From Bacteroidales bacterium (lineage in GTDB: Bacteria; Bacteroidota; Bacteroidia; Bacteroidales; PUMT01), in contig JAWODJ010000082.1 of the NCBI GenBank assembly GCA_046483315.1, positions 8,191-72,190 on the forward strand: a stretch of DNA of 64,000 nucleotides. Reading direction: 5' to 3'. The notes under the pieces were generated by a model, which was given only the letters and a program-made list of their open reading frames with translations, was not told the DNA's origin and ran no database searches. This document shows, piece after piece, positions 1 to 64,000 of this stretch. Each line of letters starts with the position of its first letter. The first letter of the stretch is position 1. The position numbers and the translations under genes are program-made.

Positions 1-571
1 TTTTCCGTTCCTGCGTTTCCGCTACCAGGGCAACATCTTCTCTGGTGATCCTGACCAGTCCGTTTATTATATCGTCCACAGACAGCCCCTTTTCTTCCAT
101 AAGTTTTTTCGCCAGGGGTGATACTTTGACTTTATCCGGCGTCCCGGTTGGCATGGAAGAACTTTTATCCTTTTTCCCCTTTATTTCAGATGCGGGACTT
201 TGATCCTGCTTTTTACCTTTCCGGTTATCCTGCTGAACATGCTCTGAATGGAGGGCTGAATCTTCTTCCTGGAGAGATTCTCCGGATTTTTCTTCACCGG
301 GGGAAGTCTCTTCCGGCTTTCTCTCCGGCCCTTTTCCGCTAGTATCTATTGTGCATGCAACAGATCCCACCTCAATTGCTTTGCCGGTTTCGGCAATGAT
401 TTTTAAAGTGCCACTTTTTTCTGCCAGCAGAGGCAGGGTGGCTTTATCTGATTCTATCTCTGCAATTTCCTGGTCTTTTTCGACAAAATCGCCGTCATTA
501 ACAAGCCAGCTTGCAATTTCTACCTCCGTAATTGATTCTCCCGGCGAGGGAATTTTTACTTCAACGATCAT
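1..571 (-). CDS. sucB: 2-oxoglutarate dehydrogenase E2 (dihydrolipoamide succinyltransferase), 5' part; runs off the window start
   Basis: Not in the ORF track. Manual reverse translation from ATG at 571 gives MIVEVKIPSPGESITEVEIASWLVNDGDFVEKDQEIAEIESDKATL (lipoyl domain, DKA motif), then a charged linker and an E3-binding-like segment. Lies directly downstream of sucA. Confidence 0.9.
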   Translation of the reverse strand, partial: MIVEVKIPSPGESITEVEIASWLVNDGDFVEKDQEIAEIESDKATLPLLAEKSGTLKIIAETGKAIEVGSVACTIDTSGKGPERKPEETSPGEEKSGESLQEEDSALHSEHVQQDNRKGKKQDQSPASEIKGKKDKSSSMPTGTPDKVKVSPLAKKLMEEKGLSVDDIINGLVRITREDVALVAETQERK

Positions 572-700
572 TTTATGGAAATGGTTTTCATTGTTGTCTG
601 TTTTCTGTACTGTTTTATGGGATCGGCAAACTCATTATTATGCAAAATAATCATTTTTTTTCAGAAAGGGTTTATTCAGATAATTGGCCTGAAGTCCGGT

Positions 701-3490
701 TCAATGAGCCATCTCCCTGTTAAGTTCTCTGATGGAGAATCTTCCACACCTTTGTCCGCAATACTCCCTCTGTAGCTCGCAATCGCACTTTTTGAATACT
801 TTGTCAAGAATTTTGTTCAGTCTTCTCTTGTGCAGCTCCATCAGTCCGCTTGCAGGTGAACCACTGGCAGGCCTTGAAACCAGCAGCAGGTTAACATCTT
901 TGAAGACCCTCTGCAGATAGGACCATGCACCCATATTTTCAGGTTCATCCTGGGCCCACACATGACGCTCGGCCTTTTTGTACTTTTTAATTACCGATTG
1001 CATCTGTTCGTGGGGAAACGGATACAATTGCTCCAGACGGACGATAGCGGTATCATTAGCACCCAGTTCTTCACGCTTTTTAACCAGGTCATAGTAAAGC
1101 CTTCCGCTGGTTAATACAACCTGACGTACATCAACAGGATCTACCAGGTCGTCATCAATCAGCTCTCTGAACCTGCCGGCGGACAAATCTTCTATGCCGG
1201 ATATACAGGAAGGATGACGTAGCAGGCTTTTTGGAGTGAAGACAATAAGAGGAATTCTGAATGGTCTGTGCATCTGGCGCCGCAACACATGAAAAAAATT
1301 TGCCGGTGTGGTGCAGTTCACTACCTGCATATTATTATTTGCCGACAGCGACAGGAACCTTTCAATGCGTGCGCTCGAATGCTCGGGACCCTGTCCCTCG
1401 TAACCATGTGGCAACAACAGTACCAGTCCGTTCATCAGTCCCCATTTCTCTTCGGCCGAGCTGATAAACTGATCTATTATAACCTGGGCCACATTGTGGA
1501 AGTCGCCGAACTGAGCCTCCCAGATTGTTAATCCGCCAGGTAATGCAAGTGCATAGCCGTATTCAAATCCCATAACACCGTATTCTGACAGTGGGGAATT
1601 GTAAATATGGAATTTAGCCTGGCTGCCTGAGAGATGTTTAAGGGGGAAATATTTTTCATCTGAATTCTGAATAACGTATGCTGCATGACGGTGTGAGAAG
1701 GTTCCCCTTTCCGAATCCTGTCCGCTTACCCTGACAGGGAATCCCTCCGTAAGAAGGCTTCCGTATGCCAGGAGCTCTCCAAGTGCCCAGTCCAGCTTAT
1801 TATTTTTCACCTTTTCAGACCTGTCTGCCAGCAGTTTTCTGATCTTACTGAAGAAGGGCTTATCCCTGGGAAGGGTGTTGAGCTTTTTTGCAATATCGAG
1901 GAGTATCTTTTTATCTACCCCGGTTTCGGGGGAAACTTTAAAATCGTCAATACGGGAATACCTGTATTTGTTCCAGTCCTCTTTCAAAAACTGGTTAATC
2001 CTGACCATGCTGCCTTCCCTGGATTTATTTAGTTTTTCTTCCAGTATACCGTTAAAATCTTTCCTGGTCTCCGAAACCTCTTCCCTGGAAAAGATACCTT
2101 TGTCGATGAGTTTTTTACCGTATATTTCACTTGCATTGGGATGTTTGCTGATCTGCTTGTATAGAAGAGGCTGTGTAAACCTTGGTTCATCTCCCTCGTT
2201 ATGTCCGTACCTGCGGTACCCCAGTATATCGATAAATACATCTGTATGAAATTCCTGCCGGTATTCCATTGCCAGTCTGATTGTATAGATAAGAGCTTCC
2301 ACATCGTCACCATTTACATGGAATACGGGCGATTTTGTTACTTTGGCCACATCGGTGCAATAGGTGCTTGAGCGTGCATCGAGATAGTTGGTGGTAAATC
2401 CCACCTGGTTGTTTAAAACAAGATGGATCGTGCCCCCTGTTTTATAGCCGTTAAGCTGTGACATCTGGATCACTTCATACACAACTCCCTGTCCAGCTAT
2501 TGCGGCATCACCGTGTATAAGGATCGGGGCCAGCCTGTTATAGTTGCCCCCGTAATTGTGATCAATCTTGGCCCTGGCAATGCCAAGTGCGACAGGATCG
2601 GCAGCCTCAAGGTGTGAAGGGTTGGGAACCAGGTTCAGCCTGACTCTTTTTCCCTTGTCTGTTTTAATTATGTTGTTATGTCCCAGATGATATTTGACAT
2701 CTCCAAGTGCAATTTCATCGTTGTATTGTTTACCGTTAAATTCATCAAATATATCCTGGTAGGATTTCTGCATTATATTGGCCAGGACATTAAGCCTTCC
2801 CCGGTGGGCCATACCTATAACAAACTCTTCGATGCCAAGGTCGGAACCTCTTTCAATGACTGAATCCAGTGCGGGAATAAGTGTTTCCGTACCTTCAAGG
2901 GAGAATCGTTTTTGCCCTATGAACTTACGGTGAATAAACTGTTCAAAACCGACTGCCAGATGAAGATGGTGATAGATATGTTTTTTTTCCTCAACCGTGA
3001 AATCAGGGGTGTTTTTTACAGACTCCATTTTTTCAGTAAGCCAGCTAACCACCTCCGGAACCCTGATAAAAAGAAATTCCACACCGACGGACTGGCAATA
3101 GGTTTGATGCAGGTGAGCCTTGATATCGCGAAGTTTTGCCGGTCCTATACCTATTTTTTTACCTGCCTGAAAAACGGTTTCCATATCTTCCTCCGAAAGA
3201 CCGAAGTTTTCAATTTCAAGGGTAGGAGTGTATTGCCTCCTGGTGCGAACGGGATTGGTTTTTGTAAACAGATGTCCCCGGAGTCTGTATCCTTCTATAA
3301 GGGATATTACCTTGAATTCTTTGTCAAAAGTATCGTCACAAGGTTGATTGTTGTATTTCCCTGCAAATTCAAAACCTTCAAAGAACTTTCTCCAGCTTGC
3401 TTCCACGGAATCAGGGTCCGTAAGATATTTTTCGTAAAGAGATTCAACATATGCTGAATCTGCACTGCCAAGATAGGAATGTTTATCCAT
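701..3490 (-). CDS. sucA: 2-oxoglutarate dehydrogenase E1 component
   Basis: Motifs KRFSLEG, GMAHRGRLNVL, GDVKYHLG, NPSHLE, HGDAA..GQG, GQDSERGTFSHRH, WEAQFGDF, GQGPEHSSAR. Confidence 0.97.
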   Translation of the reverse strand: MDKHSYLGSADSAYVESLYEKYLTDPDSVEASWRKFFEGFEFAGKYNNQPCDDTFDKEFKVISLIEGYRLRGHLFTKTNPVRTRRQYTPTLEIENFGLSEEDMETVFQAGKKIGIGPAKLRDIKAHLHQTYCQSVGVEFLFIRVPEVVSWLTEKMESVKNTPDFTVEEKKHIYHHLHLAVGFEQFIHRKFIGQKRFSLEGTETLIPALDSVIERGSDLGIEEFVIGMAHRGRLNVLANIMQKSYQDIFDEFNGKQYNDEIALGDVKYHLGHNNIIKTDKGKRVRLNLVPNPSHLEAADPVALGIARAKIDHNYGGNYNRLAPILIHGDAAIAGQGVVYEVIQMSQLNGYKTGGTIHLVLNNQVGFTTNYLDARSSTYCTDVAKVTKSPVFHVNGDDVEALIYTIRLAMEYRQEFHTDVFIDILGYRRYGHNEGDEPRFTQPLLYKQISKHPNASEIYGKKLIDKGIFSREEVSETRKDFNGILEEKLNKSREGSMVRINQFLKEDWNKYRYSRIDDFKVSPETGVDKKILLDIAKKLNTLPRDKPFFSKIRKLLADRSEKVKNNKLDWALGELLAYGSLLTEGFPVRVSGQDSERGTFSHRHAAYVIQNSDEKYFPLKHLSGSQAKFHIYNSPLSEYGVMGFEYGYALALPGGLTIWEAQFGDFHNVAQVIIDQFISSAEEKWGLMNGLVLLLPHGYEGQGPEHSSARIERFLSLSANNNMQVVNCTTPANFFHVLRRQMHRPFRIPLIVFTPKSLLRHPSCISGIEDLSAGRFRELIDDDLVDPVDVRQVVLTSGRLYYDLVKKREELGANDTAIVRLEQLYPFPHEQMQSVIKKYKKAERHVWAQDEPENMGAWSYLQRVFKDVNLLLVSRPASGSPASGLMELHKRRLNKILDKVFKKCDCELQREYCGQRCGRFSIRELNREMAH

Positions 3491-3509
3491 TGATCTGTCG
3501 GTTAGCTTT

Positions 3510-4931
3510 TTACTTTTGACCTTGTTTTACGGTATATCCGAATATTTTATTCTCTTTTATGTATGAAGCGGCAAATTCAGGAACAAGTTCTTCCCATCCC
3601 TTTACATTATTCTGTATCATTTCAAGGGTCTTTCCGGAATCTATATGCAGCCATTTCTTCTCGGCCGATCTGACATCTATAATTTTTTTATTTTCACACA
3701 GGTATTTGTAAAGATGCTGCAGGTCCGCCGGAAGCCTTATGTCTTTAGATGTAAACAGTTTTCCGTCGTTTTTGTTGAGAGAAGGATAGACGTAAAGTTT
3801 CATGTTTTCTGTGAACAGTTTGCCAAATGCCTCAAGAATTCCTCCTTTTAGGCTGGTGTAGTATTTTTTGTCCCATACATTTATGAAGGTGGGAATGCCT
3901 ATAACGATCCTTAGTTTACCAAGTCTGAAATTGGAGAAGTACCCGACCAGCTTATAATACTCCCTGAAATTGGAGATCATTACATTTTGCCCCAGCCCGT
4001 TCAGCAGGTTCACTCTTTCGAGGAAATCGGTTTCGTCAAAGATCCCTTTATGCATCAGGTTATTAAGGGTTATTTCGCAAAGAGCAAGGGTGTTTTCCTC
4101 ACTGTAATCCTCATCTTTTTTAAATATCCCGTAACATTTCTGAAGCATGTCATATCCGACATTTGTAATGGGTCTGAAACTTCCCCTGAATGCAAGCAGG
4201 TTCTTCTTGTACAGCATATCAGATGGCTGTTGTACATTTCCCTTGCTATCGAAAATGGTGGCACTGGTCATACCGTTTTTTACCAGTTGAACACCCAGCA
4301 GACGATTATCAACATAATCAAGGTCCCTGCCACCCATTCTTACCATATTTATCTCCACCCGGTCGGTGTCAAGGTTATCCATAAGCGACTGCAGGAATAT
4401 GTTGGGCCGGTCAGCATAATGGTAACAGGCATAAATGAGATTGACGCCAAGTGAGCCGAGAGTGTATTGCTGCAATAATGTGTCATTTTCCAGCAGGCTT
4501 ACATGCACCACCACTTCGCTGGGTTCGGAACCCGGATGAAGCTGGAAGCGAACCCCCAGCCAGCCATGGGCTTCATTATCCTTTGCATAATTCAGGGTTA
4601 CAACAGTATCGGCAAAAACAAAAAAGCGGGCACCTGATCTGGCTTTGGACTGAAGAGTGCTTATCAGATCCTTATATTCGATACCGAGCATTTTGTTAAG
4701 CCTGTTTTCAGAGACATACCGGCCGCTTTTCTTGTTATTGTACAGGTAGTCACTGAATGTTTTATCGTAGGCAGAGATAGATTTTGCCACTGTGCCGGAT
4801 GCACCGCCTGCCTGAAAAAAGGCACGCGCAACTTCCTGTCCTCCCCCTATCTCGGCAATTGTTCCATATATGGTGGGGTCAAGATTAAGTGCCAGTGCCT
4901 TGTTTTTTATTGTTAGAATCTGGCGTTCCAT
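3510..4931 (-). CDS. Conserved Bacteroidota protein with a CinA-like N-terminal region and a nucleotidyltransferase (NadD/NMNAT)-like C-terminal region
   Basis: 473-aa ORF. EIGGGQEVAR..GGASGTVAKSISAYD at the N-terminus; RGSFRPIT resembles the GxFxPxH motif of cytidylyltransferase-like folds. No signal peptide. Confidence 0.6.
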   Translation of the reverse strand: MERQILTIKNKALALNLDPTIYGTIAEIGGGQEVARAFFQAGGASGTVAKSISAYDKTFSDYLYNNKKSGRYVSENRLNKMLGIEYKDLISTLQSKARSGARFFVFADTVVTLNYAKDNEAHGWLGVRFQLHPGSEPSEVVVHVSLLENDTLLQQYTLGSLGVNLIYACYHYADRPNIFLQSLMDNLDTDRVEINMVRMGGRDLDYVDNRLLGVQLVKNGMTSATIFDSKGNVQQPSDMLYKKNLLAFRGSFRPITNVGYDMLQKCYGIFKKDEDYSEENTLALCEITLNNLMHKGIFDETDFLERVNLLNGLGQNVMISNFREYYKLVGYFSNFRLGKLRIVIGIPTFINVWDKKYYTSLKGGILEAFGKLFTENMKLYVYPSLNKNDGKLFTSKDIRLPADLQHLYKYLCENKKIIDVRSAEKKWLHIDSGKTLEMIQNNVKGWEELVPEFAASYIKENKIFGYTVKQGQK

Positions 4932-4962
4932 CTTTTATTTATTTGTGAATATGTCTGATGCA

Positions 4963-4970
4963 CAAATTTA
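4963..4970 (-). promoter_or_regulatory. Bacteroidota sigma-70 -7 element (TAAATTTG) for the ORF3510-sucA-sucB operon
   Basis: Exact TAnnTTTG consensus on the minus strand, about 30 nt upstream of the ATG at 4931. Confidence 0.55.
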
Positions 4971-5081
4971 ATCAAAGAAATTAAAGCCATAATATAATTC
5001 AGGTAATTAAATTCCGGAATTATGATTATTTATTTAAAAATCAAATTATGAACAGATCGTAAATAAAAGGTTTCAGTTTAT

Positions 5082-5089
5082 TACTTTTG
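5082..5089 (+). promoter_or_regulatory. Bacteroidota -7 element (TACTTTTG) for the MFS gene
   Basis: Exact TAnnTTTG about 40 nt upstream of the ATG at 5131. Confidence 0.55.
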
Positions 5090-5130
5090 CATCCTCGGGA
5101 AGGACCGGGCAGATAATATTATTATCATTT

Positions 5131-6483
5131 ATGACACGGCATACAGTTGATTCATATTATGGGCGGTTTAAAAATATTCCGTTTTCACCCGCAAAACTGC
5201 CGTTTTTCTATGGGTGGGTTATAATTTTTTCCGGTATTATCGGTGCATTAATGAGCATTCCCGGTCAAACTATCGGTGTTTCTGTTTTTACCGATCATCT
5301 TATAGGTGCCCTTGATATCAGCAGAGTCAATCTTAGTACTTCCTATATGGCCGGCACAATAATCAGCGGTTTTTGTATTCCCTGTGCAGGAAGATTGTAT
5401 GACAGATACGGTGTAAGACCGGTAGCCATGGTATCGGGGTTTTTACTCGGACTGACTCTTGTTTATCTTTCGGGTATATCAGGTATTGTTAAAATGGTTT
5501 CAGGTTTGATTTCATTTGTGGAGCTGCCTGTAATAATTTTTATATTGATGACCCTGGGATTTTTTCTGCTCCGGTTTTTCGGACAGGGTGTTCTGACCAT
5601 GGTATCAAGAAATATGGTAATGAAATGGTTTGATAGACGAAGGGGTTTTGCAAACGCTATCCTGGGAATAACCATCTCCTTCGGGTTCTCTTATTCACCG
5701 CAGGTGCTTGATATGCTTATCAGGGCCTGGACATGGGAGGGGGCATGGAAGACTCTCGGAATAATTTCCGGTGCAGGTTTTGTGCTCTTTGCATTCATCT
5801 TCTTCAGGGATAATCCCGCCTTGTTCGGCTTAAAACCCGACGGCAAAAAAGTTGGCAGGGATAAAAGGGATGATAACAATATTCCCGTTCTTAAAGATTA
5901 CACGCTGAAGGAAGCAAGAGCAACATATTCTTTCTGGGTATTCAATCTTTCTCTTGCACTTCAGGCACTATATATTACTGCATTCACATTCCACGTTATC
6001 TCGGTTTTTAATATTAACGGATATAATGACCGGGCTGCGATAACCATATTTTTGCCTGCATCCGTTGTAGCTGTTTCCTTTCACTTTTTCGGAAGCTGGC
6101 TGAGCGATTATTTGAGGCTTAAGTATTTCCTGTTATTGCAGGTTACAGGAATGCTCATCAGTATGTCTTCATTACTTTTTCTTGATCTTTCACCTTTTTT
6201 CAGATGGGTTCTTATTGCCGGCAACGGTATTATGAATGGTATGTTCGGGGTACTGTCAGCCGTTACATGGCCCCGTTTTTTCGGAGTGAAACATCTTGGT
6301 GCAATTTCCGGATATGCAATGGGCTGGATGGTAGTGGGCAGTGCTGTAGGGCCATTTTTATTCAGTCTGTCTCACCGCCTCACCGGGCATTATGATCATG
6401 CCGTATTGGTATGTATGGTAAGTGCATTTATTCTTTTTATTCTGGGTATCAAGGCTGACGATACAGACCGGCCCCGGGTATGA
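5131..6483 (+). CDS. MFS transporter
   Basis: About 12 hydrophobic segments; motif-A-like GRLYDRYGVR; KWFDRRRGFA and FGVKHLGAISG. Confidence 0.88.
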   Translation: MTRHTVDSYYGRFKNIPFSPAKLPFFYGWVIIFSGIIGALMSIPGQTIGVSVFTDHLIGALDISRVNLSTSYMAGTIISGFCIPCAGRLYDRYGVRPVAMVSGFLLGLTLVYLSGISGIVKMVSGLISFVELPVIIFILMTLGFFLLRFFGQGVLTMVSRNMVMKWFDRRRGFANAILGITISFGFSYSPQVLDMLIRAWTWEGAWKTLGIISGAGFVLFAFIFFRDNPALFGLKPDGKKVGRDKRDDNNIPVLKDYTLKEARATYSFWVFNLSLALQALYITAFTFHVISVFNINGYNDRAAITIFLPASVVAVSFHFFGSWLSDYLRLKYFLLLQVTGMLISMSSLLFLDLSPFFRWVLIAGNGIMNGMFGVLSAVTWPRFFGVKHLGAISGYAMGWMVVGSAVGPFLFSLSHRLTGHYDHAVLVCMVSAFILFILGIKADDTDRPRV

Positions 6484-6605
6484 TCATATGATATTTTCTT
6501 TTTTCAGGTAACTTTTTTACTACAGAATAGTAATATGGGGGCAGATTTTTTATATTTTTATTCTGTTAATCAAAACCGTTATCAACCATATTAAAATCTG
6601 TTTTT

Positions 6606-6791
6606 ATGGCAAAGGATATCCATAATTCCGGTCCGGCAAATGCCGTTTATGGTCTCGGACTGATAGGGGCAGCAGTTTTTTATATCGGTCAGGCCGCCTC
6701 TTTCTGGGCAGGAGTGCTTGGCTTTCTGAAAGCTCTGGTATGGCCCGCTTTTCTGGTATATGAACTTCTTAAATACCTTGCCGGGGCATAA
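6606..6791 (+). CDS. Small membrane protein (61 aa)
   Basis: ATG after an AT-rich leader; two hydrophobic Gly/Ala-rich helices (VYGLGLIGAAVFYI, FWAGVLGFLKALVWPAFLVY). Confidence 0.7.
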   Translation: MAKDIHNSGPANAVYGLGLIGAAVFYIGQAASFWAGVLGFLKALVWPAFLVYELLKYLAGA

Positions 6792-6833
6792 ATGATCCGG
6801 TAACCGTCATCGGGGAGGCATTTAAACCTGCTG

Positions 6834-7925
6834 TTAATTATATCTGTAGGCTGCCCTTTCCATATCTCCGAGGTTACGGAACCTTGCAGGAGGGTCAAGG
6901 TATTTTTCAAGAAACCTGTATATCCTGAAACGTATCTCCCTGCCCTTTGCATGGTCCATGCGATCAAACGAATGACCGCCGGGTATGGCCTGAAAGATTT
7001 CGTATTCAAATTCTTTATCCTCTGCTTTTAGTGCCTTTATCATGTTTTGCACTTCCAGTACATTTACATCTTCATCAATTGTATTTGTATGGATCAGTAA
7101 CGGGGTTTTGAGTTTATGGGCATGATACACCGGTGAGCGGCGCTGGTATTCTTCAATATTTTCATGAACTTTTTCACCTATGTGGTAATCAGCCGAATAG
7201 TAGTCTTCATATGCCGGCCGTTTATATCCCATCCTGGCAATAAGGTCACTTACAGGCACCCCTGAAAAGGCGCATGCATAATCATCAGGATTTTCGAATA
7301 TATTCATAAGCGCGATCATACCTCCATGGCTCCAGCCGACTATCCCAACCCTGTTTTTATCAATGATACTGTAATTTTCAATCATGTATTCCCTGCTAAT
7401 ATTAACATCAGCATTCTCCAGTCCGCCATAATCAATAAGCTCATAGGTACCCCTTCCATATCCTGTGCTGCCCCTGTACTCGGGAGCAACCACTATATAC
7501 TGCTGTGCCATCAGTTCACGGACGATATGGGTGTAATAGGTGTTGAAATCACCATGTACGCCTCCGTGGGGAAGCACTATCAGGGGATACGTGCCTGAAG
7601 GGTCAATTCCTTTCGGAATGAACACATAGGACCAGAATTTCACAGGGTTTTTACCCGAAAGGGTGGTCGCCTTTTCAGCGCCAACCGGCGGGGCGCCTGC
7701 CAGGAAAACCTTGTCAATATGTGCAAGGTCACCTGCTCTTTCAAACCATAAAACATCGTCAATCTTTTTTTCGAGGATATCCAGTCTGTGTCTCTGGTTA
7801 TAAAAATAGTTGTCTATATTCTGAAGGATCTCATTTTTTGCAGGTTCCTGTGCAACCATGCTCAGCACTGCAAGGGTCTGGAAGATGAGGAGGGTCGATT
7901 TCCGTAAAAACGCTTTCAGTTCCAT
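6834..7925 (-). CDS. Secreted S9-family (prolyl oligopeptidase/acylaminoacyl peptidase-like) serine hydrolase
   Basis: Signal peptide, PHGG, YRGSTGYG, nucleophile GWSHGG, D..V and GGHSF triad motifs. Confidence 0.88.
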   Translation of the reverse strand: MELKAFLRKSTLLIFQTLAVLSMVAQEPAKNEILQNIDNYFYNQRHRLDILEKKIDDVLWFERAGDLAHIDKVFLAGAPPVGAEKATTLSGKNPVKFWSYVFIPKGIDPSGTYPLIVLPHGGVHGDFNTYYTHIVRELMAQQYIVVAPEYRGSTGYGRGTYELIDYGGLENADVNISREYMIENYSIIDKNRVGIVGWSHGGMIALMNIFENPDDYACAFSGVPVSDLIARMGYKRPAYEDYYSADYHIGEKVHENIEEYQRRSPVYHAHKLKTPLLIHTNTIDEDVNVLEVQNMIKALKAEDKEFEYEIFQAIPGGHSFDRMDHAKGREIRFRIYRFLEKYLDPPARFRNLGDMERAAYRYN

Positions 7926-8046
7926 ATTGATAAACTTGGTTAATTATTTGATTATAAAAAATTGATCTTCATAATGACAGTTATAATCCGTCGGTTCAAA
8001 GGGATATTTTACACATGTTTTTCATGCGGCACAGTACTACGGGAAG

Positions 8047-9126
8047 TCATTTTAAGACTTCAAAATAAAGATCTTTCATAACCTCTATTTTTTCCGGATC
8101 CTGAAGAAGTGACTGATCTGAAAACATCATTATACCGGTCGAGGGTGGCTTTGAGCCTTCCAGCATTACCTGCCTGAACTCTTCAGGTGTTACAATTTCC
8201 GGATTATTATGTGCCTGAACTATGGGCCATATAAGCGGTTTGCCTGTTTGGCCTGCTCCTGTCAGTTTATCCAGCCAATTGATATATTCTCCAACCCATT
8301 CAGGTTTTCTACCTTTCATCTTGTGAAAAAGCATAGGAGACAGAACATCGGCCATTTCAGCCAGATCATTGACATCAATTCCCAGTGTACGGTAAAGGGC
8401 CGAATCATGGTCATCCGGATACCAGGAGCAGTAATACACTCCAAGTAATGCATCCTGCCTCATATCCCTGACTATATCTCCCATATCCTTTACCCAGCCG
8501 TTTAATATTCCTTTCCTCCATCTTCTCCATTCTGTATCAGCATTGGTCAGGATCCATCCAGCTTTACCAGGAATATCGTCATGATTCAGTCTTAGTCCTG
8601 CACTCTTTTCGAACATATCAGTACATCTTTCGCAAAAGCATGTTTCGGGAAGGATCGGGTCAGGTGTTTCAAATTGTGCATGCCAGTGGAGGTAATCCAG
8701 AAAAATACCATCCACATCAAACTCAGAAAGGATATCCCTGAGTTGCCCGGACCTGTATTCTTTAAATCCCGGATCAGTGGGGCAAATTCCCATAAACCAG
8801 TCCGCCGGGGGCGACAGTTCACCTTTTTCGTTTACAGGCCAGGCTTCCGGATTATCCTGAAGATAAATTCTTCCCAGCAGTGTGGGAAATTCCACAAAAA
8901 CCATGCATCCCTGCTCTCTGGCTTTATCGTAGAACTCCCGGTTTAATGATATGCTTCTTATAAAGACTGCATTCATTCCGAGTGAATCAAAGGAATGTCC
9001 GGCTTCAAGCAAAGTTCCGGGATTTCCATACACTCCTTTAATAAATGGCAAAGCAGCGTTTTCTTCTGCAGCCGGAGTGCAGGAGAGTAAAGCCGCAGCA
9101 AAAAGCGGGATAAATATATTCTTCAT
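8047..9126 (-). CDS. Lipoprotein, putative TIM-barrel glycoside hydrolase (GHL10/DUF187-like)
   Basis: Lipobox LLSC; ICPTDP, DVDGIFLDY, CFCERC, DVLSPMLFH. Confidence 0.65.
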   Translation of the reverse strand: MKNIFIPLFAAALLSCTPAAEENAALPFIKGVYGNPGTLLEAGHSFDSLGMNAVFIRSISLNREFYDKAREQGCMVFVEFPTLLGRIYLQDNPEAWPVNEKGELSPPADWFMGICPTDPGFKEYRSGQLRDILSEFDVDGIFLDYLHWHAQFETPDPILPETCFCERCTDMFEKSAGLRLNHDDIPGKAGWILTNADTEWRRWRKGILNGWVKDMGDIVRDMRQDALLGVYYCSWYPDDHDSALYRTLGIDVNDLAEMADVLSPMLFHKMKGRKPEWVGEYINWLDKLTGAGQTGKPLIWPIVQAHNNPEIVTPEEFRQVMLEGSKPPSTGIMMFSDQSLLQDPEKIEVMKDLYFEVLK

Positions 9127-9364
9127 TCAGTAATCATTAAATTTAATACAACTGGCCTGATAAACCTTACCATAACGTTATTTTTGAAGACATATTTTGA
9201 CAATAAATGACACATAACAAAATCATGGCAGATAGCTGCAAGTTACCATTTAGGGACAGGAAAAACAACCGATTTCGGCCGGAATACTTTTAATTTCCGT
9301 GAACAATGTCATCATGAAAAATGTTTAGTTTGTTTATCAACATACATATTAATTTCTTTTAATC

Positions 9365-12300
9365 ATGCATACTGAATCTGCTAAACTATATTCAGATATG
9401 CTTTTGATCAGATGTAATATACCAGGTAAGGGCATTAATGCCTTTCTTGGTATTTTTCTTTTTGTGCTGTCTCTCTCAAATGGTTTTACCCAACCAGGGA
9501 ATAATTCCGGCAATCTGCCGGAAAATTACCATTTCAATCAATTCACAGTTGATCAGGGATTATCACAAAACATGATTCATTCAATTCATCAGGACCATCT
9601 GGGATTTATCTGGATCGGAACCAAGGACGGTTTGAATATGTTTGACGGGTACAGTTTCAGGGTATTCAAATATGATCCGCTTGATGATCATTCACTTTCC
9701 GATAACCACATCACCGTCATATACGAAGATCCATTGCACAGATTGTGGGTCGGCACACTAAACGGCGGACTGCATTACTTTGACCGGATAACAGAGCGGT
9801 TTGTCCGCTTTTTGCATGATCCTGATAATGAAAACAGCATTTCAGGTAATCATATACAGTCTGTTACCGGTGATAACGATGGTAATTTATGGGCAGGCAC
9901 CAATGGAGGGGGGTTGAATAAACTGGTATTTACTTCGGGGGATTCTCTCCCGGGGAAAGACAATCTGAATATCGTCCGCTTTGACAGTCCCGGAAGTGGC
10001 TTTCCGGAGACCGGAGCGAGTATCCAGTCGCTTTTTATCGACAGTAATAACAGGTTGTGGATTGGCACGGCAAGGCATGTTTTTACCTTTGATTATTTAG
10101 TCAATGCATCCCCTTTCAATAATATACCGCTTCTTTTGAATGATTACACCGGTTCTCCTGAGGTAATAACATCAGGTGACACGAATGCAGGTGGCCGTGT
10201 GATATTTGAGGATAATAATGGTGATATCTGGATGGGCAACAGGCATGGTCTTTTTATTCTTGATGACGACCGTCAGTTATTCAGTCACTTTGGTCTCCGG
10301 GGGAAACCGTTTCCGCATGTTAATGTCAGGGCAGCAACTAATTTTAACAATCTGGGCAAAGAGGAGATATGGATAGGGAGTGGAAGTAAAATTTATATTC
10401 TGGATCCGTTAACCGGTGAATATGTAGAAGTTTCACGCAATAAATATCCGGACAGGGGATTGCAGCGGGGAGATATTATAAGTCTTTATTCCGACAATGG
10501 AAATTCAGTGTGGGTGGGCAGCAGCGGATACGGTCTTTCGCTTTTCAGTCCCGGTTCAAAAAAATTTGTCCATGCCAGTGACATGGTTCCGGAAGGTACG
10601 GGAACTCTGGTTTCATCACGGGATCTCAGTATAAGGAGCTTTTATGAAAGCACTTATGATCCCGGTACAATATGGATTGGGGCAAATCAGGGTCTTTTTA
10701 AAGTAAACCGGGAAAATCAGGTTATGGAGCATCTGCAGTCTTTCGGTACCTCCGGACAGCAAAACTTAATGATATTCAGCATTAATGGTGATGAAAACGG
10801 TTTGCTGTGGATAGGTACCAGACTGGGCCTTATCAGGTTTAACCCCGAAGACAAAAGTTATAAGATATTTCCTTCCCGCTTGTCTTATAAAGACGAGGGA
10901 ATTGAGACCAGGGTAAGCTATGTTCATATAAGCAATGGGAATATATGGGTGCTTACCCCTAACACTATTGCCCTGCTGGATCTGGAAACAGGAGAGTTTG
11001 CGCACACCAGGTATAACCACGAACCACTTGATCAGTACCGGGCAGCGGTTTTTCCAACCTTGTACGAGGACCGGCAGGGAAATTTCTGGATAGCTGCCAG
11101 TAACGGCCTTCATTATTTTGATGTTAAAAGCAGTGAAATTTCAAGTTACCCGGTAAATCCTTCTGGTTACCACAGCGGGCCTCTTAATGACATTACGGCT
11201 ATCCTGGCTGATCCTTCGGACCCGGACAGATTCCTGTGGCTGGGAACAAAAGGAGGATTCATCCGGTTTGATATCAAGTCAATGAGTATTGATGTCTTTA
11301 CTGAAAAGCATGGTCTTGCCAACAATATGGTTTACGGTATACTGTATGATGATGCCGGACATATCTGGATCAGCACTAACCGGGGCTTGTCGAGGTTCAG
11401 TATCGATGAAAAGGAATTTAAAAATTACACCAAAGCTGACGGTCTGCAGAGTAATGAATTCAATAGCGGAGCATATTATAAAAGTCCTCGGGGAGAACTG
11501 TTCTTCGGGGGAATAAACGGATATAACAGTTTCTTCCCCTCAGATATAGAGCAGAAGCACTTTATGGCTCCTGTTGTATTTACGGGTTTCAGAATACTCA
11601 ATAAAAACCTTGAACAGGATTCGTTAAAATCCTTATACAAGATCAATGAGGGCGGTTATGTGGATTTGACTTACGGGCAAAACAGTTTTACAATAGATTT
11701 TGCCTCTCTTGATTTTGCCAGTCCCGAAAATAATTCATTTGCTTACAGCATGACAGCTTCAGGGGAGAGATGGATCGGGACCGGTAACAGCAGAAGTATT
11801 ACTTTCACAGGTTTAAGGCCTGGAATATACAGCCTCAGGGTAAGAGGGACCAATAGCGACGGTGTATGGAGTGACCGGGAGGCTTCGTTGAAGATAACAA
11901 TTGCCGTACCCTGGTGGCAGCAGACCTGGATATACCTTTTGTATCTTTTTGTGGTGGCGGTAATAATTTTAGGTTTTCGCAAATATGAATTAACACACAT
12001 CCGTCTCAAAGACCGTATGAAAATTGCGGATTTTGAAACTAAAAAACTCAAAGAGCTGGATCATCTGAAATCACAATTTTTTGCCAATATCTCGCACGAG
12101 TTTCGTACCCCGCTTACCCTGATAAAGGGACCTCTGGAAGAACTAATCGATGAAGAGACCGATCCGCAAAAGATCAATGTCCTGAGAAAAATGCATACAA
12201 ATTCATCCAGGCTATTGCAACTTATCAACCAGGTACTCGACCTCTCAAGACTGGAAAGCGATAATTATAATCTCAAAGCCCAAACGGGTGATATAGTCGG

Positions 12301-13651
12301 CTATATTAAAGGAATTACCATGTCTTTTGCATCAATGGCTGATCAGAAAAAAATCAAACTGAGCATAGAAATGAGCCCTGATCTGGTAAATGAAGGATTG
12401 CCGGATAACTTTTATTTTGACCCGGATATAATCGATAAAATATTTAACAACCTTCTTTCCAATGCCTTAAAGTTTACCCCGGCAAATGGCAGTGTAACAG
12501 TAAAGGTATGTATGAAAAATGAAAAGGATAATACGGACAGGCTGGAATTCATTGTCACAGACACCGGAATTGGTATTCCTGCAGATAAGTTACCGTTTAT
12601 CTATGACCGGTTTTACCAGGTAGATTCAAGTTCCGTGCGGGAATATGAAGGTTCGGGAGTAGGTTTGGCCTATGTAAAAGAACTTGTCCGCGTTCATAAG
12701 GCAGAAATTCGTGTAAAAAGCTCTCCCGGCTCAGGAACAACCTTCAGTCTCCGATTTCCCCTGGGAAGGGATCATCTTTTGCCGGATCAGATAACTGTTC
12801 CTGTTAGGCAAGATCTTCCCGATCCGAAAAATTCAGATATCGTTGCTGATGACGGTTTTCCCGCATATATAAAAGGTAACATTCCGGAAACCAACGGTAA
12901 ACCATTGGTTTTGATTGTTGAAGATCATTCTGAGGTGAGAAACTACATCAATGAAGGAATTCATATGGAATACAAGGTTCTGGAGTCCTCCAATGCAAAA
13001 GAAGGATTTGCTATAGCAGAAGAGAAAATACCTGATCTGATAATAAGTGATGTTATGATGCCCGGAACGAATGGATATGAGTTCTGTGAAAAACTGAAAT
13101 CCGGGGATAAAACCAGTCACATTCCCGTTATAATGCTTACTGCGCGTGCCGAAGATACCGACAGGATAACAGGGTTTGAGTCCGGAGCTGATGGCTATCT
13201 TTACAAACCTTTTAATGTTAAAGAGTTGCGTATAAGAATCAAAAATCTCATTGACAGCAGAAGTGAATTGCGTGAAAGGTTCAGCTCCAACAGCATCATT
13301 AAACCAGGTGAGATCTCTGTGACTCCCCGTGATGCATCTTTTATGGAAATGCTGCTTAAGGTTGTGGAAAAGAATATTGATAACAGTGCTTTTTCAGTTG
13401 AAGACCTGGGAAGAGAAGTGGCAATGAGTCCTTCACAAATCCACCGGAAGTTAAAAGCTACTGTTAATATGCCTGCAAACCATTTTATCCGTTCAGTCAG
13501 GATGCACAGAGCTATGGATTTGTTGCGGAAAGAGGCAGGGAATATTTCAGAGATAGCCTATATGGTGGGTTATGATGATCCGGGGTATTTTACAAAATCC
13601 TTCCGCGCTTTTTTTGGTAAACTCCCTTCTGATATTAAAGATAGACAGTAG
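9365..13651 (+). CDS. Hybrid two-component system (beta-propeller sensor, Y_Y_Y, His kinase, receiver, AraC HTH)
   Basis: Repeated (L/I)WIGT propeller blades, GLQSNEF, one TM helix, H-box NISHEFRTPLTLI, NLLSNALKFT, DTGIGI, GSGVGL, receiver ISDVMMP, AraC EIAYMVGYDDPGYFTKSF. Confidence 0.95.
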   Translation: MHTESAKLYSDMLLIRCNIPGKGINAFLGIFLFVLSLSNGFTQPGNNSGNLPENYHFNQFTVDQGLSQNMIHSIHQDHLGFIWIGTKDGLNMFDGYSFRVFKYDPLDDHSLSDNHITVIYEDPLHRLWVGTLNGGLHYFDRITERFVRFLHDPDNENSISGNHIQSVTGDNDGNLWAGTNGGGLNKLVFTSGDSLPGKDNLNIVRFDSPGSGFPETGASIQSLFIDSNNRLWIGTARHVFTFDYLVNASPFNNIPLLLNDYTGSPEVITSGDTNAGGRVIFEDNNGDIWMGNRHGLFILDDDRQLFSHFGLRGKPFPHVNVRAATNFNNLGKEEIWIGSGSKIYILDPLTGEYVEVSRNKYPDRGLQRGDIISLYSDNGNSVWVGSSGYGLSLFSPGSKKFVHASDMVPEGTGTLVSSRDLSIRSFYESTYDPGTIWIGANQGLFKVNRENQVMEHLQSFGTSGQQNLMIFSINGDENGLLWIGTRLGLIRFNPEDKSYKIFPSRLSYKDEGIETRVSYVHISNGNIWVLTPNTIALLDLETGEFAHTRYNHEPLDQYRAAVFPTLYEDRQGNFWIAASNGLHYFDVKSSEISSYPVNPSGYHSGPLNDITAILADPSDPDRFLWLGTKGGFIRFDIKSMSIDVFTEKHGLANNMVYGILYDDAGHIWISTNRGLSRFSIDEKEFKNYTKADGLQSNEFNSGAYYKSPRGELFFGGINGYNSFFPSDIEQKHFMAPVVFTGFRILNKNLEQDSLKSLYKINEGGYVDLTYGQNSFTIDFASLDFASPENNSFAYSMTASGERWIGTGNSRSITFTGLRPGIYSLRVRGTNSDGVWSDREASLKITIAVPWWQQTWIYLLYLFVVAVIILGFRKYELTHIRLKDRMKIADFETKKLKELDHLKSQFFANISHEFRTPLTLIKGPLEELIDEETDPQKINVLRKMHTNSSRLLQLINQVLDLSRLESDNYNLKAQTGDIVGYIKGITMSFASMADQKKIKLSIEMSPDLVNEGLPDNFYFDPDIIDKIFNNLLSNALKFTPANGSVTVKVCMKNEKDNTDRLEFIVTDTGIGIPADKLPFIYDRFYQVDSSSVREYEGSGVGLAYVKELVRVHKAEIRVKSSPGSGTTFSLRFPLGRDHLLPDQITVPVRQDLPDPKNSDIVADDGFPAYIKGNIPETNGKPLVLIVEDHSEVRNYINEGIHMEYKVLESSNAKEGFAIAEEKIPDLIISDVMMPGTNGYEFCEKLKSGDKTSHIPVIMLTARAEDTDRITGFESGADGYLYKPFNVKELRIRIKNLIDSRSELRERFSSNSIIKPGEISVTPRDASFMEMLLKVVEKNIDNSAFSVEDLGREVAMSPSQIHRKLKATVNMPANHFIRSVRMHRAMDLLRKEAGNISEIAYMVGYDDPGYFTKSFRAFFGKLPSDIKDRQ

Positions 13652-13741
13652 TAAATTTTCAAACTTCTCCTTTCCCGCTGCTGTGTCAAATATTTCCCTG
13701 TCTTTGACAGAATCTTACCAGTGCATTTTCTGCATGGTGCC

Positions 13742-13749
13742 TACCTTTG
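13742..13749 (+). promoter_or_regulatory. Bacteroidota -7 element (TACCTTTG) for the peroxiredoxin
   Basis: Exact TAnnTTTG about 65 nt upstream of the ATG at 13814. Confidence 0.55.
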
Positions 13750-13813
13750 CCCTGTTCAAACTAAAATTATTTTTATTAATTAAACTATTTACAAACTTTA
13801 AAAATTTATTATT

Positions 13814-14554
13814 ATGAAAAAAGGTATTTTATTTACAGCATTATTTTTGTTTTCAGTCGCACTGGTAATGTCTCAGGGCAGAAGAAATCCGGGAAGCAAT
13901 ACTATTCCTTTGATTGGAGTGGAAGCCCCCTCCTTCACTGCTGAATCTACCATGGGTACAGTTAACTTTCCGGCGGACTTTGGAGCTAACTGGAAAATAA
14001 TTTTTGCTCACCCCAAAGATTTTACTCCTGTATGTTCATCTGAGATTTTGGAACTTGCCTATCATCAGGAAAGTTTTAACAATTTAAATGCCAGTCTTTT
14101 AGTTCTTTCAACCGATGTTTTGTCGCAGCATTTTCTCTGGAAATCAGCCCTGGAAGAGATAAATTATAAAGACAGGGGGGCGATGAACATTAACTTCCCT
14201 CTTGTTAGTGATGATTCATACAGGGTGTCAAAACTTTATGGCATGATCCATTCTGAAGAAAGCATAGGTGAAAATATTCGTGGGGTATTTATTATTGATC
14301 CGGACAACAAGGTCAGAACAATCCTCTATTATCCCAATGAAGTGGGAAGAAACATTGATGAGTTGAAGAGGACCCTTATTGCCCTCCAGACAACAAAAAA
14401 TGACAATAATGTGGTTACACCGGCTAACTGGCAACCGGGTGACGATTATTTGGTTCCTGTCATTTCTGCACAGGAAAAGGCAGATATAGGCAGCCCTGAT
14501 TCTCCTTATTATCAGTTGTCATGGTTTATGACCTATCTGAAAAACAGGAAATAG
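13814..14554 (+). CDS. Peroxiredoxin (Prx6/1-Cys type) with an N-terminal signal peptide
   Basis: HPKDFTPVCSSE peroxidatic motif, RGVFIIDP, YPNEVGRNIDE, TPANWQPGD; single Cys; MKKGILFTALFLFSVALVMSQ leader. Confidence 0.88.
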   Translation: MKKGILFTALFLFSVALVMSQGRRNPGSNTIPLIGVEAPSFTAESTMGTVNFPADFGANWKIIFAHPKDFTPVCSSEILELAYHQESFNNLNASLLVLSTDVLSQHFLWKSALEEINYKDRGAMNINFPLVSDDSYRVSKLYGMIHSEESIGENIRGVFIIDPDNKVRTILYYPNEVGRNIDELKRTLIALQTTKNDNNVVTPANWQPGDDYLVPVISAQEKADIGSPDSPYYQLSWFMTYLKNRK

Positions 14555-14582
14555 TCTGTTTTCTTTATCTTAAAATAATCAG

Positions 14583-14614
14583 AGAGACATGCAAAAGTTT
14601 TTGTGTGTCTTTTT
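14583..14614 (+). terminator. Probable intrinsic terminator after the peroxiredoxin
   Basis: agacatgcaaaa / ttttgtgtgtct stem (with G-U pairs) followed by a T-run. Confidence 0.55.
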
Positions 14615-14783
14615 GTTATTTTATACATCCAGTTGCCACTCCTGCGACAGCATAAGCAGGTTTTGGCAATACCGGATTTTCATTCTGGTCAGGTTATTGC
14701 AATCCTGTTAATAACCTTAGCGGTAATGAACAAAATCCGGCAATAATATGTTTGATTATTGATATGTATAAAATAATAGATTT

Positions 14784-15143
14784 ATGGATATTAATAATAA
14801 AATAAAAAACCTGTTCAAAATAATTGACCGGATGGATGCAGCTTCATTTTCCTCTTTTCTCACTGATGATGTAAAGTTCCGTTTCGGTAATATGCCGGCA
14901 GTTGAAGGTAAGGACAATGTCGTGGAGGCTGTAAGCGGATTCTATGGCAGTATAAGATCCTTGTCTCACGATATTGATAATATTTGGGAAAATGAAGGAG
15001 TGGTTGTCTGCAACGGGACAGTGACCTATACGAGGCATGATTCTTCAAAGCTTAGTGTCCCCTTTGCAAATATCTTTAAGATGAAGGGTGACCGTATAAA
15101 AGAGTATCTGATATACGCCGATATATCTGAACTTTATAAATAA
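14784..15143 (+). CDS. SnoaL/NTF2-like protein
   Basis: 119 aa; FLTDDVKFRFGNMPAVEG, GTVTYTRHD, IKEYLIYAD. Confidence 0.8.
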   Translation: MDINNKIKNLFKIIDRMDAASFSSFLTDDVKFRFGNMPAVEGKDNVVEAVSGFYGSIRSLSHDIDNIWENEGVVVCNGTVTYTRHDSSKLSVPFANIFKMKGDRIKEYLIYADISELYK

Positions 15144-15146
15144 GGC

Positions 15147-15890
15147 TCATTGCCTTAATGCAGCCCTGGTAAAAATATGCTCCGGTATATCCTGGTCGAA
15201 TTTTATACCGGTCATTTTAAATTCCGTGCCTTCACCCTGTTTCAGCATATCCCGGTAGATTATCCGTGTAGGGAACCAACGACCCTCAATATTTTCTACA
15301 TCAAACAATTCCGTACGTTTGAGCAATTGTCCGCTTTTTGCAAAGAGCTCCTCCCTGAGAGGCACATAACGTTCTGTATCTATCCAGATCTTTCTTGAAT
15401 GGTATGTAACACCATCTGTTATGGCTGTTAGTTCAAGAAGCCAGGTGTTCCTCCCGTCGACTACTTCTTCGTTAATGACTTCGGCATCATAAACCTCGGT
15501 CAGTTTATGGGTTTCCATCATATCTTCGTACGAAAGGTCCGAACCCATTACCGATTGCCTGAGCATATGTCCCGATATCTGGATCACCCTGTCCGTCGAT
15601 GGCGAATAGATCCACAGCTGGTTTTCGAGTTTCAGCATCTTGGTGCCGGCTTCCCTTGGCGGGGAAAGATACTCGGTAAAGGACTTCTCATCTCCTACTG
15701 CATAGGTAATGGCCTCTATGGTGCGACTACTGCGCCGGCCGTGAATTGTCATTGACGACTCCACTATCCGGTTTTCCGAGTACATGTTGCGGTCAACCTC
15801 CTCCAGTATTTCAGTAGCATCCCGGGCAAACATTCCGGCACCCGGTAAAAGACTGATCAAAATCCAAACAACTGTTTTTATGTGGTTCAT
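15147..15890 (-). CDS. Outer-membrane lipoprotein-sorting (LolA-like) periplasmic protein
   Basis: Signal peptide; YLSPPREAGTKML, WIYSPS, MGSDLSYEDM; last gene of an ABC operon. Confidence 0.8.
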   Translation of the reverse strand: MNHIKTVVWILISLLPGAGMFARDATEILEEVDRNMYSENRIVESSMTIHGRRSSRTIEAITYAVGDEKSFTEYLSPPREAGTKMLKLENQLWIYSPSTDRVIQISGHMLRQSVMGSDLSYEDMMETHKLTEVYDAEVINEEVVDGRNTWLLELTAITDGVTYHSRKIWIDTERYVPLREELFAKSGQLLKRTELFDVENIEGRWFPTRIIYRDMLKQGEGTEFKMTGIKFDQDIPEHIFTRAALRQ

Positions 15891-15946
15891 TTTTATTTGT
15901 ATTTTAACGATGATTATTATTTTGAGAAAACTCTTATTATCGTCTG

Positions 15947-17221
15947 CTAGGCTTCCAGTTCCTTAAACAGCCTTGCTGTCTCTCTTTTGAATATACCGAT
16001 CCCTGCCAGCATTGTTCCGGTAACGGTAGATAACAGGCCAGGGATAAGCCCTATGTAATAATCTGCCGGTGTGATTCTTGTCCTTATCGTATCGGGCATC
16101 ATCAGAGAGGCTCCTTCCATCATTCCGGATATGTCAATTCCCCGTACCTGTACAATATAGGCAAAAAGCAGGCCGAACCCTGTACCAATTATTGTACCTG
16201 TAAAGCCAATGAATACTGATTCCCAGATCATTGATCTGTATATGTGACCCTTTTCCTCGCCCATGGCAATACGTATACCTATCTCCCCGTACCGCCGCAG
16301 TCCCCCCAGAAGACCGGCATTCCACAGTACCAGCGACATAGCTATAATAAATATCATTGTGAGATACCATGACCAGTAACCTGCCATTTCGACGTATGGC
16401 CCCATGGTGCCCTGCTGGCTCAGGCTTTTCATTACCGGGGTAAACTCATCTTCATCATCAGAATACATTCCGTTAAAATCTGAAGCCATCCTGACCGCAA
16501 TATCGTCATCATAAAAACCATCGGGAAGGAACCCTATTATTTCACCGGCGGCATCATCCATATCAAGCGCCAGCCTTATATCTTCAATATCGGCAATTAT
16601 TGTTCCCCTGTCCATTATTTCAATCCCGAATACCAGGGTGCCGGATACCCTGAAGTTATGCATGACCATTCCGCCATACATTGACGAGCCGATAAGAGTG
16701 ATCTCATCGCCGGGATCAACTTGCAGTCTCCGGGAAAAATTTTCACTAATCAGCACTTCTCCTCGATTATCCGGCATTGTGCCCCTTACCATTGAACCTG
16801 CAAGGTTAAGCCTTTCTGCTTCACGCGAATCAGGTGAAAACAGATCCAGTCCCAGTCCCATTGCAGGCCCCTGTGCCTTTGTTTCACCCGATTCATCCGG
16901 AGCGTCAATCAATCCCCCGAACTGTATCCTGGCCGCCCATTCCATGCCCGGGTATAATTCTTTCAGCTCATCCAGCATGTCACTGGCGCCGACCAGTGCA
17001 AGGTCATTTGGTACCTGGTCCATCTCTTCCGCATAGGCCCTGGTCATAATCTTAACATGACCAAAACTGAATCTTGCATTCATCTCAATGGTGTCTCCCA
17101 TAAAACCGGTGATGTATGCATGCAGGAATACTGTAAGCATTACACCTATCGACACCACTATTACCGGCAGGCGGCTGCGGCTTTTATCGCGCAGCAGGCC
17201 TTTAACAAGAAATCGTATCAT
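15947..17221 (-). CDS. ABC transporter permease (FtsX/LolE-MacB type)
   Basis: N-terminal TM, large periplasmic loop, three C-terminal TMs, EIGIRIAMG. Confidence 0.88.
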   Translation of the reverse strand: MIRFLVKGLLRDKSRSRLPVIVVSIGVMLTVFLHAYITGFMGDTIEMNARFSFGHVKIMTRAYAEEMDQVPNDLALVGASDMLDELKELYPGMEWAARIQFGGLIDAPDESGETKAQGPAMGLGLDLFSPDSREAERLNLAGSMVRGTMPDNRGEVLISENFSRRLQVDPGDEITLIGSSMYGGMVMHNFRVSGTLVFGIEIMDRGTIIADIEDIRLALDMDDAAGEIIGFLPDGFYDDDIAVRMASDFNGMYSDDEDEFTPVMKSLSQQGTMGPYVEMAGYWSWYLTMIFIIAMSLVLWNAGLLGGLRRYGEIGIRIAMGEEKGHIYRSMIWESVFIGFTGTIIGTGFGLLFAYIVQVRGIDISGMMEGASLMMPDTIRTRITPADYYIGLIPGLLSTVTGTMLAGIGIFKRETARLFKELEA

Positions 17222-18393
17222 TGCAGTTTCCCTCTTAGTGCTTCAGTTGGATTCATTTTAGCGATTTTGCGCGATGGCAGCCAGCTCACCACTGCTGTTG
17301 TGACAGTAAGCAGTAAAACAGTCGAAAGAACCAGTCCAACGCTGAACACGGGATAAAGTGTCTGAGCTATAGCCATACCAAACTGGCTGGCGTCCATAGG
17401 TATTGTAAACCCCACCCTGGCCTGCCAGATAAGAAACGGCAGACCGTATATCATGGCAGTGGCAAATGCAAGTAAAGCGTGCATTGTACCTTCTACGGTA
17501 AACAGCCCCACCACCTCTTTTCTGGTATACCCGAGGGCAATATATGTCCCGATCTCCTTCTGTCTCCGGAAAATTGACAGTACCTGGGTGTCAAAAATTG
17601 CCAGCATGGCAAGCAGTAGCAGAATACCATAAAGAACCGATTGTCCTGCTGTCTTTGTCTCCAGCATTTCATCCACCTGCCTGGTAAGCTGATCTTTGGT
17701 TTTCAGTATCCATTCTTCGGGCGCGGTCCTTGCCATATCGCTTTCGCGGAAGGTAACAGTTGTTGCATGCCCCTGAAGGCCCATCATATCCTGCAGCTGC
17801 TTAAGCGGAATGTAAACCTGTGCTGCTTCAGCAGAAGGCACATTGGAGTAGAAAATATCTGTGATAACTATTTCGGCGGCATCAAACGTACCTCCGGCAT
17901 CCCGCCACCGCATCGTTACCCGGTCACCCACGTCCAGTTTGGCGCTTTGTGCTGTCATGGCACCAATAAAAGCCGGTATTGCATCGGTGATAGTATCAAG
18001 TGTGTGTGCCGGAAGTTTAAAAATCGTTTGTCCCGGGTCAATACCCTTTATGCTGACGGACTGCATCCTGCCCTGGGGGAATATGGTACCCTGCACTATC
18101 AGGATCGGTTCCATATCGCCACGATCGATCTCATCACTGAACTGATCGGGTATGGGGGCATGACTTTCATAAAGAGTGAAATGGTCGTACGGATCATAAT
18201 TCTCATGCCAGTATTGTCCGCCACCGATCTCATAGTTGGTCATATCGGTCTTTGCCTGGTGATCCCAGCCCATCATAACTCCCTTAAGCCAGAGGATAAC
18301 TACAAAGGCAAAAGAGAGCACGATCACGTTGAGCCAGGTTCTCAGGCCTGCACCGATAAGGTTTCTGTAAGCAAGTTTTATCGCAAGCTTCAT
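17218..18393 (-). CDS. ABC transporter permease (FtsX/LolC-MacB type)
   Basis: LAYRNL, RRQKEIGTYIALG, PSRKIAKMNPTEALR; 4-nt overlap with the next permease. Confidence 0.9.
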   Translation of the reverse strand: MKLAIKLAYRNLIGAGLRTWLNVIVLSFAFVVILWLKGVMMGWDHQAKTDMTNYEIGGGQYWHENYDPYDHFTLYESHAPIPDQFSDEIDRGDMEPILIVQGTIFPQGRMQSVSIKGIDPGQTIFKLPAHTLDTITDAIPAFIGAMTAQSAKLDVGDRVTMRWRDAGGTFDAAEIVITDIFYSNVPSAEAAQVYIPLKQLQDMMGLQGHATTVTFRESDMARTAPEEWILKTKDQLTRQVDEMLETKTAGQSVLYGILLLLAMLAIFDTQVLSIFRRQKEIGTYIALGYTRKEVVGLFTVEGTMHALLAFATAMIYGLPFLIWQARVGFTIPMDASQFGMAIAQTLYPVFSVGLVLSTVLLLTVTTAVVSWLPSRKIAKMNPTEALRGKLQ

Positions 18394-18402
18394 ATATGTA
18401 TT

Positions 18403-19095
18403 TTAATTTTGTGACACTGTTTCGTCCCTGTCCACTCTGCCGTCAAGAAGGAATATTTTCCTGCGCAGGTAATTGATAACTTTTTCGTCATGTGTCGCGA
18501 AAAGAAATGTTGTCTTCAGCTCCTTATTGAGATTTTCCATTGTTTTCAGGATATTGTGGGAATTTTTGGCATCAAGGTTTGCCGTCGGTTCATCAGCCAG
18601 CACCAGTGATGGTTTTTTGACCATTGCCCTTGCAATTGCAACCCTCTGGCATTCACCGCCGGAAAGCTGCGGGGGCTTTGATCTCTCCTTGTCCGTGAGT
18701 CCAACCCATTCGAGTGCATCCATTACCATCTTTTTTCGTTTTGCATGATCATACTTCAGGAGAAGAAGGGGGAACTCGACATTTTCATAAACTGTGTGTA
18801 CCTGCAGAAGGTTATAGCTTTGGAAAATGAATCCCATGTTCTCCTTTCGCAGGCGTGCCGCTCCTTTAGCATTCAGGTCGCCGATAGATTGTCCCAGCAC
18901 CTCAACTTTGCCTTCAGAAGGGGAGTCAAGGGAGCCGATTATGTTAAGGAGCGTTGTTTTACCCGAGCCGCTCGGACCGATTAGGCCTGCGAACTCACCT
19001 TCACCAAAGTTCAGCACAATATCTTTAAGTGCAGTAAACTCTCCCTTTCCCATGGGAAAGCGTTTGATAAGGCCGATGATTTTGATTATTTCCAT
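18403..19095 (-). CDS. ABC transporter ATP-binding protein (LolD-like)
   Basis: Walker A GPSGSGKTT, LSGGECQRVAIARA, LADEPTANLD. Confidence 0.95.
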   Translation of the reverse strand: MEIIKIIGLIKRFPMGKGEFTALKDIVLNFGEGEFAGLIGPSGSGKTTLLNIIGSLDSPSEGKVEVLGQSIGDLNAKGAARLRKENMGFIFQSYNLLQVHTVYENVEFPLLLLKYDHAKRKKMVMDALEWVGLTDKERSKPPQLSGGECQRVAIARAMVKKPSLVLADEPTANLDAKNSHNILKTMENLNKELKTTFLFATHDEKVINYLRRKIFLLDGRVDRDETVSQN

Positions 19096-19223
19096 TTTAT
19101 GTCGGATTAATAGAAAATTATATTCCTGTTTTTTGTTTGTAGTTTATGATCTGTTCCCGGTTATCAATTCCTGTTTGTGACACTAAGCAGCCCGGATGAT
19201 TCATAATTCTTAAAGTTACTGGT

Positions 19224-20480
19224 TTAATGGTTGTATACCAGCATCAGCTGGAATCCTTTGCCTGAGAACATTTCAGCTCCTTCTGACTGCTGTGGCAGGT
19301 TGAAAGTTTCAGGATTCAGAAAAGCCATCAGGTAAAAACTGAACCGGTCATACTGCCTGTGCCAGTTGATAAAATTGTAAGTATTCTTGTTAGTCCAGTC
19401 CCTGTAAACAATAGCACTGATATTATCAAAAATTCCCAGGGGGTAGGAGAGGGATGCCGCGGTTAAGTGGTTCCGGTTGCCCATTTCAAACGGATCCCGG
19501 TCCATTGATATCATTATCTGTTCAACTCCCAGGTGCGGGCCGTTTCCAATGTCGAAAGTGTAATCAGCGCCCAGTGTAAAAAGATGCTGATTTGTCAGTT
19601 GTAGCAGATCCATTCGCTTCTGTATCCATGCAGCTTCAATCCACAGGCCGATCTCTATATCCCATTTGGCATCAAAACCGAACCGGTTTTCAGGTATATT
19701 GCCGGAGAAAAAATTTTCCGGTTCCTGGCCTGATTCCAGAAATCCCTCCTGTCCGGGCAGGGAAAACCATGAAGAAGCAGGATCTGACTGCAGCAGGGCC
19801 GGACCGGTTTTACGGAGATCTGCCTTGCGATGATGAAAGGATAAAGCCGCTTCACCGCCGGGCACAGGCACCTGCAGCCTTCCCCCAAACTCAGGAGTTT
19901 CTTCCCTGGTTTCACCAATCTCCCATGATTTAGGCCCCTTATTCCCATACAGGCCCCAGATCCAGATATTCATATTATTGAGAAAATAGTACCTGCCCAG
20001 CACACCCCATACCCCATCGGTCAGTTGCAGCGGATCACGCGGATCAACCTGGTCAAACCACATAAGGGGTCTTAACATTGAGGCTGAACCGAAGTTTATC
20101 TTCTGCAATCCCAGCCGCAGCTCAAACTGGTTGCCGGAATAACGTGCCCATGCCCGGTAAGGCTTGATGGCTCCTTCATAGTCAAACTCATCAAAGGGAT
20201 GGGTTCCTCCGCTTCCGTTTATATTTGCAGATAGTTCAAGATCAAGAAGCCTGTCATCGCCGACAGGGGTGTTAAAATTCAGCTGTGGAATGTACCGTAA
20301 GCCCATCCAGAGCGGGAGATCATTATCCGGGTTGACATTTGCCCAAACTGATGCCTGACCGCGAAAACCAATATGGTTGTTTTTCTGTGCAACTGCAGAG
20401 AGCAGAGGAACCAGGATCATTAGCACTATGAAAGTTAATTTGAACACCTTTTTTAAAAAGTTATTTAATAGAGGTTTCAT
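19224..20480 (-). CDS. Hypothetical secreted protein, probable outer-membrane beta-barrel
   Basis: Signal peptide, alternating aromatic beta-strand pattern, C-terminal FQLMLVYNH; heads the ABC operon. Confidence 0.6.
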   Translation of the reverse strand: MKPLLNNFLKKVFKLTFIVLMILVPLLSAVAQKNNHIGFRGQASVWANVNPDNDLPLWMGLRYIPQLNFNTPVGDDRLLDLELSANINGSGGTHPFDEFDYEGAIKPYRAWARYSGNQFELRLGLQKINFGSASMLRPLMWFDQVDPRDPLQLTDGVWGVLGRYYFLNNMNIWIWGLYGNKGPKSWEIGETREETPEFGGRLQVPVPGGEAALSFHHRKADLRKTGPALLQSDPASSWFSLPGQEGFLESGQEPENFFSGNIPENRFGFDAKWDIEIGLWIEAAWIQKRMDLLQLTNQHLFTLGADYTFDIGNGPHLGVEQIMISMDRDPFEMGNRNHLTAASLSYPLGIFDNISAIVYRDWTNKNTYNFINWHRQYDRFSFYLMAFLNPETFNLPQQSEGAEMFSGKGFQLMLVYNH

Positions 20481-20490
20481 GCCCCCCTGT

Positions 20491-21117
20491 TCAGATCATG
20501 TCGGGAAATTTCCCGCCAGACTCCTTTTTGTCCTGCGGCATAATCCCGAAGGTAAAGAACCTCGAAAATTCCATAATTGCTTCCTGCGGTGTTCCGTACA
20601 ACCTGAGGAGATTTTCATCTGTTACCATTTCGCTGAATGTCTTTACAATATAAAGAAACCCTTCAGGCTTGAAATCCCTGCGAAACCAACCCTTAGCCTG
20701 GGCCTTTTTGAAATCCTCGATCATCTCCTGCCATACTTCCCTGCTTTTCTTTTCGACCCATCGCGACAGACCCAGTTCAGGATTGCCGTAGAAATCATTC
20801 AGGAACTCCCTGCTGATGTTCATGGTGCCTTCAGATTTAAGCAACAGCATCTGCTCCATCTTTTCCTGTGCCGTAGTATTTTCGTTACTTATAATATCCC
20901 TGAATTTTTCCATTCCAACATCTATTTCTCTGGTATAAACAGACTTTGCAAGCTCAACTTTATTCGGGAAAAATTTATAGAATGTCATTTTGCTTACACC
21001 TGCCTCCCTGCATATCTCCTCAACCGTCACCCGTTTCAGTCCGTGCTTCCAAAAGAGGTCCCTTGATGTTTCAATTATTTGACGGTAACGCGGATTACTT
21101 TTTTCCTCACTTATCAT
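20491..21117 (-). CDS. TetR/AcrR family regulator
   Basis: HTH: LFWKHGLKRVTVEEICREAGVSKMTFYKFFPNK. Start moved to MISEEK (21117). Confidence 0.9.
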   Translation of the reverse strand: MISEEKSNPRYRQIIETSRDLFWKHGLKRVTVEEICREAGVSKMTFYKFFPNKVELAKSVYTREIDVGMEKFRDIISNENTTAQEKMEQMLLLKSEGTMNISREFLNDFYGNPELGLSRWVEKKSREVWQEMIEDFKKAQAKGWFRRDFKPEGFLYIVKTFSEMVTDENLLRLYGTPQEAIMEFSRFFTFGIMPQDKKESGGKFPDMI

Positions 21118-21400
21118 ATAAATACATTTATGCTTCAAATATACGATAAAAGTAAAATAAAACAAAAAAAGTATAATATTTTTTATTTGGTAAATACAAA
21201 ATAAGTCATGATGCCGCTACCAATGACTGATAGTGAAGTTTAAACATTTCCTGGAAACTAGGGTCCTTTGGCCGGGGGCATGCATGGCTACAGAAGCGAT
21301 TCGGTGACCTGTTTCCGTTGTTTTTGTTTATTAGCTCTCTTTTTTGTAAGTTACATGTCGGATATTTTTAAACCTGAGTATTAATCAATCTGCAGACATT

Positions 21401-22381
21401 ATGGATGAACTTAAAAAGATAGCTGTACTTACTTCCGGTGGGGATTCACCGGGAATGAATGCCGCCATCAGGGCGGTCGTAAAGACCGGCCTTTATTACG
21501 GACTTGAGTGCTATGGTATATACAGGGGGTATAGTGGCATGGTAAATGATCAGATTAAACTGCTGGGAAGAGATGATGTTAAAACCATTCTTCCTCTTGG
21601 GGGAACCATACTGAAAAGTGCCAGGTGTGAAGAGTTCAAAACATTTGAAGGGCGGAAAAAAGCCTATGAAAACCTCAAAAAACATCATATAGATGCCCTG
21701 GTTGTAATTGGAGGAGACGGTACGTTTACCGGGGCAAAAATATTCATGAATGAATTTGATTTTCCTGTAATAGGGTTGCCCGGAACAATTGACAATGACC
21801 TTTACGGTACCGATTATACCATTGGTTATGACACTGCTGTAAATACAGTGGTTAGTGCGGTTGATAAGATCAGGGATACGGCCTATTCGCACGATATGCT
21901 TTTTATTGTCGAGGTGATGGGACGTGATGCCGGGTTTATTGCACTGCGGAGCGGACTTGCAAGCGGATCGGGGAAGATACTGATACCGGAGACCAAAACA
22001 TATATTGAAGAGCTGCTTGCGCGACTTGAGAAGAGAATTTCAGACGATGAAACTTCAGCAATAATAATAGTCTCAGAGGGTGATGATTTCGGGGGTGCTA
22101 TGGAGGTGAAAAATATTGTGAATGAACGGTTTCCCGACTATAATACCCGCGTAACAATACTTGGTCATATTCAGAGGGGTGGTTCTCCGACAGCGTTTGA
22201 CAGGATCCTTGCAAGCGGACTTGGTTACCAGGCAGTTAAGGGTCTGGTAGAGGGCAGGAGCGGGGTGATGGTCGGATCGGTAAACCGGAAGATAGAGTTT
22301 GTGCCGTTTGACAGATCGATTAAGCATCATAACAAGATCAATGTTGAGCTGAAGAAGATAGCAGAGATTCTTGCATTGTAA
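21401..22381 (+). CDS. pfkA: ATP-dependent 6-phosphofructokinase
   Basis: TSGGDSPGMNA, GGTILKSAR, GGDGT, PGTIDND, EVMGR, LGHIQRGG. Confidence 0.96.
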   Translation: MDELKKIAVLTSGGDSPGMNAAIRAVVKTGLYYGLECYGIYRGYSGMVNDQIKLLGRDDVKTILPLGGTILKSARCEEFKTFEGRKKAYENLKKHHIDALVVIGGDGTFTGAKIFMNEFDFPVIGLPGTIDNDLYGTDYTIGYDTAVNTVVSAVDKIRDTAYSHDMLFIVEVMGRDAGFIALRSGLASGSGKILIPETKTYIEELLARLEKRISDDETSAIIIVSEGDDFGGAMEVKNIVNERFPDYNTRVTILGHIQRGGSPTAFDRILASGLGYQAVKGLVEGRSGVMVGSVNRKIEFVPFDRSIKHHNKINVELKKIAEILAL

Positions 22382-22448
22382 AGTGCCACCCTGCAAATAT
22401 CTTGCCGGTCCCTGATCAAAGCAGCTTAAAACAGCTATTACAGAATGG

Positions 22449-23693
22449 TCACCGGCTCTTCCTGAACTTCATTAGTCTGCCGTAGGTCAGGCTGCGCCAC
22501 AGCCATTCAAAAGGACCATAATCAAAGTATTTCAGCCATACTTTGCTGTAGTATATCTGAATACCGAATATCACTATTGTTAGCAGTACCCCCTGCCAGG
22601 CAGTTATCTGTGAAAACAGCCCGAAACCGTATGAAAGGAACAGTGTTGTACAAATAATCGAGTGCATCAGGTAATTCGTGAGTGCCATACGACCCACAGG
22701 CGACATGAGCGAACCAAATCCTTTAAGTTTACCCCTGTTAACCAGCAGGACTATACCCGAGATATAAGCTATTCCGAATGAAATCCCCCCTATTATGTGT
22801 CCGGCGCTGTAAAGGACACTGTAGATGTCAGCCATTGCCGCACTGGTTTGAAAATATGAGTATGTATAAATGGTGTTGGCAATTAAGCCAGTGATCAGTG
22901 CAATGCGGAATGTTTTCCTGAAAAATGGCAGATGATCCTGGTAGTTTCTTATAATTTCTTTTTTTGCCGCCCATACGCCTGTCAGAAACATTGCAAATAC
23001 CATAGGATAGAAGAATAATATTCCGGGCAGCAATAACTGGTACTCCCTCAGGCGAATGGAGACTATTTCAGTGAAAGAGCCGGTCGAATAAACTGCAGAG
23101 GCTTTAACGATCATTGATTCCATGAAGGTTGCCCTCTCCTGAAGGCTTGCATCCACCGCCGTTTTCGCTTCAGGATCCATTGATGCCAGAACGGTCATTA
23201 ATACACCCAGACTGCTGATAATTATTGGTATAAGTATGAGCCATATTGCCCATTTGATCAGGCTGCGCCCTGATTTCCGCCGAAAGGCAATTAACAGGAA
23301 TCCGAACAGGGCATAAAAAACCAGAATATCGCCGGCCCAAAGCAAGACTACGTGCAGTATACCAAAAATGAGCAGGAAGAATGCACGGCGCCTGAAAACG
23401 GGTATGATACTTTTGCCTTCGTGCCCCGGTTTATTAATGAAGAGCCAGAAGCCGTAACCGAAGAGCATGGAGAAGATCACGTAGAATTTGCCCTCAAAGA
23501 AGAATTTAATAAGTATCTCGGCGATGGTGTCGGCAATTGATATGAAACCGGGATACCCCGCCAGCATCAGGCTTACAGGCCTGTAAAATATCTGCATATT
23601 GACCATAAGTATCCCAAAAATGGCCAGTCCGCGCAAAACATCAAGCAGAACAATACGTTCTGTTGAAGTGACAGGGGAGGTGATTGTGCTCAT
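22449..23693 (-). CDS. DUF418/YeiB-family membrane protein
   Basis: RIVLLDVLRGLAIFGILMVN, FSMLFGYG, GDIL..YA, GRMALTNYL, GPFEWLWR. Start moved to MSTITSP (23693). Confidence 0.85.
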   Translation of the reverse strand: MSTITSPVTSTERIVLLDVLRGLAIFGILMVNMQIFYRPVSLMLAGYPGFISIADTIAEILIKFFFEGKFYVIFSMLFGYGFWLFINKPGHEGKSIIPVFRRRAFFLLIFGILHVVLLWAGDILVFYALFGFLLIAFRRKSGRSLIKWAIWLILIPIIISSLGVLMTVLASMDPEAKTAVDASLQERATFMESMIVKASAVYSTGSFTEIVSIRLREYQLLLPGILFFYPMVFAMFLTGVWAAKKEIIRNYQDHLPFFRKTFRIALITGLIANTIYTYSYFQTSAAMADIYSVLYSAGHIIGGISFGIAYISGIVLLVNRGKLKGFGSLMSPVGRMALTNYLMHSIICTTLFLSYGFGLFSQITAWQGVLLTIVIFGIQIYYSKVWLKYFDYGPFEWLWRSLTYGRLMKFRKSR

Positions 23694-23767
23694 TTGTTCA
23701 ATTATTATTAATAACAAAATTTTATTTGAACAGGTTACTTTATAAATAATCCATAAAGAGGCATCAA

Positions 23768-26700
23768 TCAACCCGTCAGCTCAGAAAGTAATTTACGTGC
23801 CTCTTCTGTTGTGATCTGTTTCCGGATTGCATAATCTTCAACCTGGTCGTTCAGTATCCTGCCTATATTGAAATACCTGCTTTCAGGATGGGCAAAATAG
23901 TAACCGCAAACCGAGGCTGCCGGCATCATCATAAAGCTTTCGGTAAGAGAGATGCCTGTTTTTTCGGTGGCTCCCAGAAGGTCGAAGAGTCTTGTCTTTT
24001 CAGAATGTTCCGGGCAGGCGGGATATCCGGGTGCAGGCCTGATGCCCCGGTAGGACTCTTTCAGCAGCTCATCCGGGTTCAGGTTTTCATCCTTTGCATA
24101 ACCCCAGTACTCTTTTCTGACCCTCTCATGCAGGTATTCGGCAAATGCTTCTGCCAGTCTGTCGGCCAGCACCTTCAGCATAATGCTGCTGTAATCGTCA
24201 TTTGAATCTTCAAACTTTTTAACCCATTTCTCAATACCCTTCCCGGCAGTAACTGCAAATAATCCTATGTAGTCGGACTGTTCACTATCCACAGGAGCAA
24301 TAAAATCGGCCAGGCAAAGGTTGGGCACACCGGGTTCCTTCTGCTCCTGGTTGCGCAGAAAGAGGAATCGTTCAATCTCCTTTTTTTCAGAGTGACTACT
24401 GTATATAATCACATCATCGCCATAGGACGCGGCAGGGTAGAAGCCTGTGACGCCGCTTAATCCCAGCATCCTGTCCGTTACTATCCTTTCGAGCATCTTC
24501 TGTGCATCATCATAAAGCTTCCTGGCCTCTTCGCCCTTTACCGGGTCGTCGAAAATCGCAGGATATCTGCCTCTTATCTCCCAGGCATGGAAAAAGAATG
24601 TCCAGTCGATATACGGTACCAGCACATCAGCCGGGAGGCTGCCGATGATTATTTCATCCTTCGCCGGTCTTACGATGCCGGCTTTCTCAATGTCAAAACC
24701 AAACCTGTTCTGACGTGCATCATCCAGACTGATATACTGTTTTCCCTGCCTTATGTTTTTCTGTTTTTCCCTCAGGTCGCTGTATCGCTCCTTCATCTTT
24801 TGCACATAGGCAGGTTTTTGCTCCTTTGAAAGAAGTGATGATAAGACCCCGGTACATTTGGATGCATCCCTCACATGAATGACCGGATTCTCATAAACCG
24901 GCGATATCTTTACCGCAGTGTGCATTTCGCTGGTTGTTGCTCCGCCAATAAGAAGCGGGATGTCAAGGCCGCGTATCTGCATCTGCTGAGCCACGTTCAC
25001 CATCTCCTCAAGCGACGGCGTTATCAGTCCGCTCAACCCTATCACATCGGCATTTTCGCCGGCAGCAGTATCCAGTATTTTATCAGCCGGCACCATCACA
25101 CCCATGTCTATCACCTCGTAGTTGTTGCATCCCAGTACAACCCCTACTATATTTTTGCCGATATCATGTACGTCTCCCTTGACAGTTGCCAGGAGAACTT
25201 TACCGGCATTCTTACTTGTATCACCCTCAAGTTTTTCTTCCTCGATAAATGGCTGGAGATACGCAACCGCCTTTTTCATCACCCTGGCACTTTTAACAAC
25301 CTGCGGCAGGAACATTTTACCATCGCCAAACAGGTCGCCCACGACATTCATCCCCTCCATAAGGGGTCCTTCGATAAGATCAAGAGAACGGTCAAAACCT
25401 GGCCGGGCCTCTTCAGCATCAGATTCAATAAACTCATCCAGGCCGTTGACAAGGGCATGGATTATCCTGTCGCGGACAGGCCTGTTTCTCCATTCAGCAC
25501 TCCTTTTAATGCTTTTTTTATCCTGTTTGCCCGCCTGTTCAGTGTATTTAAGCAGTCTTCCCGTGGCATCCTTTCTCCGGTTGAATATTGCATCCTCTAC
25601 CAGCTTCAGGAGACCGGCCGGGATTTCATCATAAACAACTATGGTTTCCGGGTTGACAATGCCCATGTTAAGACCCGCTTTGATGGCATGATAAAGGAAT
25701 GCTGCATGCATTGCTTCGCGAACAAGGTTGTTTCCCCGGAAGGAAAATGACAGGTTTGAAATACCACCGCTGACGCTTGCAAGCGGAAGGTTTTTCTTAA
25801 TCCACTCAACAGTTTTCAGAAAATCAACGGCATAGTTGTCATGCTCCTCCATTCCCGTGCAAATAGTGAGAATATTCGGGTCGAATATTATATCCTGCGG
25901 AGGGAAGCAGGCTTTGTTAACCAGCAGGTCGTAAGTCCGTTTACAGATTTCAATCTTCCGGTCAAAGCTGTCCGCCTGTCCCCGCTCATCAAAAGCCATC
26001 ACAATAACTGCAGCACCTGTATCCCTTATAAAACCTGCCTGTTCAAGAAAAGCTTTTTCTCCCTCCTTGAGGCTTATGGAGTTTACTATACCTTTTCCCT
26101 GCAGGCATTTCAATCCGGCTTCCAGCACTGTCCATTTGGAAGAGTCGATCATAACAGGCACCCTGGCTATGTCCGGTTCGGCAGCCATCAGGTTCAGGAA
26201 TCTGACCATTGCTTTTTCGGCGTCCAGCATGGCATCATCCATGTTTACATCAATGATCTGGGCTCCGTTATCAACCTGATTGCGTGCAATTGCAAGTGCC
26301 TCATTGTAATTCTCCTCCCGTATCAGCCGTGCAAATTTCCTGGAACCCGCAACATTGGTACGTTCGCCGATATTAATAAAGTTGCTGCCTTCAAAAACCG
26401 GCAACGCCTCCAGTCCGCTCAACCTGAGAGCAGGTCTAATGACCGGAGGGACGCGTACTTCAGCTTCCCGTGCCAGTCCCGCGAATATTGCAATATGCTC
26501 AGGCGTTGTGCCGCAACAGCCTCCGATAATATTGACCAGCTTTTTGTCAAGAAACCTATTAATATGTACCGCCATTTCATCAGGCTGCTCATCATATTCG
26601 CCAAGCTGGTTTGGAAGTCCTGCATTAGGATAGAGGCTCGTGAAGAATTCAGTACGGCTGCTGAGCTCTTCAATATGCGCTCCCAGCTCTTTTGCCCCCA

Positions 26701-27442
26701 TGGCGCAATTGAGCCCGATACTCAAAAGAGGAAAATGAGAAACAGAATAGAGAAAAGCCTCAAGTGTCTGTCCCGAAAGCGTACGTCCGCTGGCATCGGT
26801 AATTGTAAAGGAGAGCATTACCGGAAGGGATTTCTGCTTATCGCGGAATAGTTTGTTAATGGCGCTCAGTGCCGCTTTGGCATTAAGGGTGTCAAAAACT
26901 GTCTCAACAAGCAGCAGATCCGCCCCGGCATCGAAAAGGGCTTCAGCCTGCTCATAATATACATTTTTAAGATCGTCAAAGCTGATTGCCCTGTAGCCGG
27001 GATCATTTACATCGGGCGACATGCTTGCCGTCTTGTTGGTGGGGCCGATTGCCCCTGCAACAAACCTTGGTTTTGCAGGGTCTGCTTTTGTGAAGGCAGC
27101 GGTGCATTCTTTTGCCACTCTGACCGCGGCCATGTTTATATCCCTCACAAGGTGAACCATGTCATAGTCCCCCATCGAAACGGCATTGCTGCTGAAGGTG
27201 TTGGTCTCGATAATGTCGGCCCCTGCTTCCAGGAACTGTTCATGGATATTTTTAATTATTTCCGGCCTGCTGATATTGAGAATGTCGTTGTTGCCTTTCA
27301 GGGAGGAGGCGTGGGAGGCAAATATTTTTGAACGGTATCCGTCTTCATCAAGACGATACTGTTGGATCATTGTGCCCATGGCGCCGTCGAGTACCAGCAC
27401 CCTTCTTTTTAACAGATCGTATATTGGATGATTGTTATGCAT
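23768..27442 (-). CDS. metH: Cobalamin-dependent methionine synthase
   Basis: [27 protein letters not shown]12-binding [18 protein letters not shown]. Confidence 0.97.
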
Positions 27443-27505
27443 TTAAAACTGTAAAATTAAATTAAAAATTTAAAATCATCACTGGTAACTTTATGTAATG
27501 AAGAG

Positions 27506-28168
27506 TCAGATATTTGGCTTTTTAAGACCAAGCAGAATCGGGAATGCCTTGTGTACATCCTTCTCTGCAAACACAAGACTTACTTCATTGGTTGTGGAGA
27601 TTATTTCACAAATATTGATACCTCCCCATGCCAGGTTTTTCAGAATGTAATAGTACACCCCCGAAATCTCGGTGTTATCTTCAGGAAGGCGTATGGTGAC
27701 GGATCCCAGCCCTGTTTTCCGCGAAAGCATTTTTTCCCTGACGAATATCCGGTCTATAATCTTATCCAGCGAGTTGCTGGCCACTATGGTTGTTTCATAA
27801 ACTCCCTGTGAAAATGTGCAGAAAACATTTTTTTCGCTGCCAATCTCATCTATCAGGTTTCGCTGGCAGGCGATGAGGGCAGGTGAATTCTCAAAACTAT
27901 GGTCGCTCAGATCGGAACGGACTATTATATCGCCCAGCTTGCTCATAAAAGTTTTTATTCCCTTGCTTATCTTGAAGTAGTAACCCGGTTCTCTCCTGTT
28001 GATTGCCATTATTATGGCTCCTTCCTGTACCGGTTTTTTCAGTGTTTTCTCAATATCCGGTTTTAACTTTCTGGCAAGTGAGGATACATTGACAATATTG
28101 TCGGTAATCGCTTCTTCAAGAAAGGGGGACTGCGATATCAGTCTTTCCACTGCTTGTGCAATAGTCAT
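27506..28168 (-). CDS. ACT-domain protein with a putative N-terminal DNA-binding region (no kinase domain)
   Basis: 220 aa; N-terminal IVNVSSLARKLKPDIE helix pattern; C-terminal ACT-like GVYYYILKNLAWGGINICEIISTTNEVSLV. Confidence 0.65.
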   Translation of the reverse strand: MTIAQAVERLISQSPFLEEAITDNIVNVSSLARKLKPDIEKTLKKPVQEGAIIMAINRREPGYYFKISKGIKTFMSKLGDIIVRSDLSDHSFENSPALIACQRNLIDEIGSEKNVFCTFSQGVYETTIVASNSLDKIIDRIFVREKMLSRKTGLGSVTIRLPEDNTEISGVYYYILKNLAWGGINICEIISTTNEVSLVFAEKDVHKAFPILLGLKKPNI

Positions 28169-28196
28169 GACACCAGTTTTTGTTATAATATTTACA

Positions 28197-28204
28197 CAAA
28201 GTTA
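28197..28204 (-). promoter_or_regulatory. Bacteroidota -7 element (TAACTTTG) for the ACT-protein/metH transcript
   Basis: Exact TAnnTTTG on the minus strand, about 30 nt upstream of 28168. Confidence 0.55.
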
Positions 28205-28403
28205 TAAATATGTTGTAATTGTTTAGAAAATTATTCATTATTATCAGGAAGTGAGAAGTGAATTATTCTTTCGGCATCAACTTTTGAATTTCTCTGTTAT
28301 TTATTGTAACTTATAGATTTTATTATCCGTATAAAGCTCATATTGTATTAATTAGACACAATAATTGTTGATTTGGGCTGTTGTTCATATAAAATATGAA
28401 GCT

Positions 28404-29147
28404 ATGATACGACAACTATTTACACTCTTCATGTTTTTGATTATTCTGGCTTGTCAGTCTGTCGCCCAGGATTTCAGGATCACACCTCCGGAATTAAATT
28501 TTGACGGCAACCGGTTAAATATTGCCTATGATATTTTAAGTGACAATTCAGATGATCTGTTTTACGTATGGGTTGAGATAGAAAAACAAAACGGCGAAGC
28601 TGTCAGGGTAAAGACACCCGAAGGGGATGTGGGTGAGAAAATAAAACCCGGAAGGAACAAAAGGATTAGCTGGGTTCCCGAAACCGACATGGTTTTTCTC
28701 AATGAGGAGGTTTTTGTGGAGATTAAAGCAGAGAGATACCTGAAGTCTTTCAGCAAAGGTTCCCTCATGCTCAAGTCCGCGGTCCTGCCCGGCCTTGGCC
28801 AGAGCAGTGCAAGTGGTGGCAGGCCCTGGTGGCTTGCAGGAGTGGCAACATATGGAGCTTTGGCTGCCGGATTTATAACGTACCAGGGTCATCTGAGTAC
28901 TTATGATTTATATCTTTCTGAAGATGACCCTTTTAACAGAGTTGAGCTTTTTGACAAGGCACAAAGCCAGAGAGACATTGCCAATGTCCTTTTTATTTCA
29001 GGTGCGGCCGCCTGGGCTGCAAATATGATCTGGATGGTTGCAACACCGGACAGGTATCAGCCGCTCAGACATGCACCTTTTGCTGTTAATCCTTACTTGT
29101 CACCGTATTACGGAAATACAGGATTAATCGTAACAATAAAATTTTAA
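28404..29147 (+). CDS. Hypothetical exported protein with an Ig-like N-domain and a DUF5683-like C-terminal membrane region
   Basis: Signal peptide from MIRQLF (28404); KSAVLPGLGQ followed by hydrophobic helices; C-terminal GLIVTIKF. Confidence 0.6.
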   Translation: MIRQLFTLFMFLIILACQSVAQDFRITPPELNFDGNRLNIAYDILSDNSDDLFYVWVEIEKQNGEAVRVKTPEGDVGEKIKPGRNKRISWVPETDMVFLNEEVFVEIKAERYLKSFSKGSLMLKSAVLPGLGQSSASGGRPWWLAGVATYGALAAGFITYQGHLSTYDLYLSEDDPFNRVELFDKAQSQRDIANVLFISGAAAWAANMIWMVATPDRYQPLRHAPFAVNPYLSPYYGNTGLIVTIKF

Positions 29148-29158
29148 TCTTCAGAGCC

Positions 29159-30061
29159 ATGAGAAAGTTTATTTTTTTTGTGATTTTATACTCTGTTTCT
29201 GTAATGGCTGTTAATGCCCAGGTTGTAAGCAGTGAAAAAAGAGCGGTTCACATAAATAACAGGACATCAGAGGAGGCCAGGGAAGATCCCCTGCCGGAAG
29301 AGGCTGAGGGGGATATTGAACAATTATTGCCTGTGCCGGAGACACCGGCTGTTGAAGGTAAATATTATGCGCTCATATTCGGGATAAATGATTATGATGA
29401 CCCCCGTATAATGGATCTGGATAATCCGATCAGGGATGCGGATTTGTTCTATAAAACCATTACTTCCCGGTACACATTTGACAGGGAAAATGTTCGGTTT
29501 TTACGCAATGCCAGTATGGCTGAGATGGTTGAATCGCTTGATCATTTTGCCAGGGTTGTCACACCTGAAGATAATTTCATGGTGTTTTATGCAGGCCACG
29601 GTTTATGGAATCCCGATGCACAGATAGGTTTCTGGCTGCCTTCAGATGCCCAACAGAGCAGTACCCTTAACTGGTTCAGAAACAGTACCCTTCGCGATTA
29701 CCTGCGTGAGATAAAATCAAAACACACTCTTGTTATATCCGATGCCTGTTTTGCCGGTGCTATTTTTAAGACCCGCAGGGCCTTTGCAGATGCCTCGCTT
29801 GCCATAAACAGGTTATATGAGCTTCCGAGCCGGAAAGCCATGACAAGCGGCACACTTTCCGAGGTTCCCGATCAGAGTGCATTCATTAAGTATATGATTG
29901 ACAGGTTAGAGAACAATGATCAGAAATTCCTCTCTTCTGAACAGTTATTCAGCAGTTTCCGTATAGCCGTTATTAATAACAGTAAAGCTATTCCCCAGTA
30001 CGGTGAAATTCAGGATGTAGGCGATGAAGGGGGCGATTTCATCTTTATTCTCAGGGAATAG
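29159..30061 (+). CDS. Secreted caspase-family (peptidase C14) protease
   Basis: Signal peptide; YALIFGINDY, L.NP..DA, catalytic His in FYAGHG and Cys in SDACF. Confidence 0.88.
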   Translation: MRKFIFFVILYSVSVMAVNAQVVSSEKRAVHINNRTSEEAREDPLPEEAEGDIEQLLPVPETPAVEGKYYALIFGINDYDDPRIMDLDNPIRDADLFYKTITSRYTFDRENVRFLRNASMAEMVESLDHFARVVTPEDNFMVFYAGHGLWNPDAQIGFWLPSDAQQSSTLNWFRNSTLRDYLREIKSKHTLVISDACFAGAIFKTRRAFADASLAINRLYELPSRKAMTSGTLSEVPDQSAFIKYMIDRLENNDQKFLSSEQLFSSFRIAVINNSKAIPQYGEIQDVGDEGGDFIFILRE

Positions 30062-30103
30062 ATAAACAGTGAATCACAATTACTCCAAACACAAACTGAT
30101 CAG

Positions 30104-33100
30104 ATGAAAAATCCGGTATCCAGATCTCTGGAGGTCTTATTTCTTATCATTCTGGCTTTTGTATTAACTACTTGCGAAGAACTGGAAAGGGAGATGTTTG
30201 TTGTTACAGGCGAAGCCAACAATATTTCAACCATATCGGCAGATGTATCCGGCCAGGTCATTGATATGGGATCGGGAGCTACTCAGCACGGCCACTGTTA
30301 CGGTGAATCACCCAATGTAAAGGTTTCAGGACTTAAAACTTCATTGGGTATTCCTTCAGGCACCGGTGGTTTTACAAGCCAGCTTACCGGGTTGGATCAC
30401 GGCACACAATACTATGTAAAAGCTTACATGAGTAAAGGTGATATTACAGTTTATGGCAAGGAGATAAGCTTCACAACAGTCGCAGCCTCGGTTCCCACAG
30501 TTACAACTGCAGCAATAACCGGCACCACTGAAAGTACTGCCGCTGGTGGCGGCAATGTAACTGATGATGGGGGAACAGAAGTGACTGCCCGTGGTGTGGT
30601 TTGGAGCACTTCAGAGGATCCTGGACTTGAAGAGGACAGGCATGAGGGTTACACCGAAGATGGGGAAGGGGAAGGTGAGTTCACCAGCAACATCACCGGT
30701 CTTGATCCGTCAACAACCTACTATGTGAGGGCATATGCCACAAACAGTGTCGGCACAGCCTATGGAAGCCAGGTGAATTTTACCACAAGTGAGGGGCAGG
30801 TTGCGGGATTGCCAACCGTAATTACAAGTACGGCAACAGGAATTACACCGACATCTGCTATTGTTGGTGGAGAGGTAACTGACACCGGAGATTCAGATGT
30901 TACCGAAAGCGGTGTTTACTGGGGTGAATCAAATGATGTTGAGGAAAACGGTATTAAAAGAGCCATTGCAGATGGTCCGGGAACTTTTTCAACAACAATA
31001 TCAGGTCTTACTCCCGGAACAACATATTATTTTAAGGCGTATGCAATTAACGGTGAAGGTACGGCTTATGGTGATCTGGAAAGTATTGTAACCCCGACGG
31101 TTAATGACTATACTGTTTCAGGAGATGGTGTTGTTGATATTGACGGTAATGAATATGCCACGGTTATTATAGGGCAGCAGGAGTGGATGGCAGAAAACCT
31201 GCGTGTAACCAACTACGCTGATGGCAGTCCGGTAAGTACTGGCTTGAGTGGTACTGAATGGAACAATACAACAGAAGGAGCTTATGCAATTTATCCCTAT
31301 GGTGAAATAGATGGGCTTTATTCGACCGGGGAAGTGTTATCGGCATATGGTGCATTATATAACTGGTATGCCGTTGACGATCCAGGCAAACTTTGTCCTG
31401 CCGGATGGCGTGTACCAGCCGATGATGACTGGACTGAACTCACAGATTTTATAATTAACAATTATGCTGAAATAACTGGAGATAATGCAGGCAACTACCT
31501 GAAATCATGCCGCAGTGCCAATTCACCCCTTGGAGGTGATTGCGTAACTTCCGAACACCCGTTATGGCCATGGGATGATGAAACCACACAATATGGCACT
31601 GACAATTTTGGTTTTGCTGCCTATCCGGGAGGTTACCGCTCCACCGACGGAGGTTTTTATGATTTCGGCGGTTACGGTTTCTGGTGGAGCTCTTCGGAAT
31701 ATCAGACCTCCTATGCTACATCGAGGATAATGTATTTTGACAGGGGAGTGATTGGTGTTTCAAATGATGATAAGGAATACGGCTATTCGGTACGTTGTAT
31801 TAAGGATGATGCTGTTCAGGACGCATTGTCGACTCTAACTACTGCCGGAGTTACCGAAATCACCGCTACCACGGCCATTTCGGGCGGGAATATCACTTCT
31901 GACGGAGGGACGGCGATCACTGCCCGTGGTGTAGTCTGGGCAACAGATGAGAATCCCACCATGGAAACAAATATTGGTTCTACAGATGATGGCACAGGTA
32001 CCGGCACCTTCACCAGCGAGATCACTGGCCTTGTTCCAGGCACTCACTATTATGTCAGGGCTTATGCCACCAACAGCGTGGGAACCTCATATGGCGGGCA
32101 GGTTGAATTTACAACAGAGGCTGTCATTGCCTCCCTCACCACCGCCGAGATCACGAACATTACCTCCTCAACCGCCACGGCGGGAGGCGAGGTTACCGAT
32201 GATGGCGGTTCAGAAGTAACTGAAAGGGGCGTTGTATGGAGCATAACGGAGAACCCGACAACTGACCCGGCAGATCATGACGGCATGAAAGCCGCTAGCG
32301 AGGGAGGAACAGGGGTCTTTACTGTTGACCTCACAGGCCTCGATCCAGACACTCACTATTATGTCAGGGCTTATGCCACCAACAGCGTGGGAACCTCATA
32401 TGGCGGGCAGGTTGAATTTACAACAGAGGCTGTCATTGCCACGGTCACCACCGCCGAGATCACGAACATCACCTCCTCAACCGCCACGGCAGGAGGCGAG
32501 GTTACCGATGATGGCGGTTCAGAAGTAACCGAAAGGGGCGTTGTATGGAGCATGACGGAGAACCCGACAACTGACCCGGCAGATCATGACGGCATGATAG
32601 TCGCTAGCGAGGGAGGAACAGGGGTCTTTACTGTTGACCTCACAGGCCTTGTTCCAGGCACCCACTATTATGTCAGGGCTTATGCCACCAACAGTGAGGG
32701 AACCGCATATGGCGGGCAGGTTGAATTTACAACAGAGGCTGTCATTGCCACGGTCACCACCGCCGAGATCACGAACATCACCTCCTCAACCGCCACGGCA
32801 GGAGGCGAGGTTACCGATGATGGCGGTCCTGCAGTAACCGAAAGGGGCGTTGTATGGAGCATAACGGAGAACCCGACAACTGACCCGGCAGAGCATGATG
32901 GTATAGAAACCGATATCGAAGGTGGAATTGGTGTCTTTACTATTGACCTCACCGGCCTCGATCCAGACACTCACTATTATGTCAGGGCTTATGCCACCAA
33001 CAGCGTGGGAACCGCATATGGCGATCAGGTGGAGTTTTACACTCAGTTTGCTTGCGGTGATAATGTAACATTTACCTATCGGGGCGCAACAGTTACTTAT

Positions 33101-33676
33101 GGGACAGTTGAAAATACAGTAACAGGCAAGTGCTGGATGGACCGTAACCTGGGAGCTTCGAGAGTCGCCACATCATTCAATGACAGTGAGGCCTATGGTG
33201 ACCTGTTCCAGTGGGGCAGGCTGGATGACGGGCATCAGGACAGGACATCGGGCACAACATCTACCCGCAGCGATAGCAATACTCCGGGGCATGGGAATTT
33301 TATCTTAGCTCCGGACAGCCCTTATGACTGGCGCGATCCGCAGAATGATAACCTGTGGCAGGGAGACGGAGGAATCAATGATGTATGCCCTGCAGGATGG
33401 CGCTTACCAACCGAGAGCGAATTGAATGCCGAGCTTGCAAGCTGGGGCAGCAACAACAGCACCGGGGCCTTTGGTTCCCCACTTAAATTAGCTGTAGCGG
33501 GACGTCGCAGTGGCAGCAATGGTTCTTTCAACAATGTGGATTTCCAAGGCACTTGCTGGTCAAGTACCATAGATGGCATCGCCTCGCGATACCTGTATTT
33601 CGATAGCAGCGCTGCCAGCATGGACAGCAGCGGCCGTGCGAGCGGGCGCTCGATCCGTTGCCTTAAGGGTGATTGA
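30104..33676 (+). CDS. Large surface lipoprotein: Fn3-like repeats plus two FISUMP (Fib_succ_major)/CLec-like domains; candidate DGR target
   Basis: Lipobox LTTC followed by acidic EELERE; repeated GL.PGT.YYVRAYATN..GT.YG; DIDGNEYATVIIGQQEWMAENLR..GALYNW..LCPAGWRVP..SVRCIKD; C-terminal WMDRNLGA..YGDLFQWGR..CPAGWRLPT..SIRCLKGD. Confidence 0.9.
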   Translation: MKNPVSRSLEVLFLIILAFVLTTCEELEREMFVVTGEANNISTISADVSGQVIDMGSGATQHGHCYGESPNVKVSGLKTSLGIPSGTGGFTSQLTGLDHGTQYYVKAYMSKGDITVYGKEISFTTVAASVPTVTTAAITGTTESTAAGGGNVTDDGGTEVTARGVVWSTSEDPGLEEDRHEGYTEDGEGEGEFTSNITGLDPSTTYYVRAYATNSVGTAYGSQVNFTTSEGQVAGLPTVITSTATGITPTSAIVGGEVTDTGDSDVTESGVYWGESNDVEENGIKRAIADGPGTFSTTISGLTPGTTYYFKAYAINGEGTAYGDLESIVTPTVNDYTVSGDGVVDIDGNEYATVIIGQQEWMAENLRVTNYADGSPVSTGLSGTEWNNTTEGAYAIYPYGEIDGLYSTGEVLSAYGALYNWYAVDDPGKLCPAGWRVPADDDWTELTDFIINNYAEITGDNAGNYLKSCRSANSPLGGDCVTSEHPLWPWDDETTQYGTDNFGFAAYPGGYRSTDGGFYDFGGYGFWWSSSEYQTSYATSRIMYFDRGVIGVSNDDKEYGYSVRCIKDDAVQDALSTLTTAGVTEITATTAISGGNITSDGGTAITARGVVWATDENPTMETNIGSTDDGTGTGTFTSEITGLVPGTHYYVRAYATNSVGTSYGGQVEFTTEAVIASLTTAEITNITSSTATAGGEVTDDGGSEVTERGVVWSITENPTTDPADHDGMKAASEGGTGVFTVDLTGLDPDTHYYVRAYATNSVGTSYGGQVEFTTEAVIATVTTAEITNITSSTATAGGEVTDDGGSEVTERGVVWSMTENPTTDPADHDGMIVASEGGTGVFTVDLTGLVPGTHYYVRAYATNSEGTAYGGQVEFTTEAVIATVTTAEITNITSSTATAGGEVTDDGGPAVTERGVVWSITENPTTDPAEHDGIETDIEGGIGVFTIDLTGLDPDTHYYVRAYATNSVGTAYGDQVEFYTQFACGDNVTFTYRGATVTYGTVENTVTGKCWMDRNLGASRVATSFNDSEAYGDLFQWGRLDDGHQDRTSGTTSTRSDSNTPGHGNFILAPDSPYDWRDPQNDNLWQGDGGINDVCPAGWRLPTESELNAELASWGSNNSTGAFGSPLKLAVAGRRSGSNGSFNNVDFQGTCWSSTIDGIASRYLYFDSSAASMDSSGRASGRSIRCLKGD
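32027..33037 (+). repeat. Intragenic tandem repeat, 309-bp period (103 aa), about 3.3 near-identical copies
   Basis: cac(t/c)cactattatgtcagggcttatgccaccaacag recurs at 32041, 32350, 32659 and 32968. Confidence 0.95.
33503..33676 (+). other. Putative DGR variable region (VR)
   Basis: Last 57 sense codons of the CLec-like domain. By my manual count 44/57 end in C/T and 9/13 Ser codons are AGY, as expected for codons derived from AAY template codons; invariant scaffold WSST...RCLK. Confidence 0.6.
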
Positions 33677-33710
33677 CACTTTGATTAAGCCTGTGAAATA
33701 AGGAAAAGCC

Positions 33711-33725
33711 TTCCGCGAAGCGGGA
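33711..33725 (+). promoter_or_regulatory. DNA hairpin CCGC-GAA-GCGG downstream of the putative VR (candidate DGR target-recognition element)
   Basis: ttccgcgaagcggga begins 35 nt after the stop; contains the GCGAAGC mini-hairpin with a GAA triloop. Confidence 0.55.
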
Positions 33726-33742
33726 TCGGAAATTTTTTAAAA

Positions 33743-33844
33743 TTGACAATAAGGGAAAAAATAACACTGAGCAAACAGGAAGACCGTTTCACGCTTTACC
33801 GTGAGGGGATGTTTATTAAGTGCTATAATTCAGACTATTTTTAA
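33743..33844 (+). pseudogene. 33-codon relic resembling the N-terminus of a MutS-domain-I-like protein (DGR accessory type)
   Basis: Manual translation from TTG: (M)TIREKITLSKQEDRFTLYREGMFIKCYNSDYF*. LYREGMFIKCYNSD parallels the MutS-I pattern L(F/Y)xxGxFY..(F/Y)xxDA. Confidence 0.45.
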
Positions 33845-33889
33845 TTTTTCCCCGTTTTTTGTAAATTCGTTGTTAAGAAATAAGATATT

Positions 33890-34552
33890 ATGCCAGGAAA
33901 AAAGAATACAAGGGAAACCGGCAAGTTGGAGGAACCATTGTCGGCTTATGGCGATGGGCCTTTGACCTTTGAGAAGGTTTGGCTGATGTTTCAGGAAACT
34001 GATAAACAGTTTAAGGAAACCGACCGGCAGATCAAGGAGACCGACAGGACGTTGTCCGAGAAGTTTAGGGAGACCGATAAGGCTTTATCTGAGAGGTTCA
34101 GGGAAACCGACAAAAAGATCAAGGATCTGTCTGATCTGTTCAATAGCCAGTGGGGCAGGCTGGTGGAATCTCTTGTTGAAGGAGCTGTGATAAGGATCTT
34201 CAGGGAAGCGGGAATCGAAGTTTATTATACTAGCGAGAGGGTAAAGGGCAATGCCGGCAGGGAAAATTTTGAATTTGACATTGTGGCAAATAATGCCAAA
34301 GACCTGGTGGTAATAGAGGTAAAGACCACCCTGCGGCCGGCAGACGTAAAGACATTTCTTGCAAAACTGAAAAAGATAAAAACCTGGATCCCGGCTTACA
34401 GGGATCGCCATATCCGTGGCAGCGTGGCTTTCCTGACAGCGCAAGCTGGTTCTGAAATACAGGCGCAGAGTGCCGGGTTATACACGATAAAGGCCACGGG
34501 CGACAGCGCTTACCTTCTGAACCCTCCCGGTTTTGAGCCGCGGATTTTCTGA
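33890..34552 (+). CDS. Coiled-coil repeat protein with a C-terminal PD-(D/E)XK nuclease-like domain (DUF3782-like)
   Basis: Five ETD(K/R) repeats, WGRLVE, EFDIVA..VVIEVK. Confidence 0.75.
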   Translation: MPGKKNTRETGKLEEPLSAYGDGPLTFEKVWLMFQETDKQFKETDRQIKETDRTLSEKFRETDKALSERFRETDKKIKDLSDLFNSQWGRLVESLVEGAVIRIFREAGIEVYYTSERVKGNAGRENFEFDIVANNAKDLVVIEVKTTLRPADVKTFLAKLKKIKTWIPAYRDRHIRGSVAFLTAQAGSEIQAQSAGLYTIKATGDSAYLLNPPGFEPRIF

Positions 34553-34592
34553 CCGGAAAAACCGGTTTCCCGGCAAAATATGGCTATTGTTG

Positions 34593-35171
34593 CTATCTGA
34601 AGAGTTTCTTGCCAACCTTGTACGCATCGCCGGTTTTTTTGCCTATCTGGCGGTATTCGCGGGCGCCGCCGATATATATAAGCGGGTTGACGGCCTCTAT
34701 GTCAAAGGAGGTATAGTCGCTGCTGTCATTTAATTTATCGTTGTCTATATGCGTTTCTACTATCCTGCCTGCAAAATGGTTGGTTGACCCGAATATGCGT
34801 GATTCGGTAAGGACGCATTCGAGATTTAAAGGGCACTCTTTTATTATAGGTGGCTTAACAACCTTTGAATTCATCTTTGTAAGCCCGGTTTCAGCAAATT
34901 TATCTACTTCACTGCCAGAAGTTATCCCGCAGAAGTCCGCCTCCACCATAATATCAACCGAAGCAATGTTGACGGTGAACTCACCGTTCTTTTTGATCTC
35001 GTTTCCTGAAAAGCCCCTGGTACCGACTGATACGCCGATAGTGGGAGGCGAACTGGTGAGCAGGCTTATCCATGCTATGGTCACTATATTTGCCTTTTCC
35101 ATTGTTCCTGTGACGACAAGCCCGGTAGGGCAGGGGAACATCAGTTTTTGCGGTCCGAATGTGGTTTTCAT
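34593..35171 (-). CDS. Flavin reductase / flavoredoxin family protein
   Basis: PCPTGLVVT, NIVTIAW, GEFTVNI, DFCGITSG..VDKF, IKECPLNLEC. Confidence 0.88.
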   Translation of the reverse strand: MKTTFGPQKLMFPCPTGLVVTGTMEKANIVTIAWISLLTSSPPTIGVSVGTRGFSGNEIKKNGEFTVNIASVDIMVEADFCGITSGSEVDKFAETGLTKMNSKVVKPPIIKECPLNLECVLTESRIFGSTNHFAGRIVETHIDNDKLNDSSDYTSFDIEAVNPLIYIGGAREYRQIGKKTGDAYKVGKKLFR

Positions 35172-35257
35172 AATTATTGCAGTTTATATTAAGCTTTTAC
35201 AGGCAGCATCTGATTAGCAGTCCGCCGATTAAAACTATATTAATGGTCTTTTGCAAT

Positions 35258-37576
35258 TCAGTCAAAATAAACATCCTCGGTGACGATAACCGGGGCGCTC
35301 TTGTCTGCCACGGTGATAATAAATTCTCCTGCTTCGGTGACCCTGCGGTTTTCATGGTTTATAAATGAAAGATCCTCCAGCTCCAGCGTAAATTCAATGG
35401 TTTTACTTTCGCCGGGCTGCAGGTCGGTCTTTTCGAATGCCCTGAGGCGTCTTACATCGGGGGTGGTGGAGGCAATAAGCTGTGAACTGAACAGTTTTAC
35501 CACCTCTTTTACGGGCGGCCCATCAATGTGAGATATATCAACACTCACAACCAGCTGCTCACCACTGCCGAGGCTCTCCTTATCAACCGTGATTCCGGTA
35601 TACTCAACCGATGAATAGCTCATGCCGTAACCGAATTCAAACAACGGGTTAAAAGACCCGCTGTAATCATAAGCACCTGAGGGTGTAAGTGACACTTCTG
35701 AAGGTTTATGAATATAGCCGACCAGTGAGTTGGGATATTTTGGGTAGGTATAGGGAAGCCTGCCAGAAGGGTTAACCTTTCCATACAAGATATCAGCAAG
35801 GGCATCTGCACCATAGTTGCCGGGCAGGTAAATGTTGATGACAGCATCCATTTTATGGGCAAAGGAGGTAATCAGGCGCGGCCGTCCCTGGTTGAGGACA
35901 AGGATGACAGGCTTACCGGTTTCTGCTATGGCACGGGCAAGTTTTTCCTGCAGCGGCGAAATGGTAAGGTCGTTCAGGTCGCCGGGCTTCTCGGTGTATG
36001 AATTTTCGCCAAGGCACAGCAATATCACATCAGCCTGCCGGGCCTTTGCAACTGCCGCCTGAATGTCCACCTCTTCTTCTTCATAGTATCTTCCGTCTTC
36101 TATATATCTTGTACCCGGCTCATACAGGATATTGTTTTCACCGCCGGTTATTTTCACGGCATCCAGTATGGTATTGAAATCTTCCGTAAATTCAGGAGTC
36201 CTGTCGCCCTGCCAGCTGTAGGTCCATCCCCCGTTAAGGGAGCGCATGGAGTTGGCATTTGGTCCTGTAATCAGTATCCTGGTGTTTTCAGATAGCGGAA
36301 GCGTTTCGTTTTTATTGACAAGAAGAGTTATTGACTCTAATGCCGACTCATAGGCTTTCATTGCATGGGCCGGTCCCGCAAACAGAGGATAGTCTTCCGG
36401 GTCAACAACAGGATTATCGAACAGGCCCAGGGCTTTTTTTACCCGCAGGATCCGGTAAACTGCATCATCAATCCTCGACACCGGAACTTCCCCGTCGTTT
36501 ACGAGCCCTACAAGGTTCTCATGGAAACTTTTGTAATCGTAGGGTATCATGCTCATGTCAATACCGGCATTTATCGCTATTTTAACCGCCTCCCTTGATG
36601 ATCCGGCTATTTTATCCCTTGTATGAAGGTTCTCTATATCTGCCCAGTCGGTCACCACGAGTCCCTCAAAACCGAGTTCTTCCTTAAGAAGGCCTGTGAT
36701 GATCTCTCTGCTTGCATGTACTGAAATGTTGTTTACCAGCCCCGAGTTCAGCATAATGCTATGGGCACCGGCATCAATTGCAGCCCTGAAGGGAGGCAGG
36801 TGCTTATCTCTCAGCTCCATTTCCGGAAGATAGACAGGAGTGCGGTCTTTCCCGGAAAAGGGTAAACCATAACCATAAAAATGCTTGGGGCAGGAAGCGA
36901 GCCTGTAGGGATCAGATATATCATTGTCCTTGCCTTCGTAGCCATCAATCATCGCTACCCCCATTATTTCAGTGAGATAAGGGTCCTCGCCGAATGTTTC
37001 CCACTGCCTTGCCCACCTTGGGTCGGAGCCGAGATCGAGGACAGGGGAGAAGTTCCAGGGAATTCCTGCGGCACGTGTTTCGTACGCTGTTATTGCTGCT
37101 CCCTCTTCAACAAGTTCGGGGTTCCAGGTCGCTGCCATTCCGATCTGCTGGGGGAACATGGTTGCTTCGGCAATGTAGGTCGAGCCGTGGATGGCATCAA
37201 TACCATATATAACCGGTATGCCTGAACGTGTCTCTTCTGTGGCGACCTCCTGGATGGTGTTGATCAGCTCAATCCACAGCGAGCGGTTTTGTGCAATTGT
37301 ATTCGGGGTGTTCAGAATAGACCCTCCGCCATAAGTGACAAGATACTCCCTGAGAAGTTCCATGTCCAGCCTTACGGGTTCATAGCTTGAATAGATATTA
37401 TCTCCTTCGGTAACACCGTCGATTGTAATCTGCATCATCTGGCCCACTTTCTCTTCAATGGTCATATCAGACATGAGACTTACGATAAACGGATCTTTTT
37501 CAGCTTCCTGTCCGTTTGTACATGAGTTCATCAAGAGGGTTGTTGCTGCCAGGAGTATGATTAACAGGGTCTTCAT
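35258..37576 (-). CDS. GH3 beta-glucosidase/xylosidase lipoprotein
   Basis: Lipobox MNSC; EEKVGQM, GIDAIHG, ETFGEDP, CPKHF, nucleophile VTDW, NPSGRLP, FEFGYGMSY, Fn3-like C-terminus. Confidence 0.93.
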   Translation of the reverse strand: MKTLLIILLAATTLLMNSCTNGQEAEKDPFIVSLMSDMTIEEKVGQMMQITIDGVTEGDNIYSSYEPVRLDMELLREYLVTYGGGSILNTPNTIAQNRSLWIELINTIQEVATEETRSGIPVIYGIDAIHGSTYIAEATMFPQQIGMAATWNPELVEEGAAITAYETRAAGIPWNFSPVLDLGSDPRWARQWETFGEDPYLTEIMGVAMIDGYEGKDNDISDPYRLASCPKHFYGYGLPFSGKDRTPVYLPEMELRDKHLPPFRAAIDAGAHSIMLNSGLVNNISVHASREIITGLLKEELGFEGLVVTDWADIENLHTRDKIAGSSREAVKIAINAGIDMSMIPYDYKSFHENLVGLVNDGEVPVSRIDDAVYRILRVKKALGLFDNPVVDPEDYPLFAGPAHAMKAYESALESITLLVNKNETLPLSENTRILITGPNANSMRSLNGGWTYSWQGDRTPEFTEDFNTILDAVKITGGENNILYEPGTRYIEDGRYYEEEEVDIQAAVAKARQADVILLCLGENSYTEKPGDLNDLTISPLQEKLARAIAETGKPVILVLNQGRPRLITSFAHKMDAVINIYLPGNYGADALADILYGKVNPSGRLPYTYPKYPNSLVGYIHKPSEVSLTPSGAYDYSGSFNPLFEFGYGMSYSSVEYTGITVDKESLGSGEQLVVSVDISHIDGPPVKEVVKLFSSQLIASTTPDVRRLRAFEKTDLQPGESKTIEFTLELEDLSFINHENRRVTEAGEFIITVADKSAPVIVTEDVYFD

Positions 37577-37611
37577 AAATATTTTGTGTTTTATGGGTTA
37601 ATGTTGCATAG

Positions 37612-37619
37612 CAAATATA
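37612..37619 (-). promoter_or_regulatory. Bacteroidota -7 element (TATATTTG) for GH3
   Basis: Exact TAnnTTTG on the minus strand, about 35 nt upstream of 37576. Confidence 0.55.
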
Positions 37620-37705
37620 TTAAATTGTATCTATACTTCTGCCACGATGATCTGCCTGTTTTTAAGTTTGTTTTCACGAAATGGCTGATTACCGGAAATT
37701 TTAAT

Positions 37706-37713
37706 TATCTTTG
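37706..37713 (+). promoter_or_regulatory. Bacteroidota -7 element (TATCTTTG) for the DEAD-box helicase
   Basis: Exact TAnnTTTG followed by CA; implies a leader of about 200 nt. Confidence 0.55.
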
Positions 37714-37925
37714 CATCGCATTTAACAAAAAGATGTAGTTGAACTATCTTACCGGTTTTAGAATATCTCACACTATTTTATGATCGCACCTGAATTGATC
37801 CGGAACAAAAGCCGGAGTTAGCGTACTGATGTTTGGAACTGTATCTGGTTAGGAAATATTATTTACAGGTTAACCTGTCATCGTCGGTGAAGGAAGATCC
37901 GGGAAGGCCTAAAAAAAAATCTGTT

Positions 37926-39638
37926 ATGTTATTTAAAGAGATGGGGCTTTCGCCGGAAATACTTATGGGCACAGATGCCCTTGGATTTATGGATGCTACC
38001 CCGATACAGGAACAAGTTATTCCTGTTTTGTTAAAAGAGAAAAGGGATATTATAGGTCTGGCGCAGACCGGCACCGGGAAAACCGCAGCATTCGGACTCC
38101 CTGTACTTGATAATATCGATATTGACGCCAACTACCCCCAGTTGCTGGTTCTGAGTCCCACGCGTGAACTTTGCATGCAAATCACACGTGATATTGAGAG
38201 TTACAGTAAGTTTATGAATGGTTTGAGAACTGTTGCCGTATATGGCGGAGCCTCAATGGATCAGCAGATAAGGGCACTGAAGCGCGGGGTGCATGTTGTT
38301 GTTGCCACACCGGGAAGGATCCATGACCTGGTCAGACGCAACCGCATAGATCTGTCGCTGGTTTCAACCCTGGTTCTGGACGAGGCTGATGAGATGCTTA
38401 AAATGGGTTTCCGTGACGATCTGGATGCCATCCTGGCCCGGACTCCGGTAAACAAAAACACATTACTGTTTTCAGCCACTATGGCTTCAGGCATTGTTGC
38501 CATTGCAAAAAAATATATGCATGATCCGCTTGAAATTACAATGGGCAGAAAAAATGCCGGTGCTGAAAATGTATCACATATTTTCCATATGGTTCACGCC
38601 AGGGATCGTTACAATGCACTTAAAAGGGTGGTTGATTACCATCCCGACATTTACGGCATTGTATTTTGCCGTACCAGGAAGGAAACCAGGGATGTTGCCG
38701 GCTGGCTCATGAGAGACGGTTATAATGCCGAAGCTCTGCACGGAGACCTTACGCAGGCACAGCGCGACTATGTAATGCAGAAATTCCGCGAAAGGAACCT
38801 GAATGTGCTTGTTGCGACTGATGTAGCGGCCCGGGGACTGGATGTTAATGACCTTACACATATAATAAATTATAACCTCCCCGATGATAATGAGGTTTAT
38901 ACACACCGTTCTGGCAGAACAGGCAGGGCAGGTAAGGAGGGGCTGACGGTTTCGATCATTAACATGAATGAGCGGAGTCGTATTTCACAGATTGAAAATG
39001 TTATCCGGAAAAAAATTGATCAGAAACCAATTCCTGCAGGTACGGATATTTGTGAACGTCAGCTTTTCAAAATGGTGGAGCGCATGCAAAACTCAGAAGT
39101 TGCGCACAATCAAATTGATCCATATATGGATAAGGTTTACGACATGCTGGGTGACCTGCCTAAGGAGGAGATCATTAAACGCTTTGTTTCACTTGAGTTT
39201 AACCGTTTCCTTGAATATTACAGGAACGCACCCGACCTTAATGTGGAAATTAATAAGGGACGTATGAACGGAGATCATGTTCGTTCCCGGAAAGGAGAAG
39301 AGTCACGCTCCGGACGCAAGATCCGTAACGGGAGATCAATGTCGAGAGTATTGTTTAATATCGGAAAGGGGAAAAAGATCACCAAAAGGGAGATTATAGA
39401 CATGCTTGTCAGTGCCCCCGGAGCGGGAAACGCCGAGATAGGCCAGATTGACATTTTCAAGCGTACCTCTTCTGTAGAGGTTGAAAGTAAAATGACAGGA
39501 GCTGTTATAGGTGAACTGAACAGAACAATTTACAAAGGTGTAAGGATAGAGGCTGAAGAGAACTACGAGTTTGCCGGAAACGATTTCCGTGACAGGAACA
39601 AAGGCCCCCGCGGTCGCAAAAGAATCAGAATGAACTAG
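37926..39638 (+). CDS. DEAD-box RNA helicase (DeaD/CshA-like, DbpA RNA-binding domain)
   Basis: Q motif, AQTGTGKT, PTREL, TPGR, DEAD, SAT, ARGLD, HRSGRTGRAG. Start moved to MLFKEMGL (37926). Confidence 0.95.
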   Translation: MLFKEMGLSPEILMGTDALGFMDATPIQEQVIPVLLKEKRDIIGLAQTGTGKTAAFGLPVLDNIDIDANYPQLLVLSPTRELCMQITRDIESYSKFMNGLRTVAVYGGASMDQQIRALKRGVHVVVATPGRIHDLVRRNRIDLSLVSTLVLDEADEMLKMGFRDDLDAILARTPVNKNTLLFSATMASGIVAIAKKYMHDPLEITMGRKNAGAENVSHIFHMVHARDRYNALKRVVDYHPDIYGIVFCRTRKETRDVAGWLMRDGYNAEALHGDLTQAQRDYVMQKFRERNLNVLVATDVAARGLDVNDLTHIINYNLPDDNEVYTHRSGRTGRAGKEGLTVSIINMNERSRISQIENVIRKKIDQKPIPAGTDICERQLFKMVERMQNSEVAHNQIDPYMDKVYDMLGDLPKEEIIKRFVSLEFNRFLEYYRNAPDLNVEINKGRMNGDHVRSRKGEESRSGRKIRNGRSMSRVLFNIGKGKKITKREIIDMLVSAPGAGNAEIGQIDIFKRTSSVEVESKMTGAVIGELNRTIYKGVRIEAEENYEFAGNDFRDRNKGPRGRKRIRMN

Positions 39639-39742
39639 ATATTTATATATAACCTGAACCCTGCCGGTGCAATTAGATTTTAAAAAAGTATTTTATGCTA
39701 TACGGGGTTCAGTAGCAATAATCCGGGTGTGTTGTGATTGTG

Positions 39743-40840
39743 CTATTTTTGCAGTGACGGGGATTGATTACTGGTGATTGCCTTCTGAAAATCTGTCAAC
39801 AGCTCGCTGAATATTTCCTTTACCGTTGTGATTTTTTCAGCCAGGTAAGCATTGCTGCCGGCAAAGGCATAACCATTCTTCATATTGCCCTTGTAGGCAT
39901 TATATAAAGCTGTTACGATGCAATAAGGACTGCTGGAAATATCACAGGTCTTAATGCAATGGAACGGGCATTTTATAGGACGTTTCAGTCCATTCTTTAC
40001 CTTGTTAAGAAATTCATTCATAACGGCTCTTCCCGGCATTCCTACCGGACTTTGGATTATCTCCATATCGGATTCACGGGCATTTACATAAGCCATTTTA
40101 AATCCCATTGAGGCATCACATTCCTCGGTAGTTACAAATCTTGTACCCAGTTGAACAGCTTTTGCACCTTTTTGCATGATGTTAAAGATATCCTGACCTG
40201 TATAGATTCCACCGGCAGCAATAACAGGTATTTCCTGGCTGTATTTCTCCTCGAAGATACTGACTTCTTTAACTACCTGTGGTACCAGTTCTTCAAGGGT
40301 ATAATTTGAATCTTCTATCTGATCTTTTTTAAAACCCAGATGTCCCCCGGCTTTTGGTCCTTCCACTACGAAAGCATCGGGAAGGTAATCATAAAGGGAT
40401 TTCCATTTATCGCAAATAATTTTTGCCGCCCTTCCCGAAGATACAATAGGTACAAGTTTTGTTGTACTGTCGGGCTTGAGAAAATCAGGTAATTGCAGGG
40501 GAAGCCCTGCTCCGGCAAATATAATGTCAACCTTTTCAGAGATCGAAGTGCGTACCAGGTCGGCAAAGTTTGACATTGCAACCATAATATTCACACCGAT
40601 CACACCTTTCGTTTTTTCTTTAGCAATTCTTATTTCCTCTTTCAGACCCTCAATGTTGGCCTGAAGGTAATCAAGGGCAGGGTTACGATGCACAAAGCCC
40701 AGACCTGCAGCAGAGATTACTCCCACGCCACCCTGGTTTGCCACGGCAACAGCCAGTCCGGACATTGAGATTCCTACGCCCATTCCGCCCTGTATTATGG
40801 GGACAGGTATATTGAGTCCTCCGATTTTAAATTCTCTCAT
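39743..40840 (-). CDS. Nitronate monooxygenase / FabK-like FMN oxidoreductase
   Basis: PIIQGGMGVG, EGPKAGGHLG, PVIAAGGI, VQLGTRF, SPVGMPGRA, CPFHCIKTC. Confidence 0.88.
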   Translation of the reverse strand: MREFKIGGLNIPVPIIQGGMGVGISMSGLAVAVANQGGVGVISAAGLGFVHRNPALDYLQANIEGLKEEIRIAKEKTKGVIGVNIMVAMSNFADLVRTSISEKVDIIFAGAGLPLQLPDFLKPDSTTKLVPIVSSGRAAKIICDKWKSLYDYLPDAFVVEGPKAGGHLGFKKDQIEDSNYTLEELVPQVVKEVSIFEEKYSQEIPVIAAGGIYTGQDIFNIMQKGAKAVQLGTRFVTTEECDASMGFKMAYVNARESDMEIIQSPVGMPGRAVMNEFLNKVKNGLKRPIKCPFHCIKTCDISSSPYCIVTALYNAYKGNMKNGYAFAGSNAYLAEKITTVKEIFSELLTDFQKAITSNQSPSLQK

Positions 40841-41020
40841 AACTAAAACCTCATTGTTGTAATTGTTGTAAAGGTACGTAAACTAATTGCCAATACGCAA
40901 TATGCACTGTTATATATATTGTTAGATAGTCATTATTAAGTAACTTTAACATTTAATGTATTTCCGGATAAATCTATATTTATACTGAATTTTTTTATAC
41001 TTAATGAAAACACCAAATCA

Positions 41021-42850
41021 GTGATTATGACAGTAAGATCATTTCTTTTCATGGTTTCTGTAATTTGCCTTACGGCGGAAGTTAACGGCCAGGATGCTGT
41101 TAATATAAGGTCAGCTATCGACAGCATTGCAAGGGAGCATGATATCCCCTCAGTTGCATTTGCCGTGGTTAACAATGACAGTGTAATAATTGCCGGTGCT
41201 GTGGGATATGCTGATAAGGAAAACAATATTCCTGCAATATCAACTACCACATATCGTATTGGCTCTGCTACAAAGACTTTTATATCGCTGGGGATAATGC
41301 ATCTTGTCAGTGAAGGGAAGCTGGATCTTGATGATACGCTTTCGAAGCTTGTTCCTGAGGTGCCGGTTGACAATAAATGGGAGGATAGTCACCCGGTGTT
41401 GCTGAAGCATCTGCTTGAGCACACGGCCGGTTTCAGGGATTTGCAACTGAAGGATTTTGTAATAGCTGAAGGCACACCCCTTCCCGGGATGAAAGAGACA
41501 GTGATGAGAGAGCCTGATTATTGGGTTAGCCGCTGGAAACCCGGTACCAGGAATGCCTATTCCAATCCTGGCTATTCGCTTCTTGGATATATAATTGAGA
41601 AATGCAGCGGGAAGCCATACAATGAATATCTTGAAGATATTTTGCTACATCCGCTGGAAATGGATGACAGCGATTTCCTCGGAAGGGATCATAGCCGTCT
41701 GGCCATCTCTTATGATATAAACAACATGCCACAGACTCCTTTGCCGATCCTTGATCATCCGGCAGGATATATGCATTCCACCCCTCAGGATATGGCCAGG
41801 TTCATAAGATTTATGTTGCTCTCGGGCCAGGTTGAATCTTTCTCATTTATGTCAGAAGAGAGGTTCCGTTTAATGGATGATCCTTCTTCTATTATAGGGG
41901 CAGGAAATAATATGATCGGGTATGGCAAAGGTTTATTTGCCACTGTAGCCCAGGGGCATGTTGGATATGGTCATGATGGCGGGATTGATGAATATCTGAC
42001 CTCTTTTGTCTTTTTCAGGGATCAGGGGGTGGCTTATTATTTTACAATTACCAGGATGGACGGTAAAGCGTCATCTGCAATAAGCAAATATTTGCAGGGC
42101 ATTTTACTCAGCAAAAAGAAACCGGTTTCGGAAAACAGGCTTGAGCATACTGAAGCTATTGAGGGATGGTACAGATTCGGGTCGTACAGGCTTGAATTGA
42201 CAAAGATATTGCACGATCTTTTTGACCCTGTCAGCCTCGGGATCAAGGAAGATACTCTCAGACTGAATAGTGTTACAGGAGAGAGCAGGAACCTTATCTC
42301 ACTTGGTAACGGGTATTTCCGTACAGAAGGGAGTCCGTGCCCTACACATTTTATTGGAGAATATGACGACAAAATGGTTATCTCTTCAAGTTTCGCCGAG
42401 ACGGGTGGCTATTTCGAAAAAACCAGCGCTTTCAGGGCTGTATGGAAGACATGGGGTTTTATAATATCAATTGTGGTTTTTATTTTCAGTGCTGTTGTCT
42501 ATTTTGTCAATTACCTTGTAGTGCGGATCAAAAAAAGAGAGATCAATGCAAGTCCGATGATCTGGCCGGCTCTGGGTCTGCTGACGTTTGTCCTTATTCT
42601 CCTTTTCTTCAGCAGGCTTACTTCGGTTTTGCTTATTGGAACGGTAAATATTTTTTCAGTGGCTGTTGCAATATTTTCCGGAATATTTGCTCTGTGTTTT
42701 GTTTTTGGCTTTTTGAGCTTGAGAAAAGGCAAAACCCACAATAAGGCATGGAAGCGTGTCCCCCTTATTATGGGTTATGTTGCCTGGGCATTTATCATTA
42801 TTTTGTTAGCATCATACGGCCATATGCCGATTACTACCTGGATCTGGTAG
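41021..42850 (+). CDS. Serine hydrolase, beta-lactamase/AmpC-PBP family, with C-terminal TM helices
   Basis: SxxK in GSATK, LLEHTAG, YSN, GHDG; about four C-terminal hydrophobic helices. Confidence 0.85.
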   Translation: MIMTVRSFLFMVSVICLTAEVNGQDAVNIRSAIDSIAREHDIPSVAFAVVNNDSVIIAGAVGYADKENNIPAISTTTYRIGSATKTFISLGIMHLVSEGKLDLDDTLSKLVPEVPVDNKWEDSHPVLLKHLLEHTAGFRDLQLKDFVIAEGTPLPGMKETVMREPDYWVSRWKPGTRNAYSNPGYSLLGYIIEKCSGKPYNEYLEDILLHPLEMDDSDFLGRDHSRLAISYDINNMPQTPLPILDHPAGYMHSTPQDMARFIRFMLLSGQVESFSFMSEERFRLMDDPSSIIGAGNNMIGYGKGLFATVAQGHVGYGHDGGIDEYLTSFVFFRDQGVAYYFTITRMDGKASSAISKYLQGILLSKKKPVSENRLEHTEAIEGWYRFGSYRLELTKILHDLFDPVSLGIKEDTLRLNSVTGESRNLISLGNGYFRTEGSPCPTHFIGEYDDKMVISSSFAETGGYFEKTSAFRAVWKTWGFIISIVVFIFSAVVYFVNYLVVRIKKREINASPMIWPALGLLTFVLILLFFSRLTSVLLIGTVNIFSVAVAIFSGIFALCFVFGFLSLRKGKTHNKAWKRVPLIMGYVAWAFIIILLASYGHMPITTWIW

Positions 42851-42999
42851 CCAATATTCCAAACACTGGCCAGGATTTCCAGTGATTGTGTAAATTCTTA
42901 AACAAGGGTTTTCACAATTGCTGAAAATGGTCATTATCTTTCTTCTCATTATAAATGATTTTTAAGGTTAGAATGTTATGGACTGGAAAACTATATCAT

Positions 43000-44100
43000 T
43001 TAAGGTTTTCCGGCAATGACATAATTTTCCATTGTCACAAAGAAATCATTTATGATCCCGTAGATATCAAACCATTCCCAGATCGTTATGGTGCGGGGAT
43101 TATCCGGACGCTCAGTCCATTGCCCGTCAATATAGATGGGAGCGGGGTGCTCGTAGCTCTCGGCCCAGCCGGGGTTCTTTACAATTGCCACTGCAGCCTG
43201 ATCAAAGAGTGCCCTTGAAGGCGGATTTCCCCACATATTGTACATCTCAAAAAGGTTTGCCGAATAATCACCCCATGTATGGAACCCGCCGCCGTGACGG
43301 CCGGTTACGGGTTCCGATATACGCGGACCCTTGCCAGGCATCCTGTGCAGTATCTGGGCCTGTGTAACCTTCACGGCGTCAGTGCCTGAAGGATCGCCGT
43401 AACGGACTGTCACCAGGTCAAAGGGTACATCAATATCCAGTATGTAATTCATTGAGGGTACGTCCCAGTTCTGATTATGCTCTCCGGGTTCGGGATAATT
43501 GGAACCCAGCCATACAATTCTTACATTTTCGGCAATGGCAGGTTCCTTGAGAAGTGCCAGAGCAATGTTGGTCAGTTTACCCACGGGCAGCAGTATCAGT
43601 TCCTGATCACGCTCTTTCATAGCCTGTTCAATTATGAAGTTGACCGCCTCATGCCCGTCAAATTCCGGTTCATGGATTTGGTCCCGTATCTCCTCGAAAG
43701 AGCCCTGGGCACCAGTGTAGAGAGGTATGTTGTTCCACACACCGCACAGCTGCATCACCCGTTTGGCCTCGGCGTAGTGATCGCTAACATCAGAGTATGT
43801 CACCCCGTCAACCGGACTGCTGGTGGCGTTGACAGTAACTCCCCCGACGGCAAAAGCATCGCCGCTGAAAAGCAGATAGGCCAGGGCATGCTGGTCGTCA
43901 ACTTCGTTGTCGGCATCGGTGTCGAAAATCACGTGATGCCTGAAAACCGGTTCATCGGCTTTTTCCGGGGCTTCGGCACATGATAATGTGACAGTTCCGA
44001 AAACAATGATCATCGCGGCAAGGTATACACCCGAACCGCTGAATTCATTAATCATTCTGATAATTGATCTTTTCATTTTTAAAGATTTAAGGTTAATCAT
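43000..44100 (-). CDS. Nucleoside hydrolase (IU-NH family) lipoprotein
   Basis: Asp-rich DTDADNEVDD motif, GKLTNIALAL, lipobox-like TLSC. The true start is probably downstream of 44100. Confidence 0.8.
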   Translation of the reverse strand: MINLKSLKMKRSIIRMINEFSGSGVYLAAMIIVFGTVTLSCAEAPEKADEPVFRHHVIFDTDADNEVDDQHALAYLLFSGDAFAVGGVTVNATSSPVDGVTYSDVSDHYAEAKRVMQLCGVWNNIPLYTGAQGSFEEIRDQIHEPEFDGHEAVNFIIEQAMKERDQELILLPVGKLTNIALALLKEPAIAENVRIVWLGSNYPEPGEHNQNWDVPSMNYILDIDVPFDLVTVRYGDPSGTDAVKVTQAQILHRMPGKGPRISEPVTGRHGGGFHTWGDYSANLFEMYNMWGNPPSRALFDQAAVAIVKNPGWAESYEHPAPIYIDGQWTERPDNPRTITIWEWFDIYGIINDFFVTMENYVIAGKP

Positions 44101-44142
44101 TATTTAAAATTTACAAGGCCAGGGGTAACCTTAACCGGTATT

Positions 44143-44976
44143 TTAATCCCTTCCGGCCGTCCATTCAATAGCTCCCTTAATGTGGTTTAAAAATAATGGA
44201 TCGGAGTAGAGTTCTTCGGGATGGCCCAGCGCCGTCTGAAAAACCCTTCCCTCTCCTGCATAACGGTACCATACCAGGGGGTGATCACCCATGCGCTGCT
44301 CTGCACCGGGGAACCATTCGTTGTTGTCAACATCGTAACTTGACTCGTCGATGGAGATCAACACGTTGACTTCATCGCGGGGGTTCCGGTTAAAGCTGTA
44401 CCATTCATCTTCAATGATCCAGATTGAGTCTGGCAGAAATGATGTCGCAGGATGGGTGCGGTCTTCAATTATCAGTTTCCCCTGCATTACCGGCGGATGC
44501 CCTGTGAATTTTGCACCCATCACATCCATGAACCAGTCCCAGTCATTTTCAGTAACCGTACCAGTATGGATGGTAAGCAACCCTCCGCCATTCTCTACAA
44601 AGCTTTGTATGTCCTGTTTCTCGCTGTCGCCGAAAGTATCGCCGGTAGTCTGAAGAAAGATCACCAGGTCAAGGGTATCTAGGCTGGCCGTTGAAAAGTA
44701 CAGCGAGTCTTCGGTGTGAATGAGCTGCCAGCTGTTTTCTGCGGCCATCTGCTGAAGCGCTTTCACTGCCACCTCGATATTATCGTGCCTGAATCCACCG
44801 GTTTTGGTCATTACTGCTATATTCATGGTTTCGTGACGATTTGAGTCTGAACAAGCCGGTAAGATCCCGGTCAGCAAAATAATCATGACCAGGATAGTAA
44901 TAGCCGGCAAGATTCTGTTAGATGAACTGATTAAATATTTCATGACTTCTGGTTTAGGTTCACTGTTTTGATTCAA
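44143..44976 (-). CDS. ThuA-like domain lipoprotein
   Basis: TKTGGFRHDNI, FVENGGGLLTIH, DEWY, GDHPLVW, GRVFQTALGH. Start may be at 44943. Confidence 0.85.
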   Translation of the reverse strand: MNQNSEPKPEVMKYLISSSNRILPAITILVMIILLTGILPACSDSNRHETMNIAVMTKTGGFRHDNIEVAVKALQQMAAENSWQLIHTEDSLYFSTASLDTLDLVIFLQTTGDTFGDSEKQDIQSFVENGGGLLTIHTGTVTENDWDWFMDVMGAKFTGHPPVMQGKLIIEDRTHPATSFLPDSIWIIEDEWYSFNRNPRDEVNVLISIDESSYDVDNNEWFPGAEQRMGDHPLVWYRYAGEGRVFQTALGHPEELYSDPLFLNHIKGAIEWTAGRD

Positions 44977-45658
44977 TAATAACCCTTCTGTAGGTTACCA
45001 GTTGCGGCTCACCATTATCAATAACTTCAAGCACCAGGTGAATATTTGAATTGCCCAGGTCATCCGGTACGGTAATATGTTTCCGGTTGCCGGCCGGATT
45101 GCTGATTGCCAGATCGCCATTATATGTATCAGCTTCATAATACCTGAACCAGTTGAAGGTGATCCGATCCCCATCGGGGTCACAGGAACCTGAAGCATCC
45201 AGGGAGATCACCTCCCCGGGATATGCCTGAAACCTGATGATGCGGTTCGACGAGTCACCATTGAGAACCGCCACGGGCTCGCGGTTCACTTCGCCCGGTT
45301 CCTTTACCGACCATAGCAACCGGTTCATAAAGCTGTTGGTAGCTGCCGGTATCCACCTGATCAGTTCATTTTGGTCCACATCACAGGTAGAATAGTACCC
45401 TTCAGGGAAGCTTCCGCCCATGGGCCTGAACATGCTGCCCCAGCTTCCCTGCGTTGGGTCGAGGTGGTCGTTCAGCCCCAGCATGGAGCTGATAAGGTAT
45501 AAATGGGCAGGAGTATCCCCTTCGCCCCCGTCATCGTGGGTCATGTCGGTCAGTATCACCACCCTGATTTTGTCTTCATCCGGCCCAGGTTCGGCGCAGG
45601 CGGAGGATGCAGCAATCATGACTGCTGCAACCATTAATAGCATTGATGTATTTTTCAT
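44960..45658 (-). pseudogene. DUF1593 (nucleoside-hydrolase-like) protein with an apparent large in-frame internal deletion
   Basis: N-terminal RVVILTDMTHDDG is joined directly to GEGDTP; C-terminal LDASGSCDPDGD..HLVLEVIDNG..YRRVII is intact; only 232 aa. Confidence 0.6.
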
Positions 45659-45724
45659 TGTATGTTTAATATATTCATAAAGTCACCCGTTGTAAAACCA
45701 TTACTTCCGGTTTTCCAGTGATGT

Positions 45725-46885
45725 TTACTGCTTTCTCAGCAGGTCAAGCAGTTTCCTGTCCAGTTGATACCCGTACCAGTCCTCGTAATCCACATCACTG
45801 CGGCCGGAGTTCAGTATGCCGAAACTTCCCCTGAATTCCCACAGGCCAAATCCGATGCCGTTTTCCCTGAAAATGTCGAGAGTATCGGAGAACCAGGCAA
45901 GGAAGACATCATGCGGGGTTTGATTGTAGCAACCCAGCTCACCGCAATGGACCCCGATACCCTGTTTCACAATTTCGATCCATGGTGCATAATGCTCTTC
46001 CAGCATTTCGCGGCTGAAGTATCGGTCACCGACCTGCCCCGGCCATTTGGGTTCGGGAAGGGCATCAATATCGGCAAATGCCCAGGGCGCCCGGTAATGT
46101 GATATCCGGGCCGGGAAATAACCCCTGTTACTCATTGCAATACCAAGATCCAGCAGTTCGGGAACCACTGTGGTTCCTACATTATTACCACCGGCAATCA
46201 CCAGGTGACCGGGATTCTGGCTTCGGATAGCTTTTGTGGCACCTTTGGCCACCTGCCGGTAAGCATCGCTGGGAACCGACCTTGCCGGGGAGTGCTGATC
46301 ATTAGGGTCGTCACGCATCGCTGGTTCATTCACCAGGTCGAAGCTGATCTTGTCGGCCGACACGTTTTTATACCGCCGTGCCCACATCAGCCAGTGAAAA
46401 TTGAAGGCCTCCTGCGCCTCCTCATCCAGCCAAAGGATATAGGGCTCACGGAAACCGGCATTGATGCAATAGCCGGGTGCCCGGTGCAGGTTCAGACTCA
46501 CATGCATATTGTATTTATGAGCCATGGCCACCAGTGAATCGATCTTTTCCACCGCCTCTTCATTGATGTTGTAAACCTCATCGGGCCTGATATTCCTGCT
46601 GCGGTCAAATTCAACATAGCAGGGATAAGCCATGGGAATTCTCACGAAATCAAATCCCCAGTCCCTCATCCAGCGGAAATAGTCTTCTTTTGTCGGAGGC
46701 CTTGACGAGTCCGGGTTTGGCGAAAAGAAGTCCAGAAGGTTAAAGCCTTTCCATTGCGGAATACTGTTCACTGGCTTCTTTTCACATGATCCGAGGAGGG
46801 AAGTTCCTGCCAGGCTGACTCCTGCAGCCACCAGGCCTGTATTTTTAATAAAATCCCTGCGGCTGTTTTTTGTTGGTGTGCTCAT
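45725..46885 (-). CDS. GH5 glycoside hydrolase with Tat/lipoprotein signal
   Basis: SRRDFIK twin-arginine motif, LGSC, GFDFVRIP, acid/base VNEP, nucleophile CGELG. Confidence 0.88.
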   Translation of the reverse strand: MSTPTKNSRRDFIKNTGLVAAGVSLAGTSLLGSCEKKPVNSIPQWKGFNLLDFFSPNPDSSRPPTKEDYFRWMRDWGFDFVRIPMAYPCYVEFDRSRNIRPDEVYNINEEAVEKIDSLVAMAHKYNMHVSLNLHRAPGYCINAGFREPYILWLDEEAQEAFNFHWLMWARRYKNVSADKISFDLVNEPAMRDDPNDQHSPARSVPSDAYRQVAKGATKAIRSQNPGHLVIAGGNNVGTTVVPELLDLGIAMSNRGYFPARISHYRAPWAFADIDALPEPKWPGQVGDRYFSREMLEEHYAPWIEIVKQGIGVHCGELGCYNQTPHDVFLAWFSDTLDIFRENGIGFGLWEFRGSFGILNSGRSDVDYEDWYGYQLDRKLLDLLRKQ

Positions 46886-46997
46886 AATAGTTGTTGGTTT
46901 TGCTTGTGTTCCAATGTTTTTTTTGCCTATATAACAGATGTCTCCCTTAATTTCCGGACAATTGCTTGCGGTCTACGCCAAATCTATGATTAATGTT

Positions 46998-48581
46998 CTA
47001 ATAATAGGTTTGCTGCCCCGGGTCAGTATCAGAATAGATTATCAATGAGCTGAGATTTACCTGGTATCCGTTGGGGATGTCGCGGACTGCAAGCCTGATC
47101 TCATAGCCGGATTCGGGGAGTTCATAATTCCAGTAAACCTCGTGCTTCCGCCGGCGGAATTCGGTTGGCATAATTACCGTTTCTACGAACTCATTATTTA
47201 TAAAGACATCGAGCGACAGGTCACGATCCGGCAGTCCGCCATCAGTGCGCAACGCATTCCCTCCCACAACAATACCTGAACCGGTAAACCCGGCTGTAAA
47301 CTCAGGATTATTCCGGCTAAGGGAGTGTCCGGGTGAATGCCTTTCACGCGGATACAAACCGCTAAATGACTCTTCAAACCTCACCGGTTCAACTGTCTGG
47401 TATCTGATCTCAACATCATCATCCAGCACCCTTCCTCCGTTTCCCTCTATCATCTGCAGGGCATGCCGGTAGCCAATGTCATAAACATCCAGCAGCGACA
47501 TATCAGTATAAACGAAATTACGATGCTCCACCCGGTCAAGCCCCTGCTTCCAGTAATCGGGTATATTGCTGTATCCCAGCATGGTGCCCAGAATTCCGGC
47601 AGCATTCGCAGGGTTACAGTCAGAGTCATATCCTGCCCTGGTGCTGATATCGATCGTTTTACCATAATCGCCGTCACCGTAAAGCAGTCCGAGAACAATA
47701 TAAGCCGCATTGATGCTGGCATCAATATTGAAAGCCCGGAAAACTCCATCGGGGCATCCTTTTTCTGCCGTCCATTTTTTCTGCAGTTCAAACCAGGTGC
47801 GTTTCCAGTCGTCCGGATACATTTCATGCCATCCAATAAGATCGGAAATAGTCCTGTAAAAACGGCTCTCTTCCGGTACTGCTTTCAGGGCCTCCCTGAC
47901 TACAAACCCTATATCGTCGCTTACAAATGCCTGGGTGTACATACCCGCGATGAACACCCCGCCGTACCATCCGTCGCCGTAATTCATAATGTGGCCTGTT
48001 TTATCGCTTATCGCGGAAGAGGCATTTATCATACCCGGAGACATTAATCCGGCGAAATCAGCCTCAATCTGAAAATCGATATCGTCGGCATGGGGGTTGT
48101 TTTTCCAGTGCCCCGATGCAGGAGGCATTATGCCGTTCAGGATGTTATATCTTGCCGCCTGGTTGGCATGCCACAGTGGATACCCCGCATTGGCAAAAGC
48201 CATTGCATGCAGCGAATCTGCGGCATCCAGTCCGTGCTCCTCAAATACCTGCACAAAGGTTAGGTCCATGTATACATCATCGTATAATCCGGGGGAATTG
48301 TCATACCACCATTCCATCTGGGTTTCATCCCAGGGAATAGGCACGTGATCCCCTATCATTGTTCCGTTCCACCGGAACTCGGTAGGTCCGCCATAGGTGC
48401 AGCCAATGACCTGTCCGGCCCATCCCCCCATGATCTTGTCATGGAGCACCTGTTTCTCTATCGTGACAATATCACCATCGCTAAATGATGAATTATGATC
48501 GGAAGTCCGCTGGCTGCATGAAGCAGCCAGGGCAATTGCCGCAATTAAGATTACATACTGTCTAAACTTTTGTGTCATCAT
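46998..48581 (-). CDS. ADP-ribosylglycohydrolase-family lipoprotein
   Basis: Lipobox AASC; DKIMGGWAGQVIG..GGPTE, DDVYMD, DDIDFQIEAD, GYDSDCN. Confidence 0.82.
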   Translation of the reverse strand: MMTQKFRQYVILIAAIALAASCSQRTSDHNSSFSDGDIVTIEKQVLHDKIMGGWAGQVIGCTYGGPTEFRWNGTMIGDHVPIPWDETQMEWWYDNSPGLYDDVYMDLTFVQVFEEHGLDAADSLHAMAFANAGYPLWHANQAARYNILNGIMPPASGHWKNNPHADDIDFQIEADFAGLMSPGMINASSAISDKTGHIMNYGDGWYGGVFIAGMYTQAFVSDDIGFVVREALKAVPEESRFYRTISDLIGWHEMYPDDWKRTWFELQKKWTAEKGCPDGVFRAFNIDASINAAYIVLGLLYGDGDYGKTIDISTRAGYDSDCNPANAAGILGTMLGYSNIPDYWKQGLDRVEHRNFVYTDMSLLDVYDIGYRHALQMIEGNGGRVLDDDVEIRYQTVEPVRFEESFSGLYPRERHSPGHSLSRNNPEFTAGFTGSGIVVGGNALRTDGGLPDRDLSLDVFINNEFVETVIMPTEFRRRKHEVYWNYELPESGYEIRLAVRDIPNGYQVNLSSLIIYSDTDPGQQTYY

Positions 48582-48685
48582 TCGGACTTTTGGTTAGGGT
48601 TAGAATTATGTACATTTCCATAATCGATAAACTATTCTTATTATTTTTTGAATTACCTGAATTTGCAGGCGGAGGTTACATCTGA

Positions 48686-49600
48686 TTAAAACTTGTAATC
48701 ATTGATCTCATCAAGCTGCGGAGCTGAGGGCTGGGCTCCCATCCTTGTTACCGAAATTGCCGCCGCCCGCTGGGCGAAATCGATCGCCTGTCGCACTGTT
48801 TTATTCCCCGAAAGGGCAGTGGCAAGAGCCCCGTTGAACACATCACCTGCCGCAGTTGTGTCGACTGCCTTGACCCTGTAGCCGGGAATCAGGCCATGAA
48901 ACTCACTGTTCAGCAGGTAAACGCCCCTGCTTCCCAGGGTTATTATTACTGTTTCGATACCCAGGTCGTAAAGCTCTTTTGCCATGTCAGGGATGGTATC
49001 ATCATTGACCTCTTTGGTGCCGGTCAGCAAGGCAGCCTCAGTTTCGTTGGGGGTAATGACGGAAACTTTTTGCAGAAGATCCTGTGGCAGTTTTGCTCCG
49101 GGCGCAGGATTCAGTATCATGGGTATGCCAAGCTCTTCTGCTGTCCGGGCAACAGCGCCAACAGTTTCCATAGGGATCTCCAGTTGAACAAGGATTGCTC
49201 CGGCCCCGGCAAATACATCCTTTGCTATGATAATATCTTCGGGAAGCAGGTGACTGTTAGCTCCCGGTGCAACTGCAATGCTGTTCTCGCCGTCTTCGGC
49301 AACATTAATCAGAGCAACCCCCGAGTGCATTCCCGGTTTGACCTTTATAAACGAGGTATCGATCCCGTCTTTTTTGTAGTTTTCGATTGATTCAGTGCCA
49401 AAGGTGTCGTCTGACACACAAGCTATGAAGGCCACATCACCGCCGGCCCGGGCGGCGCCCACGGCCTGGTTGGCACCCTTGCCCCCGGGGATGGTAAGCA
49501 ATTCCGATCCCATAACAGTCTCTCCCGGTGCCGGTATGTGCGGCACCTTAACCACCATATCGGTATTTGAACTTCCTACCACGATTATTTTTTTACTCAT
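48686..49600 (-). CDS. rbsK: Ribokinase
   Basis: VGSSNTD, PGGKGANQA, QLEIP, NPAP, PNETE, DTTAAGDVFNG, GAQPS. Start moved to MSKKII (49600). Confidence 0.93.
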   Translation of the reverse strand: MSKKIIVVGSSNTDMVVKVPHIPAPGETVMGSELLTIPGGKGANQAVGAARAGGDVAFIACVSDDTFGTESIENYKKDGIDTSFIKVKPGMHSGVALINVAEDGENSIAVAPGANSHLLPEDIIIAKDVFAGAGAILVQLEIPMETVGAVARTAEELGIPMILNPAPGAKLPQDLLQKVSVITPNETEAALLTGTKEVNDDTIPDMAKELYDLGIETVIITLGSRGVYLLNSEFHGLIPGYRVKAVDTTAAGDVFNGALATALSGNKTVRQAIDFAQRAAAISVTRMGAQPSAPQLDEINDYKF

Positions 49601-49620
49601 ATCAGTTTGTTTTCTGTTTT

Positions 49621-49632
49621 GCAATCGTTTTC
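49621..49632. promoter_or_regulatory. Candidate LacI-family operator (GCAATCGTTTTC) upstream of rbsK
   Basis: Central AAnCGnTT LacI-type core; same core (AATCGTTT) as the site at 51835-51852. Confidence 0.5.
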
Positions 49633-49693
49633 TTAAGTTCTGTGCCGGGAAGAAAAGTATCAATCATCCGGCCATTCCCCTAAAGTATTGTTA

Positions 49694-50695
49694 CTAGTAA
49701 AGTCTCGCCGCAATTATGAGCGCGAGTCCAACTGCAAAGAAAAGGAACATGGCGGTCAGCAATCCATTAACGCCTTTGGCGCCCTTAAACTCTTTCCATA
49801 TAAACACACCCCAGAGGGCGGCAACCATTGTAGCGCCCTGTCCCAGTCCGTAAGAAATTGCAAAACCTGCCTGTTCAGCAGCAATAATATTGACAGTAAA
49901 ACCAAGGCTCCAGATTGCTCCTCCCAGGATACCAATCATATGCAGTTTGGTGTCACCTTTTACAAAATAGTCCCTGTAGTTTACCTTTTCTCCGGTTATA
50001 GGTTTATACATAAAAAGAGTGTTCCACAGGAAGTTTGATATAAGCAGGCCAAGGGCAAAGATTACAGAAGCCGTATATGGCGTAAGTTTTCCTGCTTCCG
50101 GATTGACAAAGTCGCCGGCCATGGAGGCAGCCACGAACCTGTAGAAGAAGCCCATCAGCAGACCAGCAAGAAGGGAGACCAGGATACCCCTGGTGGAGGT
50201 TTGACCTGTCGCGGAAGGCAGTTTTTTATATGCACGTGCATCAAGGACAATTGCAATTACAACAAATGCCACTCCTGTAAACAACATGACAGGGTTCCCG
50301 AGGGGAGTAGCAATAAAATTCACTATCACTCCCAGCGCAAGCGCCAGTCCGATCCCTATGGGGAAGGCGACCGCCATGCCTGCAATTGCGATTGCTGCAA
50401 CCAGAAGAATATTGGCAATGTTAAACACCACCCCTCCCAGGAATGCCGATCCGAGAGCTGACAGATCGGCCTGTGATAGGTCTGCGATAAAACTGCGGCC
50501 ATCAGTTCCTGTGCTACCGGCCGTTAATGCAAGTATCAGGGACAATAAAAGAACACCGATGGCATAATCCCAGTAATAAAGCTGGAAGGGCCAATGTTTC
50601 TGGGCAAGTTTCTGGGTATTAGCCCACGAACCCCAGCATAACATAGTTATAAAGGCCAGAAATACTGCCCATGCGTAAGAGTGTATTACTACCAT
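49694..50695 (-). CDS. GRP/DMT-family sugar (ribose) transporter
   Basis: About 10 TMs; MLCWGSWANTQK, AISYGLGQGATMVAALWGVFIWKEF; adjacent to rbsK. Confidence 0.8.
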   Translation of the reverse strand: MVVIHSYAWAVFLAFITMLCWGSWANTQKLAQKHWPFQLYYWDYAIGVLLLSLILALTAGSTGTDGRSFIADLSQADLSALGSAFLGGVVFNIANILLVAAIAIAGMAVAFPIGIGLALALGVIVNFIATPLGNPVMLFTGVAFVVIAIVLDARAYKKLPSATGQTSTRGILVSLLAGLLMGFFYRFVAASMAGDFVNPEAGKLTPYTASVIFALGLLISNFLWNTLFMYKPITGEKVNYRDYFVKGDTKLHMIGILGGAIWSLGFTVNIIAAEQAGFAISYGLGQGATMVAALWGVFIWKEFKGAKGVNGLLTAMFLFFAVGLALIIAARLY

Positions 50696-50743
50696 AGTTT
50701 CAGGTTTTAGTATAAGATTTATTAATGATGAGTAAAAGAAACA

Positions 50744-51769
50744 TTATGTTTTTTTGACCGAGTTGCGGACTATCAGTCTGGGCCTTATCATTATGTTTTC
50801 AATTTCATTTTCTTTTTTCCTGCCGGTTATCATGTCAAGCATTATATTTACAGCTATAACGGCCATTTTATCATTGCTCTGTTCAACAGTTGTCATAGGG
50901 CAGGCGAGCAGGGCAGAGTATGGCTGATCATCAAAAGAAACAATTGAAATATCATCAGGAATTTTCAATCCCGTTTCTGCAATGGCCCTAATCGCTCCCA
51001 GTGATATCAGGTTGCTAAGTGCTAAAATTGCGGTAGGAGGGTCCCTGCGGCTCAAAAGAAACCGTGTCTGATTATATCCGTTCTCCTCACCAAAATTATC
51101 ACCGACGATCAGGTTGCTGTCGGGCTTAATATTATATTGCTCAAGTGCATCCCTGTAACCCTGTATGCGGTCGGTATTGACTGATATGCCATTTAGTCCC
51201 TGGATGCATGCAATGATCCTGTGTCCTTTGGAGATCATATATTCAACTGCCTCGAAAGCCCCGGCATAATTATCAGTTGTGATAAAAGGTATTTCAGTGC
51301 CTGGCAGGTAACGGTCTATAACTATAACCGGAATTCCTCTTTTTTGAAATTCTTCTATATGCTTGCTGCTTTGGCCAACAGGCGCCAGGATGATACCATC
51401 TACCTTGCGGCCGGCAAAGAGGTTAAGGAGTTCTGTTTCGGTCTGGATATCGTCAAGACTGTCTCCAAGGATAAGAGAATAACCCTTTCTCCGGGTTTCA
51501 AACTCAATAGTTTTTGCAATTGATGCGAAAAACGGGTTGGCAATATCAGGAATGATGAGTCCGAGAGTTTCAGTCTTTTTCAGTCGAAGTCCCCGGGCAA
51601 TCCTGTCGGGATAATAGCTGAATTTATTTGCAGCATCCAGAACTTTTTTGCTTGTCGCCGGACTGATCCTGTAGAGCTCAGCCTTTCCGTTGAGGACACG
51701 AGATACTGTTGTTGCAGAAATACCAATCTGAGCAGCCAGTTCTTTTATATTTTTTACTTTTCTGTCCAT
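50744..51769 (-). CDS. LacI-family transcriptional regulator
   Basis: IKELAAQIGISATTVSRVLNG, ARGLR, PDIANPFF, IPDDISIVSFDD. Start moved to MDRKVK (51769). Confidence 0.93.
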   Translation of the reverse strand: MDRKVKNIKELAAQIGISATTVSRVLNGKAELYRISPATSKKVLDAANKFSYYPDRIARGLRLKKTETLGLIIPDIANPFFASIAKTIEFETRRKGYSLILGDSLDDIQTETELLNLFAGRKVDGIILAPVGQSSKHIEEFQKRGIPVIVIDRYLPGTEIPFITTDNYAGAFEAVEYMISKGHRIIACIQGLNGISVNTDRIQGYRDALEQYNIKPDSNLIVGDNFGEENGYNQTRFLLSRRDPPTAILALSNLISLGAIRAIAETGLKIPDDISIVSFDDQPYSALLACPMTTVEQSNDKMAVIAVNIMLDMITGRKKENEIENIMIRPRLIVRNSVKKT

Positions 51770-51834
51770 TTGCTTTTTTATGTGAAGTATTTCCTGTCCT
51801 GCTGACAATTGCAAATATTATAAAATTTTCAGAA

Positions 51835-51852
51835 TGCACAAACGATTGTTCA
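51835..51852. promoter_or_regulatory. Candidate LacI-family autoregulatory operator TGCACAAACGATTGTTCA
   Basis: 18-bp near-palindrome with central CG, about 65 nt upstream of the LacI start. Confidence 0.55.
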
Positions 51853-52251
51853 AAAAATTATTATATGATTTGGCAGGGGCAGGTAATAACTTTTTCTATA
51901 CTTGTAGTTTTTATATTTTATTGAAACTATGATTAAAAATACCTTAATGGTTTGTTATTAATACTTATATTATATGGGATGAGCAGTTGAAATTGTTAAA
52001 ATAGCAGATGCTTCTCATATTAATGCCGGTGCAGAGCTGATCGTGACCGGTTGCACTGACGTGTCGGTCATAATCAGGGAACGTTTTTTAAGAGCCTGCC
52101 GGTTATAGATTCATCTGTGTTCCTTCAAAGAGCTTTGATCGCAGCCCGTTCTCCCGGAGAACCAGGGTCATGGCAGCCCTGAATCCGGATCGCCATTGGG
52201 GCTATTAGTATAATTTAACATGTTTATCTATGATTAAGGCACCGGGAATTT

Positions 52252-52259
52252 TACTTTTG
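52252..52259 (+). promoter_or_regulatory. Bacteroidota -7 element (TACTTTTG)
   Basis: Exact TAnnTTTG about 47 nt upstream of the ATG at 52307. Confidence 0.5.
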
Positions 52260-52306
52260 TATATGCATAACCGGTTTTTTTATATACAGCCTGTAACTGA
52301 AATTTT

Positions 52307-53566
52307 ATGAAGAGTGTAAAATATGGTATAATAGCCGGATCGGGAATATTGCTGGTTGTAATTCTTATGGTTGTTTTGCTTGCAGATGATGATCATGCTG
52401 AATATTCCTGTTTTGAGGTACAGAGAGGTCAATTAGAGATACTTGTTACCGTAACCGGCGAACTGGAAGCTGAAAGGAATATCGAAATCAAGGCTCCTGA
52501 AGCTCTTCAAAGCAGAAATGTGAGATTAAGAAGTGTTCTAATTCAGGATATGGTTTCCGAAGGTACTCTGGTTGAGGAGGGGGACTGGGTAGCTACTTTG
52601 GACAGGACCGAGGCGGAACTTTCATTAAGAGATCTGGAAGAACAAATGCTCAGTGAACAGGCACATTATAATGCAACAATACTTGATACAACCATAACCT
52701 TGAGTAATTTGCGGGATGATCTGATAAATCTTGAATACGAGGTTGAAGAGAGAAGGCTTGTTCTCGGGCAGTCAGCTTATGAACCCCCGGCTACAATAAG
52801 GCAGGCGGAAATAGATTTGGAAAGGGCAAAAAGGAATCTGGAGCAGGCAAGGGAAAATTATGTACTTTATGAACTGGATGCAGCCGAAAGTGTAAAGGAG
52901 GCGGCACTTGATCTGGAACGCCGGACCCGCCGCTACCAGGCATTGAATAATGTAATGGACCAGTTTGTAATTACTGCACCACAGTCAGGCATGGTTATTT
53001 ATCACAGAGAGTGGAGCGGTGAAAAAAGAAAAGTCGGATCTACAATTCATTCACGTGATCTGACGGTGGCGGTCATACCGGAATTAAACACACTTGTATC
53101 GAGGACATATGTGAATGAGATAGATATCAACCTGGTTGTTGAAGGTCAGCCGGTACGTGTAGGTTTTGATGCTTTCCCCGAAAGGGTATATTCCGGAAGG
53201 GTTGTAGAGGTTTCCAATGTGGGACAGGAAATGCCCGGTACGGATGTAAAGGTATTTGAGGTAATGGTTCTTATTGACCAGGCTGACAATATCCTTCGTC
53301 CTGCAATGACCACCAGCAATGCAATAATTGCCGGGCAGTTTGATGATGTTCATTATGTGCCGCATGCCGCTGTTCATGAAACCGAAGGCATTTCATATGT
53401 TTACAAGAATGACGGTACGCGTCAGGTTGTGGTGACCGGAGATTATAATGACAATTTTATCATTATTGAACAGGGGCTGGAGGAAGGAGATCTGGTTTAC
53501 CTGGAAACCCCTGAAACGGGTGAAACTTTTGATTTTGTCGGAAATGAATTGATTGCCGATAGCTGA
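52307..53566 (+). CDS. Efflux membrane-fusion protein (HlyD/MacA-like periplasmic adaptor)
   Basis: N-terminal TM, lipoyl halves (SEGTLVEEGD..ITAPQSGMV), coiled-coil hairpin, LRPAMT. Confidence 0.85.
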   Translation: MKSVKYGIIAGSGILLVVILMVVLLADDDHAEYSCFEVQRGQLEILVTVTGELEAERNIEIKAPEALQSRNVRLRSVLIQDMVSEGTLVEEGDWVATLDRTEAELSLRDLEEQMLSEQAHYNATILDTTITLSNLRDDLINLEYEVEERRLVLGQSAYEPPATIRQAEIDLERAKRNLEQARENYVLYELDAAESVKEAALDLERRTRRYQALNNVMDQFVITAPQSGMVIYHREWSGEKRKVGSTIHSRDLTVAVIPELNTLVSRTYVNEIDINLVVEGQPVRVGFDAFPERVYSGRVVEVSNVGQEMPGTDVKVFEVMVLIDQADNILRPAMTTSNAIIAGQFDDVHYVPHAAVHETEGISYVYKNDGTRQVVVTGDYNDNFIIIEQGLEEGDLVYLETPETGETFDFVGNELIADS

Positions 53567-53604
53567 TACTCTTTTGTAGCTTAATTATAAATTATCATAA
53601 TAAG

Positions 53605-54474
53605 ATGAAGTTTCCATTATTGTGCTTATTACTGTTCTCCTTTCACCTGACAGGTTATTCACAGGGCATAAAACCTCAGAATGTTTACAGGGTGATTGTT
53701 ACCAATCATTACCTGCTGGAGGATGGGGAGAGGACCGAACGGTTTTATGCCGTCAACCAGGAGATATATGATTCTTTGGGCCGTCTCCACACAGAAATTG
53801 ATTATGACCGGGAAACACGCTACCCAAGCAATTACCGCTGGCACTATTTTGACAGCTTGTTGCTTGTCAGGACAGAGTACTACGTTAACGAAAAGCTTGA
53901 ATTGCGTCGTGTGTTTGAATATAATACTGATACCCTGGTTACCAGGGAGCTGCATTACCGGCCGGAAAAAGAAGATACGCTTTTGTCCATGACCCTCGAT
54001 TTTTCGCTTAATGAGCAGGGATTGCCGGAACGGATTGTTGCAACCGACAGTGACGGACGAAGGCTATACAGAATACGTTCTACTTTCGATGATATGGGCA
54101 CCGAGGTCAGACGCCGGGTCACAGGCCGAAGGGGAGATCCGGATGACGGGATAAGAAGGCTTGACAGGGAGGCAGTATATGACAGTCTGGGTTTTTTACT
54201 GTCGGAAACTGTTGAGCTAAGGATGGCAGAACGAACCAGAATGGAGTATACAAGGAAGTACCGTTATGATGAGCGGGGAAACAGGATTGAGATGCTCGAA
54301 CTGGATGACCGGGGCAACCAGGTTTGCAGGATAGAGTATACCTGGCAGCGCCAACGCAACCGGCTGGGGCATATAAGTTACTATGATGAAAATGATCAGC
54401 TTCAGAAATTCCTGGCTAAACGATATGAAATATACCGCACCACTGATCGCAGGCAAAGGATTATTGACTACTGA
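53605..54474 (+). CDS. Hypothetical secreted protein with YD-like beta-hairpin repeats
   Basis: Signal peptide; YDSLGRL, YDSLGFL, YRYDERGNRIE, YYDENDQL. Confidence 0.6.
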   Translation: MKFPLLCLLLFSFHLTGYSQGIKPQNVYRVIVTNHYLLEDGERTERFYAVNQEIYDSLGRLHTEIDYDRETRYPSNYRWHYFDSLLLVRTEYYVNEKLELRRVFEYNTDTLVTRELHYRPEKEDTLLSMTLDFSLNEQGLPERIVATDSDGRRLYRIRSTFDDMGTEVRRRVTGRRGDPDDGIRRLDREAVYDSLGFLLSETVELRMAERTRMEYTRKYRYDERGNRIEMLELDDRGNQVCRIEYTWQRQRNRLGHISYYDENDQLQKFLAKRYEIYRTTDRRQRIIDY

Positions 54475-54792
54475 TATTTATTGAACTGATCAGTTTTTTG
54501 GAAATTATTTTTTACCGGAACACAGGTTCGTTTCAGCTTTTCTGCCTGAATCATACTTTTACCATGCCTGCAGGTCTATTTGTCAGTAAATAGTTAACCT
54601 TCATCCAATTTATAAATACCTCTGTAACCTTATAATTACTTTTCCGTTATAGTTTGCAGTTAAGCGTGCCGGATAATTGATTCATACAGTATTTTGGTGT
54701 GTTTTACAATTTAAGCAGTCAGGTTGTAAAGGAAAGTTTAATATTCAGTGGTGAAGAGGTATTTATTTTTTGAAACTATATTCAGATTTACA

Positions 54793-54800
54793 TATATTTG
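54793..54800 (+). promoter_or_regulatory. Possible Bacteroidota -7 element (TATATTTG) for the T9SS-cargo cluster
   Basis: Exact TAnnTTTG followed by C, but about 420 nt upstream of the next ATG. Confidence 0.35.
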
Positions 54801-55217
54801 CGAGGGTGCTAACAGTAAATTATATGATTTTTTGAAAATAATTTTACCCTCTGTCAATTCATTTCCGGCTCAGATACATTATCCGGAGGAACCATCATTT
54901 CCCTGCCAGGTTGTAATTCAGGCTGATTGCAATCCCGGAACCGGCTTAACCGGTTTATACAATGTATTTTTCAGGTGTTTATCCATTTTCAGGGATTTTG
55001 TAAAAACACTTTTTGTGGTTTTAGAAAATCTGTTTGTCATCAGATATATCAGATTGAACCCTGTCTCTGTGAAATTCACGTAATATATTACCTGTTCATG
55101 CAACCAAATCACTCCCAAACCGTACTAAAGAACAGACATGTATTTACTTAACAATATATTTTTTACAAAACCGAAATCAGTTAATCAAAATTTTATTTAA
55201 TCCTTAATTTTTAAATT

Positions 55218-56195
55218 ATGAAAACAATGACAAAAAAGAACATTTTAAAACTGGCCATGACAGTTGTGGCGACATTAATTTTTGGCGGAGCCATGGCTCA
55301 GACCAATGGTGGTGCCGGAGTACCGGGTTCGGCCGATGTAACTTTTGACACGGGTGGTACTGATGGTGGTGTTTTTTATATGATAGAAGGTACAACTATA
55401 CCACTGTATGCAGAGCCTGATGCTGTCTATCATTCGGATTGGACTTATGATTCTGACTGGTCCCTGACAGATGGATTTATCTGGAACTGGTCTGTTTCTG
55501 CCGGTGATGCAGGTAATGTAACTTTTACCCCGGCCGCAAGTAATACACGTGATAATTACGTGGAATTAAATATTACTACAACAGGCACTTATCAGATATC
55601 TGTTACCGAAGAGGCACCTGCTGCTTATGGCGGTTGTGAAGGTGCAGCGCAGACATTAGATGTCGAGGTTGTTGATGCTCCCTCAGTTACCCTTGGGGCT
55701 CTTGACGGTACTTCAGATAACTTCTGTATTACTGATGGCGGTATACCAACTGAAATTATTGCTACAATTAGTGATGGCTGGAGGAACTATCGTGTTGCAT
55801 GGACACTGGAAATTGCAACTTTGGGTGCCGGTCTTGTTGAAGATGAATGGTTTGATACTGACCTGACCACCTCTTTGGGCGGTGCACAGGCTTTTGCAGA
55901 AGATTATACCGAGGCAGCTCCCAATGAAATAGCATCTGCCGGTGATGCAGATATTATGACAGTTGCATCTTTTAGTGTAATTAACAATAAGCCAACTGTT
56001 TATACTTACACTTTGACATCAATTAACGATCAGGCACTCCGTTTTGGTGATTATATCGGTTTTGGTGGTGATTATGGCACTCCGGCTGCTGCAGATTTTA
56101 CTTACAATGCAGTTGGGGAATCTTACTCAGTTCAGATTAATCCTGCTCCGGCAACCGGACCTATCTATCATATACCTGAAGATTTTGCGCTGTAA
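55218..56195 (+). CDS. Secreted acidic hypothetical protein (Ig/PKD-like beta structure)
   Basis: Signal peptide ending AMA-Q; very D/E/T/G-rich; C-terminal PAPATGPIYHIP. Confidence 0.7.
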   Translation: MKTMTKKNILKLAMTVVATLIFGGAMAQTNGGAGVPGSADVTFDTGGTDGGVFYMIEGTTIPLYAEPDAVYHSDWTYDSDWSLTDGFIWNWSVSAGDAGNVTFTPAASNTRDNYVELNITTTGTYQISVTEEAPAAYGGCEGAAQTLDVEVVDAPSVTLGALDGTSDNFCITDGGIPTEIIATISDGWRNYRVAWTLEIATLGAGLVEDEWFDTDLTTSLGGAQAFAEDYTEAAPNEIASAGDADIMTVASFSVINNKPTVYTYTLTSINDQALRFGDYIGFGGDYGTPAAADFTYNAVGESYSVQINPAPATGPIYHIPEDFAL

Positions 56196-56253
56196 TATCG
56201 TCGTACAGGGTTATACAGTATAGAATGGATAAATAACATATCATAACAAAAAT

Positions 56254-57288
56254 TTGATTCCACGGACTCTAATATCTATTTTGACCGCTATTTTAATCGG
56301 GGTGGCCGCGCATGGACAGGATATTCTTCATTCTGTCCATGCCGGGACTTCCGGTGTGCGGTACGGTGTGGAAGAAACCGAAGGTTCACTCTATGAATGG
56401 TTTGTTGAGGATGGTGGTGTAATATCATCTGATTTTAATGACCAGATCGAGGTGGACTGGGGTGTCAATGCCGGAATATATGAGATCAGGGTTGTGGAGA
56501 CAAATATTTTTGGTTGTACAGGAGATACGGTCAATACATTTGTTGAGGTGATAGACCGTTTTGATTTTGACCCGTTCCCCCCGGAGGTTGAGATTTGCGA
56601 AGGGGAAATTCATGTGTTTGATGCAGGAAGCGGATTTGTTTCTTACCTGTGGAATGATGACAGCGAACATATAACCCAGACATTTGCCACCGGTGAGGCG
56701 GGCACCTACTGGGTACAGGTTGTCGATGAGAACGGGCTGATAGGTACCGATACGGTAGAACTGGTTGTTAACCCGCTGCCGGTTGTTGATCTCGGCCCGG
56801 ATACCACACTGATGATTGATGAGAGCATAATGCTTGACGCCGGTGATGACGGGGACATATTCGACTGGTCGACTGGTGCAATAAGCCAGACCATCACTGT
56901 TTACGGCTCAGAAGCCCCCGTTACAGTATGGGTTGATGTAACCACCATGGCTGGTTGCAGTGCCTCAGATACCATATTTATTGATTTTGATGAGGGTCTT
57001 AAGCTGATTATTCCTACCGTATTAACTCCAAACGATGACGGAGTGAATGATACATGGCTGATAACCGATAATGAAGGTAATGAGTTGTTTATTAATTATC
57101 CGGATGCCGTGGTTGAGGTATTCAACCGCTGGGGTGATATAGTTTTCCGTTCACAACCAGGTTACCCCGATCCCTGGGATGGCACATATCGTGGCAGACC
57201 ATTGCAGATGGATTCCTATCATTATGTTATCACACTTAATGAGCAGGATACTGAAGATCTTACAGGTAATATCACCATTATCAGATGA
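56254..57288 (+). CDS. T9SS cargo with type-B (gliding motility-associated, CHU_C) C-terminal domain
   Basis: Signal peptide, Ig-like repeats (VNPLPVVDLGPD), PTVLTPNDDGVNDTW, VFNRWG, WDGTYRG, GNITIIR. Confidence 0.9.
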   Translation: MIPRTLISILTAILIGVAAHGQDILHSVHAGTSGVRYGVEETEGSLYEWFVEDGGVISSDFNDQIEVDWGVNAGIYEIRVVETNIFGCTGDTVNTFVEVIDRFDFDPFPPEVEICEGEIHVFDAGSGFVSYLWNDDSEHITQTFATGEAGTYWVQVVDENGLIGTDTVELVVNPLPVVDLGPDTTLMIDESIMLDAGDDGDIFDWSTGAISQTITVYGSEAPVTVWVDVTTMAGCSASDTIFIDFDEGLKLIIPTVLTPNDDGVNDTWLITDNEGNELFINYPDAVVEVFNRWGDIVFRSQPGYPDPWDGTYRGRPLQMDSYHYVITLNEQDTEDLTGNITIIR

Positions 57289-57456
57289 TGTGTATTTCTG
57301 GTTTTTTATACCGGTTATAATTCCGTTTATCTATATAAATGATACTTTCGTGGAAAGAGATATCCATTATGTAACGATTATGGCAGTTATGCGTATCTAT
57401 GAGTAGTTATGGAAGAGTCTATTACAGGGAAAATTCAGATTAGGGGGAGATTATCG

Positions 57457-58431
57457 ATGAAGAAGCTATTATTAATAATTACTTTATTTACAGTTGCTCT
57501 ATTTGCCGGAAAGGCACAACAGCTGCCGCTCTATTCGCAGTATATGATGAACAGTTTTTTGCTCAATCCTGCAGTTGCCGGGAATGACGGACTTACATCA
57601 TTTAATTTAACGGCAAGGGAGCAATGGCTGGGTTTTGAGAATGCTCCGAGAACAGTCGCAATTAGCGGGCAATCCAGGTTGCTGAGAAACAGTCCTATAT
57701 CCCGCGGGCGTTCGGTCAGAAGACGTCCTACTGCAATGAGCCGGAGTGGTAATGTTGGGGTAGGCGGGTACATCTTTAACGACAGAAACGGGATTATTGA
57801 CCGTACGGGGCTGCAGGGAACCTACTCTTATCATATATGGATGGATCAGAACCAGCTTTCGTTCGGGATATCACTTACAGCGTTCCAGCTTAAGCTTGAT
57901 GACAGAAATATGCTTTTGAATAATAATGATGATCCGCTGCTGAATTCCAGCCGGAAAGCTCTTTTTGTGCCGGATGTTAACCTTGGTATATATTTCAGTA
58001 ACCCCAATTATTATGCAGGATTCTCAACCGCACAACTTTTGCAGTCTGCCCTGAAATTCGGAAATGATGGTTACAAAGATTTTAAGATGCTCCGTCATTA
58101 TTATCTGATGGGAGGTTACGGCTTTTTCCTTGACAATGGTGTTACAATTGAACCTTCAGTATTATTACAGGCCACATTTGAAAGCAGGGTGCAGGTAGAT
58201 ATCAATACCCGTGTATATTACAGGGATGATTACTGGGGTGGTATTTCTTACCGTACTTCCGGAGCACTGATTATGATGGGAGGGGTCAAGGTTGACAGGT
58301 TCTATTTCGGATACGCTTTTGATTATTCATTGAGCAGTATACGTAAACACAGTTTTGGCTCGCATGAATTTATGGCAAGTATCAAATTCGGGGATACGGC
58401 AAGGCGCTACCGCTGGCTCAACAGGTATTAA
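57457..58431 (+). CDS. PorP/SprF-family T9SS outer-membrane protein (copy 1)
   Basis: QQLPLYSQYMMN..LNPAVAG, REQWLG, GYAFDY, GSHEF. Start moved to MKKLL (57457). Confidence 0.92.
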   Translation: MKKLLLIITLFTVALFAGKAQQLPLYSQYMMNSFLLNPAVAGNDGLTSFNLTAREQWLGFENAPRTVAISGQSRLLRNSPISRGRSVRRRPTAMSRSGNVGVGGYIFNDRNGIIDRTGLQGTYSYHIWMDQNQLSFGISLTAFQLKLDDRNMLLNNNDDPLLNSSRKALFVPDVNLGIYFSNPNYYAGFSTAQLLQSALKFGNDGYKDFKMLRHYYLMGGYGFFLDNGVTIEPSVLLQATFESRVQVDINTRVYYRDDYWGGISYRTSGALIMMGGVKVDRFYFGYAFDYSLSSIRKHSFGSHEFMASIKFGDTARRYRWLNRY

Positions 58432-58461
58432 TACATAACAGCGATTTTCATTTCCTTCACG

Positions 58462-58495
58462 GGGCTGTCCGTTATTTTCAGGACGGTCTTTTTTT
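58462..58495 (+). terminator. Probable intrinsic terminator between the two PorP/SprF genes
   Basis: gggctgtcc / ggacggtct stem (with G-U pairs) followed by a T-run. Confidence 0.5.
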
Positions 58496-58669
58496 GTACC
58501 TGAAATTTTTTTATACTGGAATACGTTTTTAAGGTCAACAGGTAACATTTTTGCATTCTTTACGGTATTATCATAGGAAGTATTAATGAATCGCATTATT
58601 TTAGCTGATGTATTTGTCCCCTGTTTCCAATACAGGGGACCAGGTAAAAGAACCGGAAAACAGGATCCT

Positions 58670-59641
58670 ATGGCAAGGGTAGGTATAATTGCATTTTTGT
58701 TTTTGTTGACTCTCAATTCAGAGGCTCAGCAAATGCCCATGTACAGCCAGTATATGATGAACCGCTTTTTGCTGAATCCCGCCGTTGCCGGTTATGACGG
58801 ATTGACAACATTGAATTTTACTGCACGCGAACAATGGTTGGGATTGCCTTACTCTCCAAGAACCGTGGCATTAAGTGCCGACGCCAGAATGATAAAAGCG
58901 CCTCCTGCCAGGCCCGGCCTTCCTGACAAAAGGAGTATAATGAATCTTTTTCGCAGTGGCAATGTGGGTCTGGGTGCGTATATTTATAATGACAGAAGTG
59001 GATTGATTGACCGCACCGGGTTACAGGTAAGTTATGCTTATCATATCTGGATGCAGGAACACCAGTTGTCATTCGGTGTTTCCCTGACCGGTTTTCAGAT
59101 GAAGCTGGATCAGCGAAGAATTGAACTCGAAGAAGATTATGATCCGCTGATGGGACTATACAGCAAGGCTTTATATGTACCCGATGTAAACTCAGGAATT
59201 CATCTTTGGGGACCGTCATATTACGTTGGCATCTCATCCACACAAATGTTACAATCGGTTTTGAAGTTCGGACATGACGGTCTTCAGGATTTCAGGATGG
59301 AACGGGTTTTTTATCTTATGGGTGGGTATTCTTTTGAACTTGAAAACGGTGTTACCGTAGAGCCTGTTATGCTCGCGCAGACAAGTCTGGGATCTTCTTT
59401 CCGGTTTGACATCGGGTCCAAGTTCTATTACGGGGACCAGTACTGGGGTGGTCTGTCATACCGCTCTGTCGGGGCTGTGGTTTTTATGTTAGGATTCAGG
59501 TTCGAGAGGTTCCATTTTGGTTATGCCTATGATTATTCGCTGAACAGTATGAGCCACCAGAACTTCGGTTCACACGAGCTTATGATAAATCTTCGTTTCG
59601 GAGACACCCAGAGACGGTACCGCTGGCTGGAGCGCTATTGA
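58670..59641 (+). CDS. PorP/SprF-family T9SS outer-membrane protein (copy 2)
   Basis: QQMPMYSQYMMN..LNPAVAG, REQWLG, GYAYDY, GSHEL. Start moved to MARVG (58670). Confidence 0.92.
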   Translation: MARVGIIAFLFLLTLNSEAQQMPMYSQYMMNRFLLNPAVAGYDGLTTLNFTAREQWLGLPYSPRTVALSADARMIKAPPARPGLPDKRSIMNLFRSGNVGLGAYIYNDRSGLIDRTGLQVSYAYHIWMQEHQLSFGVSLTGFQMKLDQRRIELEEDYDPLMGLYSKALYVPDVNSGIHLWGPSYYVGISSTQMLQSVLKFGHDGLQDFRMERVFYLMGGYSFELENGVTVEPVMLAQTSLGSSFRFDIGSKFYYGDQYWGGLSYRSVGAVVFMLGFRFERFHFGYAYDYSLNSMSHQNFGSHELMINLRFGDTQRRYRWLERY

Positions 59642-59689
59642 AACAGATTGAGGTAAGATGCGCCGGGGGGACTGGTAAAGAGTGAATGA

Positions 59690-60778
59690 TCATTTATATT
59701 CCATAATATCGATCTCCCCCTTCAAAGCCATAAGCCCGTTCATGCCAAGGGCTTCAATTTCGTCCGACCCGGGAAAAACATGAACCGGTGCTATATCCCT
59801 GACCCTTCTGAGAATCATGTCGATAAAATATTTACTGTTGGCTATTTCACCTGAAATGAGTATGGCATCTACCTTACTCTCCAGAACGGCATACATGCTT
59901 CCCATATTCTTGGCTACCTGGTAAGCCATTGCACTTAAAACCATTTTTGCCTGCTGGTTGCCACTCATGGCCATCTGTTCAATTTCTATGGTGCTCATGG
60001 TTCCGAACCAGGCAAATAATCCTCCTTTTCCGGTAAGCATCTGAAGAACTTCCTCTTTGGTATATTTACCGCTGAAACAGAGCCTGACAAGATCTCCCGC
60101 AGGGAGGGTGCCGCTTCTCAAAGGGGCAAACGGACCTTCACCGTCATGTCCCTGGTTTACGTCAATCACCCTGCCATTAAGATGGGCTCCGACTGTTATT
60201 CCGCTGCCAAGATGAGCAACTATAAGCCTGAGTTTCTCGTATGGTTTAATCTGGGATTTTGCAAATTTTCTCGCTACCCATTTTTGCATAAGGGCATGAA
60301 AAACAGATTTTCTCTCAAACAAAGGATGCCCGGATATACGGGCAATATCATCAAGTTCATCCACAACAACAGGATCTGCAATGATCGCCCGGGCACCGGG
60401 CATTTGCTTTTTAACCTCATCAGCAAGCATGCCTCCCAGATTTACCACATCTTCGCTGTAAAGTGAATTGTAAAGGTCGTTAAGCATTGCATCATTAACT
60501 TCATACACTCCCGAACCAACTGGCTTTATTAGTCCCCCACGTCCAATAACGGCTGCAAAATGATCAAGCGGCATATCGTTCTGGATTAACTCATCAATAA
60601 TACATTTTGCCCTGAAGGGTACCTGGTCGCTTAACTTTTCATATTCCGCCAGCTTTTCAGCCGGATGAATTATCCTTTTCAGGTAAAGCAGTTTTGTGTT
60701 TTCATAAATTCCTATTTTGGTAAACTCGTGACGGGGATTGATCACCAGGACAAGAAGGGATGTTTGCATGAGTGTCAT
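59690..60778 (-). CDS. Butyrate/branched-chain fatty acid kinase homolog with divergent motifs
   Basis: GRGGL, DPVVVDE, ARISG, FHAL, GEGPF, AMAYQVAK match the Buk fold; several catalytic motifs are altered (see findings). Confidence 0.8.
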   Translation of the reverse strand: MTLMQTSLLVLVINPRHEFTKIGIYENTKLLYLKRIIHPAEKLAEYEKLSDQVPFRAKCIIDELIQNDMPLDHFAAVIGRGGLIKPVGSGVYEVNDAMLNDLYNSLYSEDVVNLGGMLADEVKKQMPGARAIIADPVVVDELDDIARISGHPLFERKSVFHALMQKWVARKFAKSQIKPYEKLRLIVAHLGSGITVGAHLNGRVIDVNQGHDGEGPFAPLRSGTLPAGDLVRLCFSGKYTKEEVLQMLTGKGGLFAWFGTMSTIEIEQMAMSGNQQAKMVLSAMAYQVAKNMGSMYAVLESKVDAILISGEIANSKYFIDMILRRVRDIAPVHVFPGSDEIEALGMNGLMALKGEIDIMEYK

Positions 60779-60899
60779 TTTTGATTCAGCTTAGAATAAT
60801 CCGGCAGGTTTTACCGGACAGGATAATGTCCTGCAAACTTCGTGATTTTTTAATAAACAAGTGAATAAGCTGAAAGGTTTTTTAAATATAATATTTATG

Positions 60900-62051
60900 C
60901 TATTTGTCTCTGAGCAGGTATCTTGATATAACAAGCCGCTGTATTTCAGAGGTGCCTTCGCCTATCTGCAGCAAACGCTGGTCACGATAAAATCTTTCCA
61001 CATCATAAGTTTTCATCAGACCGTATCCACCATGTATCTGAACAGCCTCATCGGCAATTTCCCCGGCTATCTCAGAACAATATAGTTTTGCCATGGCTGA
61101 CTCCATGCCAAAGGGCCTGTTGTTGTCCTTCAGCCAGCAGGCTTTATAAAGGAGGTTTCTTGCCAGTTCTATTTTCACAGCCATATCGGCAAGTTTAAAA
61201 GCTATTGCCTGGAACCCGGCTATGGCTTTTCCGAACTGTTTTCTTTCCTTTGAATACTGAAGTGCCATTTCGTAGGCACCCTGAGCGCAGCCCAGTCCCA
61301 TAGCTGCAATTGACAGGCGTCCGTTATCAAGAGTGCCGAGCATAATCCTTGAACCTTGTCCCCGTCCGCCCAGAAGATTTTCTTCCGGAACACGGCAGTT
61401 ATCAAAAAACATCTCCGAGGTGTCTGAGGCTCGCCACATCATCTTTCCCTTCAGCGGTCTGGGATTATAACCTTCAGTACCTTTTTCGACAAGTATGGTG
61501 CTGAACTCTTTTTTGCCTTCATGCTCTCCTGTGACTGCCTGTACCGTAACGCCTGCTGATAACTCAGATGCCCCGTTGGTAATAAAGATCTTTGATCCGT
61601 TGATGACCCATTCTTTGTCAATAATTTCTGCTTTTGTTTTGCTGCCACGTGAATCGGAACCTGCTTCAGGTTCGGTCAGTCCGAATGCCCATACCGCGCC
61701 ACCGGTGCATAGTGCGGGCAAGTACTTTTTTTTCTGCTCTTCATTTCCGTAATAATAGATGGGGCCAATTCCAAGGGAGTTGTGTGCTGCAAGGGTTGCT
61801 GCATTGGACCCGTCAACACGCGCCAGCTCTTCAACGCTTATGATATAGGATAATGTATCCATGCCTGCACCTCCGTACTTTTCGGGTATGTTCATGCCAA
61901 AAAGGCCAAGTTCACCCATTTTCCGTGTAATATCCAATGAAAACATTTCGTTTTCATCAAGTTCACGGGCGAGGGGCCGGATATCTTTTTCTGCAAAATT
62001 TCTTACAGTCTCCCTTATAAGTTTATGATCTTCATCCAGGTCAAAGTTCAT
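60900..62051 (-). CDS. Acyl-CoA dehydrogenase (short/branched-chain type)
   Basis: FGLTEPEAGSD, NGSKIFITN, RKQFGK, QIHGGYG, IGEGTSEIQR. Confidence 0.95.
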   Translation of the reverse strand: MNFDLDEDHKLIRETVRNFAEKDIRPLARELDENEMFSLDITRKMGELGLFGMNIPEKYGGAGMDTLSYIISVEELARVDGSNAATLAAHNSLGIGPIYYYGNEEQKKKYLPALCTGGAVWAFGLTEPEAGSDSRGSKTKAEIIDKEWVINGSKIFITNGASELSAGVTVQAVTGEHEGKKEFSTILVEKGTEGYNPRPLKGKMMWRASDTSEMFFDNCRVPEENLLGGRGQGSRIMLGTLDNGRLSIAAMGLGCAQGAYEMALQYSKERKQFGKAIAGFQAIAFKLADMAVKIELARNLLYKACWLKDNNRPFGMESAMAKLYCSEIAGEIADEAVQIHGGYGLMKTYDVERFYRDQRLLQIGEGTSEIQRLVISRYLLRDK

Positions 62052-62071
62052 GGTATTTTGTTTTAATTAGG

Positions 62072-64000
62072 TTATGCGCTTTTATCCTCTTTTATTTGTA
62101 TCAGCGGTAAAGACCCGTCTATCAGTTCTCCTTCCTTCACTTTTACATTTTCAATAATACCGCTCACAGGTGCCTTAAGGCTGTTTTCCATTTTCATTGA
62201 TTCGACTATTATAAGTACATCTCCTTTTTTAACATTCTCTCCCTCAGCTTTGCTGATTTTTATAACCCTGCCCGGCATAGGTGAATATACCGTACCGGAT
62301 CCGGCGGTGAGATCCGGTTCTCCCGGGATAAACCAGTCTTTCTTTTTCAGAAAGTCAAAGCGCCTGAAAAAATATTCATGTCCGCCGAATGTGATCATGA
62401 AATGCCCGTCACTGTTTTCAGATATAAAAACCTGACGGAGGTCTCCCCTGAACTCAATTTTCAGAATTTTATTTTCAATTCTGTATTTTCCGCTTAATTC
62501 CTCACTGTTTAGTGTCAGGTTATAATTACCATCAGACAGTATATTTATTACTGCCTCAACGGTTTCTCCCTCAAAGCAGAATTTCATGGTTTTCCCTGCC
62601 CTCCAGTATCCCAGCCTGTTCCACAAAGCGTTGTTACCGGTTTTCCTTTTTGTGCTTGCAATAAAAGCAGCGATGGCAGGTATCTTCCATGTGTTTTCTG
62701 TCTTTGACTTTTCCTGATCTTTTAAAATTTTTTGGCGGTTCTCTTCACAATATGTGGTAGAAATTTCGGACCTGATAAAATCTTTATTCTGTAACAGACT
62801 TAACAGGAATGCTGTATTGGTTTTTATTCCATGGATACCATAATTACCCAGTGCACTGATCATCTTTTTTCTGGCATCTTCTCTGTCTTTCCCGGTGGTG
62901 ATCAGCTTACTTATCATGGGGTCGTAATTTCCGCTTACTTCCGATTCACGATCATATGCAGAATCGATACGTATACCTTCTCCACGGGGTTCATGGTAAC
63001 AAGTCATTTTCCCCGGACAGGGAATGAAATCTGCAGCCGGGTCTTCGGAATATATGCGACATTCGATGGCATGACCATTAATTTTTACCTGGTCCTGCGA
63101 ATAACGGAGCTTTTGTCCCGACGCAATATAGATTTGTTCCTCTACAATGTCAATTCCTGTAACAGCTTCAGTGACGGGATGTTCAACCTGAATGCGGGTG
63201 TTCATTTCCAGAAAATAGAAATTTCCGGCTTTGTCGGCCAGAAACTCTATTGTTCCTGCATTGCGGTAATCAATTTCCCGGGTAAGCTTAACGGCTGCAC
63301 TGCCCATTTTTTCGCGCATGATCCTGCTTGTAAAAGGGGATGGCGATTCTTCTATGATCTTCTGATACCTGCGTTGAATGGAACACTCTCTTTCAAACAG
63401 ATGAATAATATTGCCATGGTTATCACCCAGAATCTGTATCTCAATATGACGGGGCGATTCGATATACTGTTCCAGGTAAACAGATCCGTTGCCAAAATAT
63501 GTTTCTGCTTCACGTGCGGTGGCTTCAATTGCTTCACCAAGGTTTTCAGGTGTATATACAATGCGCATTCCTTTTCCGCCTCCGCCGGCTGCTGCCTTTA
63601 CCAGAACGGGAAAGATCATCTTTTTGCCTTTTGAAAGCAACTCTTCGACTTTGCCTGTATAGCCTTCTATTACGGGCAAACCTGCAATACGTGCTGTCTC
63701 TTTTGCCCTGGTCTTATTTCCCATAATGGCAATTGAGTCGCTTAGCGGACCGATGAATGTTATTCCGGCGTTTTCACAGGCCCCGGCAAATTTTTCGTTC
63801 TCACTGAGAAAACCATAACCGGGATGGATTGCAGAAGCGCCGGCTTTTTTTGCTATTGAGATAATTTTCCCCGCATCAAGATATGTCCCGGTGAGCGAGG
63901 TGCCTTTCAAACCCCATGCCTCATCTGCCATTCTGACGTGCAGGGCATTGCTTTCATCTTCCGAATATACGGCAACAGTTGATATACCCAGCTTTTTCGC
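62072..64000 (-). CDS. Acyl-CoA (methylcrotonyl/propionyl-CoA) carboxylase alpha subunit (biotin carboxylase plus BCCP); 5' end beyond the window
   Basis: HPGYGFLSEN, GGGGKGMR, RECSIQRR, EMNTRIQVEHPVTE, biotinyl SMKME. The frame stays open upstream of 63931 (AKKLGISTVAVYS). Confidence 0.93.
   Translation of the reverse strand, partial: AKKLGISTVAVYSEDESNALHVRMADEAWGLKGTSLTGTYLDAGKIISIAKKAGASAIHPGYGFLSENEKFAGACENAGITFIGPLSDSIAIMGNKTRAKETARIAGLPVIEGYTGKVEELLSKGKKMIFPVLVKAAAGGGGKGMRIVYTPENLGEAIEATAREAETYFGNGSVYLEQYIESPRHIEIQILGDNHGNIIHLFERECSIQRRYQKIIEESPSPFTSRIMREKMGSAAVKLTREIDYRNAGTIEFLADKAGNFYFLEMNTRIQVEHPVTEAVTGIDIVEEQIYIASGQKLRYSQDQVKINGHAIECRIYSEDPAADFIPCPGKMTCYHEPRGEGIRIDSAYDRESEVSGNYDPMISKLITTGKDREDARKKMISALGNYGIHGIKTNTAFLLSLLQNKDFIRSEISTTYCEENRQKILKDQEKSKTENTWKIPAIAAFIASTKRKTGNNALWNRLGYWRAGKTMKFCFEGETVEAVINILSDGNYNLTLNSEELSGKYRIENKILKIEFRGDLRQVFISENSDGHFMITFGGHEYFFRRFDFLKKKDWFIPGEPDLTAGSGTVYSPMPGRVIKISKAEGENVKKGDVLIIVESMKMENSLKAPVSGIIENVKVKEGELIDGSLPLIQIKEDKSA

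Follow-up and report, generated by a model that had tools for sequence, protein, structure and literature searches.

Caspase homologues are numerous in bacteria, and, to our knowledge, almost none of them has a known partner or substrate, the exported ones being the least understood. Among the closest described systems, prokaryotic metacaspases and orthocaspases fused to FGE-sulfatase domains, which have a C-type-lectin fold, are reported in the available part of the article by Asplund-Samuelsson et al (2012; PMC3501461). Intracellular conflict systems that combine FGS-lectin domains, NTPases, and caspase effectors, often with a DGR, are described in the available sections of Kaur, Iyer, Burroughs, and Aravind (2021; PMC8195603).

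The locus analyzed here lies in a 64,000-nucleotide stretch of DNA (the window) from a Bacteroidales bacterium, which is a sediment organism. It comprises three genes, g1, g2, and g3, that encode a membrane protein, an exported caspase-like protease, and a stalked lipoprotein. A first-pass annotation of the same DNA had described them as tightly spaced on one strand, and the ORFs are indeed separated by only 11 and 42 nt (Table 1). They constitute a conserved envelope cassette, in which, as we tentatively propose with a probability of about 0.45, g1 would tether g2 at the membrane so that this protease would act on the co-encoded lipoprotein.

Table 1. Coordinates of the features of the locus within the window.
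Feature	Position	Strand	Basis
g1: membrane docking protein, 247 aa (predicted role)	28404..29147	+	ORF, AlphaFold2, orthologues
ND, β-sandwich of g1, aa about 23-115	28470..28748	+	Profile, complex model
DUF5683-like helical hairpin of g1	28830..29042	+	AF2 model, Pfam
g2: exported C14 metacaspase-like cysteine protease, 300 aa	29159..30061	+	Peptidase_C14 match
Conserved N-terminal peptide of mature g2, aa 21-37, predicted docking strand	29219..29269	+	Conservation, model
Catalytic C14 domain of g2, aa 67-300	29357..30058	+	Profile matches, alignment
g3: lipoprotein, 1190 aa	30104..33676	+	ORF, lipobox, domain matches
FISUMP domain 1 of g3, aa 354-567	31163..31804	+	PF09603, TIGR02145
Three tandem 309-nt repeats, stalk Fn3-like modules of g3	31996..32913	+	Repeat search
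Divergent FISUMP/Lcl_C-like C-terminal domain of g3 (putative VR region of the first-pass annotation)	33071..33673	+	Profiles
Small hairpin and T-run 3′ of the g3 stop	33709..33740	+	Fold, sequence reading
g4: coiled-coil and PD-(D/E)XK nuclease-like protein, outside the cassette	33890..34552	+	Weak matches

Products of the three genes

The start of g1 was set at the ATG at 28404 because its orthologues, 19 of which were collected with identities of 43–57%, start there. The product consists of a signal peptide (cleavage read as falling between VA and Q), the ND β-sandwich, a helical hairpin, and a C-terminal tail, with a terminal Phe (F247) that was invariant in 22 of 22 aligned sequences. This invariant Phe recalls an outer-membrane signal, but the g1 model is helical. 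In the AlphaFold2 model (mean pLDDT 81; 22-row alignment), the hairpin helices span residues 143–172 and 176–213 in a block with a pLDDT of 88–96. Both contain a hydrophobic segment some 20 residues long, and the hairpin is, according to this model, a membrane anchor in the inner or the outer membrane. The hairpin loop is acidic, contrary to the positive-inside rule for a hairpin in the inner membrane. The earlier label of DUF5683-like protein holds in part: a precomputed match to DUF5683 (PF18935) is on record for 10 of the 19 orthologues, the nearest structures to the g1 query in the ESM Atlas belonged to DUF5683 clusters, and the helical hairpin with a PGLGQ motif is common to g1 and the DUF5683 proteins of Bacteroidota, whereas g1 itself falls below the Pfam cut-off (E 0.012; 16 bits versus 26.7). 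One DUF5683 member is listed in outer-membrane vesicles of P. gingivalis, with its localization given as "unknown" in the available part of the source (PMC13744359).

ND was modeled as a complete seven-strand sandwich. Significant Pfam matches were found for 0 of 7 ND seed domains, and fold searches returned generic Ig/Fn3 matches only. The ND profile matched 4294 cluster representatives at E≤1e-3 and still matched 1268 at the stricter E≤1e-10, by which ND is shown, at the level of sequence, to be a widespread domain without Pfam annotation. Giant proteins with no known link to caspases also contain it, in tandem repeats. A structure search of the ESM Atlas gave, as a lead without statistics, ND-like N-domains in clusters with DUF5683, Peptidase_C14, FGE-sulfatase, Fib_succ_major, and Lcl_C.

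The second gene had been annotated as a signal-peptide caspase with an intact His/Cys dyad, and this was confirmed. It matched Peptidase_C14 (PF00656) with an E of 3.2e-16 (60.2 bits; cut-off 21.4), and the dyad of His147 (in FYAGHG) and Cys197 (in DACF) was invariant in 13 of 13 aligned relatives, so that g2 is probably active. The closest solved relatives of the g2 profile were metacaspases (Yca1, 4f6o; E 3.5e-9), and g2, being metacaspase-like, therefore probably cleaves after Arg or Lys; its D-A-C motif is one that we take to be a sign of such a P1 preference. The NCBIfam model for caspases of the EACC1-associated type (NF047832) gave 75.9 bits, under its cut-off of 140, and PADLOC returned a generic "caspase" match for g2 and no match for g1 or g3. 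The mature protein starts with a peptide (QVVSS.K..V.INN type) that is conserved in 10 triad orthologues.

The product of g3 was likewise found to be, as proposed, a long-stalk lipoprotein that ends in a CLec-like domain. Its lipobox (LTTC) was read directly, with Cys24 as the lipidated residue, and is retained as (S/T)C in 11 of 13 third-gene products of triad loci. A basic residue is conserved a few positions past this Cys (CKKLEK in relatives and CEELER in g3). A distinctive first Fn3-like domain (QHGHCY motif), which 9 of the 13 third-gene products share, is followed by more Fn3-like repeats and two FISUMP-type (lectin-like) heads. The first head matched PF09603 (Fib_succ_major) with an E of 6.7e-42 (144.3 bits; cut-off 33.9) and TIGR02145 with 130.6 bits (cut-off 41.65). 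The tandem repeats are 89–92% identical to one another, and the C-terminal domain gave local FISUMP profile matches of 8e-45 and 5e-21, a Pfam Lcl_C match of 0.0023, and a partial Fib_succ_major match. A paralogue with the same first domain is present on contig C127, away from any caspase.

The DGR-VR signatures that had been read into g3 were not borne out. DGR variable proteins reportedly adopt a CLec fold, and g3 resembles them as a putative surface protein that ends in a C-terminal domain of the FISUMP/Lcl_C class; this CLec-fold domain, recognized through FISUMP/Lcl_C-type matches, belongs to the family as such and does not indicate diversification. None of the defining parts of DGR systems (the RT, the TR/VR pair, the A-specific mismatches, and the accessory gene) was found for g3. 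RVT_1 (PF00078) had 0 matches in this genome (98.1% complete; 129 contigs), with control genomes positive, although an RT missing from the assembly would have escaped this search. No template-like repeat for the g3 C-terminus was found in the window or the genome, where its only partners were two coding paralogues with 68–72% identity. The mismatches to these two copies were distributed over all four bases (A, 20 of 69 and 10 of 48), and the strain differences in a sediment run showed no A bias (27 of 106 changes from A). RVT_1 was present in one of five other triad genomes, on another contig. The supposed accessory-gene relic corresponds to a 213-nt spacer (33677–33889) in which frames reach 64 aa at most. 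The two longest of these had no Pfam match, and the spacer gave no Avd-like match, although a relic in advanced decay might go unnoticed. The variation seen in the third gene is a swapping of whole head domains together with a change in repeat number, not mutagenic retrohoming, and it is a warning for annotation that FISUMP-type C-termini resemble DGR targets even where no DGR exists.

Downstream of g3, the hairpin noted earlier is present (33709–33729, then the T-run), although shuffled versions of the region fold just as well (z 0.21); it is probably a small terminator-like element and the probable 3′ end of the unit. The following PD-(D/E)XK gene, g4, did yield weak matches of the nuclease type (Hjc, NOV_C, and YraN; E about 0.005) and a PADLOC match to Csx1/CARF_PDDEXK at 1e-6, but it is placed outside the cassette because no homologue of it occurs in any of nine orthologous triad loci. 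Metatranscriptome contigs from the libraries of two studies were 100% identical to parts of g1, g2, g3, and g4, one of them spanning the g1/g2 junction (29038–29277). These contigs hint at expression of g1–g4 and prove neither transcription nor a single transcript.

Conservation of the triad and distribution of ND

The synteny of the triad was confirmed in all nine loci with a g1 orthologue, which come from other MAGs labeled Bacteroidales or Rikenellaceae (g1 identity 45–56%). A g2 orthologue (56–66% identity) lies directly 3′ of g1 in 9 of 9 loci and is followed by a same-strand gene for an Fn3-stalk lipoprotein, with gaps of tens of nucleotides, and the genes that flank the cassette in the window (metH, a 220-aa gene, g4, a flavin reductase, and GH3) had no match in these loci. 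The head of the third gene product varies among triad loci (FISUMP, Lcl_C, SusD-like, or PPC), and the third gene of one locus (L132) is a 223-aa stub. The conserved gene order shows that g1, g2, and the Fn3-stalk lipoprotein are, as far as sequence can tell, a unit that travels jointly in diverged Bacteroidales genomes. A search of 15 genomes of the same genus returned no close orthologue of the cassette.

In its own genome, the ND profile matched just two ORFs at E<1e-10, g1 and C81:3166–3921, both adjoining a C14 gene, which in the second case encodes a 594-aa caspase. Across a sample of the order, ND was detected in 62 of 251 genomes, and the best match per genome with 7 kb on either side, plus the window, gave a set of 63 loci. 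A C14 caspase was beside or fused to ND in 46 of the 63 (41 of 58 without the five seed loci), a count that may favor a caspase-linked subfamily because the ND seed was derived from caspase-adjacent genes. Nine of the caspase-positive loci had ND and the caspase fused in one frame, and in 30 the two were encoded on one strand by ORFs no more than 200 nt apart. Among the 17 loci without a caspase, 12 were within 2.3 kb of a contig end and 5 had full flanks. The g3-like Fn3-stalk family occurred in just 15 of 45 loci with ND and a caspase; therefore, the protease has other clients, or none of the g3 kind. ND was also found fused to FISUMP in five loci, three of them beside a caspase, and to FGE-sulfatase in one (P0129).

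Predicted docking of g2 on ND and a proposed mechanism

Complex modeling, which had been suggested earlier, was carried out for g1 and g2 and supported docking, with an ipSAE of 0.66 (0.66, 0.64, and 0.71 in separate runs) compared with 0.01 for the best control. Of 80 solved complexes, 58 attain this ipSAE mark, as do 2 of 110 mismatched pairs; the calibration is only rough because the complex job used our own alignments. The runs had at least 57% of contacts in common, with a partner pLDDT of at least 81. The confident interface residues of g2 (21–35 and 37) are all within its N-terminal peptide, and those of ND (24–33, 35–36, 38, 42, 60, 92–93, and 97–111) lie on edge strands. The conserved N-terminal peptide of g2 is thus predicted by the model to dock on ND as an added β-strand. 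In fused ND-caspases, ND comes directly after the signal peptide, the place that the N-terminal peptide takes in separate caspases. In cross-validation, a profile of such peptides told them apart from 156 control N-termini with a mean AUC of 0.92, which is inflated because the test sequences are related. The profile built from 10 close orthologues found 0 of 34 distant caspases at ≥5 bits, compared with 1 of 352 controls, and a docking-peptide profile did not pick out the N-terminus of g3 above background. The earlier idea of a single unit draws support from the 9 of 9 synteny, from the order-wide link of ND to C14, and from the docking model.

In the mechanism that we propose, roughly 15 residues at the start of mature g2 would insert, after export, as a β-strand between the first and last strands of ND, and g2 would thereby be held to the membrane hairpin of g1 via an acidic linker of about 30 residues. 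The most likely client of g2 would be the co-encoded g3, which may be matured or released from its lipid anchor; gene order is what suggests this link. The lectin-like heads of g3 would supply binding specificity and would be exchanged among lineages as whole domains. In relatives, ND may connect caspases of this kind either with anchors that resemble outer-membrane barrels or with lectin-fold domains themselves. A broader reading, which seems somewhat doubtful to us, is that ND is a hitherto undescribed docking domain that recruits exported metacaspases to interchangeable partners (helical membrane anchors, outer-membrane-barrel-like anchors, and the C-type-lectin-fold families FISUMP, Lcl_C, and FGE-sulfatase) by capturing the N-terminal strand of the protease. 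Together with stalked lectin lipoproteins, it would make up a "lectin-guided caspase" system outside the cytoplasm. Such a system would be widespread in Bacteroidota, would extend to other phyla, and could be an envelope counterpart of intracellular lectin-sensor/caspase-effector immunity or a protease-driven surface-assembly line.

The cassette offers a testable handle in the form of a predicted docking pair (a peptide of 17 residues and a domain of 95), a candidate client whose first domain is conserved, and >1,000 sequence clusters of a family without Pfam annotation. The long-noted association of caspases with lectin folds would be tied to a physical adaptor predicted to lie outside the cytoplasm. 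If it is true that binding by the lectin heads controls the protease, this would be a new way of coupling surface recognition to proteolysis in Gram-negative bacteria.

Alternative readings and comparison with known systems

The g3 heads could instead act as sensors of a surface ligand (for example, on a glycan, phage, or predator) and switch on the docked caspase, which would then cut envelope proteins as a signaling or self-sacrifice (defense-like) response. Such an envelope sensor-effector, the equivalent outside the cytoplasm of the intracellular conflict systems built on lectin folds and caspases, seems unlikely to us, although the caspase/lectin-fold pairing does recur (ND-FISUMP, ND-FGE-sulfatase, and ND-Lcl_C). 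The available part of PMC3501461 gives metacaspase-FGE-sulfatase fusions in 33 sequences, and the available sections of PMC8195603 propose a role in immunity for systems that pair FGS-lectin sensors with caspase effectors. Head swapping between lineages is as expected under diversifying pressure, the patchy occurrence of the cassette within its genus is consistent with the same idea, and nSTAND3, RadC, and FHA-trypsin genes are near the triad in two of nine loci. However, the cassette contains no NTPase, regulator, or obvious output domain, all of its parts are exported, unlike those of the described systems, and the window has no phage or defense-island context; the generic PADLOC match and the sub-threshold NF047832 score of g2 also argue against it.

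It is improbable, in our judgment, that g1 and g2 form a two-gene module with no coupling to g3, the lipoprotein gene being a mere frequent neighbor owing to a shared envelope-stress promoter or hitch-hiking. The low frequency of g3-like genes at ND and caspase loci would fit such a module, as would the solitary g3 paralogue and the variation of the heads, which extends to their very presence, as in the 223-aa stub. Against it, the gene order is kept across all nine loci at the g1 divergence given above, with short gaps and unrelated flanks, and the first domain of the third gene product is specifically conserved in triad loci.

A role in surface assembly or sorting appears distinctly improbable. 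In such a role, g2 would cut and re-join like other exported clan-CD enzymes and remove the lipidated N-terminus of g3. An Ig-like groove, such as that of ND, would then take up the new g3 end or a different strand, which would build or anchor a stalked lectin fiber. Type V pilins are cut by an Arg-specific clan-CD protease before strand exchange, and the PorU sortase and the legumain and GPI8 transamidases are precedents for cutting and re-joining by clan-CD enzymes. The cassette resembles type V pilus assembly in Bacteroidota in that the precursor is a lipoprotein, the exported cysteine protease belongs to clan CD and probably has Arg/Lys specificity, and an Ig-like domain (here ND) is predicted to take up a foreign β-strand at its edge. 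The conserved basic residue just after the lipid-bearing Cys of g3, its distinctive first domain, and the conserved C-terminal strand of g1 with its invariant Phe point the same way. Unlike the type V pilus, the cassette has no recognized pilin fold, and its predicted docking strand is the protease's own N-terminus. The ND model is a complete sandwich rather than a grooved pilin, the fold searches turned up no pilin, although they could have missed one, and the g3 N-terminus does not match the docking-peptide profile.

A g3 C-terminal CLec-type domain that is, or recently was, diversified by a DGR, as a hypervariable receptor coupled to the caspase, is very improbable and largely refuted by the missing RVT_1 and TR, the unbiased paralogue and strain differences, the single RVT_1 among the five other triad genomes, and the spacer free of any Avd-like match, even though FISUMP, Lcl_C, and FGE-sulfatase are known DGR target folds (PMC8195603, available sections) and cyanobacterial DGR variable proteins with orthocaspase domains are described in the available part of PMC7517822.

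The cassette as we prefer to read it, with g2 held at the membrane by g1 and acting on g3, can be set beside the two described systems that it most resembles. It has in common with the systems of Kaur et al, as far as the available sections of that article describe them, the design principle of pairing a variable lectin-fold sensor with a caspase effector, and architectures that diversify between close relatives. Unlike them, it has export signals on all three proteins and no RT or Avd; STAND or other regulatory NTPases and effector-associated or Death-like adaptor domains were absent from g1–g4 and the flanking genes, and diversification proceeds by domain and repeat swapping. With the metacaspase-FGE-sulfatase fusions of Asplund-Samuelsson et al, as presented in the available part of that article, it shares a C14 protease with a His/Cys dyad and a lectin-fold domain, and many of these fusions have an N-terminal signal or TM segment, comparable with the exported g2. 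In contrast to the fusions, the cassette has its lectin folds on a stalked lipoprotein of their own (in relatives, small ND-lectin proteins carry them), and a non-covalent link to the protease, via ND and a membrane anchor, is predicted.

Conservation of the three-gene linkage

The genes g1 (a membrane protein carrying the N-terminal domain named ND), g2 (an exported C14 caspase) and g3 (an Fn3-stalk lipoprotein with FISUMP heads) lie on one strand with intergenic gaps of 11 nt (g1/g2) and 42 nt (g2/g3), and the coordinates agree with the first-pass annotation in this respect. The start of g1 was placed at the ATG (Met) and not at the listed TTG at 28365, because the orthologues begin at the former. 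The close orthologues were scanned with one genome per species, resulting in 9 loci from MAGs titled Bacteroidales or uncultured Rikenellaceae. At these loci, g1 was followed by a g2 orthologue (56–66% identity) and then by a same-strand Fn3-stalk gene in 9/9 loci, so that the search of other genomes suggested by the first-pass annotation came out in favor of the three genes as a set. The linkage of the three genes is thus real, and it is conserved. The original observation is partly confirmed, and its interpretation is partly supported.

Coordinates of the features in the window and on other contigs (C-numbers) of the same genome
Feature	Position	Strand or placement	Description
220-aa gene	27506-28168	minus; upstream of g1	
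g1	28404-29147	same strand as g2, g3	ORF, 247 aa
g2	29159-30061	same strand as g1, g3	ORF, 300 aa
g3	30104-33676	same strand as g1, g2	ORF, 1190 aa
g3 tandem repeats	31996-32913	within g3	three modules of 309 nt, 89-92% alike
Spacer	33677-33889	between g3 and g4	
Hairpin	33709-33729	within the spacer	followed by a T-run
g4	33890-34552	213 nt 3' of g3	weak PD-(D/E)XK-type matches
g4 direct repeats	33988-34125	within g4	repeats of 21-33 nt
154-nt direct repeat	57512-57665 and 58722-58875		73% identity, spacing 1210 nt
g3-related lipoprotein gene	C127:2879-4333	minus	484 aa, g3-type first domain
Second ND gene with its neighboring caspase gene (locus L063)	C81:3166-5843	the two genes divergent	
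Third exported caspase gene	C59:5690-6472		unpaired with ND

The cassette is bounded by the divergent 220-aa gene on one side and by the small hairpin on the other, within housekeeping flanks (metH, flavin reductase, GH3 and DEAD-box helicase). The metH, 220-aa, flavin reductase and GH3 genes had no match at the 9 triad loci, and neither did g4, which the first-pass annotation had noted as a PD-(D/E)XK nuclease-like gene following the three. The C-terminal domain of g4 matched the nuclease part of the PADLOC Csx1/CARF_PDDEXK models at 1e-6, with the CARF domain being absent from g4, and its N-terminus carries coiled-coil repeats of the ETD(K/R) type and the direct repeats listed in the table. 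The 220-aa gene was rejected as a member of the cassette for not being conserved with the triad, and so was an exported protein of about 270 aa found upstream in only 3/9 loci; the latter, which has no Pfam family and is absent from the window, is divergent upstream of g1 in L125, L130 and L131. Conflict-system-like neighbors were observed at 2/9 triad loci, namely an FHA-trypsin gene as the immediate upstream neighbor of the triad in L126 and an nSTAND3 NTPase with a RadC-like gene about 3–5 kb downstream in L129. A match to g2 at 1e-10 was present in 20/61 related genomes. The distribution of the close cassette is patchy, given that a search with g2 did not detect it in 15 genomes of the same genus.

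The linkage of ND and caspase genes was also evaluated across the order. ND was present in 62/251 sampled genomes, and the best ND hit per genome with 7 kb on either side, plus the window, gave 63 loci, in which ND, C14 and FISUMP domains were identified by means of local profiles built from the sequences collected here. A caspase was found in 46/63 of these loci, being fused with ND in one reading frame in 9, on the same strand with an ORF-to-ORF gap of 200 nt or less in 30, on the same strand but further apart in 5 and on the opposite strand in 2. Without the five loci that supplied seeds, the count was 41/58, although the ND seed came from caspase-adjacent genes and the best hit per genome may favor a caspase-linked subfamily. 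Of the 17 loci lacking a caspase, the contig ended no more than 2.3 kb away in 12, and the flanks were complete in five. Any C14 gene was present in at least 105/251 genomes (few per genome), and the chance of one falling in a random 14-kb stretch is about 1% as a rough estimate, not as a computed control. Genome-level co-occurrence of ND and C14 was dropped from consideration, as the family search missed known caspases, including that of the window. The g3-like Fn3-stalk family was the commonest neighbor (15/45 ND-and-caspase loci of the order sample), followed by a DUF4384-hit family (10 loci), and five loci had an ND-FISUMP fusion, which was adjacent to a caspase gene in three. At L050, L057 and L058, a large T9SS-sorted surface protein (Por_Secre_tail) was observed, followed by an OMP_b-brl_2-type protein and then a related caspase.

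The window corresponds to C6:8191-72190. Its genome (3.59 Mb in 129 contigs, with an estimated completeness of 98.1%) had exactly two ORFs matching the ND profile at E<1e-10, g1 and a 251-aa protein on C81 of the same build, with a signal peptide, ND, two hydrophobic helices and a C-terminal Phe. The gene for the latter is divergent beside that for a 594-aa exported caspase with N-terminal WG-type repeats, and this genome thus holds two ND-caspase pairs.

Metatranscriptome libraries of two salt-lake studies included contigs identical to parts of g1–g4, one of which bridges the g1/g2 junction. Such contigs are not firm proof that the genes are transcribed, or that they share one transcript. The deepest RNA-library contig coverage of the region was that of g4 (42.7 in X18). 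Sediment DNA runs also contain the stretch or a close strain. The Bacteroidetes -7 motif, which we take to be TAnnTTTG, was absent from the four spacers, and a promoter was not located.

The ND domain and its predicted docking to the caspase

The g1 protein carries a signal peptide. It was assigned to no Pfam family at E<=0.01, the DUF5683 match (E 0.012) falling under the cut-off, and a precomputed DUF5683 match was present in 10 of its 19 orthologues at 43–57% identity. Its N-terminal domain of about 95 aa, ND, is common to several upstream neighbors of g2-related caspases (blastp 1e-4 to 1e-5). None of seven ND seeds (0/7) matched a Pfam family, and scanning of 14 small ND homologues gave no family in 12, Kre9_KNH in one and an ND-FGE-sulfatase fusion in one. 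When 1.84 billion representatives were searched with the ND profile, 4294 proteins were retrieved at E<=1e-3, of which 1268 reached E<=1e-10; the majority were of 250–300 aa with ND at residues 20–111. In a few giant proteins the domain is repeated up to 29 times; the profile matches P0001–P0016, for example, have 5 to 29 tandem ND-like modules in 1440–5686 aa. The fold is therefore also in use as a generic repeat in settings other than that of the caspases. A structure search of the ESM Atlas, which is a lead without statistics, listed ND-like N-domains in clusters carrying DUF5683, Peptidase_C14 with Glucodextran_B, Kre9_KNH, FGE-sulfatase, Fib_succ_major or Lcl_C.

The AlphaFold2 model of g1 with a 22-row alignment (mean pLDDT 81; a single-sequence model was unusable at pLDDT 40) consisted of a seven-strand sandwich at aa 24–114, two short helices, a long helical hairpin (143–172 and 176–213) with hydrophobic outer halves, and C-terminal strands modelled at low confidence. 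Fold searches with this model gave generic Ig/Fn3 and helical-hairpin matches only. The membrane spanned by g1 may be the inner or the outer one: the hairpin is helical in the model, yet the loop joining its helices is acidic; a Phe, as in outer-membrane proteins, invariably occupies the C-terminus (22/22); and most ND proteins have barrel-like tails, with a C-terminal Phe after a Gly-rich barrel-like end in 82/106 homologues of 200–400 aa. A list of P. gingivalis vesicle proteins includes a DUF5683 protein with localization given as 'unknown' (PMC13744359).

The g2 protein is a Peptidase_C14 member (E 3.2e-16) with a signal peptide ending at A|Q, and His147 and Cys197 were common to all aligned orthologues (13/13). 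The catalytic Cys is preceded at two residues' distance by an Asp, which suggests Arg/Lys specificity. Searching the PDB by sequence with g2 alone yielded nothing significant, and the g2 profile found metacaspases to be the nearest among solved structures (Yca1 at E 3.5e-9). An extra Glucodextran_B-like Ig domain was present in 12 caspases of the 14 best loci and absent from g2.

A conserved stretch directly follows the signal peptide in g2 orthologues. When mature g2 (21–300) and ND (22–118) were modelled as a complex, the ipSAE was 0.66 (0.66, 0.64 and 0.71 in the runs) against 0.01 for the best control; the pass mark is reached by 58/80 solved complexes and 2/110 mismatched pairs, counts that hold roughly for a model with own-made alignments. 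At least 57% of the contacts agreed between runs, with a partner pLDDT of at least 81. All confident contacts of g2 in the model were within residues 21–35 and 37, facing ND residues 24–33 and 97–111, and the N-terminal peptide of g2 is predicted to insert a strand between the first and last strands of ND. The docking of g1 and g2 is a well-controlled prediction, its scores expressing the confidence of a model rather than a measured interaction. Two observations are in line with it. In fused caspases, ND is placed directly after the signal peptide, and separate ND-adjacent caspases have a peptide there instead. A profile from half of 31 such peptides, scored on the other half and 156 control N-termini of exported proteins, gave a mean AUC of 0.92 over ten splits, a value inflated by the relatedness of the sequences. 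Speaking against the docking, a peptide profile of 10 close orthologues, at 5 bits, matched 0/34 distant caspases versus 1/352 controls. The N-terminus of g3 was discarded as a mimic of the docking peptide, its profile score not being above background.

The lectin-headed lipoprotein and the DGR reading

The g3 protein begins with a lipobox (LTTC, Cys24), followed by about eight Fn3-like modules, and has a FISUMP domain at aa 354–567 (PF09603 144 bits, TIGR02145 131 bits) and a C-terminal domain that is divergent FISUMP/Lcl_C-like, for which nothing significant was found in the PDB by sequence. The tandem repeats of the stalk are likely to be a site of repeat-number change; metagenome contig joints skipping parts of g3 were discounted, since their sides were short and they may represent repeats or other organisms. 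The third-gene products of the triad loci keep the lipobox, and the first domain with the QHGHCY motif is present in 9/13. Their heads differ, being FISUMP in L125, L127, L128, L130 and L131, Lcl_C in L126, SusD-like in L129 and PPC in L133, with L132 having a 223-aa stub with no head. The lipoprotein on C127 scored 166 bits with the g3-first-domain profile, compared with 176 for g3 and at most 62 for generic Fn3 repeats. Its gene adjoins neither an ND nor a caspase gene, and the cassette may thus act on this lipoprotein as a client encoded at a distance.

The first-pass annotation had proposed g3 as a hypervariable receptor of the diversity-generating retroelement (DGR) type. A DGR requires a reverse transcriptase and a template repeat differing at adenines from the variable repeat, usually with an accessory gene. 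The reverse transcriptase family RVT_1 had zero matches in the genome of the window, with matches being obtained in three control genomes; it was present in 1/5 other triad genomes, on a contig apart from the triad. Template-repeat searches of the region and the whole window returned the stalk repeats only, and the last 301 nt of g3 had only two coding paralogues in the same genome (68 and 72% identity), with mismatches on all four bases (A at 20/69 and 10/48). One sediment run includes a related strain, a 5.4-kb contig of which spans 28300–30291 with 62 differences, and the substitution spectrum of the run was without adenine bias (27/106 changes from A); another run was identical to the window over 33230–33536. 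What had been taken for an accessory-gene relic 3' of g3 has no frame longer than 64 aa in the spacer, and the two longest frames have no Pfam match. The hairpin noted after g3 is present with its T-run, but its stability does not exceed that of shuffles (z 0.21) and a terminator scan gave 8 sites versus 8.2 expected, so that it was rejected as a DGR element. Both FISUMP domains of g3 have similar ends. Taken together, no DGR component was found, and therefore the 'VR signatures' are nothing other than the C-terminus that FISUMP proteins ordinarily conserve, and the DGR label is to be dropped.

Possible function and relation to known systems

For the protease, g3 is the sole candidate client that the sequence offers, because gene order and the first domain of the lipoprotein are conserved and a basic residue follows shortly behind the lipidated Cys. 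In the reading that we rank highest, the tethered g2 protease would mature or release the co-encoded lectin-headed lipoprotein g3. An envelope sensor-effector is ranked second, and an assembly resembling that of type V pili third.

A paper describing the arrangement of the cassette was not found among the openly readable full texts that were searched. Related themes are on record in three sources: metacaspase-FGE-sulfatase fusions, noted in 2012 for 33 sequences without explanation there (PMC3501461); orthocaspase domains in cyanobacterial DGR variable proteins (PMC7517822); and intracellular FGS-lectin/NTPase/caspase systems with DGRs, proposed as immunity modules (PMC8195603). The cassette shares with these the combination of a lectin fold with a caspase, but it differs in being wholly exported, in being divided among three genes, in having neither NTPase nor DGR, and in its unannotated, predicted docking domain.
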